From an uncultured Chloroflexia bacterium (GTDB lineage Bacteria; Chloroflexota; Limnocylindria; Limnocylindrales; CSP1-4): a stretch of DNA of 64,000 nucleotides. Positions 1-64,000 of the stretch are shown one piece after another. A model generated the notes under the pieces. It saw nothing but the letters and a program-made list of their open reading frames with translations. It was not told where the DNA came from and did not search any database. Numbering within the stretch: position 1 is the stretch's first letter; the number at the start of each line of letters is the position of its first letter. A program made the translations under genes and the position numbers. The DNA lies in contig CAWGCS010000001.1 in the NCBI GenBank assembly GCA_963821235.1, positions 46,804 through 110,803 of the forward strand, read 5' to 3'.

Positions 1-88
1 CCACGGCCACGACCTGTCCGGCGTGGTCGAAGACCATGAAGCGGGTGCTCGTGGTCCCCTGGTCGAGGGCCCCCACGTACTTCGTCAT
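1..88 (-). CDS. glpK: glycerol kinase, 5' end only (gene continues beyond window start)
   Basis: The reverse complement of 1..88 translates to [29 protein letters not shown], the conserved GlpK N-terminus (sugar kinase DQGTTS phosphate-1 motif). The ATG at 88..86 is preceded by GGGAGA 5 nt upstream. Confidence 0.75.
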
Positions 89-127
89 GTGCGTCTCCCG
101 ATAAACGGTTGACCCCGATATGCCGGG

Positions 128-760
128 CTAGAGCCCGGCCCAGACCTCTGCGGCAGCCCGCAGCAGGAGATGGGTGGATGTCGCCCCGGGATCCTGGTGC
201 CCGGCCGACCGCTCGCCGAGGTAGCTCGCCCGGCCCTTGCGGGCCACGAGCGGCACCGTGGCGAGCATGCCCTCCTGCGCCCCGTCGGCCATCCGTGCCA
301 CGGCGCTGCCGATGGTGGCTCCATCGGTCATCGCGGCCCGAAGGGCATCGCGGGCGGGCAAGAGGGCGTCGACCATGGTCTTGTCGCCGGGCTCGGCCTT
401 CCCGATCCGGAGGACGCCGCCCAGGCCCGTCTCGAAGGCCATGGCGAACTCCTCCAGGGTGAGTGCCTCCTTCCCGATGACGGCACCGCCCATCTGCATG
501 AAGAACATCCCGTAGAGCGGGCCGCTGGCCCCCCCGACTGTCGAGACGAGGGTCGTGCCGACGGTCTTGAGGGCCGTCCCGACGTCCATGGCGGCAAGGC
601 TGTCGAGCTTGCCGACCACGGCCGTGAAGCCGCGGTCCATGTTGATCCCGTGATCGGCATCGCCGATCGCCGAATCGAGGTCGGTGAGGTAGGCCTTGTT
701 GGCCGCCACGTCGGCGGCGAATCGGCGCACCCAGGCGAGGACGTCGTCCTTCGAGATCAT
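128..760 (-). CDS. dhaL: dihydroxyacetone kinase ADP-binding subunit DhaL (Dak2 domain)
   Basis: 210 aa with Dak2 motifs GDADHGINMDRGF, GGASGPLYG, GDKTMVDAL and KGRASYLGERS-GH-DPGA. ATG at 760 with GGAG about 7 nt upstream. Lies 52 bp downstream of dhaK. Confidence 0.85.
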   Translation of the reverse strand: MISKDDVLAWVRRFAADVAANKAYLTDLDSAIGDADHGINMDRGFTAVVGKLDSLAAMDVGTALKTVGTTLVSTVGGASGPLYGMFFMQMGGAVIGKEALTLEEFAMAFETGLGGVLRIGKAEPGDKTMVDALLPARDALRAAMTDGATIGSAVARMADGAQEGMLATVPLVARKGRASYLGERSAGHQDPGATSTHLLLRAAAEVWAGL

Positions 761-812
761 TCGCGGCTCCGTTCCCGCTCCAGGGATGCTGACGTGAGGT
801 TGACGGACCGGC

Positions 813-1811
813 TCAGAGGCCCCAGCGGAGGCCCGGCGTCAGGACCGGAGCGTCCCAGTACTTCGTCAGCTCGTCGTCGAGGCGAAGCAGCGTGATCGAG
901 CAACCCGCCATCTCGAGCGAGGTGATGTAGTTGCCGACGAGGTTGCGGGTGATCGTGATCCCGCGCGCGTCGAGGATCTTCTTCAGCTCCGCGAAGATGA
1001 CGTAGAGCTCGATGAGCGGCGTGCCGCCCATCCCGTTCACGAAGGCGAGGACGCGGTCTCCGGAGGCGAACGGGAGGTCGTCGAGGATGGGCGTGGCGAG
1101 CATCTTGGTGATCTCGGCCGCGGAGGCGATCTTCATCCGCGTCCGGCCCGGCTCGCCGTGGATCCCGATGCCGATCTCCATCTCGTCGTCGCCGAGCTCG
1201 AACGTCGGCTTGCCGGCGGCCGGGACCGTGCAGCTCGTGAGGGCCATGCCCATCGAGCGGACGTTGTCCTGGACCTTCTGGCAGAGCGCCGTGACCGTCG
1301 CGAGGTTGGCGCCCGCCTCTGCGGCGGCACCGACGATCTTCTCGGCGAGGACAGTCCCGCCGACGCCGCGGCGACCCGCGGTGTAGAGCGAGTCCTTGAC
1401 GGCGACGTCGTCCGCGATGACGACGCTGGTGACCTCGATCCCCTCGGCCCGGGCCATCTCGGCCGCGAGCTCGAAGTTCATGATGTCGCCCGTGTAGTTC
1501 TTCACGATGTGGAGGACGCCGGCGCCGCCGTCGACCGCCTTGGTCGCGGCGAGCATCTGATCCGGGACCGGCGAGGTGAAGACCGCGCCAGGGCAGGCCG
1601 CATCGAGCATGCCACGCCCGACGAAGCCGCCGTGCATCGGCTCGTGCCCGCTGCCGCCGCCGGAGATGACGCCGACCTTGCCGGCCTTGGGGGCGTCCGC
1701 GCGCACGACCACGTTGGGCGCGATGACGCGGACGAGATCCGCATGCGCCGCGGCCACGCCGGCGAGGGCGTCGTCGACGACGGTGTCGGGGGCGTTGATG
1801 AGCTTCTTCAT
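813..1811 (-). CDS. dhaK: dihydroxyacetone kinase subunit DhaK
   Basis: 332 aa with Dak1 motifs [18 protein letters not shown] and IVKNYTGD. Strong SD AGGAGGAA ahead of the ATG at 1811. Confidence 0.9.
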
Positions 1812-1864
1812 CCGTTCCTCCTGCTACGTGATGCCGGGTGCTCGGGAACGTGCCATGGACGGGT

Positions 1865-1901
1865 GCGCGCCGGCGGCGAGGCCGTGAGGCCGCCGGCGCG
1901 C
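1865..1901 (-). terminator. GC-rich stem-loop between glpF and dhaK (13-bp perfect stem GCGCGCCGGCGGC / GCCGCCGGCGCGC, 11-nt loop)
   Basis: Read directly in the sequence. Located in the 109-bp glpF-dhaK intercistronic gap. No T-tract. Possible attenuator, processing site or intrinsic terminator. Confidence 0.4.
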
Positions 1902-1920
1902 GGGAGTTGCGGGCGCGAGG

Positions 1921-2679
1921 CTACGAGATGACCTTGGCGACGAAGTTGGTGATCCCGTAGTTGAAGGCGATCCAGCCGAGGGCGCCGCCGATGAGCGGAC
2001 CGACGACGGGGATCCAGGAATAGCCCCAATCCGAGCCGCCCTTGCCCGGGATGGGCAGGATGGCGTGCATGATCCGCGGCCCCAGGTCGCGGGCGGGGTT
2101 GATCGCGTACCCGGTCGTCGGGCCGAGGGCGAGGCCGATCACCAGGACGAGGAGGGCCCACGCGAGCGCGCCACCGATGGCCGGCGATGCGCCACCGGCG
2201 AGGCTGAACCCGATGAAGACCAGGGCGAACGTGCCGATGATCTCCGAGATGAGGTTCCAGGTCGTGTTGCGGATGGCCGGCGCGGTCGAGAAGACCGCCA
2301 GCTTGAGTCCCGGGTCCTCGGTCTCTGCCCAATGCGGGTAGTAGTGGAGGAAGACCAGGAACGCGCCGATCATGGCGCCCACCATCTGGCCGGCCCAGTA
2401 GACGATCAGCGAGTCGACGCCGAACGAGCCGTTGTTGACGGTGCTGTCCAGGAAGACCGCGAGCGTCACCGCCGGGTTGATGTGGGCCCCGGTGAACTGA
2501 CCGGCAACGGCGATGCCCGAGAACACCGCGAAGGCCCATGCCATGGTGATGACGATCCAGCCGCTCGCGTTCGCCTTCGTCTTGGCGAGCAGGACGCCAG
2601 CGACGACGCCATCGCCGAGGAGGATCAGGATCATCGTCCCGAGGACCTCCCCAAAGAACTTCTCACCCATGAATTCCAT
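1921..2679 (-). CDS. glpF: glycerol uptake facilitator (MIP/aquaglyceroporin)
   Basis: Two NPA boxes (HINPAVT, INPARD) and six predicted TM segments. The start is taken at MEFMGEKFF (2679), because the first 40 codons of the listed ORF 1921..2799 are non-membrane and Arg-rich. Confidence 0.85.
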   Translation of the reverse strand: MEFMGEKFFGEVLGTMILILLGDGVVAGVLLAKTKANASGWIVITMAWAFAVFSGIAVAGQFTGAHINPAVTLAVFLDSTVNNGSFGVDSLIVYWAGQMVGAMIGAFLVFLHYYPHWAETEDPGLKLAVFSTAPAIRNTTWNLISEIIGTFALVFIGFSLAGGASPAIGGALAWALLVLVIGLALGPTTGYAINPARDLGPRIMHAILPIPGKGGSDWGYSWIPVVGPLIGGALGWIAFNYGITNFVAKVIS

Positions 2680-2994
2680 GCTCTCTCCCTTTGGGTGTGG
2701 AAGCGCGCCATACGCGCGGAGGGCGACACGTCGTCGCCGATCGACTGAGGATCCGGCGAGCGAGCACCCGGTATGGGCTCGCCGGGCGGGGCACAGCACG
2801 ATCTGCCGGAGTGCGTCCCTCCCGTTCGTGTCGCGGCACGGCCCCGGGCCGCGCGACCGTCTGGGCGCGGTCGGCGCACAGTGCCCGCCGGCACCGTTGC
2901 AGGAAGGTTACGACCGGGCACGCCCCGGAATCGTCAAGACATTGTCCAGAATCGTGAGACGGCAATCGGGAGGGCGCCCCGGCGCGTTGCGGCC

Positions 2995-3654
2995 TCAGCC
3001 CGCGACGGTGGCGTCGGCCAGGGCGCGGAGGAGGATGGCGGCCGACGCCGCCCCGGGATCGAGGTGGCCGATCGATCGCTCCCCCAGGTAGCTGGCCCGG
3101 CCCTTGGTCGCCAGAAGGGGCACCGTCCCCTCCGCGCCGGCCTCGGCGGCCGCCGCCGCATGCCAGACGGCCGTGGCCAGGCTGGCCCCCTCCCCGACCG
3201 TCGCCGCGCACGCGTCGCGGGCCGGGACGAGGGCGTCGAGCATCGTCTTCTCGCCGGGCGCGGCCCGGCCCAGGGCCCCGATCGCGTCGACGGCCGCCGA
3301 GAGCGCGGCCGAGGCGCGCGCCTCGCGGGTGGCCGCCGGGCCGGACGCCTCCGCCGCGTCCAGCGCCGCCAGCGAGGCGCCGGCACGCTGGAACCCCCGG
3401 CCGTAGAGGGCGCCGCTCGCCCCGCCGACGGTCCCCATCAGGACGCGACCGGCGGCCTCCATGACCGCGGCGGACGGGCCGTCCGGGAGCTCGCCCGCGT
3501 CGATGCGCCGGGCCAGCTCGCGGAAGCCGCGGTCGAGGTTGATCCCGTGGTCGCCGTCGCCGATGGCGGCGTCGAGGTCGGTGAGCCGCTCGCGCGCCTC
3601 GGCGACGCGTACCGCCGCCAGCCGCAGCCAGCGGACGAGGAGGTCGTCCGTCAC
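2995..3654 (-). CDS. dhaL: second Dak2/DhaL-family paralog
   Basis: The C-terminal 219 aa of listed ORF 2995..4890 carry GDGDHGINLDRGF, GGASGALYG, GEKTMLDAL and KGRASYLGERS-GH-DPGA. GTG start at 3654 overlaps the dhaM stop (GTGA). The upstream 410 aa of the listed ORF are Arg/Gly-rich artefact. Confidence 0.8.
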   Translation of the reverse strand: MTDDLLVRWLRLAAVRVAEARERLTDLDAAIGDGDHGINLDRGFRELARRIDAGELPDGPSAAVMEAAGRVLMGTVGGASGALYGRGFQRAGASLAALDAAEASGPAATREARASAALSAAVDAIGALGRAAPGEKTMLDALVPARDACAATVGEGASLATAVWHAAAAAEAGAEGTVPLLATKGRASYLGERSIGHLDPGAASAAILLRALADATVAG

Positions 3655-4079
3655 GAGCCGGCCCCGGCCGGCCAGTCGGGGGGGAGCTTCTCCGTGTCGC
3701 GCTCCGCGTCGGCGACGGCGAGGACGCGCTCGAGGGACGACCCGCCCGCAGCCTCCACCGCGGCCCGCACCGCTCCCTCGACGAGGGGCCCGCGACTCAC
3801 CCGGATGCGGGCCCGGTCGGCCGGCCGCAGCTCCTCGAGGGCGATCTCGAGGGCGAGGGCCGCGCTCCCGAGGTCGAAGAGGACGACCACACCCTCGCCC
3901 CCGGAGGCCGCCAGCCCTGCCCGCAGGGCGCCGAGGATCGTCGGGCTGCTCGTCCCCAGGTTGCCGACCGCGGTCCCCCCGGCGGTTGCCACCGGCACGG
4001 TCGGAGAGCTCTGGGCGACCATCGCCCGGAGGGCCCGGAGCAGCTCCGGGCTGTGGCCCACCAGCACCAGCGCGATCAT
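3651..4079 (-). CDS. dhaM: DhaM-like PTS EIIA(Man)-family phosphotransfer subunit of dihydroxyacetone kinase
   Basis: The C-terminal 143 aa of ORF 3651..4439 (MIALVLVGHSPELLRALRAMV...VVLFDLGSA) match a single-domain EIIA-Man DhaM as found in Gram-positives. Its stop overlaps the dhaL2 start. Confidence 0.7.
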   Translation of the reverse strand: MIALVLVGHSPELLRALRAMVAQSSPTVPVATAGGTAVGNLGTSSPTILGALRAGLAASGGEGVVVLFDLGSAALALEIALEELRPADRARIRVSRGPLVEGAVRAAVEAAGGSSLERVLAVADAERDTEKLPPDWPAGAGS

Positions 4080-4158
4080 CGCGACCAGGCTCCCGTCCGA
4101 CGGCAGTCGGGCGACGGCGTCGCACGGCGTCGCCGGCCGCCGTAGACTCAGGCGGCCC

Positions 4159-4872
4159 ATGAAGAGGATAGGGTCCCCGGCACTCCCTCCGCAGGCCGGT
4201 CCCGCCCCGGCCGCGCACGATGCGCTGGCCGCGCACGACGTGGTCCGTTTCGTCGAGCGCGCCGCTGCCACGCTGGTGCGCCACGAGGCGCTCCTCGACC
4301 GCCTCGATGCCGCCCTCGGCGACGGAGACCACGGCTCGAACATGGCCATCGGGTTCGCGGTCGCCGTGCCCGCCGCTCGGGCCGCGCTCATCGAGCATCC
4401 CAACGACGTCGGCGAGCTGCTCCGGATGCTCGGGCACACCCTGGTGGCGAGCGTGGGGGGGGCGAGCGGCCCGCTCTACGGGACTGCCTTCATCGAAGCG
4501 GGCTTCGCCCTGGCGGGGACACCGACGGCCGGGCCACGCGAGCTTGCGGCCGCGCTCGAGGCGGGCCGGGCCGGGCTCGCCCGCCGGGGTCGCTGCGCCG
4601 TCGGCGACAAGACGATCCTCGATGCGCTCGACCCGGCGATCCGGGCGCTCCGGACCTCGGCCGACGCCGGGGCGCCATTCGAGACGTGCATCGCAGCTGC
4701 CGTCGGCGGGGCCCGGGACGGCATGCGCGCCACCATCCCCCTCGTGGCGCGCCGCGGCCTGGCCCTGCGCCTGGGCGAGCGCTCGCGCGGCCATCGCGAC
4801 CCAGGAGCCACGTCCTGCTTCCTGCTCCTCGGGTCGATGGCCCGGGTCGTCCGCCACGGCGTGCCCGCATGA
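4159..4872 (+). CDS. third Dak2/DhaL-family protein, translationally coupled to the histidine kinase
   Basis: The C-terminal 238 aa of ORF 2773..4872 carry LDAALGDGDHGSNMAIGF, GGASGPLYG, GDKTILDALDP and LGERSRGHRDPGATS. The ATG at 4159 is the first in-frame start not overlapping dhaM, so the N-terminus is uncertain. The stop TGA overlaps the ATG of the kinase (ATGA). Confidence 0.7.
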   Translation: MKRIGSPALPPQAGPAPAAHDALAAHDVVRFVERAAATLVRHEALLDRLDAALGDGDHGSNMAIGFAVAVPAARAALIEHPNDVGELLRMLGHTLVASVGGASGPLYGTAFIEAGFALAGTPTAGPRELAAALEAGRAGLARRGRCAVGDKTILDALDPAIRALRTSADAGAPFETCIAAAVGGARDGMRATIPLVARRGLALRLGERSRGHRDPGATSCFLLLGSMARVVRHGVPA

Positions 4873-6587
4873 CGGGCGCGTCGCGCCCAACCGTCCCGGC
4901 CGGGACGGTGGCCGCCACCCAGGGCATGGCCGCCCGGGACCTGGCCGCCCTGGAGGCCCGCATCGGCGAGCTGGAGGAGGAGCGGCGACGGATCTTCGAG
5001 GACGCCCAGCGGGAAGCCGACGCGGTCTTCGCCCAGTACCAGCTCAGCCAGCTCCTGGCCGCGGGCGGGAGCGTCCAGGAGATCGCGGCCGCAGTGCTGG
5101 CGGAGGTGGCGCGGGCCGTCGGCGCCGCGACCGCCGCCCTCTGGCTCGCCCGGCCGGCGGTCGCGACCCTCGAGCTGGTGGCGTCCGTCCCTGACGGCCC
5201 CGAAGCAGCCGCCCTCGGCGTCCCGGACGCCCCACCACGGGCGTTCGCCGATCTCGAGGACGCCCGGGCCTGGGCAGCAGCCCGATCCTGGAGCGGCAAC
5301 GTCCTCCCTGAAGGCCGCTCGATGGTCGGGGGCGGCGAGGTCGCCCGCGACGCGGGCGCCGTCGGCTACCTCGCCGTGCGGGCCGCCCCGGGGGACCAGC
5401 TGGAGCCGGCTCACGCCCGCTACCTGGCCGGCGTCCGCCTGGAGCTGGCGGTCACCCTCCGCGCGGCCCAGCTCCGGGCATCCCTGGCCCGCGAGCAGGC
5501 GACGCTGGCAGCGATCCTCGAGGGGGCGACCGACGCCATCGTGGCCGTCGACGTGAACCGCCGGATCGTGCGCCTCAACGCCGCCGCCGCCTCGCTCGTC
5601 GGCATGTCCGCCGTCGTCGGGTCGGGGATGCACTGCTCCGAGCTGCTCGGCTGCGGCCGCCGGCCCCCGTACGGGTCGCGCCCCCTCGAGCGGCTCTGCG
5701 GCGCCCGCTGCCCGTTCCTCGACGTGCTGGAGTCAGGCCGCCCGATCGTCGCCCGCGAGATCGCCGTCCACCACCGCGACGGGACGGAGATCCCGGTGGC
5801 CGCCAGCGTCTCGCGGATGCCCACCCCCGACGGCGGCGCGGTGGCGGTCCTCCGCGACCTGCGCGCGTCGCGCTCCCTCGACGACGCGAAGACGAGCTTC
5901 GTGGCCGCCGTATCGCACGAGCTCCGGACGCCCCTCGCCCTCATCGACGGCTACTCGCAGAGCCTGCTCCACCTGGACCTCGACGCGGCCACCGCGCGGC
6001 GGCACGTCGAGCGGATCGCGGGCGCGGCGCAGCGCCTGGCGGCCCTGATCGACGACATCATCGACGTCAGCCAGGTCGAGAGCGACGCCCTCGTCCTGCG
6101 CCGGACCCCGGTGGCCGTCGACGGCCTCCTCCGCGCCTACCTCGCGGAGCGCGCCGAGGCGCCCGATGCGCGCGCCGTGTCGCTGACGCTCCCGCGGTCG
6201 CTGCCCCTCGTGGACGTCGACGCCACGCGGATCCGCCAGGTGATCGGCAACCTGGTCCAGAACGCCGAGAAGCATGCCGGGCGGTCGGCGACGATCCAGA
6301 TCCGCGCCCGCCGGCTGGACGAGGCGACGGTCGTCGTCACGGTCGCCGACGACGGGCGCGGCATCGCCCCCGAGGACCGCGACCACGCCTTCGAGCGCTT
6401 CTACCGCGGCCAGCGGGTCCGCGAGTCGCGCGTCCCCGGCAGCGGCCTCGGGCTCTACCTCTGCCGGCGCATCGTCGAGGCCCATGGCGGGTGGATCCGC
6501 CTCGACGCCACGACCCGGGGGACCTCGGTCTCTCTCGGCCTCCCGGTCGCCACGATGCGCTCCTCCGTCCGCGAGGTGCAGGCGTGA
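4869..6587 (+). CDS. cytoplasmic sensor histidine kinase (coiled-coil, GAF, PAS, HisKA, HATPase_c)
   Basis: Domains present: HisKA H-box SHELRTPL, N-box QVIGNLVQNAEKHAG, G1 box DDGRGI and G2 box GSGLGL. No TM segments. The PAS region holds a four-Cys cluster (HCSELLGCG...LCGARCP). Start taken at MTGASRP, overlapping the Dak2 gene stop. Confidence 0.85.
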   Translation: MTGASRPTVPAGTVAATQGMAARDLAALEARIGELEEERRRIFEDAQREADAVFAQYQLSQLLAAGGSVQEIAAAVLAEVARAVGAATAALWLARPAVATLELVASVPDGPEAAALGVPDAPPRAFADLEDARAWAAARSWSGNVLPEGRSMVGGGEVARDAGAVGYLAVRAAPGDQLEPAHARYLAGVRLELAVTLRAAQLRASLAREQATLAAILEGATDAIVAVDVNRRIVRLNAAAASLVGMSAVVGSGMHCSELLGCGRRPPYGSRPLERLCGARCPFLDVLESGRPIVAREIAVHHRDGTEIPVAASVSRMPTPDGGAVAVLRDLRASRSLDDAKTSFVAAVSHELRTPLALIDGYSQSLLHLDLDAATARRHVERIAGAAQRLAALIDDIIDVSQVESDALVLRRTPVAVDGLLRAYLAERAEAPDARAVSLTLPRSLPLVDVDATRIRQVIGNLVQNAEKHAGRSATIQIRARRLDEATVVVTVADDGRGIAPEDRDHAFERFYRGQRVRESRVPGSGLGLYLCRRIVEAHGGWIRLDATTRGTSVSLGLPVATMRSSVREVQA

Positions 6588-7327
6588 CCGCCACCTCGCC
6601 GCGGATGCCCGGCCCGATCGCGGGGAACGGCGAGCGGATCCTCGTCGTCGAGGACGAGCCCGCCTTCGCCGAGCTGATCGCCCTCTGGCTGGAGCGGCAC
6701 GGCTGGCAGGCGGAGATCGCGCCCGACGGCGCCCACGCCCTGCAGACGGTCGAGGCCCGGCCTCCCGACCTGATCGTGCTGGACCTCAGCCTGCCGCGGG
6801 TGGACGGCTGGCACGTCATCGAGCGGGTCCGGCAGAGCAGCCTCGTGCCGATCATCGTCGTCACCGCCCGGGGATCCGAGGCCGACAAGGTCCGTGGGCT
6901 GGCGATCGGCGCCGACGACTACGTCACCAAGCCGCTCAGCTTTCCCGAGCTGATCGCCCGTGTCGCCGCCGCCCTCCGGCGGGCCCGCGCGGCCGGGGGC
7001 GCGCCCAGCGAGGCAGCCACCATCGAGCACCCCGGGATCCGGATCGACGGGCGGAGCCACCGGGTCGAGGTCGACGAGCGGCCGCTCCACCTGACGCCCA
7101 CCGAGTACCGCCTCCTGCGCCACCTCGCGGAGCGCCCCGGCGTCCTGGTGCCCCACGCCGACCTCCTCGTGGCCGTCTGGGGGCCCGGCTACCGCGACGA
7201 CCACCACCTCCTGCGGGTGGCGATCCGCAACCTCCGGGCGAAGCTCGGGGCGGCGACGGGCGGACGGCGCTACATCGAGACGGAGTACGGCCTGGGCTAC
7301 CGCTTCTCCCCCGGCGACGGCAGCTGA
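6584..7327 (+). CDS. OmpR-family response regulator (REC + winged-helix)
   Basis: ILVVEDEP...LDLSLP with the phospho-acceptor Asp, ADDYVTKP, and a C-terminal wHTH (LTPTEYRLLRHLA...GYRF). The GTG at 6584 overlaps the kinase stop (GTGA); the alternative ATG at 6608 is equally possible. Confidence 0.85.
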   Translation: MTATSPRMPGPIAGNGERILVVEDEPAFAELIALWLERHGWQAEIAPDGAHALQTVEARPPDLIVLDLSLPRVDGWHVIERVRQSSLVPIIVVTARGSEADKVRGLAIGADDYVTKPLSFPELIARVAAALRRARAAGGAPSEAATIEHPGIRIDGRSHRVEVDERPLHLTPTEYRLLRHLAERPGVLVPHADLLVAVWGPGYRDDHHLLRVAIRNLRAKLGAATGGRRYIETEYGLGYRFSPGDGS

Positions 7328-10300
7328 GCCTCGCGGTCGCCGGCCCGCGCCTCCCGGGCAGCGGCGACCCGGGCGACGAGCGCCTGGGTGAGCGCCCAGG
7401 CCCGGGCCGGATCGCGCGGGATGCGGATCCGGACCTGGCTGGCCGCGAAGGTGACGTCGCCGGGCCGGACACCCGGCAGCGGGGCGCCCGCCACGAGCCG
7501 CATCGCCTCGCCGCGCGAGAGGCCGCTCCCGAAGCGGACCACGAGCAGCCCCTCCTCGCGGGCCAGCGAAGCGATCCCGGCCGCCTCCGCTGCGAGGCGC
7601 AGCTCGGCCACGTCGACGAGGCGCAGAACGGCCGGCGGCATCGGCCCGAAGCGGTCGACCGCCTCCTGGCGGAAGGCGGCCACGTCGCCCGCCGTGCGGG
7701 CGCGGGCCAGGCGGCGGTAGAGCTCCAGCTTCTGGGCCTCGTCCGGGACGTAGGAGTCGGGCAGGTGGGCGTCGACCGGGAGGTCCACCGTTGCCCCGGC
7801 CGAGGCGCGGACGGGCTGGCGGCCCTCCCAGCTCGCCTTGCGGTCCTCGACCGCCTCCGCGAGGAGGCGGGTATACAGGTCGAAGCCGACGTCGGCCATG
7901 TGGCCCGACTGCTCGCCGCCCAGGATGTTGCCGGCGCCGCGGATCTCCAGGTCGGCGAGGGCGATCTGGAAGCCGGCCCCCAGCTCCGAGGCGTTGAAGA
8001 TCGCCTGGAGCCGCTTGCGCGCCTCGTCCGAGAGGCGGTCGCGGCGCCGGTACAGGAGGTACGCGTAGGCCCGCCGGTTGCTCCGCCCGACGCGCCCCCG
8101 CAGCTGGTAGAGCTGGGCCAGCCCGAGCGCGTCGGCGCGGTCGATGATGATCGTGTTGGCGTTCGGGATGTCCAGCCCGGACTCGATGATCGTCGTGCAG
8201 ACCAGGACGTCCGCCTCGCCCGAGGCGAACGCCCGCATGACCCGCTCCAGGGCGCCCTCGCTCATCTGGCCGTGCCCGACGACGACCCGGGCCGCGGGGA
8301 GGAGGCGCCGCAGCTGGTCGGCCTGGGCCTCGATCGTCTCGACCCGGTTGTGGACGAAGAAGACCTGGCCGCCGCGGTCGAGCTCGCGCAGGATGGCATC
8401 CTTGACGAGCCCGGCCGAGGCCTCCGCGACGCGGGTCTGGATGGGCAGCCGATCCTCCGGCGGGGTCTCGATGACCGACATGTCGCGGACCCCGACGAGG
8501 GCCAGGTTGAGCGTCCGCGGGATCGGCGTCGCCGAGAGGGTCAGGACGTCGACCTCGGTCCGCAGCTGCTTGAGGCGCTCCTTGGCCGCGACGCCGAAGC
8601 GCTGCTCCTCGTCGACCACCAGGAGGCCGAGGTCGCGGAAGCGGACGTCCCTGGAGAGCAGGCGGTGGGTCCCCACGACGAGGTCGACGGAGCCCGCGGC
8701 GAGCCCGGCGAGGGTGGCGGCCTGGTCCTTTGCCGGGACCGCCCGGGAGAGGAGGCGGACGGTCGCCGGGAAGGCCGCGTAGCGCTGGTCGAAGGTTCGG
8801 ACGTGCTGGTCGGCGAGCACCGTCGTGGGGACGAGGACTGCCACCTGCCGCCCGTCCTCGATCGCCTTGAAGGCGGCCCGCAGCGCCACCTCCGTCTTGC
8901 CGTACCCCACGTCGCCGACGACGATGCGGTCCATCGGCCGGGCCGTCTCCATGTCGACCTTGACCTCGTCGATCGCCCGCACCTGGTCGGCCGTCTCTTC
9001 GTAGGGGAACGACGCCTCCAGCTCCCGCTGCCACGGCGTGTCGGGGCCGAAGGCGTGGCCCTCGGCCGCGGCCCGCGCGGCGTAGAGGCGGAGGAGGTCG
9101 TCGGCAAGGTCGGCGACGGCCCGCCGGACGCGGGCGGTGGTGCGGGCCCACTCGGCGCTCCCGAGGCGTGAGAGGGCCGGGCGCTCGGCGCCGGCGTAGC
9201 GTGTCACCCGGATGACCTGCTCGACCGGCACGAAGATCCGGTCGCCGGCGGCGAACGAGAGCTCGAGGTAGTCGCGCTCCTCGCCGGCGCCCCCGCGGCG
9301 GAGCATCCGCTCGTACCTGGCGATGCCGTGGTCGACGTGGACGACGAGGTCGCCCGGGGTGAGCCGCTCGAGGACGTCGCGCGGGACGACCCGCCGGAGG
9401 GCCTTGGGACGCCGGACGCGGACGGTCCCGAAGAGCTCCCGGTCGGTCACCACGACGAGACCGTCCGGCCCGCCGGAGAAGCCGGCGTTCAGGCTCCGCC
9501 CGACCAGCGCGAGGGCGCCCGGCGGAGGCACGTCGGGGCGCATCGTCGCCCCGGCCGGGATGCCGGCCTCGCCGAGCAGCTCGGCGATGCGGGCGGCCTG
9601 GTCCGAGGCGAGGATGATCCGGGGTGCCGGCGCGGCCGTCGACCCCGGGGCGCGGCGTGTGGCGACGATACCCGGCGGGACGGCCTGGCGGGCGTCCTCC
9701 GCCTCTCCCTCGGCGAGCGGCACCGACGCCGGCCGGCCGGCCCGCCAGCGCTCGATGGCGCGGACGAGCCCCGCGCTGCGGCCCGGGGGGAGGACCGGCT
9801 CGCGCCAGCCGAAGGCGTCGTCGAGGGCCTCGCCCCCGCCGATCGAGGCTGCCGGGCCGGGCTCCCAGGTCAGCTCCAGGGTCCGACCGGCGAGCAGGCG
9901 ACCCTTCCAGGCGCGCGGCCCAAGGTAGGCCTCGGGCCAGGCGGCGGGGAGCTCGTCGCTGGCCACGAGGTCGCGGCGGCGCTCGGCCGCCTGCTCCCAC
10001 AGGAACTCCGCTGCCGCCGCCACCTCGCCCGGCTCGTCGACCACGAGCAGGGTCTCTCGGTCGAGGTGGTCCAGGCCGCTGGCGGGGCAGACGATGGCCG
10101 CCCAGACCTCGGCCGCGTCGCCGACGTCGAGGGCGCGGGTGGCGGCCGAGCGGCCGGGCGACCCGCCGGGGGACGGGACGGACGGCGGTGCGCCGGGGCG
10201 CCTGCCGGCGGGCGCGGCCGCCTCGGACCCGCCCTCCATCCGTTCCAGGTCAGCCGCGAGGCGCTCCGGGAGCCGGCCCGCGAGCGGCCCGAGCCGCCCG

Positions 10301-11112
10301 CGGAGCTCGTCCGTGCCGCCGGCCGGGACGAGGAACTCGTTGGCCGGCAGGAGCTCGACCTCCTCCGCCGGCCGAACCGTGCGCTGGTCGGTGGGGTCGA
10401 AGACGCGGAGCTCGTCGACTTCGTCGCCGAAGAGCTCGATGCGGACGGGAAGGTCGGCCCCCGCCGGGAAGACGTCGACGAGCCCGCCCCGGCGGGCCAT
10501 CTCGCCGCGCCCGGCGACCTCGAGGACGGGCTCGTAGCCGAGGCGCAGCAGCTCGGCCAGCAGGTCGTCCTGGCGGACCCGGTCGCCCCGCGTCAGGACG
10601 CGCGGCCGGTCCGGGATGTCGGCCGGCAGGATCGTCGGCTGGAGGAGAGCCTGGACGGAGGCCACCAGGACCCGGGCGCGGCCGCTCCGCCAGCGGGCGA
10701 GGGCGGCGACGCGGGCGGCGGACTCGTCGCGGATCAGCTCGCTCCGCTCGTAGGCCAGGGCGGACCGTGGCTCCAGGACGGCGACCGCGTCCGGATCGCC
10801 CAGCCAGGCGACGACCTCATCGGCCACGCGGTCGCCGATCTCGGCGTCGCGCGCGATCCAGCAGACGCGGTCGCCGTCGGCCCGGGCCAGCGCGGCGACG
10901 AGGAACGACTTCGCCCCGTGGGGCACGCCCGTGACGGCCGCGTGGCTGCCCCGCGGCCCAGGGCCGGCGGCCAGCACGACGTCGAGCGCCCGGAAGGGGT
11001 CCGTCTCGCGGAGGAGGGGCGGCAGGGCCGAGAGGTCGGGGATCCGCCGGGCGGCAGGCTCGGGCCCCGGACCCGGCGTCTGGGTCGCCCGGCGACGAGC
11101 GTGGCCGGTCAT
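7297..11112 (-). CDS. mfd: transcription-repair coupling factor
   Basis: 1271 aa with UvrB-homology N-terminus, RNAP-interacting domain, DEAD/DEAH helicase motifs (GDVGYGKTEVA, DEEQRFG), helicase C and TRCF domains. Confidence 0.9.
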   Translation of the reverse strand: MTGHARRRATQTPGPGPEPAARRIPDLSALPPLLRETDPFRALDVVLAAGPGPRGSHAAVTGVPHGAKSFLVAALARADGDRVCWIARDAEIGDRVADEVVAWLGDPDAVAVLEPRSALAYERSELIRDESAARVAALARWRSGRARVLVASVQALLQPTILPADIPDRPRVLTRGDRVRQDDLLAELLRLGYEPVLEVAGRGEMARRGGLVDVFPAGADLPVRIELFGDEVDELRVFDPTDQRTVRPAEEVELLPANEFLVPAGGTDELRGRLGPLAGRLPERLAADLERMEGGSEAAAPAGRRPGAPPSVPSPGGSPGRSAATRALDVGDAAEVWAAIVCPASGLDHLDRETLLVVDEPGEVAAAAEFLWEQAAERRRDLVASDELPAAWPEAYLGPRAWKGRLLAGRTLELTWEPGPAASIGGGEALDDAFGWREPVLPPGRSAGLVRAIERWRAGRPASVPLAEGEAEDARQAVPPGIVATRRAPGSTAAPAPRIILASDQAARIAELLGEAGIPAGATMRPDVPPPGALALVGRSLNAGFSGGPDGLVVVTDRELFGTVRVRRPKALRRVVPRDVLERLTPGDLVVHVDHGIARYERMLRRGGAGEERDYLELSFAAGDRIFVPVEQVIRVTRYAGAERPALSRLGSAEWARTTARVRRAVADLADDLLRLYAARAAAEGHAFGPDTPWQRELEASFPYEETADQVRAIDEVKVDMETARPMDRIVVGDVGYGKTEVALRAAFKAIEDGRQVAVLVPTTVLADQHVRTFDQRYAAFPATVRLLSRAVPAKDQAATLAGLAAGSVDLVVGTHRLLSRDVRFRDLGLLVVDEEQRFGVAAKERLKQLRTEVDVLTLSATPIPRTLNLALVGVRDMSVIETPPEDRLPIQTRVAEASAGLVKDAILRELDRGGQVFFVHNRVETIEAQADQLRRLLPAARVVVGHGQMSEGALERVMRAFASGEADVLVCTTIIESGLDIPNANTIIIDRADALGLAQLYQLRGRVGRSNRRAYAYLLYRRRDRLSDEARKRLQAIFNASELGAGFQIALADLEIRGAGNILGGEQSGHMADVGFDLYTRLLAEAVEDRKASWEGRQPVRASAGATVDLPVDAHLPDSYVPDEAQKLELYRRLARARTAGDVAAFRQEAVDRFGPMPPAVLRLVDVAELRLAAEAAGIASLAREEGLLVVRFGSGLSRGEAMRLVAGAPLPGVRPGDVTFAASQVRIRIPRDPARAWALTQALVARVAAAREARAGDREAQLPSPGEKR

Positions 11113-11795
11113 CGATCCTCGTCGGCCGGGCGGATCCGCCGCCAGCCCGTGCGCGTCCGGCGCACCCCGTCGGGGCCGGGCGGGCCGTCGACCTCACCCG
11201 GCGGCGCCGTGCGCGTCTCATCGGCCGGCCGCAGCTGGAAGGCGTTGAAGCGGTTGGCCGCCTTCGAAACGCCCTCCCGGGCCCAGGCCTCCACGGCGTC
11301 GGCGGCGGCGTCGAGCAGCTCGTCGAGGCGCTGGCGCTCCTCCGCCCGGAAGACGGAGAGGACGTGGTCCACCGCGTCGCGACCGGGCTCTCCGATCCCG
11401 ATCCGCAGCCGCGGGAAGGCTTCCGTGTGCAGCTCCTCGATGATGGAGCGCAGGCCGTTGTGACCGCCGTGGCTGCCGCCCTCGCGGAAGCGCATCTTCC
11501 CGAACGGGAGGCTGAAGTCGTCGGTCACCACGAGGACTTCATGGAGCGGGGCCCGCTCCCGGGCGATCAGCTTGCGAACGGCGATGCCGGAGTCGTTCAT
11601 GTAGGTGAGCGGCTTGGCCAGCACGAGGTCGAGCCCCCGGAACCGGCCCTGGACCACCGCGCTCGCGTCGCGGGTGCGGCCGCGACCCGCCCAGCCGGCC
11701 CGATCGGCCAGACGGTCGAGCGCCATCCAGCCGACGTTGTGGCGGGTCCGCGCGTACTGCTCGCCCGGGTTCCCGAGCCCGACGACGACCTTCAC
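11109..11795 (-). CDS. pth: peptidyl-tRNA hydrolase with a ~40-aa C-terminal extension
   Basis: VKVVVGLGNPG...HNGL motifs. GTG start with GGAGGT 5 nt upstream. The stop overlaps the mfd start by 4 nt. Confidence 0.85.
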   Translation of the reverse strand: MKVVVGLGNPGEQYARTRHNVGWMALDRLADRAGWAGRGRTRDASAVVQGRFRGLDLVLAKPLTYMNDSGIAVRKLIARERAPLHEVLVVTDDFSLPFGKMRFREGGSHGGHNGLRSIIEELHTEAFPRLRIGIGEPGRDAVDHVLSVFRAEERQRLDELLDAAADAVEAWAREGVSKAANRFNAFQLRPADETRTAPPGEVDGPPGPDGVRRTRTGWRRIRPADEDR

Positions 11796-11969
11796 GTCAC
11801 CTCCGTGGGGCGGACCTCGCTGGGGCACGCCGAACGGCCCGCATCCGCGATGGACCGGGCCCTGCCGGGGATGGTACCCGCCGGCGCCGGCCACCGCGCG
11901 TCGGGCAGTCCCTGCCGTCCCGGCATCCCGCGGGCGGGCATCCCGCCGGCCGGACCCTCCGACCCGACC

Positions 11970-12548
11970 TCAGGACGACGCCACGCCCGCGAGGAGCGCC
12001 CGCTCGAGGGAGCGCATCGCCGCCTCTTCCGCCGGCTCCGCGTGGTCCCAGCCGCAGACGTGGAGCGCGCCATGGACGACGAGGAGGCGCAGCTCGTCGG
12101 CCGGCGACCAGCGCACGTCGCCCGTCTGGCCGCCGCGCCCCTCCCGGGCCTGGGCGACCGCCCGCTCGACGGAGACGACGATGTCCCCGAGGTGGAGACG
12201 CGTGCCAGGCGGCAGCAGGAAGGCCCGGCCGGCACCCGGCGCGACGTCGCCCGCCGATCGGAGAGCGCCCGCGTGCGGCGGGAAGGCCCCCGGCGGCAGG
12301 AGCGGGAAGGAGAGGACGTCGGTCGGGCCCTCCGTGCCCAGGTGGGCCGCGTTCAGGCTGGCCAGCTCGGCGTCGTCGGCCAGGACCAGGCCCACCGAGG
12401 CCGGCTCCGGCGCCCCGCCGGCGAGCAGCCCGGCGCGCACGGCCCGGGCCAGGGCGGCCTCCGGGATGAGCCGCGGCACGCCCGGCCGCACCTCGAGATC
12501 GACCCGGAACGGCGGCAGGTACAGGGCGCGGAGCCCCGGCCCGATCAC
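11970..12548 (-). CDS. ybeY: rRNA maturation endoribonuclease YbeY
   Basis: HGALHVCGWDH zinc-binding motif. About 190 aa. Confidence 0.8.
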   Translation of the reverse strand: MIGPGLRALYLPPFRVDLEVRPGVPRLIPEAALARAVRAGLLAGGAPEPASVGLVLADDAELASLNAAHLGTEGPTDVLSFPLLPPGAFPPHAGALRSAGDVAPGAGRAFLLPPGTRLHLGDIVVSVERAVAQAREGRGGQTGDVRWSPADELRLLVVHGALHVCGWDHAEPAEEAAMRSLERALLAGVASS

Positions 12549-12600
12549 CGGGACGCGAGCGTCGGGCCGGCGCCGCCGGGGACGGCCCGCCGTTGTGGGC

Positions 12601-14751
12601 TCATGCGCCGGGCCCGACAGCGTTGCGGCGCCCCTCGAGCTCGACGACCTTGTTGCCCGGGTAGGGGATCCGCTGGTGGTACATCCCCAGGAGCTGGGAC
12701 ACGAACGCCTCGCGGATCCGCTCCAGGTCCCGGAGCGTCAGGTCGCACTCGTCGAACTGCCCGTCGTCGAGGCGCTCGTCGACGATCCGCCCGACCATTG
12801 CCCGGATCGTGGGCTCGTCCTGGCTCGAGAGCGAGCGGACCGAGGCCTCGACGCCGTCGGCCAGCATGAGGATGGCCGCCTCGCGGGACTGCGGCTTCGG
12901 GCCGTTGTGGCGGAAGCGGCGCTCGTCGACCGCGTCCGCTGCGGCACGCCCGGCGGCGGTCCCCAGCCCGCCCAGCGGCGCTGCCGCCTGCTCGCGCGCC
13001 TTGGCCAGGAAGTAGGCGATGCGGGCCGTGCCGTGGTGCTGCGGGATGAAGGCGATGAGCGGCCGCGGCAGCTTCGCCCGGTAGGCGATGTCGATCCCGT
13101 CGGCGACGTGCGCCTTCAGGACCTGCGCGCTGACCTCCGGGGAGAGCTCGTCGTGGACGTTGTCGCCCCCCGCCTGGTTCTCGATGAAGGAGCCCGGGTT
13201 GGCCAGCTTGCCGATGTCGTGGTAGTAGGCCGCCACGCGGGCCAGGAGCGGATCGGCCCCGGCCGCCTCGGCGGCGCGCTCGGCGAGGTTGCCCACCATC
13301 AGGGAGTGGTGGTAGGTGCCGGGCGTCTCGAGGAGGAGACGGCGGAGGAGCGACTGGGACGGGTTGGCCAGCTCGAGGAGCTGGAAGACGGTCAGGATGC
13401 CGAAGAGGTTGCCCACCACCTGGAAGGTCCCCACGGTCGCGATCGCGGACCCGACCCCCGCCGCCAGCGAGGCGCCCCAGAGCTGGAGGATCCCGGTCAG
13501 GTCGCGGGCTCCCAGCAGCGAGAAGATCGAGACGACGACCACGTTGGCGACGACGATCGCCAGCCCGGCCTGCAGGAAGATCCCCACCCGGTCGCCGCGC
13601 CGGACGGCGATCGCACCCGTCATCCCGCCGACGAAGATGTAGGCCGCCATCTCCAGCGAGAGGCCGTTGACCGCCCCGGCCAGGATCGCCAGCATCGCCG
13701 TGACCATCGTCGCCGGACCCGCCCCCAGGAGGATCGCGACGAGCATCGAGGCGCCCGCCCCGGGCACGAAGAACGGCAGGATGGAGCGGCCGGCCGTCAG
13801 CTTGTAGGCGAGGGCCGTGACCAGGAGCACGAGCCCCAGGAGGGCCAGCGCGCGGGCCCGGTGCCAGAGCTCCTGGCGGTAGCGCCACGTCCAGGCGAGG
13901 AGCAGGACGACGACGAGGACGGCCAGCAGGAACCAGCCGGCCAGGCGGGCGACGTCGAGGCGCGCCTCGGTCAGGCCGAAGGCCTCCAGCCTGGCGATCT
14001 CGAGCGGCGTGACCTGCCTGCCCGCCTCCACGATGACCTCGCCCTGCCGGATCGTGTAGGAGACCGGCGTCACGGCGGCGGCCGCCGCGTCGCGGGCGTC
14101 GGCGGTGAGGGTTTCGCTGTAGGTCGCGTTGGGAACGAGAAAGGGGACGACGATCTCGGTCGCCAGGCGCCGCTCGTCGTCGGTCAGCGCGGCCGAGAAG
14201 CGCTCCCCGAGGTTGCGGCGGACCGCCTCCAGCTCCGCGTCGCGGAGCGGATCGCGCTGGACCAGGCCGAGGACGCGCGTCGCCTCGGCGCCGACGAGCG
14301 CCCACCGCTCCGGTGCGAGGGCCCCGAGCGTCTTGCGTGCGTCGCTGGTGAGCGCCGGGAGGACGTCGACGAGGGCGGTGGCCCGGTCCTCGGCGCTGAC
14401 GTCGGGAGCAAACGCGGCGTCGACCGGGGCGACGGCCAAAGCGAGGGTGTCGAGCTGGCGGCGGGTGAGCGCGGCCGCGGTCTCGGCCTTGAAATCGTAC
14501 TGCGGCGGCACGGCGTCCCGGGCCGCCTGGCGCGCGGCGTCGGTCTCGATCGCGCTGGCGAAGACGAGCGTCCGGGGGGCCCGGACGTCGGCCGTGGCGA
14601 GGTCGCCCACCTGGAGGTCGACCGCCCGCGGCAGGTCGTCGATGGAGAGGACGGCGGTCAGCCCGGTGATGAGGAGGGCGGCCGCCACCACGAGGCGGAC
14701 GGCGTCACGCCGGGTGAAGGCGGCGACGCGGTCGAGACGCCGGGAAAGCAC
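12601..14751 (-). CDS. 7TM-receptor HD-domain phosphohydrolase (PgpH/YqfF-like, putative c-di-AMP phosphodiesterase)
   Basis: 716 aa with an N-terminal extracellular region, 7 predicted TM helices and a C-terminal HD domain (HHSLMVGNLAE...YYHDIGK). Lies beside ybeY as in Firmicutes. Confidence 0.8.
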   Translation of the reverse strand: MLSRRLDRVAAFTRRDAVRLVVAAALLITGLTAVLSIDDLPRAVDLQVGDLATADVRAPRTLVFASAIETDAARQAARDAVPPQYDFKAETAAALTRRQLDTLALAVAPVDAAFAPDVSAEDRATALVDVLPALTSDARKTLGALAPERWALVGAEATRVLGLVQRDPLRDAELEAVRRNLGERFSAALTDDERRLATEIVVPFLVPNATYSETLTADARDAAAAAVTPVSYTIRQGEVIVEAGRQVTPLEIARLEAFGLTEARLDVARLAGWFLLAVLVVVLLLAWTWRYRQELWHRARALALLGLVLLVTALAYKLTAGRSILPFFVPGAGASMLVAILLGAGPATMVTAMLAILAGAVNGLSLEMAAYIFVGGMTGAIAVRRGDRVGIFLQAGLAIVVANVVVVSIFSLLGARDLTGILQLWGASLAAGVGSAIATVGTFQVVGNLFGILTVFQLLELANPSQSLLRRLLLETPGTYHHSLMVGNLAERAAEAAGADPLLARVAAYYHDIGKLANPGSFIENQAGGDNVHDELSPEVSAQVLKAHVADGIDIAYRAKLPRPLIAFIPQHHGTARIAYFLAKAREQAAAPLGGLGTAAGRAAADAVDERRFRHNGPKPQSREAAILMLADGVEASVRSLSSQDEPTIRAMVGRIVDERLDDGQFDECDLTLRDLERIREAFVSQLLGMYHQRIPYPGNKVVELEGRRNAVGPGA

Positions 14752-14773
14752 GGCGACGGTCGTCGGCGGGGCC

Positions 14774-15310
14774 TCAGCCCCGGCCGCCGCCTCCCCTGCT
14801 GCGTGCGCCGTCGACGGCGGCGGGCGGCGCGTCGTGGCCGTCGGCGTCGTGGGCGGCCAGGTCGGCCCGTGCGAGCGCCGTGGCGACGAGGCCGGAGACC
14901 ACCTTGCCGTCGGCCCGGCCGCGCGTCCGCGGGCTGAGCCAGCCCATCACCTTCCCCAGGTCGCGGGCGGACGCCGCGCCCGTCGCGGCGATCCCCGCGT
15001 CCACGAGGGCCGCGATCTCGTCAGGCGAGAGCGCCTGCGGCAGGAAGGCCGCGATGATCGCGATCTCGGCCTCCTCCTTCGCGGCCAGGTCGTCGCGGCT
15101 GCCCTTGCGGTAGGCCTCGACCGACTCGCGCCGGGTCTTGACCTCGCGGGAGAGCACGGCGACGGCCTGGTCGTCGGTGAGGATCGCGTGGTCGCGCTTC
15201 TCCACCGCATAGACGGCCGCCCAGACCATCCGCAGCGTATCGCGGCGCAGCGCGTCGCCCGACCGCATGGCGGCCGTCATCTCCTCGCGGAGGCGATCTC
15301 GTAGGGACAC
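14774..15310 (-). CDS. GatB/YqeY domain protein
   Basis: 178 aa with similarity to YqeY (LRDRLREEMTAAMRSGD...). Lies directly downstream of rpsU as in B. subtilis. Confidence 0.75.
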   Translation of the reverse strand: MSLRDRLREEMTAAMRSGDALRRDTLRMVWAAVYAVEKRDHAILTDDQAVAVLSREVKTRRESVEAYRKGSRDDLAAKEEAEIAIIAAFLPQALSPDEIAALVDAGIAATGAASARDLGKVMGWLSPRTRGRADGKVVSGLVATALARADLAAHDADGHDAPPAAVDGARSRGGGGRG

Positions 15311-15455
15311 CGGCGTGGCTCCTCCGCTGGGGCGCGCGGTTCGTGGACGGCGCGCCGGCTGCGATGGGGGCCTCCGGGGCCCGGGAACGGGCCGGGGAAG
15401 CAGGTGGACCGGCGACGAGGTGGGGCGACGTGGCCGCGGCCGCCGGTCCCGGCGG

Positions 15456-15638
15456 CTAACCCTGCTGGCGGGTGGCCTTCTTGCGCTTGGCTTCCTTGCG
15501 CTTGCGCTTCACGCTCGGCTTCTCGTAGTGCTCGCGACGGCGAGCCTCGGCGAGAATGCCGGACTGCTGGATCTTCTTGTTGAAGCGACGCAGGGCGCTC
15601 TCGAAGGTCTCGTTCTCACCAACGCGGATCTCTGCCAA
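15456..15638 (-). CDS. rpsU: 30S ribosomal protein S21
   Basis: Translates to (M)[57 protein letters not shown] start with GGAGGTGA 8 nt upstream. The listed ORF begins 26 codons too early. Confidence 0.85.
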
Positions 15639-15828
15639 TGCCGGGATCACCTCCTTCGCCCAGGATTGTGGCTCCGGCGCCGCCGCCGGGCGAGGTCGGC
15701 AGGCGCGAACGCCCACCGACGCGCGGTTCCGTCGCGCGCCGGCGAGCCCGGCGGAGCATAGACCGGCGACCGGGGTGGGTCAAACGTGCCGAAGGTCCCG
15801 GAATCGGCCGCGCCGGCGCGCGCCGCGC

Positions 15829-16164
15829 TCAGCCCTCGACCGGCAGCAGGTAGAGGGCCATCCGCAGCGGCGTCCGCGCCCGGATCGAGTGAGCCATCCG
15901 GGCCGGCATCCGGAACCAGGCTCCCGGGCCCACCGCGTGTGGCTGGCCCCCGACGACCGCCTCGCCCTCCCCGTCGAGGACGTGCACCACCGCGGGCCGG
16001 GCGGCGGTGTGCTCGGAGAGCTCCTCGCCCGGGGCGAAGGCGAAGAGGACCAGACGCAGGTCGGCGCCGTCGTAGAGCGTCTGGCTGTGGATGCCGCGGT
16101 CCACGTGGGGTGCCTCTGCGGCCAGGTCGGCGACGAAGAACGCGGTCTCGGCTGGTTCGAGCAT
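15829..16164 (-). CDS. cupin-domain protein
   Basis: 111 aa with a two-motif cupin signature. Weak call. Confidence 0.5.
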   Translation of the reverse strand: MLEPAETAFFVADLAAEAPHVDRGIHSQTLYDGADLRLVLFAFAPGEELSEHTAARPAVVHVLDGEGEAVVGGQPHAVGPGAWFRMPARMAHSIRARTPLRMALYLLPVEG

Positions 16165-16271
16165 GTGGCCACCTCCGCCACGAACGGTACGGCAGGTGCC
16201 GGCCCCGCCACACGGCGGGATAGCGGCCGGTCGTCCTTGCGCAGCCGACTTCCGTCGTCCACGATGCGCCG

Positions 16272-17963
16272 GTGGGCGACGAGCGACGGACCCTGATCGA
16301 CCTCCTCGAGGGCGCGGCGGCGCGGTACGGCGATCGGATGGCCCTCGGGCTGCGCCGGGACGATGGCTCCATCCAGGCCTGGAGCTATCGGGAGCTCGAC
16401 CGGCGGAGCCGCCTGGCCGCGTGGCGGCTCCGGTCGCGCGGGCTGGGGCCGGGCGACCGCATCCTGACCTGGTCGCCGTCGAGCCCGGAGCTGGCCGCGA
16501 CCTACTTCGGGGCGATGCGGGCCGGGCTCATCCTCGTCCCGATCGACGTGCGGATGGCGCCCGACGCGATCCGTCGCATCGCCGACCGGTCCAAGGCGCG
16601 CCAGCTCGTCATCGGCACCGGGCGCGACGCCCCCGACCCCGGCGAGGCCGACCTCGACCACCTCGCCCGGACGACGACCGACGACCTGTGCGCCGAGCCA
16701 GGGGCGGGGTTCCCGGCCGACTGGCGTGCCATCCAGGACGGGTGGACGCGGCCCTCCGCGCAGGACGTCTACCTCCTCGTCTACACCTCTGGCACGACCG
16801 GCACGCCGAAGGGCGTCGTGCTGGCCCACGAGAACACGATCGCCGGCGTCGATGGCTTCAAGCTCATCGTCCCGGCCATCGAGTACCGCATCGTCTCCCT
16901 CCTGCCGCTCTCGCACCTCTTCGAGCAGGCGATCGGGCTCTACCTCCTCGTCGACCTCGGCGCCGAGATCCTCTACGTTCGGAGCCGCAACCCGCGGGTC
17001 ATCTTCGAGGCGATCCGAGACCACCGGACGACGGCGATGATCGTGGTGCCCCAGGTCCTCGACCTCTTCTGGGCCGGCCTCGAGCGCGAGATCGCCAGGC
17101 GGGGTGAGAGCGCCTCGTTCGAGCGCGCCCGCTCGATCGCCCGCCGCCTCCCGATCGCCGCCCGCCGGCTGATCTTCCGCCGGATCCACGCCCAGCTCGG
17201 CGGTGAGCTCCGCCTCCTCGTCTCGGCCGGCGCCTTCCTGCCGCCGCTCCTGCAGCGATCCTGGGAGGACCTCGGCATCGTCGTCATGCAGGGCTACGGC
17301 GCGACCGAGACCGGCTCGGGAGCCTGCACGACCTGGCGCGACCACCCGACCGGCACGGTCGGCCGGCCGCTGCCAGGCGTGGAGATGCGCATCAGCGGCG
17401 AGGGCGAGATCCAGTTCCGGGGTCCCACGGTCACCCGCGGCTACTGGGAGGATCCCGAGGCCACCGCCGCCGCCTTCACCGACGACCGCTTCTACCGCTC
17501 GGGCGACCTCGGCCACCTCGACCCGAAGGGCCGGCTCGTCCTGCACGGCCGGATGACGGACATCATCGTCCTCCCGAACGGCCTCAACGTCTTCCCCGAG
17601 GATATCGAGAACGCCCTCCGGGTGGCCGGCATCCGCGACTCGGTGGTCCTCGAGACCGAGCCCGGCCGGATCGAGGCCATCGTCCTCGCCCCGGCGACCA
17701 CCCAGCGGGTCGAGGACGGCGCCGCGCAGGGCGCCACCGCCGGCGCCTTCGACCTGGGGAGCGATCTCGACCGCGTCCGCGCGGAGGTGGACGCTGCCGT
17801 CCGGGCCGCCAACGCCACCCTCGCGGTGCACGCCCGGATCGCGGCCTGGCGGTTCTGGCCGGACCTCGATTTCCCGCGGACGCTGACCCAGAAGGTCCGC
17901 CGCAACCAGGTCCGGGCGTGGGCGGCCGTGGCCGCGCCGCTCCCGGTCACCGGCGACTCGTAG
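16272..17963 (+). CDS. AMP-dependent acyl-CoA synthetase/ligase (FadD-like)
   Basis: AMP-binding motif YTSGTTGTPKGV, plus motifs GYGATE and GDLG. 563 aa. Confidence 0.8.
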   Translation: MGDERRTLIDLLEGAAARYGDRMALGLRRDDGSIQAWSYRELDRRSRLAAWRLRSRGLGPGDRILTWSPSSPELAATYFGAMRAGLILVPIDVRMAPDAIRRIADRSKARQLVIGTGRDAPDPGEADLDHLARTTTDDLCAEPGAGFPADWRAIQDGWTRPSAQDVYLLVYTSGTTGTPKGVVLAHENTIAGVDGFKLIVPAIEYRIVSLLPLSHLFEQAIGLYLLVDLGAEILYVRSRNPRVIFEAIRDHRTTAMIVVPQVLDLFWAGLEREIARRGESASFERARSIARRLPIAARRLIFRRIHAQLGGELRLLVSAGAFLPPLLQRSWEDLGIVVMQGYGATETGSGACTTWRDHPTGTVGRPLPGVEMRISGEGEIQFRGPTVTRGYWEDPEATAAAFTDDRFYRSGDLGHLDPKGRLVLHGRMTDIIVLPNGLNVFPEDIENALRVAGIRDSVVLETEPGRIEAIVLAPATTQRVEDGAAQGATAGAFDLGSDLDRVRAEVDAAVRAANATLAVHARIAAWRFWPDLDFPRTLTQKVRRNQVRAWAAVAAPLPVTGDS

Positions 17964-18009
17964 CCGCCCACCGGCCAGCCCACCGGCGGGGCAGCCGCAG
18001 CAGCCGACC

Positions 18010-18567
18010 CTACCCGCGCGGGAGCGGCACTTCCGTCCCGACGGTCGCGACGGCGGCGGCGACGTCGGCCGTCCGCCGGTCGGGCGAGGAGTCGGGCGAC
18101 CAGGGGAAGAAGACCACCGTCGCCCCCACCTGGCGGATGACGAGGCGGACGTCGGGCGGGTACTGGACCCGTCCCGGGCCGCTCGTGGCGAAGGCCGCCA
18201 GCTCCGTGGCGGCCGTCGCCGCGGCCGCCACGTCGGGCAGCTCGTAGACGACGATCAGGCCGCCCGCCGGATCGTCGGGGAGGACGGCCCGGTAGGCCGT
18301 CCGCGGCACCGTCGCGAGCGTCGGGGGCTCGCCGGGCCGGACCGCGAGCTCGGTCGCCTCGAGGACCAGGCCGCGGGCCCGGAGCGCGCCCTCGAGCTGG
18401 ACCCCGGTCGCGGCGACGGCCGGCGAGATCGTCGGCCGGGCCGTGACATCCGGCACCGGCGAAGGGGTCGCAGCGGGGCCGCAGCCGGCCAGCGCCGACG
18501 CGACGAGCACGGCGATGGCGACGAGGAGGAAGCGGCGACGGCGAGCCGGCGGGGCGGTCAACCTCAT
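18010..18567 (-). CDS. putative lipoprotein
   Basis: The C-terminal 185 aa of ORF 18010..19119 begin MRLTAPPARRRRFLLVAIAVLVASALAGC, a canonical lipobox (LAGC). The ATG overlaps the HIT gene stop. Confidence 0.6.
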   Translation of the reverse strand: MRLTAPPARRRRFLLVAIAVLVASALAGCGPAATPSPVPDVTARPTISPAVAATGVQLEGALRARGLVLEATELAVRPGEPPTLATVPRTAYRAVLPDDPAGGLIVVYELPDVAAAATAATELAAFATSGPGRVQYPPDVRLVIRQVGATVVFFPWSPDSSPDRRTADVAAAVATVGTEVPLPRG

Positions 18568-18911
18568 CCGGGCGGCCAGCCGAACGCCCGCCCGCCCATG
18601 AGGTGGAGGTGGAGGTGCGGGACGGACTGGCCGCCCCACGTCCCGACGTTCGTGGTGAGGCGGTAGCCGTTCGCCTCGATCCCCTCCGCCCGGGCGATCC
18701 GCGCCGCCACGGCGAACAGGCGGCCAAGGAGGGGAGCGTGGGCCTCCGTCAGGTCCGCCGCCGACGCGATGTGCTCCCGGGACAGGAGGAGGACGTGGGT
18801 AGGCGCCCGCGGGGCGACGTCGCGGATCGCAATGACGAGGTCGTCCTCGTGGACCATCGTGGCCGGGACCTGGCCGGCGACGATGCGGCAGAAGAGGCAG
18901 TCGGCGCTCAT
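18564..18911 (-). CDS. HIT-family (histidine triad) hydrolase
   Basis: HxHxHxx motif VPHLHLHLMGG, 115 aa. Confidence 0.8.
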   Translation of the reverse strand: MSADCLFCRIVAGQVPATMVHEDDLVIAIRDVAPRAPTHVLLLSREHIASAADLTEAHAPLLGRLFAVAARIARAEGIEANGYRLTTNVGTWGGQSVPHLHLHLMGGRAFGWPPG

Positions 18912-18920
18912 GCGGTGCTC

Positions 18921-20471
18921 CTATGGCCAGGCTGCGACGGCCGGCGCGCCCTCCTCGTCGCCCGGCCGGGCGACGAGGCATTCGACGCGTCCGATCACGC
19001 GCTCGGGATCGAGCGGGTCGATCCTCTCGACGTCGACAATGGCGATCTCGCCGTCGAGGGGCCGGCCCGCTGGCGCCGGCGCCACGACGATCGCATTGTC
19101 CTCTGCGTGGCCGACCCATCGCGTCCGCGCGAGGGATCCGGCGCCGGCCGCGCCGGCGTCGACCGGCTCCTCGAAGAGGACCGTCCGCCGCCCGCCCACC
19201 ACCTGCCGGGAGAACCGCTGGCGCGCGGCGGCCGCCTCCGCGAGCAGGCGGGCGGCTCGCTCCCGGCGGTCCGCCTCGGCCACCTGCCCGGTCATCCGGG
19301 TCGCGGGCGTCCCCGGCCGGGCCGAGTAGCGGAAGACGTGGAGGCCGGCCGGCTCGAGCGAGCGGATGAAGGCGAGCGAGCGTTCGAAGGCCGGCGCGTC
19401 CTCCGCGGGGAAGCCGGCGATGACGTCGGCGTGGATGGCGGCGCCCGGCAGGGCGGCCCGCACCCGCTCCACGACGCGCCCGTAGTCCGCCGCGGAGTAG
19501 CGCCGGCCCATCCGCCGCAGCACGCCGTCGTCGCCCGACTGGAGCGGCAGGTGGAAGTGTGGCAGGCAGCGACCGGCACCCTCGACCGTCCAGGCCGCCA
19601 GCAGGTCGTCGTCGACATGCTGCGGCTCGATGGAGGAGAGCCGGATCCGCTCGACCGTCGTCTCGGCCAGGATCCGCCGCACCAGCCCGGCCAGGGTCAG
19701 GGCCGAGCGGACGTGGGCGCCCCGGGAGCCCCGCTCCGACCAGCCGCCGTCGTACGTCCCGACGTTGATCCCGGTCAGGACGATCTCGCGATGACCGGCC
19801 GCCAGGGCTCGGCGCACGTCGGCCAGCACGGCCTCCGGGTCGACGGAGCGCGCGGCTCCGCGGGCCCGCGGGATGATGCAGTAGGTGCAGTGGAAGCTGC
19901 AGCCGTCCTGCACCTTCACGTAGGCCCGTGCCCGATCGATCCGAGCCCGGCCGTCCGCGATCCCCTCGATCTCGACCCCGGCGAGCGTCGGCAGGGCACC
20001 GTCGAGGGGCCCGCGTCCCGGACCGTCCTGGCGCGGCGGGCCGCCGACAGAGGCCCGGCCGTCCGTGGGGCGGGCGTCCCCGAGGAGCCGCTCCACCACG
20101 GCGAGGAGGCCGTCCTTCTCCTCGTTGCCCAGAAGGTGGGCGGCGGGATCCACGGCGGCGAAGGCCGCCCGTCCCACGGCCACGGAGCAGCCGGTCGCCA
20201 CGAGCGTCGCCTCCGGGCTGGCCCGGCGAGCACGCCGGACCGCCTTGCGGGACTTGTCGTCGGCGACGGCCGTCACGGTGCAGGTGTTGACGAGGTGGAG
20301 GTCCGCGGCGGCGCCGTCGGCGACGACCTCGATCCCCCGCGCCCGGAAGAGCCGCTCTATGGCGTCCATCTCGGCCTGGTTCACTCTGCAGCCGAGGTTC
20401 GTGATCGCCGCGCGCCGGACCTGGCGGCCGGCCCGGCCGGCGGTGGCCACCCCGCCCGCGGTCCCGCTCAC
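18921..20471 (-). CDS. mtaB: MiaB/RimO-family radical-SAM methylthiotransferase, MtaB-like
   Basis: UPF0004 N-terminal domain (NLGCRVNQ), radical SAM CxxxCxxC (CSFHCTYC) and a C-terminal TRAM-like region. Position next to prmA and dnaJ matches yqeV. Confidence 0.8.
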   Translation of the reverse strand: MSGTAGGVATAGRAGRQVRRAAITNLGCRVNQAEMDAIERLFRARGIEVVADGAAADLHLVNTCTVTAVADDKSRKAVRRARRASPEATLVATGCSVAVGRAAFAAVDPAAHLLGNEEKDGLLAVVERLLGDARPTDGRASVGGPPRQDGPGRGPLDGALPTLAGVEIEGIADGRARIDRARAYVKVQDGCSFHCTYCIIPRARGAARSVDPEAVLADVRRALAAGHREIVLTGINVGTYDGGWSERGSRGAHVRSALTLAGLVRRILAETTVERIRLSSIEPQHVDDDLLAAWTVEGAGRCLPHFHLPLQSGDDGVLRRMGRRYSAADYGRVVERVRAALPGAAIHADVIAGFPAEDAPAFERSLAFIRSLEPAGLHVFRYSARPGTPATRMTGQVAEADRRERAARLLAEAAAARQRFSRQVVGGRRTVLFEEPVDAGAAGAGSLARTRWVGHAEDNAIVVAPAPAGRPLDGEIAIVDVERIDPLDPERVIGRVECLVARPGDEEGAPAVAAWP

Positions 20472-20475
20472 GGGG

Positions 20476-20964
20476 TCACCAGAGCGCCGGCTTCGCCGAC
20501 ATGAGGAAGGCGATGAGCCCGACCGCCGTCGTGATCGCGTAGGCGATGTAGCGCTGGTGGCGGGCCCTGGCCCGCCAGCTCTCGCGATCGGCGTCGCTGG
20601 CGATCCCCTCGCGCGCCTGCAGGCGGCGCAGGCCCGGCCGCTGGACCGCGAAGGCCACGATCGCCGTGGCGGCGTACGTCGCGAGGCTGACCACGAGCCA
20701 TGGCTGCTCGAGGAGCCGGGGCCCCAGGACGGCGAGCATCGCGATCCCGGTCAGGGCGAGCCCGGCCCCGATGGCAGCAGTGCCCCGCGCCTGGAGGAGC
20801 TGGAGGAGCCGGACGAGCCGCCCCGGCGGGCCGACGGCGACCCCTCGCTCCACGGAGCGGTTCCGCAGGGTGAAGGGCAGGAGCAGGCTCGGCACGAAGA
20901 GGGAGATCGCCAGGGCCACGTGGACGGCGAGGATTCCGGGGAAGAGCGAGGACAGGCTGGGCAT
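20476..20964 (-). CDS. integral membrane protein (4 TM), unknown function
   Basis: The C-terminal 162 aa of ORF 20476..21579 are hydrophobic. The ATG at 20964 was confirmed in the DNA. It occupies the slot where rsmE (yqeU) sits in Firmicutes. Confidence 0.55.
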   Translation of the reverse strand: MPSLSSLFPGILAVHVALAISLFVPSLLLPFTLRNRSVERGVAVGPPGRLVRLLQLLQARGTAAIGAGLALTGIAMLAVLGPRLLEQPWLVVSLATYAATAIVAFAVQRPGLRRLQAREGIASDADRESWRARARHQRYIAYAITTAVGLIAFLMSAKPALW

Positions 20965-20978
20965 GGCTGCGACCGATG

Positions 20979-21986
20979 CTAGCGCAGGCCCCCGGATCGC
21001 GGCACCTGCCCCGAGCGCTCGGCCTCCAGGGCGACCCAGTCGCCCTCGCCTGAGCGGCCGACGATCTCCAGGCCGGCGGCCTCGAGGGCGGCCCGGACGT
21101 CCGCCTCCCGGTCGACGAAGATGCCGGACGCCAGCAGGCGGCCGCCCTGGCGCAGCTCGGACGCCAGGTCGGCGGCCAGCGCGACCAGCAGCGAGGCAAT
21201 GAGGTTCGCGGCGACGAGGTCGAACGGCCCGGCGCCCGACGGGAGGGAGCCCTGCCAGGCGCGGAGCCGGCGGGCCACCCGGTTGCGGCGGGCGTTGGCG
21301 AGGGTGGCCTCGACCGCGATCGGATCGGTGTCCACGCCGACGAGCTCGCCGGCCCCGAGGAGGCCGGCGGCGATGGCCAGGATTCCCGATCCGCAGCCGA
21401 CGTCGAGGAGCCGTGCGGCGCCCCCGCGTCCCCGGCCGCGCGCCAGGCGCCCGTCGTCGGCCCAGCGCTCGATGCCGGCCAGGCAGAGCCGCGTCGTCGG
21501 GTGGAGCCCGGTCCCGAAGGCCATGCCGGGATCCATGGCGATCACCGTGTCGCCGGGGAGGCGACGGTGGCGCCGCCACGTCGGGCGGATCACGATCCCC
21601 CGCCCGACGCGCATGACGCCCACGTGGCGCTTCCAGGCCGACGCCCAGTCGGACTCGTGGATGGCCTGCGTCCGCAGCTCGCCGATCTCGCGCAGCCCGA
21701 AGGCCTGGAGGTGGCCGAGCGCCGCGTCCACCGCCGCCGTGGCACGCCGGGCGGCGGACGCGTCGCGGGCCGGCAGATAGGCCCGCACGGTCGCCGGCGC
21801 CGCCGGATCGACGGCCGCGCCGAGCCCCTCGTCGACGAGGGAGAAGGCGGGCTCGACGCTGACGCCCCCGGGCGCGACCCGGGAGAAGATCTCGGTGACC
21901 GCCTCGACCGCCTCGGGGTCGCAGGTGACGGCCAGCTCGAGCCAGGTGTCGTCCGGCACGAGCCCGTCGTCGGCGGGGCTGGTCAC
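20979..21986 (-). CDS. prmA: ribosomal protein L11 methyltransferase
   Basis: SAM-binding motif LDVGCGSGILAIAA. 335 aa. Confidence 0.85.
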   Translation of the reverse strand: MTSPADDGLVPDDTWLELAVTCDPEAVEAVTEIFSRVAPGGVSVEPAFSLVDEGLGAAVDPAAPATVRAYLPARDASAARRATAAVDAALGHLQAFGLREIGELRTQAIHESDWASAWKRHVGVMRVGRGIVIRPTWRRHRRLPGDTVIAMDPGMAFGTGLHPTTRLCLAGIERWADDGRLARGRGRGGAARLLDVGCGSGILAIAAGLLGAGELVGVDTDPIAVEATLANARRNRVARRLRAWQGSLPSGAGPFDLVAANLIASLLVALAADLASELRQGGRLLASGIFVDREADVRAALEAAGLEIVGRSGEGDWVALEAERSGQVPRSGGLR

Positions 21987-22028
21987 GCGGCGGCGCCGCT
22001 CATGCCGCCGGAGCGGAGCCGGCGCGCC

Positions 22029-23159
22029 TCATCCCAGGGCGTCCTTGATGCGGTCGAGGACGCCGGCCTTGCCGGTGCCCACGTTCGTCTCGCCCGACGC
22101 TGCGGCGTATGCCTCGAGGGCTTCGCGCTGCTCGCGGGAGAGCTTCGTGGGGATCCGCACGTCGACGAGGACGTGGAGGTCGCCCCGGGCGCCCGCACGA
22201 CGGAGGTTCGGCGCGCCGCGCCCGCGCAGGCGGATCTCGGTTCCCGGCTGGGTGCCGGGCTTGACCTCGAGGTCCTCCTCGCCGTCGGCGGTGGGAACCC
22301 TGACCGTCGTCCCCAGGGTCGCCTGGGCGATCGAGAGCTCCAGCTCGTGGAACAGCTCCGTGCCCTCGCGGCGCAGCTGCGGATGGGCGGCCACGTGGAT
22401 CGCCACGTAGAGGCTGCCCGGCGGGCCGCCCCGGGGGCCCGCCTCCCCCTCGGCGGAGAGGCGGATCTGGTGGCCGTCGTCGATCCCGGCCGGGACGGAG
22501 ACGCGAAGTCGCTTGGTCCGCTCGCGGCGCCCCTCGCCGTGACAGTCCGCGCAGGGCGACTCGACGACCTTGCCCTCGCCGCGGCAGCGCGGGCAGGTCA
22601 CCACGTTGACCATCTGGCCGAGCATCGTCTGGCGGGCATGGCGGATCTCGCCGCGGCCGCCGCACTGGGGGCAGGCCTGGGACGAGGTGCCGGCCTTCGC
22701 ACCGGAGCCGGCGCAGGTCGGGCAGCGGTCGAGGACCGGGAACTCGATTTCCTTCTCCGTCCCCCGGATGGACTCCTCGAAGGTGACCCGGAGGTCGTAG
22801 CGGAGGTCGGACCCGACCGCTGGACGGCCGCGGCGGACGCCGCCGCCGGCGCTCCCCCCGAAGAACGCGTCGAAGAGGTCGGAGAAGGCGCCGAAGCCGG
22901 GTTGGGCGCCGGCGTCGAAGCCGCCCCCGCCGCCGGCCACGCCGGCGCGCCCGAACATGTCGTAGGCCTGCCGGCGCTGGGGATCGGAGAGGACCTGGTA
23001 GGCCTCGTTGATCTCCTTGAAGCGCTCGTCGGCGGCGGGGTCCCGGCTGACGTCGGGGTGCCACTGCTGGGCGAGCTTGCGGAAGGACTTCTTGATCTCT
23101 CCGTCGGTGGCGCCGCGTTCGACGCCCAGGATGTCGTAGTAGTCGCGCTGCGTCGTCAT
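22029..23159 (-). CDS. dnaJ: molecular chaperone DnaJ
   Basis: J-domain with HPD, a G/F-rich region, four CxxCxGxG zinc-finger repeats and a C-terminal domain. Confidence 0.9.
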   Translation of the reverse strand: MTTQRDYYDILGVERGATDGEIKKSFRKLAQQWHPDVSRDPAADERFKEINEAYQVLSDPQRRQAYDMFGRAGVAGGGGGFDAGAQPGFGAFSDLFDAFFGGSAGGGVRRGRPAVGSDLRYDLRVTFEESIRGTEKEIEFPVLDRCPTCAGSGAKAGTSSQACPQCGGRGEIRHARQTMLGQMVNVVTCPRCRGEGKVVESPCADCHGEGRRERTKRLRVSVPAGIDDGHQIRLSAEGEAGPRGGPPGSLYVAIHVAAHPQLRREGTELFHELELSIAQATLGTTVRVPTADGEEDLEVKPGTQPGTEIRLRGRGAPNLRRAGARGDLHVLVDVRIPTKLSREQREALEAYAAASGETNVGTGKAGVLDRIKDALG

Positions 23160-23331
23160 CTGCGACGCGAAGTCTACGGGGAGCGGGCCGGACGGTCAGA
23201 GCGGGTCGCTCGGCACTCGACGAGAGGCCGCCGGCGGCGCGGCCGACGTCGCGATCGGCGGCGGATCGCACGATCGCGCTGCCCGTCGCATCAGGCGCCG
23301 CCGACGGGCGGGCCGGGCGAGGCTGTTCAGA

Positions 23332-24153
23332 CTAGGCCTCGAACGCCCCCTCGTGGGCTTCGGTCGCCATCGCGGCGCCGATGATGCCCGACGTGTTGAG
23401 GAAGGTGGCCGTCACGATCGGCGCCCGCGAGACCAGCCACTTCGAGTACTTGGCGTACTCCTTGCTGACGCCGCCGCCGAGGATGATCAGGTCCGGCCAG
23501 AACCAGGCCTCCAGGAGCCCCATGAACTCGCTGAACTCGCGGGCCCAGCGCCGCCAGCCGATCTTGCGCCGCTCGCGGGCGGCACCGGAGACCCACGTCT
23601 CGGCGTCCTTGCGGCGGAAGGTCACGTGCCCGAACTCGGTCGAGTCGAGGAGCCTCCCGTCCACCAGCAGGGCGCTCCCGATCCCGGTCCCGATCGTGAG
23701 CAGGAGGACCGTCCCCGGCACGCCCTTGGCGGCCCCGAAGGCGACCTCGGCCAGCCCGGCGGCGTCGGCGTCGTTGATGAGGCAGACGGGCCGCCCCAGG
23801 CGCGCCTCCAGGGCGTCCTGTGCCGGGTAGTCGATCCACGACTTGGCGATGTTGGCGGCCGTCAGCAGCCGCCCCGACTTCACGACGCCCGGCAGGCCGG
23901 TCCCAGCCGGCATGCCCGCGGTCACGTGGCCATCGGCCACGAGGCGATCGACGAGCCGGCCGGCGACCTCGATGACGGCCTCCGGCGTCGACGGCTGGGG
24001 CGTCCGCTCGCGGATCCGCGGCGAGACCAGCTCCCCCGTGGCGAGGTCGGCGACGGCGGCCTTGACGCCGGTCCCGCCGATGTCGATGCCGATCGCACGG
24101 CGGTGCTCGGCGGGGGTGGGCCCGGAGGCCGGCTGCTCGGACGGCGTGCTCAT
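23332..24153 (-). CDS. ppgK: ROK-family polyphosphate/ATP glucokinase
   Basis: IGIDIGGTGVK N-terminus and ROK signature. 273 aa. Confidence 0.8.
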   Translation of the reverse strand: MSTPSEQPASGPTPAEHRRAIGIDIGGTGVKAAVADLATGELVSPRIRERTPQPSTPEAVIEVAGRLVDRLVADGHVTAGMPAGTGLPGVVKSGRLLTAANIAKSWIDYPAQDALEARLGRPVCLINDADAAGLAEVAFGAAKGVPGTVLLLTIGTGIGSALLVDGRLLDSTEFGHVTFRRKDAETWVSGAARERRKIGWRRWAREFSEFMGLLEAWFWPDLIILGGGVSKEYAKYSKWLVSRAPIVTATFLNTSGIIGAAMATEAHEGAFEA

Positions 24154-24196
24154 GGGCGCAGGATAGCGCGGCCACCCGCTCCGCCGAGGGGTGGCG

Positions 24197-24997
24197 CTAC
24201 TTCAGCAGGAGCTTCTCCAGGCGGCGCGAGGTGATCGCCAGCCCGACGAGGCCCATGGCCGCCAGGTACGCCACGTGGACGAGGAGCCCCGGTCCCACCG
24301 CGCCGGTCGTCAGGCCCCGGATCAGGTCCACGCCGTGGTAGAGCGGCGTGAGCTCGACGAGGAGGCGGATCGGCTCCGGATAGGTCGTGATCGGGTAGAA
24401 GGTGGCGGAGAAGAGGAAGAGCGGCAGGATCACGAGCTGGACCATGTCGAAGTCCTGCCACGTCCGCATGAACGACGTGGCGGCCATGCCGACGGCCCCG
24501 AAGGCGAAGCCGACGAGGAGGGCGGCCGGGAAGGCCAGGACGGCCCACGGCGACAGGACCATCCCCAGGGCGATCATCACGACGAGGAAGGCGGCCGCAT
24601 AGATGCCGCCGCGGATGAGGGCCCAGCCGATCTCGCCGAGGGCGACGTCCCCCACTCCGACGGGGGTCGAAAGAATGGCGTCGTATGTCTTGGCGTAGTT
24701 GAGCTTGAAGAAGACGTTGAAGGTCGAGTCGTAGATCGCCCCGTTCATGGCCGAGCTGGCCAGCAGGGCCGGGGCCACGAACGCCGTGTAGGGGATCTCT
24801 CGGCCGTCGACGACGACGCCGCCGACCAGGGCGCCGATCCCCAGGCCGATCGAGAGCAGGTAGAAGAGCGGCTCGAAGAACCCGGACACGATGACCAGCC
24901 AGCCGCGGCGGTAGACGAGGAGGTTCCGCTCGATCAGGAGGCCGGCCCGCCGTCCCCCGAAGAGGACAGGCGGAGCGACGCGGGCGAGGAGGGTCAC
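24197..24997 (-). CDS. ABC-2 family transporter permease
   Basis: Six TM segments with the ABC-2 signature region. GTG start 10 nt after the upstream permease stop, so I set the start here rather than at the listed, overlapping 25051. Confidence 0.75.
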   Translation of the reverse strand: MTLLARVAPPVLFGGRRAGLLIERNLLVYRRGWLVIVSGFFEPLFYLLSIGLGIGALVGGVVVDGREIPYTAFVAPALLASSAMNGAIYDSTFNVFFKLNYAKTYDAILSTPVGVGDVALGEIGWALIRGGIYAAAFLVVMIALGMVLSPWAVLAFPAALLVGFAFGAVGMAATSFMRTWQDFDMVQLVILPLFLFSATFYPITTYPEPIRLLVELTPLYHGVDLIRGLTTGAVGPGLLVHVAYLAAMGLVGLAITSRRLEKLLLK

Positions 24998-25007
24998 CGG
25001 GGCGGCC

Positions 25008-25820
25008 TCAGGTGACCAGCCGGCGGGGGAAGGTGACGAAGGCGGCGGCAATGCCGAGCACCGTCATCGTCCCGAGGTAGCCGAGGTGGACCACGGTCAG
25101 CAGCGGCTCGGCCGTCCCGAGGGCGAGGGAGCGGCAGAGGTCCACCCCGTGCCAGAGCGGCGTGACGTAGGCCAGCGGCTGGAGGATCGCCGGCAGCTGC
25201 TCGATCGGGAAGAAGGTCCCCGAGAAGAGGAAGAGCGGGATCACCCCGAAGCGGAAGAGGCTGTTGAAGGCGTTGGCGTCCTTCTGGGTCGCCGAGAAGG
25301 CGGCGATCGGGGCGGCGAAGGCAAGCCCCGTGAGGACCGCGGCCGGGACGGCGAGGATGGCGCCCGGACGGGTCACCGCCCCGAACAGGACCGTGACGAG
25401 GAAGAAGACGCCGATGACGAGGACGAGCCGCAGCCCGATGTAGGTCAGCTTGCCCACCACCACGTCGCGGGGGCTGATCGGGGTCGCGATCATCCCGTGG
25501 AAGCTCTTGACCCAGACGATGCCGGCCATCACCGGGAAGGTCGCCTCGCCGGCGGCGGTCTGCATCGCGGTCGAGGCGAGGAGCCCGGGGGCGAGGAAGG
25601 CGAGGTACGAGACGCCGGCCAGCGCGGCGCCCCCCGATGCGCCGCCCCCGCCCGCGCCCGCCGCGCCGGCTGCGTTCGCGTCGACGAGGCTGCCCAGCCC
25701 GACGCCCATGGCGGCCAGGAAGAGGACCGGCGAGAGGAACGAGCTGAAGAGGCTCCCCCGCCAGACCCGCCGGTAGACGACGAGCTCATGCTCCAGGACG
25801 CGCGCCGCGGCAGCCGCCAT
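25008..25820 (-). CDS. ABC-2 family transporter permease
   Basis: 270 aa with 6 TM segments. Paralog of the neighbouring permease. Confidence 0.75.
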   Translation of the reverse strand: MAAAAARVLEHELVVYRRVWRGSLFSSFLSPVLFLAAMGVGLGSLVDANAAGAAGAGGGGASGGAALAGVSYLAFLAPGLLASTAMQTAAGEATFPVMAGIVWVKSFHGMIATPISPRDVVVGKLTYIGLRLVLVIGVFFLVTVLFGAVTRPGAILAVPAAVLTGLAFAAPIAAFSATQKDANAFNSLFRFGVIPLFLFSGTFFPIEQLPAILQPLAYVTPLWHGVDLCRSLALGTAEPLLTVVHLGYLGTMTVLGIAAAFVTFPRRLVT

Positions 25821-25827
25821 GCCGACC

Positions 25828-26766
25828 TCAGTCGATGAGCCGCCGGCCCGTGAGCCGGAGGAAGACGTCTTCGAGCGAGGAGCGCCGGACGAGGACCATC
25901 TCGGGACGCAGGCCCCGCTCGTGGGCGACGGCGGAGGCCGCCTCGCCGTCGGCGGCGTAGACGAGGACGCGGTCTGGCAGGCGCTCCACCCGGTCGCCCA
26001 ACCCGTCGAGCTTGCCGTCCAGCGTCTCCTGGACGCCGACCGGGAAGCGCATCTCCAGCACCTCGCGGCTGGCGTACCGCTCGATGAGCTGGCGGGGGCT
26101 CCCCTCGGCCGCGATCTTGGCGTGGTCCATGACCACGAGCCGGTCGCAGAGCTGCTCGGCCTCGTCCATGTAGTGGGTCGTCAGGACGAGGGTGACGCCC
26201 TTCTGCTTGAGGCGGTAGAGGCGGTCCCACAGGAGGTGGCGGGCCTGGGGGTCGAGCCCGGTCGTCGGCTCGTCGAGGAGCAGGAGGTCCGGCTCGTTGA
26301 CCAGGCCGCGGGCGATGGTCAGGCGCCGCTTCATGCCGCCGGAGAGCGGCTCGACCTGGTCCCGGGAGCGCTCGGTGAGCTGGACGAAGTCGAGGAGCTC
26401 GTCGACGCGCTGCCGGATGACCGAGCGCGGTAGGTCGAAGTAGCGGCCGTAGATCGACAGGTTCTCGCGGACCGTCAGCTCCATGTCCAGCGTGTCCTGC
26501 TGGGGAACGACACCCAGGCGGGCGCGGATCCGCGGACCGTCCACGGCAGGGTCCATCCCCAGGACGCGGAGCGTGCCGGAGGTGACCGGCGAGATGGCGC
26601 CGATCATCCGCATCGTGCTCGTCTTGCCGGCCCCGTTCGGCCCCAGGAAGCCGAACGATTCGCCGGGCGCGACGTCGAAGTCGATGGCGTCGACGGCTGT
26701 GAAGCCGCCGAACCTCTTCGTCAGGGCGCGCGCGTGGATGAGGGGTGGGGTCGAGGAAGCCGACAT
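25828..26766 (-). CDS. ABC transporter ATP-binding protein (DrrA/NodI-like)
   Basis: Walker A GPNGAGKT, signature LSGGMKRRL, Walker B LLLLDEPT. A C-terminal extension of about 90 aa. Confidence 0.85.
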   Translation of the reverse strand: MSASSTPPLIHARALTKRFGGFTAVDAIDFDVAPGESFGFLGPNGAGKTSTMRMIGAISPVTSGTLRVLGMDPAVDGPRIRARLGVVPQQDTLDMELTVRENLSIYGRYFDLPRSVIRQRVDELLDFVQLTERSRDQVEPLSGGMKRRLTIARGLVNEPDLLLLDEPTTGLDPQARHLLWDRLYRLKQKGVTLVLTTHYMDEAEQLCDRLVVMDHAKIAAEGSPRQLIERYASREVLEMRFPVGVQETLDGKLDGLGDRVERLPDRVLVYAADGEAASAVAHERGLRPEMVLVRRSSLEDVFLRLTGRRLID

Positions 26767-26885
26767 GAGAACGCGGAGTGTACCCCGCTTCTCCGGGTGG
26801 CTCTACCACCCCTGCCATGGGGCCCTTGACCGGCGCGGGTGGTGGCGGGAGCCTGTCGAGTCGGAGCCGCCCTGGAGGGATGGAA

Positions 26886-27830
26886 ATGGCGCCGATCGTC
26901 GAGCTGCGGGACCTGCGCAAGTCCTTCGGCGACAACGAAGCGGTCAAGGGGATCACCTTCACCATCGACGAGGGGGAGATCTTCAGCCTCCTCGGGCCGA
27001 ACGGCGCCGGCAAGTCCACGACGATCGGGATGCTGTCCACGTTGCTGGTCCCGACCGCCGGCGACGCCACGGTCGCCGGGCACAGCATCCGCGACGACAC
27101 GATGGCCGTCCGCGCCGCGATCGGGGTCGTGCCCCAGGAGATCGCCCTCTACGAGACCCTCAGCGCGCGGGAGAACCTCCTGTTCTGGGGTCGCATGCAT
27201 GGGCTCGGCGGCGCCCACCTGCGCAGGCGCGTCGCCGCCGTCCTCGACATGATCGGCCTGTCCGATCGCGCCAAAGAGCACGTCAGCGGCTTCTCCGGCG
27301 GCATGAAGCGGCGCCTCAACATCGGCGTCGGGCTCCTCCACGAGCCACGCCTCGTGTTCATGGACGAGCCGACGGTGGGCATCGACCCGCAGAGCCGGCG
27401 CGCCATCCTCGACGCCGTGAAGGCGCTGCGGGCATCCGGCCTGACCGTCCTCTACACCACCCACTACATGGAGGAGGCGGCCGAGCTCTCCGATCGGGTC
27501 GGGATCATCGACCATGGCGAGCTCATCGCGATGGGGACCCAGGCCGAGCTGACCCGCCTCATCGGCAGCAAGGAGACCCTGCGCCTCCACCTCGGCGAGG
27601 ACGAGGACGCGGCTGCGCTCACCGCCGCCCTGGCAGCCCTGCCCGGCGTCGAGCGGGCCTCGATGGTCGACGGCGCGGTGGTGGCCATGGTCGAGGACGC
27701 CGAGACGATCATCGCCCCGGCCATCACGGCGGCGAACGCGGCCGGCGTGCGGATCCACTCGGTCGACATCGAGGAGCCGAACCTCGAGGCCGTCTTCCTC
27801 CACCTGACCGGTCGCGCCCTCCGCGACTGA
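26886..27830 (+). CDS. ABC transporter ATP-binding protein (second, divergent system)
   Basis: Walker A GPNGAGKST, signature FSGGMKRRL, Walker B VFMDEPT. Start at the second ATG (26886), with GGAGGG 7 nt upstream. Confidence 0.85.
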   Translation: MAPIVELRDLRKSFGDNEAVKGITFTIDEGEIFSLLGPNGAGKSTTIGMLSTLLVPTAGDATVAGHSIRDDTMAVRAAIGVVPQEIALYETLSARENLLFWGRMHGLGGAHLRRRVAAVLDMIGLSDRAKEHVSGFSGGMKRRLNIGVGLLHEPRLVFMDEPTVGIDPQSRRAILDAVKALRASGLTVLYTTHYMEEAAELSDRVGIIDHGELIAMGTQAELTRLIGSKETLRLHLGEDEDAAALTAALAALPGVERASMVDGAVVAMVEDAETIIAPAITAANAAGVRIHSVDIEEPNLEAVFLHLTGRALRD

Positions 27831-27841
27831 GGGACCGACGC

Positions 27842-29071
27842 ATGGGCCGGATGCTCGCCATCGCGATCAAGGACCTCCGGATCCTGGTGCGCGACTCGGC
27901 TGCCTTCCTCGGCCTCATCGTGGCGCCCCTGGCGCTGAGCCTGGCCCTCGGCGCCGCCTTCGGTGGCGGCGGGACGAGTGGCGTCCCGACCGTGGTGGTC
28001 GACCTCGACGGGGCGGGCGGCGGCCGCTTCGGGCCACTCATCGCGGGCGCGCTCTCGTCCGACCAGCTGTCCTCCCTCATCGGCGTGGAGCGCGCCGACG
28101 ACGCCGCGGCGGCCCGCGCGACGGTCGACGACGGCGGCGCCTCGGTCGCGGTCGTCATCCCGGCGGGCCTGAGCGACCGGGTGATGGCGACGGCGGGCGG
28201 AGCGGCCTCGCTCGTGGAGGTCTACGGCCGGCCCGACCGCGGGATCTCGGCCCAGATCGTGCGTGGCGTCGTCGACGGCGTCCTGGCAGAGCTCGTGGCG
28301 GGCTCGACGGCCGCCCGGGTGACCCTGGCGTCGCTGGTCGAGGGCGGCTACCTGGACCCGGCGGACCTGGCGACCCGCGGAGGCGCGATCGGCGAGGCGG
28401 CCGCCGCCGACGCCCGCGACAGCGCCGCGATCGCCGTGGACGCAGCCACTGGCGAGCCGGTCGAGGCGGGCGTCTCCTTCGGTGACGTCTTCGGTCCGAG
28501 CATGGCCGTGCTGTTCCTGATGTTCGCCACCACCATGGGCGGCCGTCGCATCCTCGACGAGCGAGAGGGAGGGACTCTGTCGCGCCTCCTTGTCACGCCG
28601 ACCACGGCCGTGCAGGTCCTGGGAGGCAAGCTCGCCGGGATCGCCGCCGGCGGGCTCCTCCAGATGACGATCCTCCTGGCGGCCATGACCCTCCTGTTCG
28701 GGCTGGCCTGGTCGTCGCTGCCGGGCGTCGTCCTCCTGACCGTCGCCCTCGTGCTGGCGGCCACGGCGTGGGGGATCCTCATCGCGGCGTGGGCCCGCAC
28801 GGCGGGCCAGGCCGCCACGGCCGGGACGGCCATCACCCTGATCTTCGCGATCGTCGGCGGCAACTTCCTGCCGCGGGCGAGCATGCCGGAGCCGCTGCGC
28901 ACGGCGTCGCTGCTGACCCCGAACGCCTGGGGCATCGACGGCTACGGCGCCCTCCTCTCGGGCGGCACGCTCGACGACGTCGCCCTCGGCGTGGCGGCCC
29001 TCCTCGCGATGACCGCGCTCCTCGGGGGCGTCGCCGCCGTGCTCTTCCGCCGGCGCCAGGTTGGCCGGTGA
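27842..29071 (+). CDS. ABC-2 family transporter permease with a large extracytoplasmic loop
   Basis: The C-terminal 409 aa of ORF 26483..29071. An N-terminal TM, then a loop of about 170 aa, then 5 TM segments. This is the architecture of ABC-2/YhgE-like exporters. Confidence 0.75.
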   Translation: MGRMLAIAIKDLRILVRDSAAFLGLIVAPLALSLALGAAFGGGGTSGVPTVVVDLDGAGGGRFGPLIAGALSSDQLSSLIGVERADDAAAARATVDDGGASVAVVIPAGLSDRVMATAGGAASLVEVYGRPDRGISAQIVRGVVDGVLAELVAGSTAARVTLASLVEGGYLDPADLATRGGAIGEAAAADARDSAAIAVDAATGEPVEAGVSFGDVFGPSMAVLFLMFATTMGGRRILDEREGGTLSRLLVTPTTAVQVLGGKLAGIAAGGLLQMTILLAAMTLLFGLAWSSLPGVVLLTVALVLAATAWGILIAAWARTAGQAATAGTAITLIFAIVGGNFLPRASMPEPLRTASLLTPNAWGIDGYGALLSGGTLDDVALGVAALLAMTALLGGVAAVLFRRRQVGR

Positions 29072-29081
29072 GGGCGTCCCG

Positions 29082-30275
29082 ATGATCGGCCAGGCGCGCC
29101 GGGTCCTCGCCATCGCCGCCAACGACCTGCGGGTGGAGTTCGCCGATCGGGCGATCTGGCTCATGCTCTTCGTCCTGCCGCTCGTCTTCACCGCGATCCT
29201 CGGGGCCGGCCAGGGGGGCGGCACCCCGGGCCTGGCCGTGCTCGACCTGGACCAGTCGCCGACCTCCGGGGCGCTGGTGGCGGCGATCGAGGCCGGCGAG
29301 ACGGTCGACGTGCGGGCCGTCGACGCGGCCGAGGCGGACCGGGCGCTCGCCGCCGGCGAGGTCAAGGGCGTCCTTGAGATCCCGGCCGGCCTCGAGGCGG
29401 CCGTCACCGCCGGGAACGAAGCGGCGGTCCGGCTGCGCACGGGCCCCCGCGACCAGTCGACCCTCATCGTGGAGCAGGCGGTGGCGACGGCGGCCGGGAG
29501 CGTCGGCAGCGCGGGGGCGGCGGCACGGGCCGCGGCGACCCAGGCCGAGGCGATCCGCCCGTTCGCCGACTCGACCGCCCGCCAGGCCTTCGTGGTCGCG
29601 GCCCTCGAGCGCGCCCGCGTGGAGGAGGCCGCGCCCCCGGTGGCGAGCGTCGTCGTGGCGGCGCCGGAGGCGACAGCGATCGCGTCAGGCTTCGGGCAGT
29701 CATCGCCCGGACAGCTCGTGACGTGGGGGCTCATCACCCTCCTCGGGGCGGCCGAGGTCTTCGTCGCCGAGCGGCTGGGCGGGACCCTGCGACGCCTGCT
29801 GGTGACGCCGACGACCCGCCTCGCGATCCTGCTCGGCAAGATGGGCGGGCGCCTGGCCCTCGGCGCGGTCCAGTTCGCCGTCCTGATCGGCGCCGGGGCC
29901 CTCCTCTTCGGGGTCGACTGGGGTCGCTCGCCGGTCGCCCTCCTGGTGGTCCTCAGCGCCTTCGCCGTCATGGCCGTGTCGCTCGGCATCCTGCTCGCCA
30001 CGGTCTCGCGGACGCGCGCTCAGGCGGGCCAGCTGATGATCATCTTCGGGATGCTGCTCTCGGCGATGGGCGGCGCCTGGTTCCCCCTCGAGGTGACGCC
30101 GGCGGGCTTCCAGCAGGCGACCCAGCTCCTTCCCTCGACGTGGGCGATGCGCGGCCTCAACGACGTCGTCCTCCGCGGGGCGGACGTGGCGGCCGTGGCG
30201 CCCTCGGTCGGCGTCCTGCTCGCCTTCGCCGCCGCGTTCCTGCTCCTCGCGGTGCCCCGGCTGCGCTTCGAGTAG
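29082..30275 (+). CDS. ABC-2 family transporter permease with a large extracytoplasmic loop
   Basis: Paralogous architecture to the preceding gene. ATG at 29082, 10 nt after the upstream stop. Confidence 0.75.
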   Translation: MIGQARRVLAIAANDLRVEFADRAIWLMLFVLPLVFTAILGAGQGGGTPGLAVLDLDQSPTSGALVAAIEAGETVDVRAVDAAEADRALAAGEVKGVLEIPAGLEAAVTAGNEAAVRLRTGPRDQSTLIVEQAVATAAGSVGSAGAAARAAATQAEAIRPFADSTARQAFVVAALERARVEEAAPPVASVVVAAPEATAIASGFGQSSPGQLVTWGLITLLGAAEVFVAERLGGTLRRLLVTPTTRLAILLGKMGGRLALGAVQFAVLIGAGALLFGVDWGRSPVALLVVLSAFAVMAVSLGILLATVSRTRAQAGQLMIIFGMLLSAMGGAWFPLEVTPAGFQQATQLLPSTWAMRGLNDVVLRGADVAAVAPSVGVLLAFAAAFLLLAVPRLRFE

Positions 30276-30359
30276 GGCGGGCGGGCGTCTCAGCGCACGA
30301 CGGCGGCTGCCGCGGATCCCCTTGCCCGGCCGGGAGGCGTCGCAGGGCCACGACGTGGC

Positions 30360-30387
30360 GGGGCCCGGGCACGGCGGCCCGGGCCCC
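30360..30387. terminator. perfect GC hairpin (GGGGCCCGGGC-acggcg-GCCCGGGCCCC) between the convergent ABC permease and dnaK genes
   Basis: 11-bp perfect stem read from the sequence. Probably a bidirectional terminator. Confidence 0.4.
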
Positions 30388-30438
30388 GGTCGAGCGCTGC
30401 TCGCGGCCGGGGCGCCGGCGACGGCCCGGCCCGCGCGG

Positions 30439-32379
30439 TCAGACCTCCTTGAACTCGCCCTCGACGGTCTCGTCGTCGGCCGGGGCGCCGTGGGCGTCCG
30501 CGCCCCCGGCCTCCCCGTCGTCGTGGCCGGAACCCTCGCCGCCCTCGCCGGTCGGGCCGGCGGCGCCGGCCGCGGCGTAGGCCGCCGCGCCGACGCGCGA
30601 GAGCAGCTCCGCGAGCTCCGTCGCCCGGGCCTTGACCTGGTCGACCGGCTCGGTCTTGAGGGCGTTCCGGACGTCGGAGACCTTGCCTTCCACCGCGGCC
30701 CGGTCCTCCGCCGAGACCTTGTCGCCGAGGTCCTTGAGGGTCCGCTCGGCCTGGAAGGTGAGGGCCTCGGCCTGGTTGCGGGCCTCGACCTCGTCGCGGC
30801 GCCTGCGGTCCTCGTCGGCGTGCTCGCCCGCCTCGCGGACCATCCGGTCGACGTCCTTCTTGTCGAGCATGGAGGACGCCGTGATGGTGACCTTCTGCTC
30901 CTTGCCGGTGGCCCGGTCCTTGGCCCGGACCTCGACGATCCCGTTGGCGTCGATGTCGAAGGCGACCTCGATCTGGGGCACCCCGCGCGGGGCAGAGGGG
31001 ATCCCGTCGAGGATGAAGCGGCCGAGCGTCTTGTTGTCCGAGGCGAATTCCCGCTCGCCCTGGAGGACGTGGATCTCCACCTGCGGCTGGTTGTCCGAGG
31101 CGGTGGAGAAGACCTGCGACTTGCTCGTCGGGATCGTCGTGTTGCGCTCGATGAGGCGGGTCATGACTCCGCCCAGCGTTTCGATCCCGAGCGACAGCGG
31201 CGTCACGTCGAGGAGGAGGACGTCCTTCACGTCGCCGGCCAGGACGCCGGCCTGGATGGCGGCGCCGACCGCGACCACCTCGTCCGGGTTGACGCCGCGG
31301 TTCGGCTCCTTGCCGCCGAACATCGCCTTGACGGCCTCGATGACGGCCGGCATGCGGGTCATCCCGCCGACGAGCACGACCTCGTCGATCTCGGAGGCGG
31401 CCAGGCCGGCGTCCTTGAGGGCCTGCTTCACCGGTCCCGCGGTCTTCTGGACGAGGTCCCCGACGAGGTCCTCGAGCTTGGCCCGATTGACCGACATGAC
31501 GAGGTGCTTGGGCCCCGACGCGTCGGCGGTGATGTAGGGCAGGTTGATCTCGGTCGACATGGCCGACGAGAGCTCGATCTTTGCCTTCTCGGCCGCCTCC
31601 TTGACGCGGGAGAGGGCCTGGGGGTCGCCGCGGAGGTCGAGGCCCTGGTCCTTCTTGAACTCGGCCAGCAGCCAGTCCATGACCCGGATGTCGAAGTCGT
31701 CGCCGCCGAGGTGCGTGTCGCCGTTGGTCGACTTGACCTCGAAGACGCCCTCGCCGAGCTCGAGGATCGAGATGTCGAAGGTGCCGCCGCCCAGGTCGTA
31801 GACGGCGATCTTCTCGTCGTGCTTCTTGTCCAGGCCGTAGGCCAACGACGAGGCGGTGGGCTCGTTGATGATCCGCTTGACGTCGAGGCCGGCGATCCGG
31901 CCGGCGTCCTTCGTCGCCTGGCGCTGGGTGTCGTCGAAGTAGGCCGGGACGGTGATCACCGCGTCCGTGACCTTCTCGCCGAGGTAGGCCTCCGCGTCGG
32001 CCTTCAGCTTCTGGAGGATCATCGCCGAGATCTCCGGCGGGGTGTAGCTGCGGCCCTCGCCCAGGACCACCTTGATCCCGTCGGACTTGGCGTCCTTCTC
32101 GACCGTGTAGGGGACGAGGTCGCGGCTGTGCCGCACCTCCGGGTCGTCCCAGCGGCGGCCCATGAAGCGCTTGATCGAGTAGACGGTGTTGGCCGGGTTG
32201 GTGACGGCCTGGCGCTTCGCCAGCTGGCCGACCAGCCGCTCCCCGGTCTTGGTGAAGGCGACGACGGACGGGACGGTCCGCCCGCCCTCGGCCGAGGCGA
32301 TGACGGTGGGCTCGCCGCCCTCCATGACGGCGACGACCGAGTTCGTCGTGCCGAGGTCGATGCCGATGATCTTGCCCAT
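30439..32379 (-). CDS. dnaK: molecular chaperone DnaK (Hsp70)
   Basis: [18 protein letters not shown] and full-length Hsp70 similarity. 646 aa. Confidence 0.95.
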
Positions 32380-32441
32380 GTGGTCGATGTGCTCCTCTAG
32401 GTCGGCCTTCGCGTCGGGTCTGGATGGGTGGAAGCGTGTCG

Positions 32442-33062
32442 TCAGTTGGGCCGGTCGACCGGGCCGCCCGTCCCGTCGCTGACCGCGACGAGCGCCGGCC
32501 GGAGGACGCGATCCCGGATCAGGTAGCCGCGCCGGATCTCCGCCACGACCTCCCCTTCCGGCCGTGCGCTGCCGGCGACGTGGCTCAGAGCCTCGTGGAT
32601 CGCCGGGTCGAAGGGCCGCCCCAGCGACTCGATCGGGGTCACGCCCTCGCTGTCGAGGAGGGCCCGGAGCTTGCGGTCGATGGCCGCGATCCCCTCCAGC
32701 CAGGGGGTCGCGCGCGCATCCGCGGGGACGTGCTCGATGGCGAGGTCGAAGTCGTCCGCGAGGGCGACCACCTTGGCCAGGAGCGACGCGTTGGCCAGCC
32801 CGAGCTGCGCCTCGCGCTCCTCCGCCGTGCGGCGCTTGAGGTTCGCGTAGTCGGCGGCCGCCCGCTGGGCCATCGCCAGGTGCTCGTCGGCCCGGGCGAG
32901 CGCGGCCTCGCGCTCGGCGGTGAGGGCCTCGACCTGGGCGAGGAGCGCGGTCGGGCTCGTCTCGAGCTCGGCGATCCGTTCCTCGGCGCGGGTTCGGCGG
33001 TGCGACGCCGGCCCGGGGGATCCGGGCTGCGGCTGGTTCGGCTGCTGCGGCTGGTTCGGCAT
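32442..33062 (-). CDS. grpE: nucleotide exchange factor GrpE
   Basis: N-terminal coiled-coil, then the GrpE core ([15 protein letters not shown]). Confidence 0.85.
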
Positions 33063-33078
33063 GCGGTGTCCCCGTTGG

Positions 33079-34152
33079 TCAGGCGTAGAGGTGGTCGACG
33101 AGATCGTTCATGAGCCCCGAGACGAAGCGGACGGTCCCGATCGCCTGGTGGTAGCGCAGGCGCGTCGGTCCCAGCACGCCGACGACGCCGACCGCCGCCC
33201 CGGGACGCCCGTAGGGCGCCAGGACGAGGGCGACGTCGGCCATCTCGGCCGGCCGGTTCTCGCGGCCGATGAAGACGCGTAGCTCGCCGGCGCGGGTCAC
33301 GTCCTCGATCAGCTCGCCGAGGTACTGGCGGTTCTCGAGGACGGCGAAGACGCGCCGCAGCTTCTCCGAGGCGGCAAACTCCGGCTCCTCCATCACGTGG
33401 AGCAGCCCGTCGCTGAAGAGCTGCTCGACCGTCGCGGCGTCGAATTCGCGGAGGATGCGCAGGGCACGCTCGCCGGCCCGCCGGACGAGGGTGAAGACCG
33501 GATCGTCGGCCGGGGCGTCCTCGAACCAGCGCAGGCGCTCGGCGAGGTCGGCCGCGGTGAGGCCGACGCAGCTGCGGTTGAGCCGCTGGGCGGCCTCGGC
33601 CAGCTCGTCCTCGCTCGTGCCCGGGTCGATGGTGAGCAGCGCCTGCTTCAGCGACCCCTCGTTGAGGACGACGATGAGGCTGGCCATCCGCTCGCCGATC
33701 CCCAGCAGCTCAAGGCGCCGGATGCGGACCGCGCGCGGCTTGGCCGGCGTGGCGAGGCCGGCCGAGTGCGTCGAGGAGGCCAGGGTGGTCGCCGCCAGCC
33801 GGAACCACTGGTCGCTGGCGAACTCCACCTGCCCGAACTGGTGGCGGATCATCAGCTGCTCGATCTGGGGCAGGGGGAACTCCCCCACCAGGGACTCCAC
33901 GTAGAAGCGGTAGCCGACGTCCGTCGGGACCCGGCCGGCGGAGGTGTGGGGATGCCCCAGGTAGCCCTCCGTCTCGAGGTCGGCCAGGATGTTCCGGACG
34001 GTGGCCGAGCTGACGCCCATCGGGTGCCGCTCCACCAGCGTGTGCGACCCGACCGGGACGACGCTCTCCACGTACTCGTCGATGACGGCCCGCAGGATCG
34101 CCTGCGCCCGGGCGTCGAGCGGACCGCTGCTGCGGCGGACTCCTCGCACCAC
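33079..34152 (-). CDS. hrcA: heat-inducible transcription repressor HrcA
   Basis: AILRAVIDEYV...VGSHTL wHTH plus the HrcA C-terminal domain. Start set at the GTG at 34152 (AGAGGAG 7 nt upstream), because the listed ATG at 34215 would overlap CIRCE. Confidence 0.85.
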   Translation of the reverse strand: MVRGVRRSSGPLDARAQAILRAVIDEYVESVVPVGSHTLVERHPMGVSSATVRNILADLETEGYLGHPHTSAGRVPTDVGYRFYVESLVGEFPLPQIEQLMIRHQFGQVEFASDQWFRLAATTLASSTHSAGLATPAKPRAVRIRRLELLGIGERMASLIVVLNEGSLKQALLTIDPGTSEDELAEAAQRLNRSCVGLTAADLAERLRWFEDAPADDPVFTLVRRAGERALRILREFDAATVEQLFSDGLLHVMEEPEFAASEKLRRVFAVLENRQYLGELIEDVTRAGELRVFIGRENRPAEMADVALVLAPYGRPGAAVGVVGVLGPTRLRYHQAIGTVRFVSGLMNDLVDHLYA

Positions 34153-34201
34153 GGCACGGCTCCTCTGCGGGCGATCCGGCGCTCGGACCGCCTGCGCTGC
34201 G

Positions 34202-34228
34202 TTAGCACTCACCAATCAAGAGTGCTAG
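34202..34228. promoter_or_regulatory. CIRCE operator (TTAGCACTC-N9-GAGTGCTAG)
   Basis: Exact match to the CIRCE consensus except for the last base. About 50 bp upstream of the hrcA start. Confidence 0.85.
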
Positions 34229-34242
34229 TGGAAACGCCCGAA

Positions 34243-34271
34243 TCCTAGCAGTCTCACGTGTCGAGTGTCAA
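34243..34271 (-). promoter_or_regulatory. putative sigma-70-type promoter of the hrcA-grpE-dnaK operon (TTGACA, 17-nt spacer, TAGGAT)
   Basis: -35 and -10 hexamers read on the minus strand, immediately upstream of CIRCE. Confidence 0.45.
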
Positions 34272-34436
34272 CGGACGCGGCGGTGGGCGCGAGGGGCGCC
34301 TGGCCCGGTTGGATGCCGTCCCGACGCCCGCCGCCAGCGTGGTCGGCGCCAGCTGCCTGGGGCGATCGGCAGAGGATCCGCAGGCGATGAACGTGCCAAC
34401 CGTCGGCCGGCGCGCCGCGCGTCCCGGGGATCGCCC

Positions 34437-35705
34437 CTAGACCAGGCGGGCGAAGAGCTCGTTCGAGAGGAGGCGGCCGCGGAGCGTGAGCCGCACCCGA
34501 TCATCGGGCGCGTCCTCGACCAGGCCCATCTCCGCCGCCCAGGTGAAGGCCTCTGCACGAGCGAGGGCGGCCTCGCGGCCGACCCCGCGGGCCGTCCGCA
34601 GGCCCAGGATGAGCTCCTCGACCTCGGCCGTGGCGGCGTCGAGCGTCTCCGCTCCGCCGGGTGGCGGCGCCGACGGCCCGCCGTCGGCGGGGACGAGGGC
34701 GGCGAGCCACGCGTCGAGGCGGGCGGCGTTCCAGCGCCGGACGACGCCGTCGAAGGCGTGCGCTCCGGGCCCGACCGCCTCGTACGGGAGGCGGACCCAG
34801 TAGGCGAGGTTGTGACGGCTCTCGGCGCCGGGTCGTGCCCAGTTCGACAGCTCGTACCAGGGCATCCCCGCCCCCTCGAACGCCGCATCGGCCAGGGCGT
34901 AGGCGGCCGCCGCCCGGTCCTCGTCCTGGCCACGCCGGGCCCGGTCCCGCCAGCGACGGGCCCCTGGCGTCGTCGGGAGGTGATCGCCCGAAGGACCCGT
35001 GAGGCCCTCCGCGTCCGGGTCGTCGAGACTCAGGGCATAGCAGGAGACGTGGTCGGGGACGAGGTCGAGCGCGCCCTCCACGGTCGTCGCCCAGGTCGCC
35101 AGCCGCTGGCCGGGGACGTCGTAGAGGAGGTCGAGGCTCACCTGTCGGATGCCGCCGTCGCGTGCCGCCGCGACCGCCTCGGCCACGTCCGCCGCGCGGT
35201 GGCGGCGGCCCAGGACCCGCAGCTCCCCGTCATCGAGGCTCTGGGCCCCGAGCGAGATCCGGGTGACCCCGGCGCGGGCGAAGCCGGCGAGGTCGCCGCG
35301 ATCGTCGGGTCCCGGGTTCGCCTCCACGGTGACCTCCGCGTCCGCCGCCAGGCCGAAGCGGCCGCGGACGACGGCGACCAGCTCGTGGACCGCGCTCGCC
35401 GGCAGGAGAGAGGGCGTCCCTCCACCGAGGTACAGGGTGGCGAGCGGCAGCCGCCCGGGCGACCCGGGCGGCCCGAAGGCCGCGTCGAGGCCGTCGGCGC
35501 GCAGGTCGAGCTCGCGGCGGAGGGCGTCGACGAAGGCCCCCACCCGGCTCCGGCGGCCCACCGCATCCGCGCCGGCATACACGACGAAGTCGCAGTACGG
35601 GCAGAGCGACCGGCAGAACGGGACGTGGGCGTAGAGCGCGGCGGGCGGGCGGGCGGGGCCGCCCCACAGCCCGGGCGCTGGGTCCGCTCCGCCGTCGGGG
35701 GTCAT
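34437..35705 (-). CDS. hemW: radical-SAM heme chaperone HemW (HemN-like, oxygen-independent coproporphyrinogen oxidase family)
   Basis: YAHVPFCRSLCPYCDF radical-SAM motif and a HemN C-terminal domain. Start at MTPDGG (about 35705). Lies between lepA and hrcA as in B. subtilis. Confidence 0.8.
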   Translation of the reverse strand: MTPDGGADPAPGLWGGPARPPAALYAHVPFCRSLCPYCDFVVYAGADAVGRRSRVGAFVDALRRELDLRADGLDAAFGPPGSPGRLPLATLYLGGGTPSLLPASAVHELVAVVRGRFGLAADAEVTVEANPGPDDRGDLAGFARAGVTRISLGAQSLDDGELRVLGRRHRAADVAEAVAAARDGGIRQVSLDLLYDVPGQRLATWATTVEGALDLVPDHVSCYALSLDDPDAEGLTGPSGDHLPTTPGARRWRDRARRGQDEDRAAAAYALADAAFEGAGMPWYELSNWARPGAESRHNLAYWVRLPYEAVGPGAHAFDGVVRRWNAARLDAWLAALVPADGGPSAPPPGGAETLDAATAEVEELILGLRTARGVGREAALARAEAFTWAAEMGLVEDAPDDRVRLTLRGRLLSNELFARLV

Positions 35706-36475
35706 CGCCGGCTCGCGGTCCCGTCGTCCGGTCGGTCGAGGGCCTGCCAGCCGGCCGGCGACGTGCGGTACTCCCACGACTCCTCGATCTCCTGGCCGCG
35801 AAGGGCGGGCGCGCCGGCGTGCCCGGTGCAGACGAAGACCGCCACGCGCGTCACCGCATGGGCCAGGAACGCCCCGCCGACCGCCCCGGTGAGGACGGTG
35901 ATCCACCCCGCGACCAGGCCCCCGACGAGGGTGAGCAGGAACATGTAGCGGCCGCGACCGGGAGCGCCGGTCCGCGTCGCCAGGGTGTAGAGGAACGCCT
36001 GGACGATCACCGCGGTGCCCGGGTTCAGGCCGGTCAGCAGGAGGAGGCCGAGGACCGCGCCGCGGAAGGTGACCTCATCGAGGAACGCCGTCCCGATCCC
36101 GTTGAAGACCGCACCCGGGTAGGTCCACGCCGGCGGGTAGCGGATCCGGCCGTAGCGAAACATGGCATAGGCCGCCGCCTGGGCCGTCCCGAGGACTCCG
36201 AAGCCGAAGCCGAAGAGGAGGGCCTGGCCGCGGTCGCCCAGCGACAGCCCCAGCTCGCCCGCCGGATCGGGATGGACGACGAGGAGCGCGGCGATGAGGA
36301 CGAAGCCGAGGACGACCCAGCTCAGGCGGGCGAGGAGCGAACCGCGGCGGCCGTCGCGCGTCGGCTCGTCGTACTCGGCGGCCCCGAACTTCTCGGCCTC
36401 CAGCCGCAGGATCACGAGGAAGAAGGCGACGGCGAGGGCGACGAGAGTGCGGATCGGGTCGATCCACTCCTCCAC
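35702..36475 (-). CDS. polytopic membrane protein, possibly CPBP-family intramembrane protease-like
   Basis: The C-terminal 258 aa of listed ORF 35702..38401 are hydrophobic (about 7 TM) with a DEVTFR (EExxxR-like) motif and FLAH. GTG start 3 nt after the lepA stop. The rest of that listed ORF is an out-of-frame overlap with lepA. Confidence 0.5.
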   Translation of the reverse strand: MEEWIDPIRTLVALAVAFFLVILRLEAEKFGAAEYDEPTRDGRRGSLLARLSWVVLGFVLIAALLVVHPDPAGELGLSLGDRGQALLFGFGFGVLGTAQAAAYAMFRYGRIRYPPAWTYPGAVFNGIGTAFLDEVTFRGAVLGLLLLTGLNPGTAVIVQAFLYTLATRTGAPGRGRYMFLLTLVGGLVAGWITVLTGAVGGAFLAHAVTRVAVFVCTGHAGAPALRGQEIEESWEYRTSPAGWQALDRPDDGTASRR

Positions 36476-36477
36476 GG

Positions 36478-38292
36478 TCAGGCTTCCTCGCCCATCTTGA
36501 GGACGGCCAGGAACGCCTCCTGGGGGATCTCCACGGAGCCCACGCGCTTCATCCGCTGCTTGCCCTCTTTCTGCTTCTCGAGCAGCTTGCGCTTGCGGGT
36601 GATGTCGCCACCGTAGCACTTGGCGAGGACGTTCTTGCGCATCGCCCGGATGGTCTCGCGGGCGATGACGTTCGAGCCGATGGCGGCCTGGATCGGGACC
36701 TCGAACATCTGGCGGGGGATCAGCTCCTTGAGCTTGGCCGCCAGCGCCCGTCCGACGGCGGGCGCCTTGTCGCGGTGGACGATCATCGACAGGGCGTCGA
36801 CCGGCTCGCCGTTGACGAGGACGTCGAGCTTGACGAGGCGAGCCTCGCGGTAGCCGGCCTCCTCGTAGTCCATCGAGGCGTAGCCCTGGCTGCGGCTCTT
36901 GAGCTGGTCGAAGTAGTCCACGATCAGCTCCGCCAGCGGCATCTCGAAGGACAGGAGGACCCGCTGGGGATCCAGGTACTCCATCGTCCGGAACGTGCCG
37001 CGACGATTCGTCGAGAGCTCCATGAGGGAGCCGATGTAGGTCGACGGGGTGATGACCGAGAGGGTGACCCAGGGCTCCTCGATCGCCTCGATGTCGCCCG
37101 CCGGGGGCATCAGGGCGGGGTTGTCGACCACGATCGTCCCCTTGCCGTTGAGGGGCGTGACCCGGTATTCCACCGACGGTGCCGAGGCGATCAGATCGAG
37201 GCCGAACTCCCGCTCCAGCCGCTCCTGGACGATCTCCATGTGGAGGAGGCCGAGGAAGCCGCAGCGGAAGCCGAACCCGAGGGCGATCGAGCTCTCCGGC
37301 TCGAAGGTGAAGCTGGCGTCGTTGAGGTGGAGCTTCTCCATCGCGTCGCGCAGGAGCGGGTAGTCCTCGCCGGAGATCGGGTAGATCCCGGCGAAAACGA
37401 GGCTCTTGGCGGCCTGGTAGCCCGGCAACGGCGCGGTGGCCGGGTTGGCCGCGTTGGTGACCGTGTCGCCGACCTGCGCGTCGCGGACGCTCTTGAGGCC
37501 GGTCGCGATGTAGCCGACCTCGCCCGCGGTCAGCTGCTTGACCGGCACGAGCTGGGGCCGGAAGACACCGAGCTCGAGGATCTCCGCCTCCGCCCCGGAG
37601 CCCATGAGGCGGATCCGCTCGTGGTCGTGAAGCGTCCCCGCGGCCAGCCGGACGTAGGTCACGACGCCCTTGTACTGGTCGTAGTGGGAATCGAAGACCA
37701 GGGCCCGCAGCGGCTCCGTCGGACGTCCCTTGGGGGGCGGCACCCGGGCCACGATCGCCTCGAGGATCTCGCCGATCCCGATCCCCTCCTTGGCCGAGGC
37801 CAGGATCACCTCCTCGCGGGGGATCGCCAGGACGTTCTCCAGCTCCTCGATGACCAGGTCCGGCTGGGCGGACGGGAGGTCGATCTTGTTGACGACCGGG
37901 ATGATCACCAGGTTCTGGCGCAGGGCCAGGTGGACGTTGGCGAGCGTCTGGGCCTCGATCCCCTGGGCGGCGTCGACGACCAGGATGGCCCCCTCGCAGG
38001 CCTGCAGGCTGTGGCTGACCTCGTAGCTGAAGTCGACGTGGCCCGGCGTGTCGATGAGGTTGAGGCCGTAGAGGAGGCCGTCCTGCGCCGTGTGCTCCAG
38101 GCGGACGGCCCGCGCCTTGATCGTGATCCCCTTCTCCCGCTCGAGGTCCATCGAGTCGAGGACCTGGCTCGTCATCTGGCGGGGATCGATCGTGTGGGTG
38201 AACTCCAGGAGGCGGTCCGCGAGCGTCGACTTCCCGTGATCGATGTGGGCGATGATCGAGAAGTTGCGGAGGCGCTCCTGGGGGATGATCAC
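36478..38292 (-). CDS. lepA: elongation factor 4 (LepA)
   Basis: [23 protein letters not shown] and NKID G-motifs plus a LepA C-terminal domain. GTG start at 38292. The listed ORF 36478..39498 runs about 400 codons too far upstream. Confidence 0.9.
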
Positions 38293-38448
38293 GAGGCCGG
38301 AGTGTAGCGGACGACGAGGGGCCGGTCCGGCGGTCCGATCTGCTACCATTCGCGGTCGCGCCGTCGCGGTGTCCTCTCCCGCTGCGCCGCACCGATCCCA
38401 CCCGTCGAACCGTCCACCCCTCGAACTACCTAGAGGACCGACAGAACC

Positions 38449-39168
38449 GTGGCTCATTCCCCCCGCGGCTGGACCGGCGCTCGGACGCCGTCCGGGAAGA
38501 AGCGGGTTCGCCAGGCAGAGCGGCGCGCCGCCATCAACGGCCCCCGCGTCTCCAGGGCCAAGACCCTCGTCTCCAAGACGCTCAAGATCGCCACAGGCCT
38601 CGCCGAGGGCGACGCGACCGTCTCGCTCGCCGAGGCGTTCTCGGCGCTCGACAAGGCCGCCAAGATCGGGGCCATCCACCCCAACGCCGCGGCACGGCGC
38701 AAGTCGCGCCTGGCCATGAAGGTCGGGGCCGCGCTCGGCGGGGCCGCCGTCCAGGCCGGAGCCAAGTCGACCAAGACCACGGGGACGGCCGCCGCGGCGA
38801 AGGCCGCCAGGGCCCGCATCGCGGCCGGCAAGGCCGCCAAGGCGAAGGGCGCCCAGACGGCTGCCGGCAAGGCGCGCGCCGCCCTCGCCAGGGCCGGCCG
38901 GACCGACGCCGAGACCCCGAAGCTGACCGCCGCCGTCGCCGCCGAGGCGCCGGCCGCCAAGGTGCGGACGACGCGGGCGAAGGCCGCCGCGGCCGCCACC
39001 GAGAAGCCGGCCGCGAAGGCACCGGCCAAGGCCGCGGCCTCGAAGACCTCGGCCAAGGCACCGGCCAAGAAGGCGCCGGCGAAGGCACCGGCGAAGGCCG
39101 CCGCGGCCGAGAAGCCGGCGGCCATGAAGGCCCCGGCGAAGAAGCCGGCGGCCAAGAAGGCCGAGTAG
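38449..39168 (+). CDS. rpsT: 30S ribosomal protein S20 with a ~150-aa Ala/Lys/Pro-rich histone-H1-like C-terminal tail
   Basis: The N-terminal ~90 aa ([14 protein letters not shown]...[14 protein letters not shown]) match S20. A low-complexity [11 protein letters not shown] tail follows. GTG start; the TAG stop is followed by an intrinsic terminator. Confidence 0.8.
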
Positions 39169-39198
39169 GCCGCCCGCCCTCCCCTCCTCTGCAGCACC

Positions 39199-39235
39199 TC
39201 GACCCCCGGGTCCCGACCCGGGGGTCGTTCGTTTC
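39199..39235 (+). terminator. rho-independent terminator after rpsT (CGACCCCCGGGTC-cc-GACCCGGGGGTCG followed by TTCGTTT)
   Basis: Perfect 12-13-bp stem plus a T-rich tract, 30 nt after the rpsT stop. Confidence 0.6.
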
Positions 39236-39298
39236 CCAGGTCCTGGGCCGTGGCGTGGGAGATCGGCGACGCCCCGACGCGGTTCGTAGACTTGCGGG

Positions 39299-40207
39299 AT
39301 GCCCATCGCCGCGATCGCCCTTGTCCTCGCGTCCTCGTTCTTCCACGTCGCCTGGAACACGCTCGTCAAGACGGCCGGCGATCCGCTCGCGACCGCGACC
39401 CGCGCGGTCGGGCTCGGCGTGCTCGTGGCGACGCCGATCGTTGCCGTGGCCTGGCTGGCGACCGGGCGTCCCACCCTCGAGCCGGAGGGCTGGCTCATCG
39501 CGGTCCTCTCGGGGATCGTCTCGGCCGCCTACTTCGTGCCGCTCTCGGCCGCCTACCAGCGCGGCGCCCTCTCGTCGGTCTACCCGGTCGCGCGCGGCTC
39601 GGGCGCCTTCCTCGGGGCGATCGTCGGGGTGGTGATCCTCGACGAGCACCTCGCACCGTCCGGGGCCCTCGGCGTGGCCTTCCTGCTGGGCGGTACGCTC
39701 ACCGCCGCGCTCGCCGCCGCGTCCCGGCAGACCGTGGTCCCGGCCCTCCTCGCCGGCTGCGCGGTCGCCGGCTACTCGGCGCTGGACCGGGTCGGCGTGC
39801 GCACGGGCCCCGCCTGGCTCTACGCCTGGGCCCTCTGGACCGTCTGCGCCCTCGGGCTCGTGGCCTGGGCACGGGTCATGCAGGGCGTGCGCCAGCGGCG
39901 CGCGACGGCCGCCCTGCGAGCGGCGCCCCTTCCCGGCGTCCCGGTTCCGGCGGACCCGCCGGACAATCGCCCCGGGCTCGCCCGGCCGCTGGCGGCGGGC
40001 ATCCTCATCATCGGGACCTACTTCCTGATCCTCCTCGCCTTCCAGATCGCCCCGCTGGCGGGCGTCGCTCCACTCCGCGAGGCGACGACCATCCTCGCCG
40101 CGGCGTGGGGGGTGATCGCCCTCGGCGAGCGCGAGCGGGCCGGCTGGCGCCTGGCCGGCGCCGGGGCGGTCGCGGTGGGGGCCATCCTGCTCGCCGCGGG
40201 CGGCTGA
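39299..40207 (+). CDS. DMT-superfamily (EamA-like) transporter
   Basis: 302 aa, about 10 TM, with the two-EamA-repeat architecture. Confidence 0.7.
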
Positions 40208-40211
40208 CCGG

Positions 40212-41172
40212 TCAGGGACGGCGCTCGGCTCCCGGGATCGGCGCGGCCAGCCACGAGCGCGTTCCCTCGTAGGCGCAGGACGCGCTGGCGACGCGAGCTC
40301 CCTCGGCGAGGGCGGCCACCAGGTCGTCGGTCGTCGAGGCGTCACCCGGCTCGGCGGCCAGGAGCGCGGCCATGACGCCGTGCAGCACGTCGCCGGCGCC
40401 GAGCGTGTCGATCACCTCGCCGGCCGGGACCTCCAGGCTGCCCGTCCGGCCGGCCGCGTCCCGCCAGCGGATCGGATCCGACCCGGCGGTGATCGCCGCG
40501 AACCGGGCCCCGCGGGCCAGGATCGCCCGCAGGACGCCGTCGGCAGCCGGCCCGGCGCCGGGTGGCCGGAAGGCGGCCGACGCCACCACGGCGTCGGCAC
40601 CCGGGATCAGCTCGTCGAAGGCCGGGCGCCACGTCCCGCCATCGAGCAGGAGGCGGATCCCGCGCGCCCGCGCGGCGCGAGCGAGCGGCACGGCGAGCGC
40701 CCGATGGTGGCCGTCGGCGAGCACGATGCGGGCGCCGTCGAGGAGCTCCGCCACGAGCCGCTGGCCGGCGGCCTCAGGAGCGCCCGCCGTCGAGCGATCG
40801 GTGTGCGAGACGACGGCACGGGCGCCGGTCCCCGTGGTGACGAGGATGGCGGCCACGGTCGGCGGCGCGGCGCGACCCGGATCAGCGTCGACCACGGCCA
40901 CGCCGTTGGCCTGCAGGTCGAGGAGGGCCGCCGCGGCCAGGGGATGGCCGCCGAGCACTGCGAGGAGGCGCGGCCTCCCGCCGGCCCAGGCGAAGGCGAC
41001 CGCGGCATTGGCCGCCGGACCGCCGGCCACCACGAGCTGCGAGGTCGCCACGACCTTCTCGTCGGGACCGGGGACGTGCTCCACGCCTAGGACGAGGTCC
41101 AGCGTGGCGAGCCCGACGAAGGCGCCGACGGGCGCCCCCTGCGATCCGACAGCCGGATCACGGGGGCTCACG
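40212..41172 (-). CDS. PfkB-family carbohydrate/nucleoside kinase
   Basis: The C-terminal ~320 aa of ORF 40212..41663 carry the ribokinase-like fold and the C-terminal anion-hole motif DTLGAGD. The GTG start was chosen just after the upstream gene's stop; the start is uncertain. Confidence 0.65.
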
Positions 41173-41188
41173 GCGGGACGGTCCCCTG

Positions 41189-41773
41189 TCAGGCCGGTGG
41201 GAGCGTCGCAGGGCGGTCGGTCGGTGCGACCGGGGCGGCCTTGGGACGGGCCACCGCGTAGACCGCCGCCCCGCCGAGGCCGCCGAGGAACGCGAGGACG
41301 AGGACAGTGCCGGCCGTCCCCAGCTGCTCCCGCCAGTAGAAGGCGCTGAACTCGTCGACGTTGGTGACGCCGGCGGCCACGAAGTCGGGGCCCTTGCCCT
41401 CGGCCAGGTAGCGGGCGTAGACGCAGCCCGCGCCCGTGTCGCAGCCGGTCAGCGGACCGCCGTCGGCGGCTCCCCGGTAGCCGTTGTCGGCGCTGAAGAA
41501 GATCCCCTTCGTCAGGAGGAAGAGGAGGGCCAGCGTCGCCGCGGTCAGGAGGCCGGCGTAGGCGCCGTTGGCGAGGATGCGCCGCCACGGCCCGGCCTGG
41601 CGGTTCGACCTGGCATTGGCGTAGTAGCCGATGAGGAGCCCGGCCGGGAAGGCGAGAAGCCACAGGACGGGCTCGATCGGGATGACCAGCAGGAAGCTGA
41701 CCGCGATCGTGACGGCCATGCCCACGCCGACCCAGCCGGCGTAGATCGCGCCCCGATCGACGAAGCGCTTCAC
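41189..41773 (-). CDS. membrane protein of unknown function (4 TM)
   Basis: 194 aa, hydrophobic, GTG start. Ends 17 nt before the PfkB kinase. Confidence 0.5.
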   Translation of the reverse strand: MKRFVDRGAIYAGWVGVGMAVTIAVSFLLVIPIEPVLWLLAFPAGLLIGYYANARSNRQAGPWRRILANGAYAGLLTAATLALLFLLTKGIFFSADNGYRGAADGGPLTGCDTGAGCVYARYLAEGKGPDFVAAGVTNVDEFSAFYWREQLGTAGTVLVLAFLGGLGGAAVYAVARPKAAPVAPTDRPATLPPA

Positions 41774-41840
41774 GCGGCGGCCGCCGACTGGCGGGCGGCG
41801 CCGACCGGTCGCCCGGCCGGCGCCGCGAGGAGCGACATGG

Positions 41841-44386
<2,546 letters not shown>

Positions 44387-44416
44387 GGTGGCGTGTCCTG
44401 TGGGTCGATCGGGAGA

Positions 44417-45427
44417 CTAGATGCCCTTCGCGATCATGAACTTCACGAGGTCGGCCACGCGGCAGCTGTAGCCCCACTCGTTGTCGTACCAGGCGATGAC
44501 CTTCACGAAGTTGCCGCCGAGCGACATCGTCGAGGCCGCGTCGATGATCGAGCTGCGCTCGTCGCCGCGGAAGTCGGAGGAGACCAGCGGCTCGTCGGAG
44601 ACGCCGAGGATGCCCTTCATGGGGCCGGCGGCCGCGGCGCGGAAGGCGGCGTTCAGCTCCTCGACCGAGGCGTCCTTCTCCAGCTCCGCGGTGAAGTCGA
44701 CCACCGAGACGGTCGGGGTGGGCACGCGCAGGCTGAAGCCGTCGAACTTGCCCTTCAGGTCGGGGATGACGAGGGCGAGGGCCTTCGCGGCGCCCGTCGT
44801 GGTCGGGATGATGTTCAGGCCGGCCGCCCGCGCCCGCCGCGGGTCCTTGTGGGCCACGTCGAGGATCCGTTGGTCGTTGGTGTACGAGTGGATCGTGTTC
44901 ATGAGGCCACGCCTGATCGTCCAGCCGTCGTGGACGACCTTGGCCGCCGGAGCCAGGCAGTTCGTCGTGCAGCTGGCGTTGCTGACGATGTGATGCTTGG
45001 CCGGGTCGTAGGCGTCGTCGTTGACGCCGAGGACGATCGTGACGTCCTCCTTCTTGGCAGGGGCGCTAATGAGCACCTTCTTGGCGCCGGCGTCGAGGTG
45101 CGCGCGGGCCTTGTCGGCATCGGTGAAGCGGCCGGTGGACTCGATGACCAGGTCGACGCCGAGGGCCTTCCAGGGCAGGCTCGCCGGGTCGAGCTCCTTG
45201 AGGACCTTGATCTCCTTGCCGTCGACGATGATCGCGTCCTCGTCGTGGGTGACCGTCCCCGGATAGGCCCCGTAGGTCGAGTCGTGCTTGAAGAGGAGTG
45301 CGTTCATCGCGACGTCGACGATATCGTTGACGGCGACGACCTCGACCTCCGGGGCGCGCTCGATGAGGGCCTTCAGGGACTGCCGGCCGATCCGGCCGAA
45401 CCCGTTGATGCCGACGCGAACAGACAT
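44417..45427 (-). CDS. gap: type I glyceraldehyde-3-phosphate dehydrogenase
   Basis: [14 protein letters not shown]-binding motif and catalytic [16 protein letters not shown]. Confidence 0.9.
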
Positions 45428-45469
45428 GGAACGAACCTCCGCTGTGCGGTTATGCAGGTCAGCACGAAG

Positions 45470-45490
45470 CGACCGTCGTCACGACGGTCG
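45470..45490. promoter_or_regulatory. perfect 21-bp palindrome CGACCGTCGT-C-ACGACGGTCG, 43 bp upstream of gap
   Basis: Read from the sequence. A candidate operator for a dimeric regulator of the gap-pgk-eno operon. Confidence 0.4.
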
Positions 45491-45818
45491 CGCTGGATGG
45501 GGGCGCGAGGAGGACCCGGGCGCAGGCGCCCGCCCCGACGGGGGCCACGCGGGCGCTCGGGAGACGGGATCCCGTCGGAACGGACATCGGCGGCACCAGC
45601 GAGCGGGCCGCCGAGATCAAGGGCGGATGAGAGCCTCGGGGACACGGAACCTCGTCGTAGCGGCGGGAACCGTGCGCATTCTATCAAGGCCCTCGGGCGG
45701 GCCCGGCGGGCCGAGCGGCCCACGGTCGCGGTCCGAACGTCCCGCAGCGGCGGAGCCGGAAACGCAGCGAGCCCCCGCCGTCACCGGCGAGGGCTCGCGT
45801 CTGCGTCGAGAAGGTCGG

Positions 45819-45959
45819 TCAGCCGCCGATCTTGAACATCTTGGTGCCGCACACCGGGCACACGCCCGAGAGCGCCGGCTTGCCGTTCTTCATCGTGATC
45901 TTCTGCGGGTTCTTGACCTCGCGCTTCGCCTTGCACTTGACGCAGTAGGCCTCGGCCAC
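45819..45959 (-). CDS. small zinc-ribbon protein (46 aa; C-x2-C...C-x2-C), not present in the ORF track
   Basis: Manual translation gives (V)AEAYCVKCKAKREVKNPQKITMKNGKPALSGVCPVCGTKMFKIGG*. GTG start with GGGAGG 9 nt upstream. It resembles a conserved actinobacterial small-protein family, but that assignment is from memory. Confidence 0.55.
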   Translation of the reverse strand: MAEAYCVKCKAKREVKNPQKITMKNGKPALSGVCPVCGTKMFKIGG

Positions 45960-46129
45960 TCCAGGAGCCTCCCTTCACCAGCTTTGGACGTCGCAGGGCC
46001 CACCGCCCGACGCTCGTCCCTCGAAACGAGACTGGCTTCGGGGCCGGGGCTGCCTGTTCGCCGCGAGCGCGGCTTCGTGCTCCGACGGCCCGAAACTCGC
46101 GCGAGCATAGTCACGCCCGATCACGAGCG

Positions 46130-49656
<3,527 letters not shown>

Positions 49657-49854
49657 TGGACGACCTCCGGGGCGGGTCAGGCCGGCGGGCGTGACGGCCC
49701 ACGTGTACCATGCCGCCCTCACCGCAGGCTCACCTCCCCCTTATCGGACGGATCCGGCGGCGCCCCGGCACCCGCGGTAGGATTCGCGCGCCGCGGCCGT
49801 CCGAGCCATCGCGACGGGCACTCCGCCGGCAATCCGTCGACTCGAGGAGGACAC

Positions 49855-50538
49855 GTGGCCCGCGCCAAGAGGACCGAGCGCGCCGAAGCCCGCCGCCGGC
49901 ATCGCGTCGCGAGCACCGGGGAGGACGGCCAGGTCGCAGCCGACGTCGCAGCCATCCCGGCGGCGGCCCTTCCGCGTGGATCCCGCGAGCGGCGCCCGCC
50001 GAATGCGGAGCCTGCGGCGGCCCAGGCGCGGGGCAGCTTCCTCGGCTCGCTCCGGACGGCGGCCAGCCCGGCCGACGTGCGCGGCGACCTGAAGGCGTTC
50101 CCCTCGGTGCTCCTCCGGTCGAAGGCCGGGTGGGTCCCGGGCCTGGTGATCGCCGCAACCGCCGGCGCGCTCCTGATCCCGACGCTTGCCTCGAACCAGC
50201 TCATCGTGCTGGCGGGCAACGTGGTCCTCCAGCCGCCGCCGATGATCATCGCCTTCCTCGCCGGGATGCTCGCCCCGCGGGCCGGGTGGCTGATGGGCGG
50301 CCTCATGAGCCTCGTGGCCGGCCTCGCCTACGTCATCGTGGTCGCCGTCAACACGGACGTCCTGGTCACGCCCCTCGGGTTCACCTACGTGGTGTCCGCC
50401 GACCAGAAGCTCGGGTACGCCCAGAACGTCCTCCTCACGGCGCCGGTCTTCGGGGTCGCCGTCGGGGCCTTCGCCGGCTTCTACCGGCGCTTCCTGAGCA
50501 TGTCCTCGCCGCAGCGGCAGCCGGCCCGGCGCCGCTGA
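49855..50538 (+). CDS. membrane protein with a basic N-terminal region and a 4-TM C-terminal half, unknown function
   Basis: GTG at 49855 with GAGGAGG upstream. The listed ORF start at 49645 would overlap the start of the divergent LTD gene. Confidence 0.5.
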   Translation: MARAKRTERAEARRRHRVASTGEDGQVAADVAAIPAAALPRGSRERRPPNAEPAAAQARGSFLGSLRTAASPADVRGDLKAFPSVLLRSKAGWVPGLVIAATAGALLIPTLASNQLIVLAGNVVLQPPPMIIAFLAGMLAPRAGWLMGGLMSLVAGLAYVIVVAVNTDVLVTPLGFTYVVSADQKLGYAQNVLLTAPVFGVAVGAFAGFYRRFLSMSSPQRQPARRR

Positions 50539-50611
50539 CGCTTCTCGCGCGACCTCGCCGGGCGGCACCGCCCGCCCGGCATCGCTCGCGCGCGCCTCCC
50601 GTGGGCACGCA

Positions 50612-53600
50612 TCAGCCGGACCGCCGCGTACCGGCGCAGCCGAGCTGGCGGACCCCGTCCGGCCGGTCCGGCCCGCCGACGCGACGCGCCTCGTCCACGA
50701 GCGGCCGCACGTCCCGGGCGACGACGTTCACCACGCTGGACTCGCGCTGCAGGATCCCGTCGACGACGAGGAGGGCGTTCCGCCGGACGACCCCGCGGAG
50801 GCGGGCCCAGGCGTCCGGCCAGAGCGTGACGTTGACCATCCCGGTCTCGTCCTCGAGGGCCAGGAAGACCGCGCCCTTCGCCGTCATCGGGTGCTGCCGC
50901 GTGACGACGAGCCCACCCAGGCGGACCGGCCCTGGCCGCCGCTCGGCGAGGGCGGCGCTCGGCACGGCCCCCAGCGCCTCGAGGGCCGGCCTGAAGAGGG
51001 CGACCACATGGCGCCGCGCATCGAGCGAGAGGATCGCGTAGGCGTCGCCGAGCCGCTCGAGCTCGGACAGCGGCGGGAGGTCTGGCGCGGGCGACGCCGG
51101 CAGGCGCAGGTCGATCGGCCGCCCCGCCACCCGTCCCCCGCCCCGCGGGGCTCCCCGGGCCGGCCTGGCCGTCTCCCGGAGCTGCCAGAGGAGCTCGCGT
51201 CGCGGCCGCTCCAGGGAGTCGAGCGCACCGGCCCGGATCATCCGGTCCAGGACCACCTCGGGAAGCCCCGTCCGCTCCACGACGTCGGCGAGGGACGTGT
51301 ACCGGCCGCGCGCCCGCTCCGCGTCGAGGTGGGCGGCATGCTCCTCGCCGATTCCCTTCACGAGGTGGAGCCCGAGCCGGACGCCCCAGCCGACGGCGCT
51401 CTCCGCGGCCCACCGCCCGCGCGCATCGTAGGAGGGAATGACGCAGGCGGGCGAGCGGACCGGGCGGGGCCGGGCGGCGATCCCCAGGTCGGGCGGGAGG
51501 GGCTCGCCGGGATCAAGATCGCGGCGGCCGCCGTCGCCCGCCGGCCCCGCCAGCGCCCAGCCGGGCCGGCCGGCCCACTCGGTCGTCGTCCGGTACGACG
51601 AGGCGTTGACATCGACCGCGAGGACGGCCACCCCGTGTCGCTTCGCGTCGTTGACCAGGACCTCCACCGGGTAGAAGCCCATCGGCTGGGCGTTGACGAG
51701 GCCGACGAGGAACTGGGCCGGGTAGAAGAGCTTGAGGAACGACGATTCGTAGGCGGTGCGGGCGAACGCCGCCGCGTGGCTCTTGGCGAAGCCGAAGCTG
51801 GCGAACCCGGCGACCTGCCGGTAGAGCTCCTCCCCGTCGTCGCGGGGCATCCCCTGGCCGGCGACGCAGCCGTCGACGAACCGGGCGTGGAGCTTCTCCA
51901 TCTCGGCCGGCGAGCGCCACGTCCCCATGGCCCGGCGGAACCCGTCGGATTCTCCCGGGCTGAAGCCGGCGACCTCGATCGCGATCCGCATCACCTGCTC
52001 CTGGTAGAGGATCACCCCGAGCGAATCGCGGAGGACCGGCTCCAGCGAGGGGTGGAGGTAGGCGACCGGCTCGAGCCCCTGCTTGCGGCGCAGGTAGGGG
52101 TGGACCGCGTTCCCCTGGATGGGGCCGGGGCGGATGATCGCCACCTCCACGACGAGGTCGTCGAGGCAGGCCGGCCGCGACTTGGGGAGGGTCTGCATCT
52201 GGGCCCGGCTCTCGACCTGGAAGACGCCCACGGTGTCGGCGGCCTGGAGCATGCCGAAGACCTCGGGGATCTCCTCGGGGAGCCGGTCGAGGTCGACGCA
52301 GGTCCCGCAGTCGTGCTCGATGAGCTGGATGGTCTCGTCGATCGCGGCCAGCATCCCCAGCCCGAGCAGGTCGAGCTTGATCAGCTTGAGGGTCTCGACG
52401 TCGCGCTTGTCGAACTGGACGACGACCCGGCCGGGCATCGTCGCCCGCTCCAGCGGGGCGATGTCGACGAGCGGGGCGGCCGTCACGAGCATCCCGCCGG
52501 TGTGGATGGAGAGGTGCCGGGGGAACCCGTCGATCCGGGCACAGAGCTCGAGCCAGCGTTCCCAGGGAGACATCCCGACCGTGCTCCCGCCGCGCGGGGC
52601 AGGCGGAGGCTCGGGGATGATCCGGGCCACCGACGAGGCTCGCCCGCCGGCCGGGCCCGGGAATGGGTCGAAGTGGCGCGGCCGGCCGAGTCGGTCGACG
52701 CTCCGCGTGGGCGGCGCGAGGACGCCCGACTCCGGGTCGATCCGCCGCCCGTCGATCGTGCCGGGCGGTCCGCTGGGAGCCCGCGGCGGGCCGGCCCCGG
52801 GACCGAAGGCGGGCATCGCCTCCCGGATCGGCCGGGCGACGATTGCCGGGGAGGCGGCCGCCGCGGCCGGCGGGCCGCCGCGGACGAGCCAGGCCACGCT
52901 CGCCGGGGAGTCCCCCGGCCCGCCCTTGTCGTCGGAGGTCCCGCCGGCACGGATCGCCGGGCTCGAGCCCGTCCCCGGCAGGATCCCGGTCCGGCGCGCG
53001 GCGTCCTCGGGGCCTGTCAGGCGACCGCGCGCGTGGTCGAGCCGGCCCATCCGGTCCACGAGGCCACGGTCGCCGGCCCGGGCGGCGGAGGCGTCGCCGT
53101 CGCGGGGCTCGTCGGGGCGGTGGAAGAACTCGGCGAAGCCGCCGTCCGCCTCGAGGTCGCGCCTGACCATCACCGAGTCGTAGGTCTCGAGCGCCTTCGC
53201 CACGCGATCGACGAGCGGACGCGGGAAGCCGAGGGCGTAGCCGACCTCGCGGACCGCGCTCCGAGCCCGGTAGGTCACGAGGTTGCAGACCATCCCGGTG
53301 TGCTCGGTCCCGTACCGCTCGTAGACGTACTGGATGACCTCCTCGCGGCGCTCGGAGCTGAAGTCGATGTCGACGTCCGGGTACGTCGTGCGGCCCTCGT
53401 TGATGAACCGCTCGAAGAGGAGGTTGTGGCGGATCGGGTCGACCCGGGTGATCCCCAGCACGTAGGCGACGATCGAATCCGCGGCGCTGCCGCGCCCCTG
53501 GGCGGGGATGCGGCGCTCCTTGGCGAAGCGCATGAGGTCCCAGCAGATGAGGAAGAACTCGGCCAGCCCGGTTCGCTCGATCACGTCGAGCTCGTGGGCG

Positions 53601-54817
53601 AGCTGCTTCACGACCGGCGGCGTCACCGGGTGGTAGCGCCGGCGCACCCCTCCGTGGCAGAGCTCGGCGAGGTACGAGAACGGCGTCTCGCCCGCGGGCA
53701 CCGGGAAGCCCGGGAAGCGGTAGTGCTCGAAGCCGAGGTCGACGCGGCAGGCAGCGGCCAGCTCGCCGGCGTTGGCGAGACCCTCCCGCCAGGCGGCGGC
53801 CGTCGCGGGGTCCGCCGCCTCGTCCCCCGGCGGCAGCGCCGCCAGCTCGGCACCCGACTTCAGGTAGTGCTCCCCGCTCGGGGTCCGCAGCTCGGCGAGC
53901 GTCTCCACCGTCCGCCCGTGCCGGATCGCCGTGAGGACGTCGTGGAGCTCGCGGTCCTCGGGGCGGGCGTAGCGGACGTCGTTGGCCACCACGACCGGCA
54001 GGCCGACCTCCCGGGCGAGCCGGGCGGTCTCCGCGACGAGCCAGTCGTCGCCCGGGAGCAGGTGGTGGGACAGCTCGAGGACGAAGCCCGCGCCGGCGAT
54101 CCCGCGGGCGGCCGGGCGGGCCGCTCCGTCGCGCGGGTCGAAGAGCCGGGCGTACCCTTCCGCGACCGCGCGGGCGCCCTCGCGATCGCCGGCGAGCAGC
54201 CGCCGGGCCAGCTCGCCGTGCCGGCACCCGGAGAGCGCGACGAGGCCCTCCGCATGATCGGCGAGGAGCGCCTGGGTGACCCGTGGCGCCGCCTTCGTGC
54301 CGGCGAGGTTCGCCCGCGAGATGAGGCGACAGAGGCTCCGATACCCGACGTCAGCCCGCGCCAGCAGGACGAGGTGCGGCCCGCGCTCCCCCGTCCCGAC
54401 GCCCCGATGGTCCTCCCTGACCGGCTCGCGATGGCCGGGGAGGCGGGCCCGCGCCGGCTGCGGTCGGGCCGGGAGCCCGCCCCGCGGGACCGCCTCGGCC
54501 GTCCCGACGGATCCCGACGCCCCGGCCGCCTGCCGCATCCGGGCCGGCCTGCGCCGCGCCGGGATCACGAGCCCATGGGGATCCGGGGCGAACGGATCGG
54601 CCAGCTCGACCTCGACGCCGATCACCGGGTGAAGACCGGCCTCCTCGGCGGCGGTGGCGAAGCGGACGACGCCGTAGAGCCCCTGCCGGTCAGTGACCGC
54701 GAGCGCGGGGAGGCCAAGCTCCAGGGCCCGCCCCACGAGGTCGGCCGCGCCGGAGGCCCCCTCGAGGAAGGAGAAGCTCGTGTGAGCGTGGAGCTCGGCA
54801 TAGGGCAGCACGGGCAT
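50612..54817 (-). CDS. dnaE2: error-prone DNA polymerase DnaE2 (ImuC), with three low-complexity insertions
   Basis: N-terminal PHP motif YAELHAHTSFSFLEGAS, the DnaE2-type signature rather than DnaE1. Pol III alpha palm/fingers motifs (LSIHTGGMLV, GLLKLDLLGLGML). 1401 aa. Start at MPVLPY (54817); the first 48 codons of the listed ORF are discarded. Confidence 0.85.
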   Translation of the reverse strand: MPVLPYAELHAHTSFSFLEGASGAADLVGRALELGLPALAVTDRQGLYGVVRFATAAEEAGLHPVIGVEVELADPFAPDPHGLVIPARRRPARMRQAAGASGSVGTAEAVPRGGLPARPQPARARLPGHREPVREDHRGVGTGERGPHLVLLARADVGYRSLCRLISRANLAGTKAAPRVTQALLADHAEGLVALSGCRHGELARRLLAGDREGARAVAEGYARLFDPRDGAARPAARGIAGAGFVLELSHHLLPGDDWLVAETARLAREVGLPVVVANDVRYARPEDRELHDVLTAIRHGRTVETLAELRTPSGEHYLKSGAELAALPPGDEAADPATAAAWREGLANAGELAAACRVDLGFEHYRFPGFPVPAGETPFSYLAELCHGGVRRRYHPVTPPVVKQLAHELDVIERTGLAEFFLICWDLMRFAKERRIPAQGRGSAADSIVAYVLGITRVDPIRHNLLFERFINEGRTTYPDVDIDFSSERREEVIQYVYERYGTEHTGMVCNLVTYRARSAVREVGYALGFPRPLVDRVAKALETYDSVMVRRDLEADGGFAEFFHRPDEPRDGDASAARAGDRGLVDRMGRLDHARGRLTGPEDAARRTGILPGTGSSPAIRAGGTSDDKGGPGDSPASVAWLVRGGPPAAAAASPAIVARPIREAMPAFGPGAGPPRAPSGPPGTIDGRRIDPESGVLAPPTRSVDRLGRPRHFDPFPGPAGGRASSVARIIPEPPPAPRGGSTVGMSPWERWLELCARIDGFPRHLSIHTGGMLVTAAPLVDIAPLERATMPGRVVVQFDKRDVETLKLIKLDLLGLGMLAAIDETIQLIEHDCGTCVDLDRLPEEIPEVFGMLQAADTVGVFQVESRAQMQTLPKSRPACLDDLVVEVAIIRPGPIQGNAVHPYLRRKQGLEPVAYLHPSLEPVLRDSLGVILYQEQVMRIAIEVAGFSPGESDGFRRAMGTWRSPAEMEKLHARFVDGCVAGQGMPRDDGEELYRQVAGFASFGFAKSHAAAFARTAYESSFLKLFYPAQFLVGLVNAQPMGFYPVEVLVNDAKRHGVAVLAVDVNASSYRTTTEWAGRPGWALAGPAGDGGRRDLDPGEPLPPDLGIAARPRPVRSPACVIPSYDARGRWAAESAVGWGVRLGLHLVKGIGEEHAAHLDAERARGRYTSLADVVERTGLPEVVLDRMIRAGALDSLERPRRELLWQLRETARPARGAPRGGGRVAGRPIDLRLPASPAPDLPPLSELERLGDAYAILSLDARRHVVALFRPALEALGAVPSAALAERRPGPVRLGGLVVTRQHPMTAKGAVFLALEDETGMVNVTLWPDAWARLRGVVRRNALLVVDGILQRESSVVNVVARDVRPLVDEARRVGGPDRPDGVRQLGCAGTRRSG

Positions 54818-54885
54818 GGGACCACCCCGGGAGCGGCGGAAGGACGGCGGCGCGGCCGTCGCGGCGGCGGGGCAGGGATCAAGAT

Positions 54886-54900
54886 AGAACAGACGTTCGA
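54886..54900. promoter_or_regulatory. LexA/SOS-box-like motif AGAAC-AGAC-GTTCGA, about 70 bp upstream of dnaE2
   Basis: Matches the actinobacterial SOS box TCGAAC-N4-GTTCGA with one mismatch. The extended motif ATAGAAC-N4-GTTCGAT is shared with the site upstream of imuA. Confidence 0.5.
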
Positions 54901-54970
54901 TCAGGTCAAGCCCCAGCGCGCCTCCGATGGGGCGCAACAAAACCCGCCTTCGACGCGTCACAGGTGGACC

Positions 54971-55096
54971 ATGAGCGCGCTCGCGAGGGGCAGCCGGTCT
55001 CTCCTCCCGACGCTCCTCCTCGTCGCCCTCGTGAGCGCGCTCGTGCTCGTCGTCCTCCCGGCGGTCCTCGTGGCCGCCGGCGGGACGGCCAGCTAG
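54971..55096 (+). CDS. hypothetical 41-aa single-TM peptide
   Basis: MSALARGSRSLLPTLLLVALVSALVLVVLPAVLVAAGGTAS*, the tail end of listed ORF 50891..55096. Speculative. Confidence 0.25.
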   Translation: MSALARGSRSLLPTLLLVALVSALVLVVLPAVLVAAGGTAS

Positions 55097-55208
55097 GCGA
55101 ACGATCCGCGCCGCTCCGGTTACTGGGGACCTGGGGCGGCGAATTCCTCCGGGCCCCGTTGCGCGCGTCGCGACGGGGCCCGCGAGATTCCCGCGCTACG
55201 ATGCGGCC

Positions 55209-55727
55209 ATGCGACGCCGCCGCGCCCCGCTGCTCCTCTCCGCCGCCACCGCCGTCCTGGCGATCGCGACCGCGGCCTGCGGGACCGCGCCGACGCCCAG
55301 CCCGGCGCCCACAACGGCCACCCCACCGGCGCCGACGAAGGTCCCCGGCGACGTCCGGACGCCGGGACCCGAGCCCGGCACGTTCACGACGGCCTGGGGA
55401 GCGGCCTGGGACGCGCTGCCGGCCGGCTTCCCCGTTCCCGCCGGCGCCGAGCCCGCCAGCCCCGGCGACCCGGCCGATGGACCCGTCTCCGGCGCCTTCG
55501 TGACGAACCGCGCTCCCGACGAGGTCACCACCCTCATGCAGAACGCCCTCGCCGCCGCGGGCTACAGTACGAACACGCTCAGCGGGCCGGCCGAGGACGG
55601 GAGCCTCGTGATCGACTCGGCGGGCGGCGGCGGGGATCCCGCCTGTCGGGTGCAGACCCGGGTTCGGCCCCTCGGCGGGACGACGATGATCACGGTGCTC
55701 TTCGCCGCCGCCTGCCCCTGGGGCTGA
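55209..55727 (+). CDS. putative secreted protein or lipoprotein
   Basis: MRRRRAPLLLSAATAVLAIATAACG signal with a Cys, then a PT-rich segment and a ~110-aa domain. Confidence 0.5.
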   Translation: MRRRRAPLLLSAATAVLAIATAACGTAPTPSPAPTTATPPAPTKVPGDVRTPGPEPGTFTTAWGAAWDALPAGFPVPAGAEPASPGDPADGPVSGAFVTNRAPDEVTTLMQNALAAAGYSTNTLSGPAEDGSLVIDSAGGGGDPACRVQTRVRPLGGTTMITVLFAAACPWG

Positions 55728-55756
55728 CCGGCAAGGGAGACGGAGGAGGAACGACG

Positions 55757-55891
55757 ATGGGACCCACGCCGCGCGAATGGCTGGGGGCCGGCCTCCTCGC
55801 GATCGTCCTCGTGACCCTGCTCGTCGTGCTCGTCGCGCTCGGCTGGTCCGGCCGGGAGGCGGCCGAGGCCGCGGTCGCCGCCATCGCCTAG
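55757..55891 (+). CDS. hypothetical 44-aa single-TM peptide
   Basis: MGPTPREWLGAGLLAIVLVTLLVVLVALGWSGREAAEAAVAAIA*. Strong SD GGAGGAGG 8 nt upstream. Not in the ORF track (too short). Confidence 0.3.
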   Translation: MGPTPREWLGAGLLAIVLVTLLVVLVALGWSGREAAEAAVAAIA

Positions 55892-56469
55892 CGGCCGGCG
55901 ACGGGGCCGGGCGGGCGCAGCGCAGCCGCCAGGACCGCCACGCCGTAGCGGAAGGCTCCCTCGACGTCGCCCCCCAGGCCGAACCCCTCGGCCAGCTCCA
56001 TGCTCGTGAAGCCATGCACGTACGCCGTGAAGAGGCGAGCGGCGTCGAGCGCCCGGGCCGGACCCACCAGCCGCGTGCAGGCGTCGAGGACCGGGCCGAT
56101 CGCCACCGCCCCGAGCTCGGTCGGGGGTCGATCCGCGGCCGGGAACGCGCCGAAGAGGTGACGATAGGCATTCGGCGACCGGTGGGCCCAGGCCCGGAAG
56201 GCCAGCGCCATCGCCCGCAGGCCCTCGGCCGGGTCGCCCGGCTCGCCGGCGGCCGCGAGGACCGCCCCGACCTCGACCATCGCGTCCTCGGCAACGGCCC
56301 GCAGGAGGGCTGCCCTGCTCGGCACATGCTTGTAGAGCGAGGGAGCCCGGACGCCGACGGCCGCGGCCACGGCCTGCATCGTGACCTTCTCCGGGCCGCC
56401 GGACTCGAGGAGTGCGCGCGCTGCCGCCACGATCTCGCCGTCGGTGGTGCGGGCGGGGGCGGGGCTCAT
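55888..56469 (-). CDS. TetR/AcrR-family transcriptional regulator
   Basis: N-terminal HTH (VTMQAVAAAVGVRAPSLYKHV) plus a ligand-binding domain. 193 aa. Confidence 0.8.
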   Translation of the reverse strand: MSPAPARTTDGEIVAAARALLESGGPEKVTMQAVAAAVGVRAPSLYKHVPSRAALLRAVAEDAMVEVGAVLAAAGEPGDPAEGLRAMALAFRAWAHRSPNAYRHLFGAFPAADRPPTELGAVAIGPVLDACTRLVGPARALDAARLFTAYVHGFTSMELAEGFGLGGDVEGAFRYGVAVLAAALRPPGPVAGR

Positions 56470-56480
56470 GCCGAGAGTAT

Positions 56481-56532
56481 AGGCTATTGACAGTAGCCTT
56501 GGGATGCCCGATGATGGCTACGAACAGTAGCC
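56481..56532. promoter_or_regulatory. two tandem operator-like inverted repeats GGCTA-N7-TAGCC (aGGCTAttgacagTAGCCt and tGGCTAcgaacagTAGCCt) in the tetR / MBL divergent intergenic region
   Basis: Read from the sequence. The centres are 34 bp apart. The first repeat contains a TTGACA -35-like hexamer and the second overlaps the MBL start codon. This is the lowest-GC stretch of the locus. Confidence 0.45.
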
Positions 56533-57326
56533 TATCGGCGCGGCGCATCGCGGCCGCAGGCCGGCACCAGGGAGAATCGGTGGAGATCGCACCCGGCATC
56601 CGGAGGCTCGGCGAGGGCCTCATCAACGTCTACCTGCTCGAGGAGGCGGGCGAGATCACGGTCGTCGACGCCGGCCTGCCCGGCCACTGGAAGGAGCTCG
56701 GGACCGAGCTGGCGGCGATGGGCCGGACGCTCGACGACGTCCGCGCCCTCATCCTCACCCACGCCCACTCGGACCACGTCGGCTTCGCCGAGCGGATCCG
56801 CCGCGAGGGCGCGGTCCCGGTCAGCGTCCACGTCGACGATGCCGCGCTCGCCCGCGGCGAGGTCAAGCAGGTCCGCGACGAGCACGGGCCCGGGTACGCC
56901 GGCTGGAGCATCCGGGCCCTGCTGGGGTTCGCCGTCTTCGGCCTCACCCACGGCGGGATGAAGGTGACGCCGATCGCCGAGGTCGCCACCTTCGCCGACG
57001 GGGCCACGCTCGACGTGCCCGGCGCCCCGCACGTCGTCCATGTGCCCGGGCACACGGCCGGCAGCGTCGCCCTCCACCTCCCGGGTCGCGACGCCATCCT
57101 CGTCGGCGACGCCTTCGCCACGCGGAACGTGGTCACCGGCCGTCGCGGGCCCCACTTCGCGACGGCGTTCAACGCCGACAACCGGCTCGCCGCGGCATCG
57201 CTGGCGCGCCTCGACGGGCTCGCCGCGCAGCTCGTCCTGCCGGGCCACGGCGACGCCTGGCGGGGTGGGCTGGAGGAGGCCGTGCGCCTCGTCCGGGACA
57301 GCGTCCCGCCCAGCCTGCGGGCGTGA
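56511..57326 (+). CDS. MBL-fold metallo-hydrolase
   Basis: THAHSDHVG (HxHxDH) motif with downstream His/Asp ligands. Start at MMATNS. Confidence 0.8.
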   Translation: MMATNSSLSARRIAAAGRHQGESVEIAPGIRRLGEGLINVYLLEEAGEITVVDAGLPGHWKELGTELAAMGRTLDDVRALILTHAHSDHVGFAERIRREGAVPVSVHVDDAALARGEVKQVRDEHGPGYAGWSIRALLGFAVFGLTHGGMKVTPIAEVATFADGATLDVPGAPHVVHVPGHTAGSVALHLPGRDAILVGDAFATRNVVTGRRGPHFATAFNADNRLAAASLARLDGLAAQLVLPGHGDAWRGGLEEAVRLVRDSVPPSLRA

Positions 57327-57721
57327 CCAGGCGCGAGCGCATGGCGAACCACCCGCTCAACCTCGCGCTGCGCTTCGTCCTCGAGCTGGCCGCGCTCGCC
57401 GGGCTGGCGATGCTCGGCTGGGCGCTCGGCGGCGAGGGCTGGCGGCTGCTGCCGGCCATCGCGGTCCCGTTCGCCGCCGCCGCCGCCTGGGGCACGTTCC
57501 GGATCCCCAACGACCCTGGGCGGGCGCCGGTCCCGGTCTATGGCCCCGTCCGCCTGGCTCTCGAGGCCGCGGTCTTCGCGGGCGGGGTCGCCGGCTTCGC
57601 CGTGGCCGGCCAGGGGACGGTGGCGCTCCTCGTCGGGGCGGTGACGGGCCTCCACTACCTCGCATCGTATGACCGGCTGATCCGGCTCCTCCGCAACCTC
57701 GCGGTGGCGCCTCAGTCGTAG
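57323..57721 (+). CDS. small membrane protein (YrdB/DUF2568-like, 4 TM)
   Basis: 132 aa, hydrophobic. The GTG start overlaps the MBL stop (GTGA). The family assignment is tentative. Confidence 0.5.
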   Translation: MTRRERMANHPLNLALRFVLELAALAGLAMLGWALGGEGWRLLPAIAVPFAAAAAWGTFRIPNDPGRAPVPVYGPVRLALEAAVFAGGVAGFAVAGQGTVALLVGAVTGLHYLASYDRLIRLLRNLAVAPQS

Positions 57722-57960
57722 AGGCGCTCCAGGTGCCAGGTGCCGTCGACCCGGTCGAGGTAGACGAGGGCGAGCCAGCGGGCGCCGACGACCTTGAAGT
57801 AGTCGCGGGCGATCGGGCGACCCCACCAGGCATCCTCGACCCGCCAGCGGGTGCAGACCTCGACGGGCTCCCGGCGGTCGGCCCAGGCGATCGCGACGAC
57901 GCGGCCGGCCGCGTCGACCTCCACCTCGACGGGCGGGTGCTCCCGCAGGAGGCGGGTCAC
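57712..57960 (-). CDS. small conserved protein (82 aa) translationally coupled to imuB
   Basis: MTRLLREHPPVEVEVD...TRWRVEDAWWGRPIARDYFKVVGARWLALVYLDRVDGTWHLERLYD. Its GTG start overlaps the imuB TGA stop (GTGA). It is Trp-rich and not low-complexity, so it looks like a real fold. Confidence 0.55.
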   Translation of the reverse strand: MTRLLREHPPVEVEVDAAGRVVAIAWADRREPVEVCTRWRVEDAWWGRPIARDYFKVVGARWLALVYLDRVDGTWHLERLYD

Positions 57961-59273
57961 GGAGCGGCCCGTGCGCCGGCCGCGAGCCCGGTTGCGGCAC
58001 CCCCGTCGGCGGTCACCGGGTGCCAGCTCCAGCGCGTCTCGGGAAGGAGCGCCTCCGGGTCACCGAGCGTCACCCGTCCCACCCGGCCCTCGCCGAAGCG
58101 CACGGCGAGCCGGGCGAGCTGCCAGCCGAGCCGGGCGGCGGCGTTGGCCTGGGGCGCGAAGAGGGCGAGCTGGTGGCCGGCGGCCGCGACGATGTCGAGG
58201 AGCTCGAGCTCCAGGCGGGCGACCGGCGCCGTCGGCGGCTCCCGCTCCAGGCGCTCGAGGAGGAGCCGCTCGATCGCCTCGGGGTCGGCGGTCGGCTCCG
58301 GGAGGCGTTGCGTCACGACCACCGTGGGGAGATCCGCTCCCGGGAGCGGCAGGTGGCGCGGGGAGAACGTGGGGTCCAGGGTGGCGGTCAGCCGGGCGCG
58401 GCCGGCGGCCTCGCCCCGGGCGTCGAGCTGGGCGGCGAGCGCGCCGGCCAGGCGCCGCAGGACGAAGCGGAGCGCGTCGAGGCCGGCGACGGGCTCGTCG
58501 AGGGCGAGCCCGAGCGTCAGCCGCTCGGGAGCCCGGCGGGGGCGGAAGGGGTCGGTCTCCAGGCCGCTCGCCCGGGCGTGGAGGCGGCCTCCCTCCTCGA
58601 TCCCGAAGCGGGCGACGAGGGCCGAGCGCGGCAGCGCGGCGACCGAGCCGATCGTGGCCAGCCCGAACCGGGCGAGCCGGCCGCGGACCTCGGGGTCGCG
58701 GGAGAGGGCCGAGGCCGGGAACGGGGCGAGGAAGGCCGCGTCGTCTCCCGATCGGACGAGGATCGCCGGCACCGACCTGGGTCCGGGGCCGGTGGCCGCG
58801 GCGAGGGCGGCCGCGAAGCGCGTCCCGGCGATCCCCGCCCGCGCCGTCCCGGGCAGGAGCGGGGCGAGGGCCGCCCGGACCTTGCCGACGAGGACCGGCT
58901 CGGACCCCCAGAGCGCCTCGAGGCCGTCGACCTGGACCTCGAGCGATCCGAAGGCCCGGTCGGCCGGGTCCGTCGCGCCGGCGACCCCCGGGCTGAACGC
59001 CGCCAGGGCGTCGAGCGCCGCCTCCACGGCCGCGGCGTCAGCGGCCGGGTCGGGCGGGACGAAGGCCGCCTCCGGGACCAGCCGGTGCGCCTGCCCGAGG
59101 GGGATCCCCCGGCGAACCCCGAGGGCGAGCGCGGCCGGGCTGGCGTCGAGGACGGCGCCGTCATCCCACGGCCGCCCGCCGAGGATCAGCGGGCCGGCGG
59201 CGGGGATCCCGGGATCGCGCATGCGTGCGAGCCGGAGGGCGAGGTGGGGCCAGGCGAGGTGGAGGAGGCGCAT
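57957..59273 (-). CDS. imuB: ImuB-like catalytically inactive Y-family DNA polymerase
   Basis: The N-terminus MRLLHLAWPHLALRL follows the ImuB pattern (Y-family fold without the DxD catalytic acids). 438 aa. Lies downstream of imuA. Confidence 0.75.
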   Translation of the reverse strand: MRLLHLAWPHLALRLARMRDPGIPAAGPLILGGRPWDDGAVLDASPAALALGVRRGIPLGQAHRLVPEAAFVPPDPAADAAAVEAALDALAAFSPGVAGATDPADRAFGSLEVQVDGLEALWGSEPVLVGKVRAALAPLLPGTARAGIAGTRFAAALAAATGPGPRSVPAILVRSGDDAAFLAPFPASALSRDPEVRGRLARFGLATIGSVAALPRSALVARFGIEEGGRLHARASGLETDPFRPRRAPERLTLGLALDEPVAGLDALRFVLRRLAGALAAQLDARGEAAGRARLTATLDPTFSPRHLPLPGADLPTVVVTQRLPEPTADPEAIERLLLERLEREPPTAPVARLELELLDIVAAAGHQLALFAPQANAAARLGWQLARLAVRFGEGRVGRVTLGDPEALLPETRWSWHPVTADGGAATGLAAGARAAP

Positions 59274-60306
59274 CGATCGATCCCTGGTGCTCCGACGGGG
59301 TGGATGGGACGGCAGGAGCGGCGGCGGGAGCGGTCCTCGCGACGGCTTCGACGAGGAGGTCGTCGCGGGCGAGGCAGCGATCGTGCGGCCCGCCCTCCGC
59401 GTAGAGGAGACGGAGGGCCACCCGCCGGCCCGGCGCCCCGTGGCGGTCCTTCACGACACGGACCTCCGTCCGCTGGCCCACGACCTCCCGTCCGAGGCGG
59501 ATCCAGTCGCGGCGCCGCAGCTCGAGCCGGAGGCCGGCGCCCTCCTCGAGGGCGGCCCGGAGCCCGGTGGCCGTTCCGGCCGGCTCGAGGACGAGGAGGA
59601 GCGCCCCGGCCCGCCGGGCGAACGCGACGAGCCGCGCGAGCTGGTCGGCCGGGCGAGGGCGGCGGCGTCCCCGGGGGTCGCCACGAGGCCCGGTCGCGGT
59701 CGCGTCCGAGGCAGGCCGGTCCCGCGCTCCGGCGAGGTCGAGGACGAGGACGTCGACGGCCCTGCCCTGGAGGAGCGCTCCGGCCATCCCGAGGGCTTCG
59801 TCGGCCGACCCGGGGACGAGGACGGCAAGCCACTCCAGCCGGACGCCCCGGGCGACCGCCTCCACGGGATCGAGGGTCCGGGGGAGGTCGACCCAGGCCA
59901 CGAGGGCGCCGCGGGCCTGGGCCTCCGCGACCGCCCGGAGGGCGAGGGTCGTCGTCCCGCTCGACCCCGCGCCCCGGAGGGCCACGGTGGCTGCCCGCGG
60001 CAGGCCGCCGGTCGCAAGCAGCGCGTCGAGCTCCGGGAAGCCGGTGGGGATCGCCCGGTCCGCGTCCAGCGCCGGGGCGGCGGGCGGCAGGCGGAGGCGG
60101 TCGGCGCCGCCGGGCAGCGGGACGAGGGACGGGCGTGCCGGGTCGGGCGGCACGGGGGCCGGGAGCGCGGTGACCGCCCCGGCCTCCGCCGGGAGCGGGA
60201 CGGTCGCGAGCGCCCCGAAGACCTCCGTCGCCGGCCGCGGCGCAGCCGCTCCCCAGCGGGCCCGGAGGCCCGCGAGGACGGCGGTGCGGTCGGGGTGGCG
60301 GTCCAT
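59161..60306 (-). CDS. imuA: ImuA (RecA/SulA-like) cell-division-inhibitor-family protein of the mutasome cassette
   Basis: GFPELDALLATGGLPRAATVALRGAGSSGTTTLAL...VLDL has P-loop RecA/SulA-like features. Start at MDRHPD (60306). A low-complexity C-terminal tail overlaps the imuB 5' end by about 113 nt. Confidence 0.7.
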   Translation of the reverse strand: MDRHPDRTAVLAGLRARWGAAAPRPATEVFGALATVPLPAEAGAVTALPAPVPPDPARPSLVPLPGGADRLRLPPAAPALDADRAIPTGFPELDALLATGGLPRAATVALRGAGSSGTTTLALRAVAEAQARGALVAWVDLPRTLDPVEAVARGVRLEWLAVLVPGSADEALGMAGALLQGRAVDVLVLDLAGARDRPASDATATGPRGDPRGRRRPRPADQLARLVAFARRAGALLLVLEPAGTATGLRAALEEGAGLRLELRRRDWIRLGREVVGQRTEVRVVKDRHGAPGRRVALRLLYAEGGPHDRCLARDDLLVEAVARTAPAAAPAVPSTPSEHQGSIDAPPPPRLAPPRPPARTHARSRDPRRRPADPRRAAVG

Positions 60307-60321
60307 CGGATGCTCAACAAT

Positions 60322-60336
60322 AGAACATCCGTTCGA
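60322..60336. promoter_or_regulatory. LexA/SOS-box-like motif AGAAC-ATCC-GTTCGA immediately upstream of imuA
   Basis: Same extended motif ATAGAAC-N4-GTTCGAT as upstream of dnaE2. It sits in a locally AT-richer stretch. Confidence 0.5.
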
Positions 60337-60433
60337 TGATTGGAAGAGGCTTGTGGACCAGGATTCGACGGCGACAGGCCCCCGGGCGTCGACCCCGGAC
60401 CGCCCAGATCGCTCCGCCGCGGGCGTCGTTCCC

Positions 60434-61324
60434 CTACCCCAGGGCGATGAGGAAGACACTCGCCAGCACGAGCCCGAGACCCAGCCACTGCACGGCCCGC
60501 GGTCGCTCGCCGAAGAGCAGCACCCCGGCCGCGACCGCGATCACCGGCCCGAACGAGCTCGTGATGCCGATCAGCCACGTCTGCGAGATCTCGAGGCCGA
60601 CCGCGAAGACGATGAAGCCCCCGATGTCGAGCAGGCCCGCCGCCACGACGAGGCCGATCGCCCGGCGGTCGATCGACCGTCCTGCCGCCGACGCCGGATC
60701 GGCCGGCCGCACGAGCCTCGAGGCGCCGAGGATGAGCCAGACCGTCCCCGCGTTCGCGATCCGGGCCAGGAGGAGGACCGGCAGCCAGCCCGCCGAGCGA
60801 ACCGGGCCCGACATGACCACGGTCAGCGCGGCGAACGCCATGAGCGCCACGAGCGCGAAGGCGATGCCCTGCCCTACGGGCCGAGCCCGGCGCAGGCCCC
60901 GGTCGAACGTCACCGAGGCGAGGACCACGCCGCCCGTCGCGGTCGCGACGCCGACCACCTGGCCCGCCGCGAGCGACTCCCCGAGCAGGAGCACGGACAG
61001 CACGACCGTCAGCCCGCCGTAGGTCGAGACCACGGGGCTGACGACCGTGATCGGGCCGTGGCGGAGCGCGGTGAAGAACGCCAGGTAGGCCACCGCGGCC
61101 ACCACCCCGCACGCCAGCGCGGTGACGACGGTGCCCGCATCGCCCAGCAGGGTGGCCCTCGTGCCGAGGAGCAGGATCGCGAGCACCGCGACCGAGGTCA
61201 GCTGGGTCCCGGCCGTTGCCCGGAGGCTCCCGACGCGCCGGCTCGCCACGGTGGCGACGGTGTCGGTGAGGCCCCACGCGACGGCCGCGCAGAGACCGAG
61301 GAGGAGGCCGGCAGGATCGTGCAT
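60434..61324 (-). CDS. DMT-superfamily (EamA-like) transporter
   Basis: 296 aa with 10 TM and two EamA repeats. Confidence 0.7.
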   Translation of the reverse strand: MHDPAGLLLGLCAAVAWGLTDTVATVASRRVGSLRATAGTQLTSVAVLAILLLGTRATLLGDAGTVVTALACGVVAAVAYLAFFTALRHGPITVVSPVVSTYGGLTVVLSVLLLGESLAAGQVVGVATATGGVVLASVTFDRGLRRARPVGQGIAFALVALMAFAALTVVMSGPVRSAGWLPVLLLARIANAGTVWLILGASRLVRPADPASAAGRSIDRRAIGLVVAAGLLDIGGFIVFAVGLEISQTWLIGITSSFGPVIAVAAGVLLFGERPRAVQWLGLGLVLASVFLIALG

Positions 61325-61446
61325 CGCCCGAGCGTACGGGTCGGCCGGGGCGTCCGCCCGCCCGGCGCGCCTCCCGGGACGGGCTGGTCCCCGTGCTACA
61401 CTTCCGGCCGGCGATCCCGCCCCAGCGCGCGGGATGCGCCTCGCGT

Positions 61447-61522
61447 GGGGATGTAGCTCAGCTGGGAGAGCACCGCGTTCGCATCGCGGGGGTCAGGGGT
61501 TCGAGTCCCCTCATCTCCACCA
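61447..61522 (+). tRNA. tRNA-Ala (anticodon CGC), 3' CCA encoded
   Basis: Manual cloverleaf fold. Acceptor GGGGATG/CATCTCC with the Ala identity pair G3:U70. D-arm GCTC/GAGC. Anticodon stem CCGCG/CGCGG with loop TTCGCAT. T-arm AGGGG/CCCCT with loop TTCGAGT. Confidence 0.9.
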
Positions 61523-61673
61523 CTTGCTGGTCGATGCCATTCAGGTTGGCCGCTGCGTTCCGTCCCCGAGCCACGGGGAGCCGGGGCAGCCCGAACGTCG
61601 TCGCCGTCCCGGGCGCGGCGTCACCCCCGGGAGGGGGCCCGGGGGGACGCATTCGACCGGTGACGGGATCGGC

Positions 61674-62156
61674 CTAGTCGTCCGAGCCAACGCTGGCGGC
61701 GCTCGCCGCGCTGTCGACGCTGGCCACGGTGGCGACGCTGTCGACGCTGGCCACGGTGTCGACGCTGGCGGCGCTGGCCACGGTGGCGACGCTGGCCACG
61801 GTGGCGACGCTGGCGGCGCTCGCCGCACTGTCGACGCTGGCGACGCTGTGGACGGAGGTCGCGGTGGCCTTCGAGGTGGCCTTCGGGGTGGCCGAGGGCT
61901 CCTCCTGGACCACCGGCTGCGCGACGACCCGGGCCAGGTCCGGCGACGCGGGGTCGACGGAGTGCGCGGGGGCCTTCGTCGCCCGGGCCGCGACCAGGAG
62001 CACGGGGTCGGCAGCCGCTTCGGCCCGGCCTTCCCTGACCTCGATGGTCTGCACGGCGCGATCCAGGCTGGACGCCGAGGCGAACGAGAAGCCCCCGACG
62101 GTCAGGCCTGCCACCAAGCCGGCCGCTCCGGCGACTTTCCAGTTGAGCTGCTTCAC
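61674..62156 (-). CDS. secreted or membrane-anchored protein with a Ser/Val/Ala-rich tandem-repeat tail (paralog A)
   Basis: MKQLNWKVAGAAGLVAGLTVGGFSFASA signal/anchor, then a conserved ~45-aa block and (SVATVA)n repeats. GTG start with GGAGA SD. The N-terminal ~50 aa are paralogous to the gene at 62432..62875. Confidence 0.6.
   Translation of the reverse strand: MKQLNWKVAGAAGLVAGLTVGGFSFASASSLDRAVQTIEVREGRAEAAADPVLLVAARATKAPAHSVDPASPDLARVVAQPVVQEEPSATPKATSKATATSVHSVASVDSAASAASVATVASVATVASAASVDTVASVDSVATVASVDSAASAASVGSDD
61690..61855. repeat. imperfect ~18-bp tandem DNA repeat (GACGCTGGCCACGGTGGC-like), in-frame within paralog A
   Basis: Read from the sequence. It encodes the SVATVA repeat. 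Confidence 0.6.
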
Positions 62157-62431
62157 GGTGATCTCCTCTGCTGTTCGTTCGGTCTGTCAACGGGGGGCGC
62201 GACCAGATTGGCTCCATCGTCGCGGCGGCCCCTGATGACCTGGTGAGGCGATCGTGAGAACCCTCTCAGCCATACGGGCGGCCCGGCCGGCACCCGGACC
62301 CGCCCTCCAACAGCGAGTCGACCGCGACGGCCACGCGGAGCGGGCCGTCCGGATATCGAGCTGCAGCGGGCAGAGCACCGCCCCCGGGTGGGGCTCCCGA
62401 GGGCGGCGTAATCGAAGGCGGGACGGCGTGA

Positions 62432-62875
62432 TCAGTCCTCCGGGTCGTCGGGGTCGTCAGCGTCGTCGGGGTCGTCAGCGTCGTCGGGGTCGTCAGCGTC
62501 GTCGGGGTCGTCAGCGTCGTCGGGGTCGTCGTCGGAGGCGAGGACGGTCCTCGGGGTGGGCCCGGGGGTGGGTCGCGGGGTGGCTTTCGGCCGCTCCGCC
62601 ACGACCGGCGGCGCGACCACGGCGGGTGTGCTGGGCGGCGCAGGCCCGAGGGAGGGGGTCGGGGAGGCCGGAACGCCGCCGTTGTGCGCTGGCGTTGTGG
62701 GGCCGTCGACGACCAGAAGCTCGGGCCTAGGGGTCTCCGCCGCCTGACTCTCCTGGAGCTCGATGGCCTCCACGGCAAGGTCTCCACCGGACCGCGAGAC
62801 CATCGAGAGCCCGCTGATCGTCAGCCCGATGACCAGGCCGAGGGCCCCGGTGATCTTCCAGTCTGGAGGCTTCAT
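62432..62875 (-). CDS. secreted or membrane-anchored protein with an acidic DDPDDA tandem-repeat tail (paralog B)
   Basis: MKPPDWKITGALGLVIGLTISGLSMVS signal/anchor, a conserved block, a PT-rich linker and (DDPDDA)5. ATG with AGGGAG SD. The 5' UTR and start context (GATCACC-ATG/GTG-AAGC) are shared with paralog A. Confidence 0.6.
   Translation of the reverse strand: MKPPDWKITGALGLVIGLTISGLSMVSRSGGDLAVEAIELQESQAAETPRPELLVVDGPTTPAHNGGVPASPTPSLGPAPPSTPAVVAPPVVAERPKATPRPTPGPTPRTVLASDDDPDDADDPDDADDPDDADDPDDADDPDDPED
62443..62532. repeat. five near-perfect copies of an 18-bp tandem repeat (CGTCGTCGGGGTCGTCAG), in-frame within paralog B
   Basis: Read from the sequence. It encodes DDPDDA. Confidence 0.65.
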
Positions 62876-62930
62876 GGTGATCGCTCCCTGGCGGTTCGCT
62901 CGCCCTTCTGCTCGGATCGGAGGCCCGGTG

Positions 62931-63875
62931 TCACGGAGGTGCCGGCGAGACCCCTCTAGCTGCCGCCAGCGTCGCCCACGTCTCGGCCAACGCAATCCGT
63001 CGGCGGACCTGGCGTCGCCAGGCCGGCGCCTGGACACGGAACGGGCCCGTCGCCAGCCCAACGAGGGTCGCGGCCGTCGCGCGCCGGAGCTCGGCCGGTT
63101 CGACTGCGCGATCGAACGCGGGCTGGAGACGACAGCGCCAGCGGTCGATCGCGGCCCGCCGGCGAGGAACGGCGTCGCCGAGGGCCACGAGATGGCCGAG
63201 CATGGTCGCCAGGTCGTGGACGCGCCGGCCGGGACCGGCGCCGTCGACATCGAGCATGCCGATCACTCGGCTCCCCTCGACGAGCAGCTGCGCCTCGTGC
63301 AGATCGCCGTGGGTCGTCACGACGGGACCCGTGCCCGCCGGCCCGCCGAGCCGACCGAGCAGCGCCTCGAGACGCTCCTGCTCACCTGGCATGACGGCCG
63401 CGAGCAGCCCGGCGTGGGCGGCAGCACGTCCCAGCGGGCCATGGGAGACGGACTCGGTCGACCCGATCGCTGGGGCCGGCAGGCGGTCGAGGAGGTCGAC
63501 GAGCGCGTCGCCATCCGGAAGCCGATCGACGGCTGCGTCGTCGCCGCTGAGCAGCACGTCGCGGGCCGTCCGTCCGTCCAGCGCGGCAAGGACGACGATG
63601 CCGTCGTCCGGCCACGTGGCGACCACCTCGGGCACCGGGACATGCCCGTCGAGCGCGGCCAGCCGGTCGAGGAGACCTCCCAGCTCGTCGGGAGGCACGA
63701 CCTTGAGGTACCGCTCGAATCCTGCGGCACCCTGGCCACGCTCACCGACACGGACCCGGACGACCGCGCGGCGCCCGGGTCGGTAGGACCGGACGTCGAG
63801 CGTCACCGCCCGGCCAGGAACGCCCAGGCGTGCCGCCACCGCCGGGGCGGAGACCGCCACTCGAAGACCAGGCAA
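62931..63875 (-). CDS. aminoglycoside/choline-kinase-like phosphotransferase (APH family)
   Basis: HGDLHEAQLL catalytic loop plus a D-x-x ... metal-binding region. The TTG start at 63875 is tentative; the true start may differ. Confidence 0.65.
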   Translation of the reverse strand: MPGLRVAVSAPAVAARLGVPGRAVTLDVRSYRPGRRAVVRVRVGERGQGAAGFERYLKVVPPDELGGLLDRLAALDGHVPVPEVVATWPDDGIVVLAALDGRTARDVLLSGDDAAVDRLPDGDALVDLLDRLPAPAIGSTESVSHGPLGRAAAHAGLLAAVMPGEQERLEALLGRLGGPAGTGPVVTTHGDLHEAQLLVEGSRVIGMLDVDGAGPGRRVHDLATMLGHLVALGDAVPRRRAAIDRWRCRLQPAFDRAVEPAELRRATAATLVGLATGPFRVQAPAWRRQVRRRIALAETWATLAAARGVSPAPP

Positions 63876-64000
63876 GGACGAGTCTGCCGGGTAGCGGAGG
63901 ATCCCGACGGTCAGGTCGTCGGCGCTGACGACCAGGGTCCCCGCCGGCGGTCCGTCGATGTCGACGATCGCGACGAGCGACTCCGGGATCGCCGGGCCGC

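Follow-up and report, generated by a model that had tools for sequence, protein, structure and literature searches.

A unit of three genes lies on the forward strand of the 64,000-nucleotide window, the whole stretch of DNA analysed here. It comprises dhaL3, a gene for a soluble histidine kinase and a gene for a response regulator, and is divergent from dhaM-dhaL2 and glpF-dhaK-dhaL1 (table 1). The ATG of the kinase gene overlaps the TGA of dhaL3 (ATGA), and the GTG of the regulator gene overlaps the TGA of the kinase gene (GTGA). The start of dhaL3 is taken, with some uncertainty, as ATG 4159, the codon called in MAGs; GTG 4240 is a possible alternative. The regulator gene has an alternative ATG at 6606. 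The reading frames and junctions match the tight unit described in the initial annotation, and the two further dhaL genes, dhaK and dhaM are located within 4 kb, as claimed there. Actinomycetota, the lineage then proposed for survey, was the wrong one: the host and the related MAGs are Chloroflexota (Limnocylindria-type/Candidatus Limnocylindrales). The glpD and Fe-S subunit genes belong to the same operon as glpF-dhaK-dhaL1. No EI or HPr gene is found in the window, so that a PTS in this genome is presumptive.

Table 1. Features of the dhaL3-kinase-regulator locus (window coordinates).
Feature	Position	Strand	Evidence or remark
dhaL1	128..760	-	
dhaK	813..1811	-	
glpF	1921..2679	-	
glpF-dhaK-dhaL1, presumed target operon	128..2679	-	extends past window start: glpK-glpD-...-dhaM2
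Candidate operator TCTGGAC-AATG-TCTTGAC (complement GGAATCGTCAAGAC box), upstream of glpF	2933..2950	-	
dhaL2: canonical DhaL, KGRASY present	2995..3654	-	translationally coupled to dhaM
dhaM: single-domain EIIA-man-type phosphoryl donor	3651..4079	-	Pfam EIIA-man 8e-14, TIGR02364
dhaM/dhaL3 divergent intergenic region	4080..4158	.	-10-like TAGACT at 4143-4148
dhaL3: Dak2/DhaL paralogue, kinase-linked clade, 237 aa	4159..4872	+	Pfam, TIGR02365, clade tree
DhaL3 Cys146 (E. coli Ala123 position)	4594..4596	+	invariant only in kinase-linked clade
RGLALR signature, DhaL3 residues 199-204, in place of KGRASY	4753..4770	+	column comparison
DhaL3 Cys220 (E. coli Val197 position; DPGAxSC)	4816..4818	+	invariant only in kinase-linked clade
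Histidine kinase, soluble, 572 aa: N-terminal helix, GAF-like, linker helix, PAS, HisKA, HATPase_c	4869..6587	+	
N-terminal helix A46-L62, AQREADAVFAQYQLSQLL	5004..5054	+	sensor's most conserved stretch
GAF-like domain, kinase residues 69-171	5073..5381	+	
PAS domain, kinase residues 223-330	5535..5858	+	Pfam PAS match 213-330
Cys256-x5-Cys262-x14-Cys277-x3-Cys281, between PAS helices E-alpha and F-alpha	5634..5711	+	candidate metal or Fe-S site
OmpR/PhoB-family response regulator, 247 aa	6584..7327	+	Response_reg 3e-28, Trans_reg_C 1.6e-20

The arrangement is conserved far beyond chance. Every member of the DhaL3 clade with downstream sequence carries the triad (50/50). A 4-nt NTGA overlap joins dhaL3 to the kinase gene in 42 of 51 species and an overlap of 8-11 nt does so in six more, so that coupling is kept in 48 of 51. 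These retained overlaps of stop and start codons, with no intergenic space, argue for co-expression of the triad. Three kinase homologues picked blind all have a Dak2 gene immediately upstream, and the same holds for two distant sensor relatives found in different contexts. The initial annotation had made conservation as a unit a test of its proposal, and the triad indeed recurs in about 50 species-level genomes with varying flanks, including those where flanking synteny is gone (no mfd neighbour, other gene orders). Its range covers Chloroflexota of 46-76% GC, with new flanks at 46%, 60%, 62% and 67% GC. The neighbours in most genomes are dhaK, dhaL and glpF; one relative has Dak2-HK-RR-dhaM-HPr-dhaK-dhaL-EI on a single strand. 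At locus L094 the order is Dak2-HK-RR-EIIAman-EIICB-EIIA(Glc)-EI, with no dhaK in view on a contig that ends 8.7 kb in. An EIIA-man/DhaM gene adjoins the triad in all loci examined but one, the distant L092, whose 5.4 kb contain neither dhaK nor dhaM.

DhaL3 matches the Pfam Dak2 model (PF02734) with 154 bits (E=4e-45; cut-off 27) and the DhaL equivalog TIGR02365 (dha_L_ycgS) with 168.9 bits, above the curated cut-off of 138.3. Its identity to E. coli DhaL, whose structures 3PNL_B/4LRZ it matches at E=1e-34, is 37%. The residues Asp30/35/37 and His38 (E. coli numbering) and the motifs GGASG, DKT and DPGA are kept, at 98% or more in 50 kinase-linked sequences; the Mg/nucleotide motifs that the initial annotation had asked of this product are thus retained. 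The Asp triad of Dak2/DhaL proteins coordinates Mg2+ (PMC9136124, PMC10848957). Other positions, compared as clade-wise columns in 168 Dak2 proteins, have changed. KGRASY and Arg44 are present without exception in E. coli DhaL and the 100 other DhaLs of the comparison, and from its invariance KGRASY is judged to be probably needed for catalysis. DhaL3 lacks both Arg44 and the catalytic-DhaL motif A-R/T-K-G-R-A-S-Y-L-G-E-R-S. The RGLALR signature is 94-100% conserved across the kinase-linked clade, in which the Arg44 position is variable and R90E is a further invariant, clade-specific change. The Cys146 column is entirely Cys (1.00) in the 50 kinase-linked sequences and Ala in other DhaLs. The same bimodal signature appears in a second, lower-GC sequence set, where the low-GC DhaL3 branch reads RRGLAMQYGTAS and GERS is additionally lost. 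This pattern of retention and loss fits a putative nucleotide binder without catalysis.

A neighbour-joining tree puts the kinase-linked Dak2 proteins in a single clade with 53 members: 50 with a kinase directly downstream, two on contigs ending there, and the DhaL3 of the window. Genes of this clade are never linked to dhaK in the manner of dhaK-dhaL(-dhaM); the kinase gene is always next, and canonical dhaL copies follow dhaK or dhaM. The description of DhaL3 as a third paralogue needs amending. It is separate and diverged, but it is not a recent third copy: the clade is old and dedicated, and basal relatives have only two DhaLs. The proposal that it was freed for a regulatory role gains strength from the separate clade and from invariant changes at sites where all compared catalytic DhaLs are invariant.

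The kinase carries HisKA (4e-15) and HATPase_c (4e-28) domains, in which the boxes H (HELRTP, His350), N (NLVQNA), G1 (DDGRG) and G2 (GSGLGL) are present. Hydropathy bears out the earlier description of a soluble protein without transmembrane segments (maximum 19-residue Kyte-Doolittle mean, 1.57). Helix A46-L62 is at least 95% conserved in 49 species, and QADDLFALYQI(S/T)QF is kept in relatives of 46-62% GC; this helix is a candidate docking or dimerisation surface. In the PAS domain, Cys256, Cys262 and Cys281 occur in 49/49 species and Cys277 in 41/49, with a conserved His in the basal group (Cys3His); the Cys4 motif is also found in the 46-62% GC relatives. In the predicted model these cysteines lie between E-alpha and F-alpha, the usual place for PAS cofactors. 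The soluble Fe-S histidine kinases NreB and AirS of staphylococci likewise have a cytoplasmic PAS domain with four cysteines. Unlike these, the triad kinase has the spacing C-x5-C-x14-C-x3-C at the E-alpha/F-alpha position, where any cluster is putative, and NreB and AirS are not known to have a Dak2 partner. The Cys4 site is a possible second input, so DhaL3 need not be the kinase's sole cue.

The sensor has the overall plan of the DhaL/DhaK-binding domain of the transcription factor DhaR. In a Foldseek search of the PDB, DhaR(N) complexes 4LRY, 4LRZ and 4LRX rank first, third and seventh, with alignments to 4LRY_C, 4LRZ_H and 4LRX_C spanning about 300 columns; TM-scores are 0.25-0.29, and E-values tie with the tandem PAS of FixL. 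In the sensor model a coiled-coil linker joins a GAF-like to a PAS-like domain, which is the DhaR-type architecture. Sequence homology to DhaR(N) was not found by phmmer (E=0.42), a sensor profile run against PDB sequences reached DhaR(N) at E=0.058 through the PAS part only, and hhalign of sensor and DhaR(N) gave a probability of 25%. No DhaR-like protein is among the 150 best matches of an exhaustive profile search. The likeness is architectural only.

Several known systems share parts of this design. In E. coli, DhaL-ADP activates and DhaK represses DhaR (PMC10084136, PMC6643234). There, as proposed for the triad, the signal is a subunit of Dha kinase whose nucleotide state is defined, the receiver is a cytoplasmic GAF-like and PAS-like tandem joined by a long helix, and the regulator genes diverge from or adjoin the dha operon. 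The triad differs in its output, a His-Asp phosphorelay (HisKA and OmpR) in place of an AAA+ enhancer-binding-type DNA binder, in the Cys4 site of its PAS domain, and in its dedicated, diverged DhaL, whereas E. coli uses a moonlighting catalytic subunit. In Lactococcus lactis, DhaQ, a non-catalytic DhaK paralogue, co-activates the TetR-family regulator DhaS (PMC7590123). As is proposed for the triad, one copy of a duplicated subunit of Dha kinase serves there as sensor and its gene adjoins that of its regulator, but the duplicated subunit is K (Dha-binding) rather than L (nucleotide), and the partner is a one-component regulator rather than a histidine kinase.

Partnerships of another kind are formed by PII with NtrB and by EIIA(Ntr) with KdpD or PhoR. 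In each, the histidine kinase is bound by a small signal protein, which shifts the kinase/phosphatase balance and whose covalent modification or bound ligand mirrors metabolism or PTS phosphorylation. DhaL3 has the Dak2 eight-helix-barrel fold of a putative nucleotide carrier and belongs with neither the PII trimers nor the EIIA proteins, and the triad, unlike those systems, has translationally coupled genes. In Staphylococcus aureus, the Dak2 fatty-acid kinase FakA/VfrB affects SaeRS output indirectly, via fatty-acid pools, and the genes of the two are unlinked. A Dak2-domain protein there influences two-component output, as is proposed for the triad, whose genes by contrast form one translationally coupled unit. 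The biology of Dak2 and Fak proteins is covered elsewhere (PMC4623894, PMC9136124). The initial annotation knew of no DhaL-histidine kinase arrangement, and the literature likewise yielded no description of a DhaL paralogue wired to a histidine kinase.

The reading preferred here, to which we give about an even chance, is that DhaL3 is a non-catalytic, nucleotide-binding co-sensor of the adjacent kinase, charged by DhaM/PTS and discharged by DhaK-Dha. Motif retention and the conserved triad support the DhaL-sensing two-component system first suggested for this locus, with nucleotide binding by DhaL3, its charging by DhaM and its contact with the kinase among the parts we infer. The proposed steps are as follows. 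(i) Phosphate passing from PEP through EI and HPr to DhaM would phosphorylate ADP held by DhaL3. (ii) DhaK loaded with dihydroxyacetone, or back-transfer to the dephosphorylated PTS, would discharge DhaL3; its ADP/ATP state would therefore mirror Dha flux and PTS phosphorylation. (iii) One nucleotide form, probably DhaL3-ADP by analogy with the E. coli DhaL-ADP that binds DhaR, would dock on the N-terminal helix/GAF-PAS module of the kinase and switch it between autokinase and phosphatase. (iv) The phosphorylated OmpR-type regulator would act, in a presumptive direction, at putative GTCAAGA-type operators in neighbouring dha/glp (or PTS) operon promoters. (v) The PAS Cys4 site may serve as a further input, for metal or redox state, or may be structural. 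A wider version is advanced only tentatively: a widespread Chloroflexota relay from PTS to two-component system, in which Dak2-bound ADP, phosphorylated by a DhaM-type EIIA, would be a physical kinase input that brings PEP/PTS status and triose flux into His-Asp signalling, and six invariant cysteines, of which DhaL3 has two and the PAS domain four, would form a redox/metal gate, possibly at the protein-protein interface.

The PAS cysteines allow a different account, in which the kinase senses redox, oxygen, NO or metal through Cys4/Cys3His and DhaL3 is a modulator, a chaperone-like partner or merely co-regulated. The near-invariance of the four positions, their location at the usual PAS cofactor place, the precedent of NreB and AirS as Fe-S PAS kinases, and the redox-linked nature of glycerol/Dha catabolism, with glpD and Fe-S subunit genes sharing the operon, all speak for it. 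It leaves unexplained why a dedicated DhaL clade is coupled to the kinase in every genome examined and why DhaM travels with the triad; the cysteines may also be a structural zinc site and are compatible with a DhaL3 co-sensor. This account is considered unlikely. A quite unlikely alternative, that DhaL3 reports general PTS phosphorylation via DhaM, independently of DhaK and Dha, and controls whichever carbohydrate operon adjoins, takes its cue from L094, where sugar PTS genes follow the triad, and from the EIIA-man gene present in all examined contexts except L092. DhaL3 has, moreover, lost residues invariant in DhaK-partnering DhaLs. Against this, dhaK, dhaL and glpF are the usual neighbours, the PTS-sugar context is a single one on a short contig, and a sink for DhaL3-bound ATP would still be required.

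The family score, the identity to E. coli DhaL, the intact nucleotide/Mg motifs and the adjacent dhaK and dhaM would suit an ordinary catalytic DhaL isoform that is first gene of an autoregulated operon and sends no protein-protein signal to the kinase. That DhaL3 is such an isoform is very unlikely: KGRASY and Arg44 are replaced in every clade member, canonical DhaLs already adjoin dhaK and dhaM, and linkage to the kinase is strict across genomes of 46-76% GC. Dak2 domains of Dha and fatty-acid kinases phosphorylate a ligand held by a partner, DhaK or FakB/DegV (PMC9136124, PMC10848957). Given such separate partners, and given that GAF and PAS domains bind small molecules, DhaL3 could be a kinase subunit whose new partner is the GAF or PAS domain, the phosphorylated metabolite and not DhaL3 being the signal. 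This suggestion, pure inference, is highly improbable, since the DhaK/DegV fold has no relation to GAF or PAS and the residues lost in DhaL3 are those invariant in active kinases.

Many soluble histidine kinases respond to unknown cues, and the protein co-sensors known so far are few. The triad offers a concrete candidate input, a Dak2 protein that would carry a nucleotide and be tied to the PTS, and points to an undescribed route by which sugar-phosphotransferase or dihydroxyacetone status enters a two-component system. If the co-sensor reading is correct, the 'trigger enzyme subunit' logic known for DhaR and for DhaS/DhaQ would extend to two-component systems, and a regulatory route for glycerol/dihydroxyacetone use would be established in Chloroflexota that are abundant in soil and freshwater and mostly uncultured. 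An annotation rule would also follow: 'DhaL' genes with both cysteines, G-L-A-[LM]-[RQ] for GRASY and a kinase gene downstream are probably not enzymes.

The regulator has the receiver and winged-helix Trans_reg_C domains of the OmpR/PhoB family; its best NCBIfam models, PhoB and MtrA, both score under cut-off, so it has no named orthologue. The candidate operator ends 21-22 nt before a -10-like TAACCT. It is conserved in group A, and a related box occurs in dha/glp promoter regions of four other lineages; the GGAAtCGTCAAGAC-type box is thus present in five divergent lineages. This box flips orientation between lineages and includes TTGAC, and could therefore belong to a promoter or be bound by a different regulator. 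The dhaM/dhaL3 intergenic region holds two tandem copies of ACGGCGTCGC at 4114-4133, which are not conserved elsewhere. The TAGACT in this region lies 10 nt before the dhaL3 ATG, which implies a near-leaderless mRNA.

The three genes of the triad lie in one direction, as the initial annotation described, and the ORF map and junction sequences bear out both the ATGA overlap of dhaL3 with the histidine kinase (HK) gene and the GTGA overlap of the kinase gene with that of the OmpR-type response regulator (RR). The ATG at 6606 is an alternative regulator start. DhaL3, the kinase-linked Dak2/DhaL paralogue, exceeds the cut-off of the DhaL equivalog TIGR02365 (168.9 vs 138.3 bits). H, N, G1 and G2 boxes are all found in the kinase, which, as had been claimed, is without a transmembrane segment: it has no hydrophobic stretch, the maximum 19-residue Kyte-Doolittle mean being 1.57. 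The two further dhaL genes and the dhaK and dhaM said to lie nearby map to the minus strand between 128 and 4079. Since dhaM is on the opposite strand and extends up to 4079, dhaL3 diverges from it over just 79 bp. At its 3' end the regulator gene overlaps the convergent mfd (7297-11112, minus strand) by 31 nt (7297-7327), where no intrinsic terminator was detected. The region from the called dhaL3 ATG to the onset of Dak2 homology (4159-4240) is very variable in length and sequence among lineages. Ahead of that homology, one related locus (L035) has a 30-bp unit about four times and another (L038) about 100 additional codons. The first dhaL3 codons nonetheless share a conserved ATAGG, which includes the rare Ile codon ATA and is also readable as a second -10-like box, TAGGGT. 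The true start may lie further downstream, for example at GTG 4240, and the ATAGG element may act as DNA or RNA.

Features of the triad, its neighbours and the kinase sensor (window positions unless marked as kinase residues)
Feature	Position	Strand	Basis or remark
dhaL3, Dak2 protein, 237 aa	4159-4872	+	ORF map, Pfam Dak2 4e-45
histidine kinase, 572 aa	4869-6587	+	ORF map; PAS, HisKA, HATPase_c
response regulator, 247 aa	6584-7327	+	ORF map; Response_reg, Trans_reg_C
dhaM	3651-4079	-	opposite strand to triad
dhaL2	2995-3654	-	coupled to dhaM
direct repeat TCTGGAC-AATG-TCTTGAC, glpF-upstream	2950 to 2933	-	conserved in window's group (A)
glpF	1921-2679	-	opposite strand to triad
dhaK	813-1811	-	opposite strand to triad
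dhaL1	128-760	-	opposite strand to triad
sensor long helix	residues 11-65		AlphaFold model
sensor alpha/beta domain	residues 69-171		AlphaFold model
sensor linker helix	residues 182-221		AlphaFold model
sensor PAS domain	residues 223-330		AlphaFold model

The triad is conserved as a unit. GTDB was scanned for DhaL3 with each species represented by a single genome, and the 80 loci obtained were annotated by tblastn with the window's proteins. Every Chloroflexota locus with a gene closest to DhaL3 (53-82% identity) has the sensor, kinase core and regulator directly downstream, and, with few exceptions, a divergent dhaM upstream. Matches from other phyla (Propionibacteriaceae, Holophagaceae, Solirubrobacterales and others) are ordinary dhaK-dhaL-dhaM clusters without a kinase. 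A basal group of Chloroflexota with other neighbours (L045, L048-L050, L053, L055, L059 and L061), where the operon is dhaM-HPr-glpF-dhaK-dhaL, has two DhaLs only and no adjoining mfd, yet carries a complete triad. Neighbour-joining of 168 Dak2 proteins places the kinase-linked ones in a single clade of 53, comprising 50 with a kinase downstream, two on contigs ending there and that of the window. Viewed from the kinase side, all three kinase homologues picked regardless of DhaL have Dak2 directly upstream. When the sensor region was the query of an exhaustive profile search, just 47 cluster representatives reached E<=1e-30. The Dak2-HK-RR arrangement is kept by two distant ones among the representatives, P0271 (62% GC, DinB genes as flanks) and P0267 (67% GC, EIIA-man divergent, dhaK-dhaL convergent). 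With the P0271-linked Dak2 as query, a further protein search uncovered a lower-GC branch, of which three contexts were inspected. L095, a Chloroflexota MAG locus of 60% GC, has the one-strand order Dak2-HK-RR-dhaM-HPr-dhaK-dhaL-EI; L094 (46% GC) reads Dak2-HK-RR-EIIAman-EIICB-EIIA(Glc)-EI; in L096 the kinase downstream of Dak2 is frameshifted. Of 51 species, 42 have the 4-nt NTGA as dhaL3/kinase overlap and six others an overlap of 8-11 nt. This recurrence in changing contexts, together with the kept overlaps, means that the triad is old, mobile relative to its flanks and nearly always found alongside a DhaM-type EIIA. P0251, a metagenome protein of 627 aa with Dak2 and HisKA, was rejected as a genuine fusion, both domain matches being truncated. 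The likeliest explanation is that long-read assembly produced a false frameshift where the two genes overlap by ATGA.

DhaL3 itself has a distinct signature. Columns were compared (E. coli numbering) among 50 kinase-linked DhaL3, 30 DhaL2 (encoded after dhaM), 43 dhaK-following DhaL from the same genomes as DhaL3, and 27 proteins of other phyla. The nucleotide-binding residues, whose absence would have counted against a signalling role, are retained: Asp30, Asp35, Asp37, His38, GGASG, DKT, GERS and DPGA occur in all four groups, DhaL3 included. The three aspartates are Mg2+ ligands (PMC9136124, PMC10848957). Peculiar to DhaL3 are K176R, R178L, S180L and Y181R, which turn KGRASY (at least 83-100% conserved outside DhaL3) into RGLALR (94-100% within the clade), as well as loss of Arg44, R90E and a pair of invariant cysteines, C146 and C220 of DhaL3, which take the places of Ala123 and Val197. 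A second data set, from the lower-GC search, is bimodal: Cys-bearing proteins read G-[LI]-A-[LM]-[RQ] and Cys-less ones GRASY, and the former were kinase-linked in all three contexts checked. The low-GC DhaL3 branch is without GERS too and reads YGTASAGH. Because residues invariant elsewhere are replaced in its clade, we infer that DhaL3 is non-catalytic.

The sensor (kinase residues 1-340) was modelled with AlphaFold from 42 orthologues (pLDDT 85.9). In a Foldseek search of the PDB, E. coli DhaR(N)-DhaK and DhaR(N)-DhaL complexes rank 1, 3 and 7, with about 300 columns aligned. Equal E-values are reached by the FixL tandem PAS, and the TM-scores lie between 0.25 and 0.29. A sensor profile run against PDB sequences reaches DhaR(N) at E=0.058 in the PAS only, and hhalign gives the pair 25% probability. 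On these ties and low scores, the modelled sensor and DhaR's DhaL-binding domain share an architecture, not a demonstrated homology. The sensor's best-conserved element, AQREADxxFAQYQLSQLL (residues 46-62), is part of the long N-terminal helix; its conservation across 49 species is 95% or higher, and it is still discernible in relatives of 46-62% GC. The PAS domain has a Cys4 motif, C256-x5-C262-x14-C277-x3-C281, in the stretch that joins helices E-alpha and F-alpha. Three of the cysteines are invariant, and basal-group kinases have a conserved His in place of the fourth. The motif is a candidate site for a metal or an Fe-S cluster, which could give the kinase a second input.

The best-supported reading is that DhaL3 acts as a nucleotide-charged co-sensor of the kinase; from nucleotide binding onward, we infer the following scheme. 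EI and HPr would feed DhaM, which would phosphorylate DhaL3-bound ADP. In L095 both HPr and EI are encoded within the module, and in the basal group HPr is; the 64-kb window holds neither an EI nor an HPr gene. DhaL3 would be discharged by DhaK loaded with dihydroxyacetone (Dha), or by reversal to the dephosphorylated PTS. One nucleotide form would dock on the sensor and so set phosphorylation of the regulator, which would govern the adjoining dha/glp or PTS operon. DhaR (PMC10084136, PMC6643234) and DhaQ-DhaS, in which a paralogue serves as sensor (PMC7590123), are precedents with the same logic.

Other readings carry less weight. That the Cys4 site of the PAS domain is the real sensor is unlikely, if worth keeping in mind. 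A signal from the PTS alone is somewhat less probable still. There is only a slim chance that DhaL3 is an ordinary enzyme subunit. Despite its profile score and nucleotide motifs, it departs from KGRASY and Arg44 and is not adjacent to dhaK, and so should not be classed simply as 'DhaL'. A new kinase partnership of DhaL3 is very improbable. In the literature covered, nothing pertinent was found on DhaL or Dak2 tied to a histidine kinase or two-component system. The triad belongs, as a variant, with the known cases of regulators that have a protein co-sensor and of trigger-enzyme paralogues.

In all groups a -10-like TAGACT or TACACT lies 9-10 nt 5' of the dhaL3 start codon, and this spacing suggests a near-leaderless dhaL3-HK-RR transcript. 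The basal group has an additional TTGCC 17-18 nt further 5'. The direct repeat upstream of glpF ends 21-22 nt ahead of TAACCT. The GTCAAGA-type box of this repeat recurs in the basal-group dhaM-dhaL3 spacer, as GGACTCGTCAAGAAnnAAGCAAGA, and 5' of glpF (L051), dhaK (L093) and dhaM (L095). The strict pattern TCTKGAC-N4-TCTTGAC is matched in two sets of related loci only, groups A and E; the looser box is more widespread and differs in orientation among lineages. It is the best candidate operator of the regulator, tentatively so, since orientation varies and the box contains TTGAC. A perfect tandem of ACGGCGTCGC at 4114-4133 was discarded as operator: the 10-mer is frequent in the window, which is GC-rich (60 matches vs 36 expected, allowing one mismatch), and its second copy is unconserved in sister genomes. 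An Rfam search of 2500-4300 (E<=1) returned no family. A consensus promoter and terminator scan of 2600-7600 gave no match and is uninformative at 76% GC. In L095 a perfect long hairpin (5820-5870, ATAAACAAATTAGAACC...GGTTCTAATTTGTTTAT) follows the regulator gene, so that the triad and dhaM-HPr-dhaK-dhaL-EI look like separate transcription units.

The glpF leader, about 230-250 nt (2680-2905, minus strand) from the -10-like TAACCT (2910-2905) to the glpF start, is far better conserved over 11 sister genomes than the adjacent coding sequence. Its GC-rich sequence holds many hairpins, and a CUUCC is predicted to pair with the Shine-Dalgarno GGGAG. It has no Rfam match; covariation was seen in 2 of 72 pairs, the sequences being too alike to yield more. 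The leader may be an uncharacterised RNA element that regulates the glycerol/Dha operon in cis.

The assumed actinomycetotal origin proved wrong. Close homologues are named 'Chloroflexi bacterium', 'uncultured Chloroflexia' and 'Candidatus Limnocylindrales', an order in class Ca. Limnocylindria of the Chloroflexota. GC content is 75-80% at 3000-12000, triad included, vs 68-70% in glpF-dhaK-dhaL1 (within 1-3000), and the closest non-Chloroflexota relatives of DhaL1 are in Holophagaceae and Solirubrobacterales (about 61% identity). This GC contrast and these relatives suggest that the catabolic cluster was gained or replaced laterally beside an older dhaM-dhaL2 / dhaL3-HK-RR core. The HPr gene of the basal-group operon, between dhaM and glpF, encodes 85-105 aa with a GLHARPAA motif. 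A related locus, L012, has a second single-domain DhaM of 135 aa (1190-1597, minus strand) as the last gene of the operon glpF-dhaK-dhaL1-glpK-glpD-FeS-cyt b, at a position corresponding to DNA past the window's left end; in such genomes one DhaK is thus accompanied by two DhaM and three DhaL.

Follow-up and report, generated by a model that had tools for sequence, protein, structure and literature searches.

Several described systems resemble one or another part of the locus analysed here. The SD stretch of the staphylococcal proteins ClfA/B and SdrC-G is glycosylated and works as a stalk spanning the cell wall, and the contingency loci of Haemophilus and Neisseria carry tandem repeats within genes for exposed proteins. 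Besides, the small proteins MgrB and SafA (with PhoQ) and LiaF (with LiaS) accompany two-component systems, and in the actinobacterial PHO box direct repeats with the core GTTCACC follow one another in units of 11 nt. In a window of 64,000 nucleotides from an uncultured Chloroflexia bacterium (the whole stretch of DNA that was analysed), two small genes, hereafter A and B, share certain features with these systems, and a literature search found no described equivalent of the pair. The reading that we favour, and to which we give about an even chance, is that of a conserved envelope module, probably under the control of a regulator, whose disordered tails evolve by slippage.

The features of the locus are collected in Table 1. 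BLASTP aligns A and B over their first 73 residues with 35/73 identities (48%, E 2e-16), which bears out the paralogy proposed in a previous sequence-only reading; the shared block that it had put at about 45 residues is indeed conserved, but extends over 73. The common start context that it pointed to can be read directly in the sequence, as GGAG-ATCACC-GTG-AAGC for A and GGGAG-CGATCACC-ATG-AAGC for B. Protein A starts with MKQLNWK and continues with a Gly/Ala-rich helix (G13xxxG17xxxG21), a candidate signal-peptidase site (ASA↓SS) and a TIEVRE motif; a Pro-rich linker containing repeats (VVAQPVV and PKAT) then leads to a Ser/Val/Ala(/Asp) tail ending with SVGSDD. Protein B opens with MKPPDWK and a hydrophobic helix (residues 8-26), after which come an AIELQE motif, a linker that is rich in Pro and includes AVVAPPVVAERPKATP, and a tail of acidic DDPDDA repeats that terminates in DDPED. 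A match to a characterised family, which the sequence-only reading had counted among the outcomes that would speak against it, was obtained for neither protein: Pfam, NCBIfam, PADLOC and PHROG gave nothing, a profile search of the PDB returned a chance match only (E 0.84), and the exact A and B sequences of the window are absent from a collection of 15 billion proteins.

Table 1. Features of the A/B locus; positions are those of the window
Feature	Position	Strand	Details
GC-rich inverted repeat CCCCCGGG/CCCGGGGG	61624-61645		Between the A stop and a convergent tRNA-Ala
Gene A	61674-62156	minus	160 aa, GTG start (ORF listing)
A tail array	61690-61869	minus	TRF; degenerate 9/18/27/45-bp periodicity, ~ten hexapeptide units
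A leader/promoter region, ~110 nt	62157-62270	minus	Alignment of 16 leaders, 41 invariant columns; Shine-Dalgarno GGAG at 62163-62166
Gene B	62432-62875	minus	147 aa, ATG start (ORF listing)
B tail array	62444-62530 (62442-62531 by TRF)	minus	TRF; 18 bp x 4.8, 100% matches, coding-strand unit GACGACCCCGACGACGCT
B spacer, 55 bp	62876-62930	minus	Kinase stop to B start; Shine-Dalgarno GGGAG at 62884-62888
APH-fold kinase gene, 3' part, cut by the window end	62931-64000	minus	~409 aa at full length, by orthologues

As for the tails, the two TRF arrays agree with the repeat positions given by the sequence-only reading, and both are in frame. The perfection that it had ascribed to the two repeats holds for B, but the A array is degenerate, its copies matching to 76-77% for a period of 18 and to 80-82% for one of 45; it contains only three exact copies of GTCGCCACCGTGGCCAGC, two of them adjacent. 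At the protein level, the A tail consists of ten hexapeptide units of the V[AD][ST][VA][AD][ST] type, and the B tail of four exact DPDDAD units and one DPDDPE unit. The opposite character attributed to the two tails does not hold strictly, the A tail being weakly acidic (net charge -6, ending with SDD) and the B tail (residues 101-147) strongly so (net charge -21).

The family comprises 21 clusters among 1.84 billion representatives, and soil metagenomes and 12 MAGs bearing the title "uncultured Chloroflexia" are the sole sources in which members were found. Orthologues of A (P0001-P0006) and B (P0007-P0009 and others) were recovered, a B-type protein being encoded in every related locus. Upstream of the family, every locus that is long enough carries genes for a histidine kinase (HK), an OmpR-type response regulator (RR) and a 409-aa APH-fold kinase (APH), and these are the only conserved neighbours of the pair. 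The order HK-RR-APH-B-A is found in L002 and L005-L009, at least APH-B-A is present in L003-L004 and L010-L021, and L001 reads HK-RR-(one extra ORF)-APH-A-A'; in the distant members L022-L026, the pair is present in single copy or has been duplicated again. Beyond detectable homology, the kinase orthologue still precedes, in 5/5 further lineages, a small protein with a signal-like N-terminus, whose tail is acidic or rich in Ser and either repetitive or of low complexity: (TPDDA)x6 in Blastococcus (L027), (DSPE)x~20 in L031, a Ser-rich low-complexity tail with SVAS motifs in an Acidimicrobiia locus (L029), and tails of this general kind in L032 and L033. In L031, no two-component system adjoins the kinase and the small protein, and in Blastococcus and L033 an extra ORF coding for a transmembrane, Pro-rich, poly-Asp protein lies directly upstream of the kinase. 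BLASTP matched none of the small proteins from the Actinomycetota loci to A or B (hhalign probability 5.8%), and Pfam returned nothing credible for the syntenic small proteins of the other lineages. Two comparisons, of the window's B protein with the Blastococcus poly-Asp ORF and of the L031 small protein with the family profile, gave nothing significant, so that these links are ones of synteny and architecture only.

The two genes differ in what precedes them. In related loci, the spacer between the kinase and B measures 10-80 bp, and in L025 the B start overlaps the kinase stop; B is thus, judging from these short distances, probably co-transcribed with the kinase gene. The A leader, on the other hand, begins with an invariant CTGAGAGGGTTCTCAC (62254-62269) and ends with GACGAT (about 62217-62222), a CCGGT..ACCGG-type hairpin and the Shine-Dalgarno sequence GGAG. 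Ahead of GACGAT lie three direct repeats with an 11-nt period (TCAC/TCAC/TCAG; TCACgatcgccTCACcaggtcaTCAG at 62232-62257 of the minus strand), in agreement with the general form of OmpR/PhoB-type operators, namely at least two direct repeats of 10-11-bp period upstream of a gene. This pattern is kept in 14/16 aligned leaders and in L022, the third CAG having become CAT in L009 and CAC in L012; L025 retains the spacing with ACG as third core, and L026 is degenerate. Each leader-bearing gene (A-type or distal-copy) has the motif exactly once, and the remainder of the window and of the first 21 loci is free of it, a regular expression for the three repeats matching those leaders alone in these 310 kb. 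As it was found neither upstream of the HK-RR operon nor elsewhere in the sequence scanned, it is only by proximity that the repeats are tied to the adjacent regulator, for which they would most simply constitute an OmpR/PhoB-type binding site. The A leader could also be an RNA element. RNAalifold proposes 16 pairs for the aligned leaders, including a stem with compensatory changes, but these concern 2 pairs and come from a single clade; moreover, the window leader folds no better than shuffled sequences (z +1.05), and a search of 61300-63100 in Rfam returned the tRNA and chance-level matches only, with nothing on the minus strand in 62157-62270. In view of this weak structural support, a DNA operator/promoter is preferred. 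Scans with consensus promoters and terminators gave no matches; downstream of A, the inverted repeat could possibly form a bidirectional terminator hairpin, though it has no T-tract.

The topology of the two proteins was assessed by simple charge, hydropathy and -3/-1 rules. The n-region of A (charge +2) is followed by VAGAAGLVAGLTVGGFSFA and that of B (charge +1) by ITGALGLVIGLTISGLSMV, with 19-residue Kyte-Doolittle maxima of 1.65 and 1.91, respectively, both at residues 8-26, so that the signal or anchor N-termini suggested by the sequence-only reading find support. Both proteins thereby have the positive n-region and the h-region of about 15-20 residues of a Sec signal or signal anchor, and in both the hydrophobic segment is flanked by positive charge on its N side and by a neutral or negative C side. 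According to the -3/-1 rule, applied as such and not through a trained predictor, A26-S-A28↓S29 is a candidate cleavage site, as is V-S-A↓S in A orthologues, but VSR↓SG in B does not fit. On these rules, the tandem paralogues A and B would be small Sec-targeted proteins with the N-terminus inside and the tail outside, A being possibly cleaved at ASA↓SS and B more likely kept as a signal anchor. Past the single hydrophobic helix, both are predicted to be intrinsically disordered; for A, AF2 (11-sequence alignment) models helix 7-20 and no further fold, at a mean pLDDT of 45.

This helix is also the best-conserved part of the proteins. M1, W6, G13, G17 and E39 are invariant in the family, and G10 and G22 nearly so, in a GxxxGxxxG pattern. 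Such conservation, together with the constant link to a HAMP-containing histidine kinase with a predicted outside domain of about 150 residues, would be expected if A and B were accessory sensors, that is, bitopic proteins staying in the membrane, packing through small-xxx-small helices with one another or with the histidine kinase, and tuning the signalling of the latter; the transmembrane poly-Asp ORF immediately 5' of the kinase in Blastococcus and L033 points in the same direction. However, AXA-type sites (VSA↓S, AAA↓DD) are found in A-type and many distant members, and their quality suggests release from the membrane; L031 has the kinase and the small protein but no two-component system next to them; and the conservation of the helix may just mirror a disordered remainder that is free of constraint. 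We thus consider this role possible but unlikely, and are just as reserved about its extended version, in which the tails would sense cations, pH or the state of the wall as antennae do, in the manner of MgrB and SafA for PhoQ or LiaF for LiaS. The two-component system itself reaches the curated cutoff of no named NCBIfam subfamily; it matches best the heavy-metal CztS/R type and MtrAB, with PhoR/PhoB below cutoff too.

The neighbouring kinase scores 36.6 bits against Pfam PF01636 (cutoff 23.2), and its first listed in-frame start, TTG at 63875, falls inside the full-length orthologues. AF2 models the orthologue P0037 (30-sequence alignment) with a pLDDT of 90.9, and the best Foldseek matches of this model are APH(3')-Ia, maltokinase and MTR kinase. 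Both the profile and the fold thus match, and yet the catalytic loop HGDLHEAQ has an invariant Q in place of the N of HxDxxxxN. The kinase stays below every curated NCBIfam cutoff, and a PDB sequence search gave no match. The envelope model does not explain why exported proteins should have a cytoplasmic kinase of the APH fold as a neighbour.

Could this kinase phosphorylate the tails? Under such a scheme, it would modify Ser/Thr of [VI]-D-S-[PVA] and S-V-A, making of the A tail a tunable polyanion comparable to phosphophoryn or casein and of B a phosphomimetic. The kinase gene adjoins a tail-protein gene in 8/8 lineages beyond the core clade, Ser beside Asp or Pro recurs in otherwise unrelated tails (DSPE, DSDSS, SVDS), B-type tails are often devoid of Ser/Thr and made of Asp/Glu/Pro alone, and the catalytic Asp of the HGD loop, the DVD motif and a Lys are all retained in the kinase. 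Nevertheless, the kinase has no signal sequence while the charge distribution places the tails outside, the structures closest to it are those of kinases for small molecules (aminoglycoside, maltose, methylthioribose, choline) and not of protein kinases, and we know of no precedent for the export of a pre-phosphorylated chain; the scheme therefore seems to us distinctly improbable. The boldest formulation is a speculative one that we would put forward only as a long shot: soil Actinomycetota-like and "Chloroflexia"-labelled lineages may share an unrecognised module that unites an HGDxxxxQ kinase with exported Ser/Asp-rich repeat tails, phosphate being loaded onto [VI]DS[PV]/SVA to give a phosphophoryn-like, tunable envelope polyanion of which B is the hard-wired Asp/Glu mimic.

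The evolution of the tails bears on another possibility. In every species, TRF detects an own near-perfect 9/18/27-bp array, and between species the repeat unit and the copy number vary while the composition is kept. Differences of whole units also separate near-identical proteins, namely +6 aa between P0004 (154 aa) and P0016 (160 aa) and +3 aa between P0007 and P0017. The proneness to slippage claimed by the sequence-only reading is thereby supported, as far as gain and loss of units are concerned. It had gone further and taken the locus for one of the contingency type, in which high-frequency slipped-strand changes of the tails would produce surface heterogeneity in the population, a reading for which the perfect B array, the unit-sized differences and the species-specific repeats would speak, but which we regard as very unlikely. 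The units of the window's arrays, like those of all orthologues, measure 9, 18, 27 or 45 bp, and as all are multiples of 3 bp, slippage alters the length of the tail and not its expression; frame switching is impossible. In addition, L002 and L009, 97.8% identical over 2.5 kb, show zero indels in both tails, the B-type protein P0008 is unchanged across 15 contigs, and across 12 species-level genomes, despite deep divergence, the genes stay paired in the same order and each tail keeps its composition. Frameshifted copies (L012 B, L013 A/B, L019 B, L020 A/B) might be taken for phase variants, a possibility that was set aside because the MAGs are error-prone Nanopore assemblies and at least L020 has 1-bp indels throughout the locus, reaching the kinase gene too. 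Given the absence of indels at 98% identity, the conserved composition and the unit lengths, a conserved module that evolves by slippage is preferred to a phase-variable locus. Its tails would change through in-frame replication slippage, with selection acting on composition and length class and not on sequence.

A further proposal, that A and B are RiPP precursors whose Ser/Thr/Cys-rich tails are cores that, on the model of class V lanthipeptides, are modified once the adjacent APH-type kinase has phosphorylated them, finds some echo in the adjacent APH-family kinase and in the Cys motifs (DDCxxCxxCxxxC) that precede the Ser repeats in 9/14 A-type orthologues, but is highly improbable, since no conserved lyase, cyclase, protease or exporter lies nearby, the neighbourhood is that of a two-component system and not of a biosynthetic cluster, the N-terminus is a Sec-type hydrophobic signal and not a leader peptide, and neither the A tail of the window nor any B tail contains Cys. 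Finally, A and B are real coding genes, with GC3 of 0.944 and 0.865, respectively, and orthologue differences mostly at third codon positions. That they should be ORF artefacts of a high-GC genome, their repeats being non-coding minisatellites or part of the antisense ORF 61729-62235(+), is hardly conceivable, for although the antisense frame also has a GC3 of 0.94 and the region is rich in long spurious ORFs, GC1 exceeds GC2 in both sense frames and the reverse is seen in the antisense frame, the start codon, the Shine-Dalgarno sequence and the N-terminal 45 codons are kept with an excess of third-position changes, the antisense ORF is broken across the repeat region in L001, and the same architecture recurs in 21 protein clusters.

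Coming back to the envelope module, A and B would be its terminal genes, after those for the sensor histidine kinase, the OmpR-family regulator and the atypical APH-fold kinase; B would be translated off the kinase transcript, and A from its own promoter/leader, whose three repeats would serve the adjacent regulator. The working parts would be the extracytoplasmic tails, a Pro-punctuated polyanion in B and a chain with Ser/Thr at every third residue in A, which may act as a charged hydrated brush of the envelope, as a cation-binding layer, or as partners of the outside sensor domain of the histidine kinase. If true, this model would mean that the envelope of abundant uncultured soil bacteria includes a polyanion or hydrophilic brush made of protein and controlled by a regulator. 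It would also offer a first functional entry point to a subfamily of APH-fold kinases, whose members, at least 390 in number, carry only the annotation "phosphotransferase"; as an analogous gene pair exists in the cultured Blastococcus, the question is experimentally approachable. If not, the locus still offers a clean case of composition-constrained, slippage-driven evolution of disordered tails.

Compared with known systems, A and B resemble the staphylococcal ClfA/B and SdrC-G proteins in that an in-frame 18-bp repeat, whose copy number varies among strains and species, encodes an acidic or Ser-rich low-complexity stretch outside the membrane (a predicted location for A and B). Unlike them, they lack an LPXTG sortase signal, the N-terminal globular ligand-binding domain of the MSCRAMMs and a C-terminal anchor; the family measures only 140-190 aa, with the repeat at the very C-terminal end and an anchor or signal at the N-terminal one, and there is no sequence similarity. 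With the Haemophilus and Neisseria loci, they share tandem repeats within genes for (putatively) exposed proteins, whereas their unit is divisible by three, no on/off switch results and the arrays are stable at 98% identity. MgrB, SafA and LiaF are likewise small single-helix proteins, beside or controlled by a two-component system, with a conserved helix rich in small residues, but they have no long repeat tails, no APH-fold kinase partner and no homology to A or B, whose contact with a sensor is putative. The neighbouring kinase is akin to the PF01636 small-molecule kinases by its above-cutoff match, its superposable model and its conserved HGD, DVD and Lys, and departs from the APH enzymes by the Gln that stands where these have the Mg-binding Asn and by an extra N-terminal beta domain of about 120 residues. 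No phosphate genes are linked to the locus, and the three repeats of the A leader, a putative operator, have the 11-nt period and the TCAC core of pho boxes and other PhoB/OmpR-type sites; one repeat in the L016 clade reads CGTTCACCGGG.

The locus formed by genes A and B is a real, tidy and conserved feature whose family is unannotated. Judged from base composition and substitution pattern, both genes are treated as real: their GC at the three codon positions (0.70/0.60/0.94 in A, 0.77/0.55/0.87 in B; 0.74/0.54/0.95 in the neighbouring EamA transporter gene) is typical for a genome of 74.5% GC, the first 45 codons of the A-type orthologues differ 1233 times at third positions versus 813 and 491 at the other two, and the Shine-Dalgarno sequence and start codon are kept among orthologues. 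That they would be ORF artefacts is next to inconceivable; an ORF antisense to A also has a high third-position GC, but its GC1 is lower than its GC2, and in the orthologous locus L001 it does not stay open across the repeats. The sequence-only reading of a paralogous pair in a common start context is borne out, both by BLASTP (48% identity over the first 73 residues, E 2e-16) and by the start sequences themselves, GGAG-ATCACC-GTG-AAGC in A and GGGAG-CGATCACC-ATG-AAGC in B; the conserved N-terminal block, put at about 45 aa in that reading, was recovered as well, the aligned stretch being longer. Just downstream of the EamA gene lies an SOS-mutasome-type cassette, in which a TetR/metallo-beta-lactamase/DUF2568 group intervenes before the DnaE2-like gene.

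Coordinates of the features discussed, as positions in the window
Feature	Position	Strand	Remarks
Gene A	61674-62156	minus	ORF, 160 aa, GTG start
Gene B	62432-62875	minus	ORF, 147 aa, ATG start
ORF antisense to A	61729-62235		
B array	62444-62530	minus	18 bp x 4.8 copies, 100% matches (TRF)
Linker repeats, A	61859-61893		12 bp, in frame
Linker repeats, B	62552-62583		12 bp, in frame
A leader block	62157-62270	minus	~110 nt, non-coding
Leader direct repeats	62232-62257		TCAC-N7-TCAC-N7-TCAG
Kinase gene, 3' part only	62931-64000	minus	window end falls inside gene
tRNA-Ala(CGC)	61447-61522	plus	convergent with gene A
GC-rich inverted repeat	61624-61645		CCCCCGGG/CCCGGGGG
SOS-mutasome-type cassette	50612-60459	minus	Pfam
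RecA-fold ImuA-like gene	59161-60459	minus	Pfam
Y-family polymerase ImuB-like gene	57957-59273	minus	Pfam
82-aa ORF of the cassette	57712-57960	minus	
DnaE2-like pol III alpha gene	50612-54961	minus	Pfam

In line with the sequence-only reading, neither protein matches a characterised family in Pfam, NCBIfam, PADLOC, PHROG or PDB. Among 5.8 billion proteins, a word-indexed search returned six relatives of A and three of B, besides one low-complexity false match, and HMMER, run in full over 1.84 billion representatives with a profile of the non-repeat part, returned only 21 clusters, all sharing one architecture. Scanning one genome per GTDB species revealed 12 loci, all from MAGs that the Microflora Danica project (PMC12313526) assembled from Nanopore data and that are titled 'uncultured Chloroflexia bacterium'. 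With an identity of 45-68% for A and of about 80% for the kinase gene, it is very probable that the window stems from this uncultured soil lineage.

The N-terminus of both proteins is short and positive (A, MKQLNWK; B, MKPPDWK). After it come a single hydrophobic helix (residues 8-26; Kyte-Doolittle 1.65 in A and 1.91 in B) and, directly thereafter, a short conserved motif (..AVQTIEVRE and ..AVEAIELQE, respectively). The linker that follows is rich in Pro and bears a second motif, VVAQPVV in A and AVVAPPVVAERP in B; it leads into the repeat tail. The helix carries an invariant G13xxxG17 plus G21/G22 (S21 in B), and E39, in the post-helix motif region, is invariant. AlphaFold2, run on an 11-sequence alignment, proposes a helix at 7-20 only, with a mean pLDDT of 45, which is consistent with intrinsic disorder. 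The flank of the helix is more positive on its N-terminal than on its C-terminal side, which favours an N-in, tail-out topology. A and its orthologues fit the -3/-1 rule of signal peptidase I (A/V-S-A|S), whereas B, reading V-S-R|S, does not, so that by this rule A may be released and B stay anchored. The tail of A has a net charge of -6 (30% Ala, 27% Ser, 23% Val, 10% Asp) and that of B of -21 (47% Asp, 21% Pro). In most A-type orthologues, a Cys cluster of ferredoxin-like spacing, DDCxxCxxCxxx(xx)C, directly precedes the SVA repeats (L007:3264-3719, L010-L012, L015, L016, L019 and L021; also the relative proteins P0004 and P0005), and DDCADDDC is seen in some B-type orthologues, perhaps for disulfides or metal binding; A and B of the window contain no Cys.

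TRF placed both tail arrays where the sequence-only reading had them, but their description as perfect holds for B and not for A, whose degenerate array shows 76-77% matches at period 18, 80-82% at period 45 and only three exact 18-mers. The shorter linker repeats code for a stretch of KATS/PKAT type in A and for one of GPTP/RPTP type, rich in Pro, in B, and this zone has been enlarged independently in orthologues (e.g. a 48-bp unit x3 in L016). The near-perfect array of the tail is peculiar to each species, and the linker often has one as well; examples are (SVA)x~17 and (DPE)x12.6 in L015, (EEPEET)n in L021 and (DSANSV)x4 in L011, tail composition being kept across species and tail sequence not. 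The proposal of a contingency-type locus is largely unsupported and looks highly unlikely. Whole-unit differences are seen between some near-identical proteins; in contrast, no indel separates L002 from L009 (97.8% identical), and one B-type protein occurs as identical copies on 15 contigs. Every repeat unit is a multiple of 3 bp. Frameshifted tail genes are encountered only in Nanopore MAGs (B- and/or A-type, in L012, L013, L019 and L020) and are likely due to sequencing error, since 1-bp indels occur across the whole locus in L020 and, to a lesser degree, elsewhere in L013; some may be real variants. We take the arrays to be in-frame minisatellites that evolve by slippage while selection acts on their composition, rather than a contingency switch that turns expression on and off.

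Wherever the contig reaches far enough, the small-protein gene(s) are preceded, in this order, by a HAMP/HisKA histidine kinase, an OmpR-type response regulator and a ~409-aa PF01636 (APH) protein, with an extra 232-aa ORF between regulator and kinase gene in L001. In the core clade the B-type gene always comes before the A-type, L001 having two A-type copies instead; among distant lineages, the gene is single in L022-24 and L026 and doubled in L025, where the first copy overlaps the kinase stop codon. The two-component system reaches none of the curated cutoffs of named subfamilies. The APH-fold kinase subfamily has at least 390 matches, including Acidimicrobiia MAGs and a cultured Blastococcus, none named beyond 'phosphotransferase'. 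Its model is confident (pLDDT 90.9) and superposes best on small-molecule kinases, namely APH(3')-Ia, maltokinase and MTR kinase; the subfamily has a ~120-residue N-terminal beta-rich extension, and in its catalytic loop, HGDLHEAQ, the Mg-binding Asn of APH enzymes (HGDxxxxN) is replaced by an invariant Gln. In 5/5 further lineages inspected, a small ORF again comes after the kinase gene, its N-terminus signal-like and its tail of low complexity, either acidic or rich in Ser ((TPDDA)x6 in Blastococcus, (DSPE)x~20 in L031, Ser-rich with SVAS motifs in L029, DSP-rich in L032 and L033), a two-component system adjoining in 4/5. No demonstrable homology of these ORFs to A or B was found, and it is on synteny and architecture that their link rests. 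Directly upstream of the histidine kinase, Blastococcus (L027:7590-7895, minus) and another Actinomycetota contig (L033:8365-8766, minus) have a further small ORF with a TM helix, a Pro-rich stretch containing PPIVVPER and a poly-Asp tail, of an architecture like that of B, with which no significant alignment was obtained.

B starts 10-80 bp past the kinase stop, no conserved element was found upstream of it, and the two genes presumably share a transcript. A is preceded by a leader whose conservation far exceeds that of the coding tails, with 41 invariant columns in 16 sequences, starting with CTGAGAGGGTTCTCAC; this 16-mer is present once per leader-bearing gene (A-type or distal copy) and was not found elsewhere in the 64-kb window or the first 21 loci. 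The leader contains three 11-nt-spaced repeats, whose regular expression matches leaders alone in 310 kb, and which are exact in L022, altered in their third core in L025 and degenerate in L026. Downstream comes an invariant GAcGAT, whose A and T fall on the key -10 positions, and after it a small hairpin and the Shine-Dalgarno sequence. The case for an RNA element is weak: there are two covarying pairs, both from one clade, no Rfam match, and a folding of the window sequence no better than that of shuffles. We read the leader as a promoter that includes a putative direct-repeat operator of OmpR/PhoB type, for which the adjacent response regulator would be the obvious candidate regulator. Between A and the tRNA-Ala, which also follows the gene pair in L007, lies an inverted repeat lacking a T-tract.

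Taken together, these data may describe a conserved, probably regulator-controlled envelope module with disordered extracytoplasmic tails as effectors, a reading that is the best supported and to which we give an even chance. The tail of B would act outside the cytoplasm as a polyanionic, Pro-punctuated effector, and that of A as one presenting a hydroxyl residue at every third position; the tails might plausibly form a layer that provides charge or hydration or one that binds cations, or they might be ligands or partners of the ~150-residue outside sensor domain of the histidine kinase. That A and B modulate the kinase through their helices is unlikely. It is more doubtful still that they are substrates of the APH-fold kinase, with phosphophoryn-like tails and B as a phosphomimetic, a proposal weakened by the topology and by the small-molecule-kinase fold. 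RiPP precursors are a very improbable identity.

No literature description was found of the constant pairing of this family with a two-component system and an atypical APH-fold kinase, nor of the conserved A leader; the locus could be approached via Blastococcus. Small exported proteins with in-frame repeat tails are known as a general kind, of which the SD-repeat proteins are a case.
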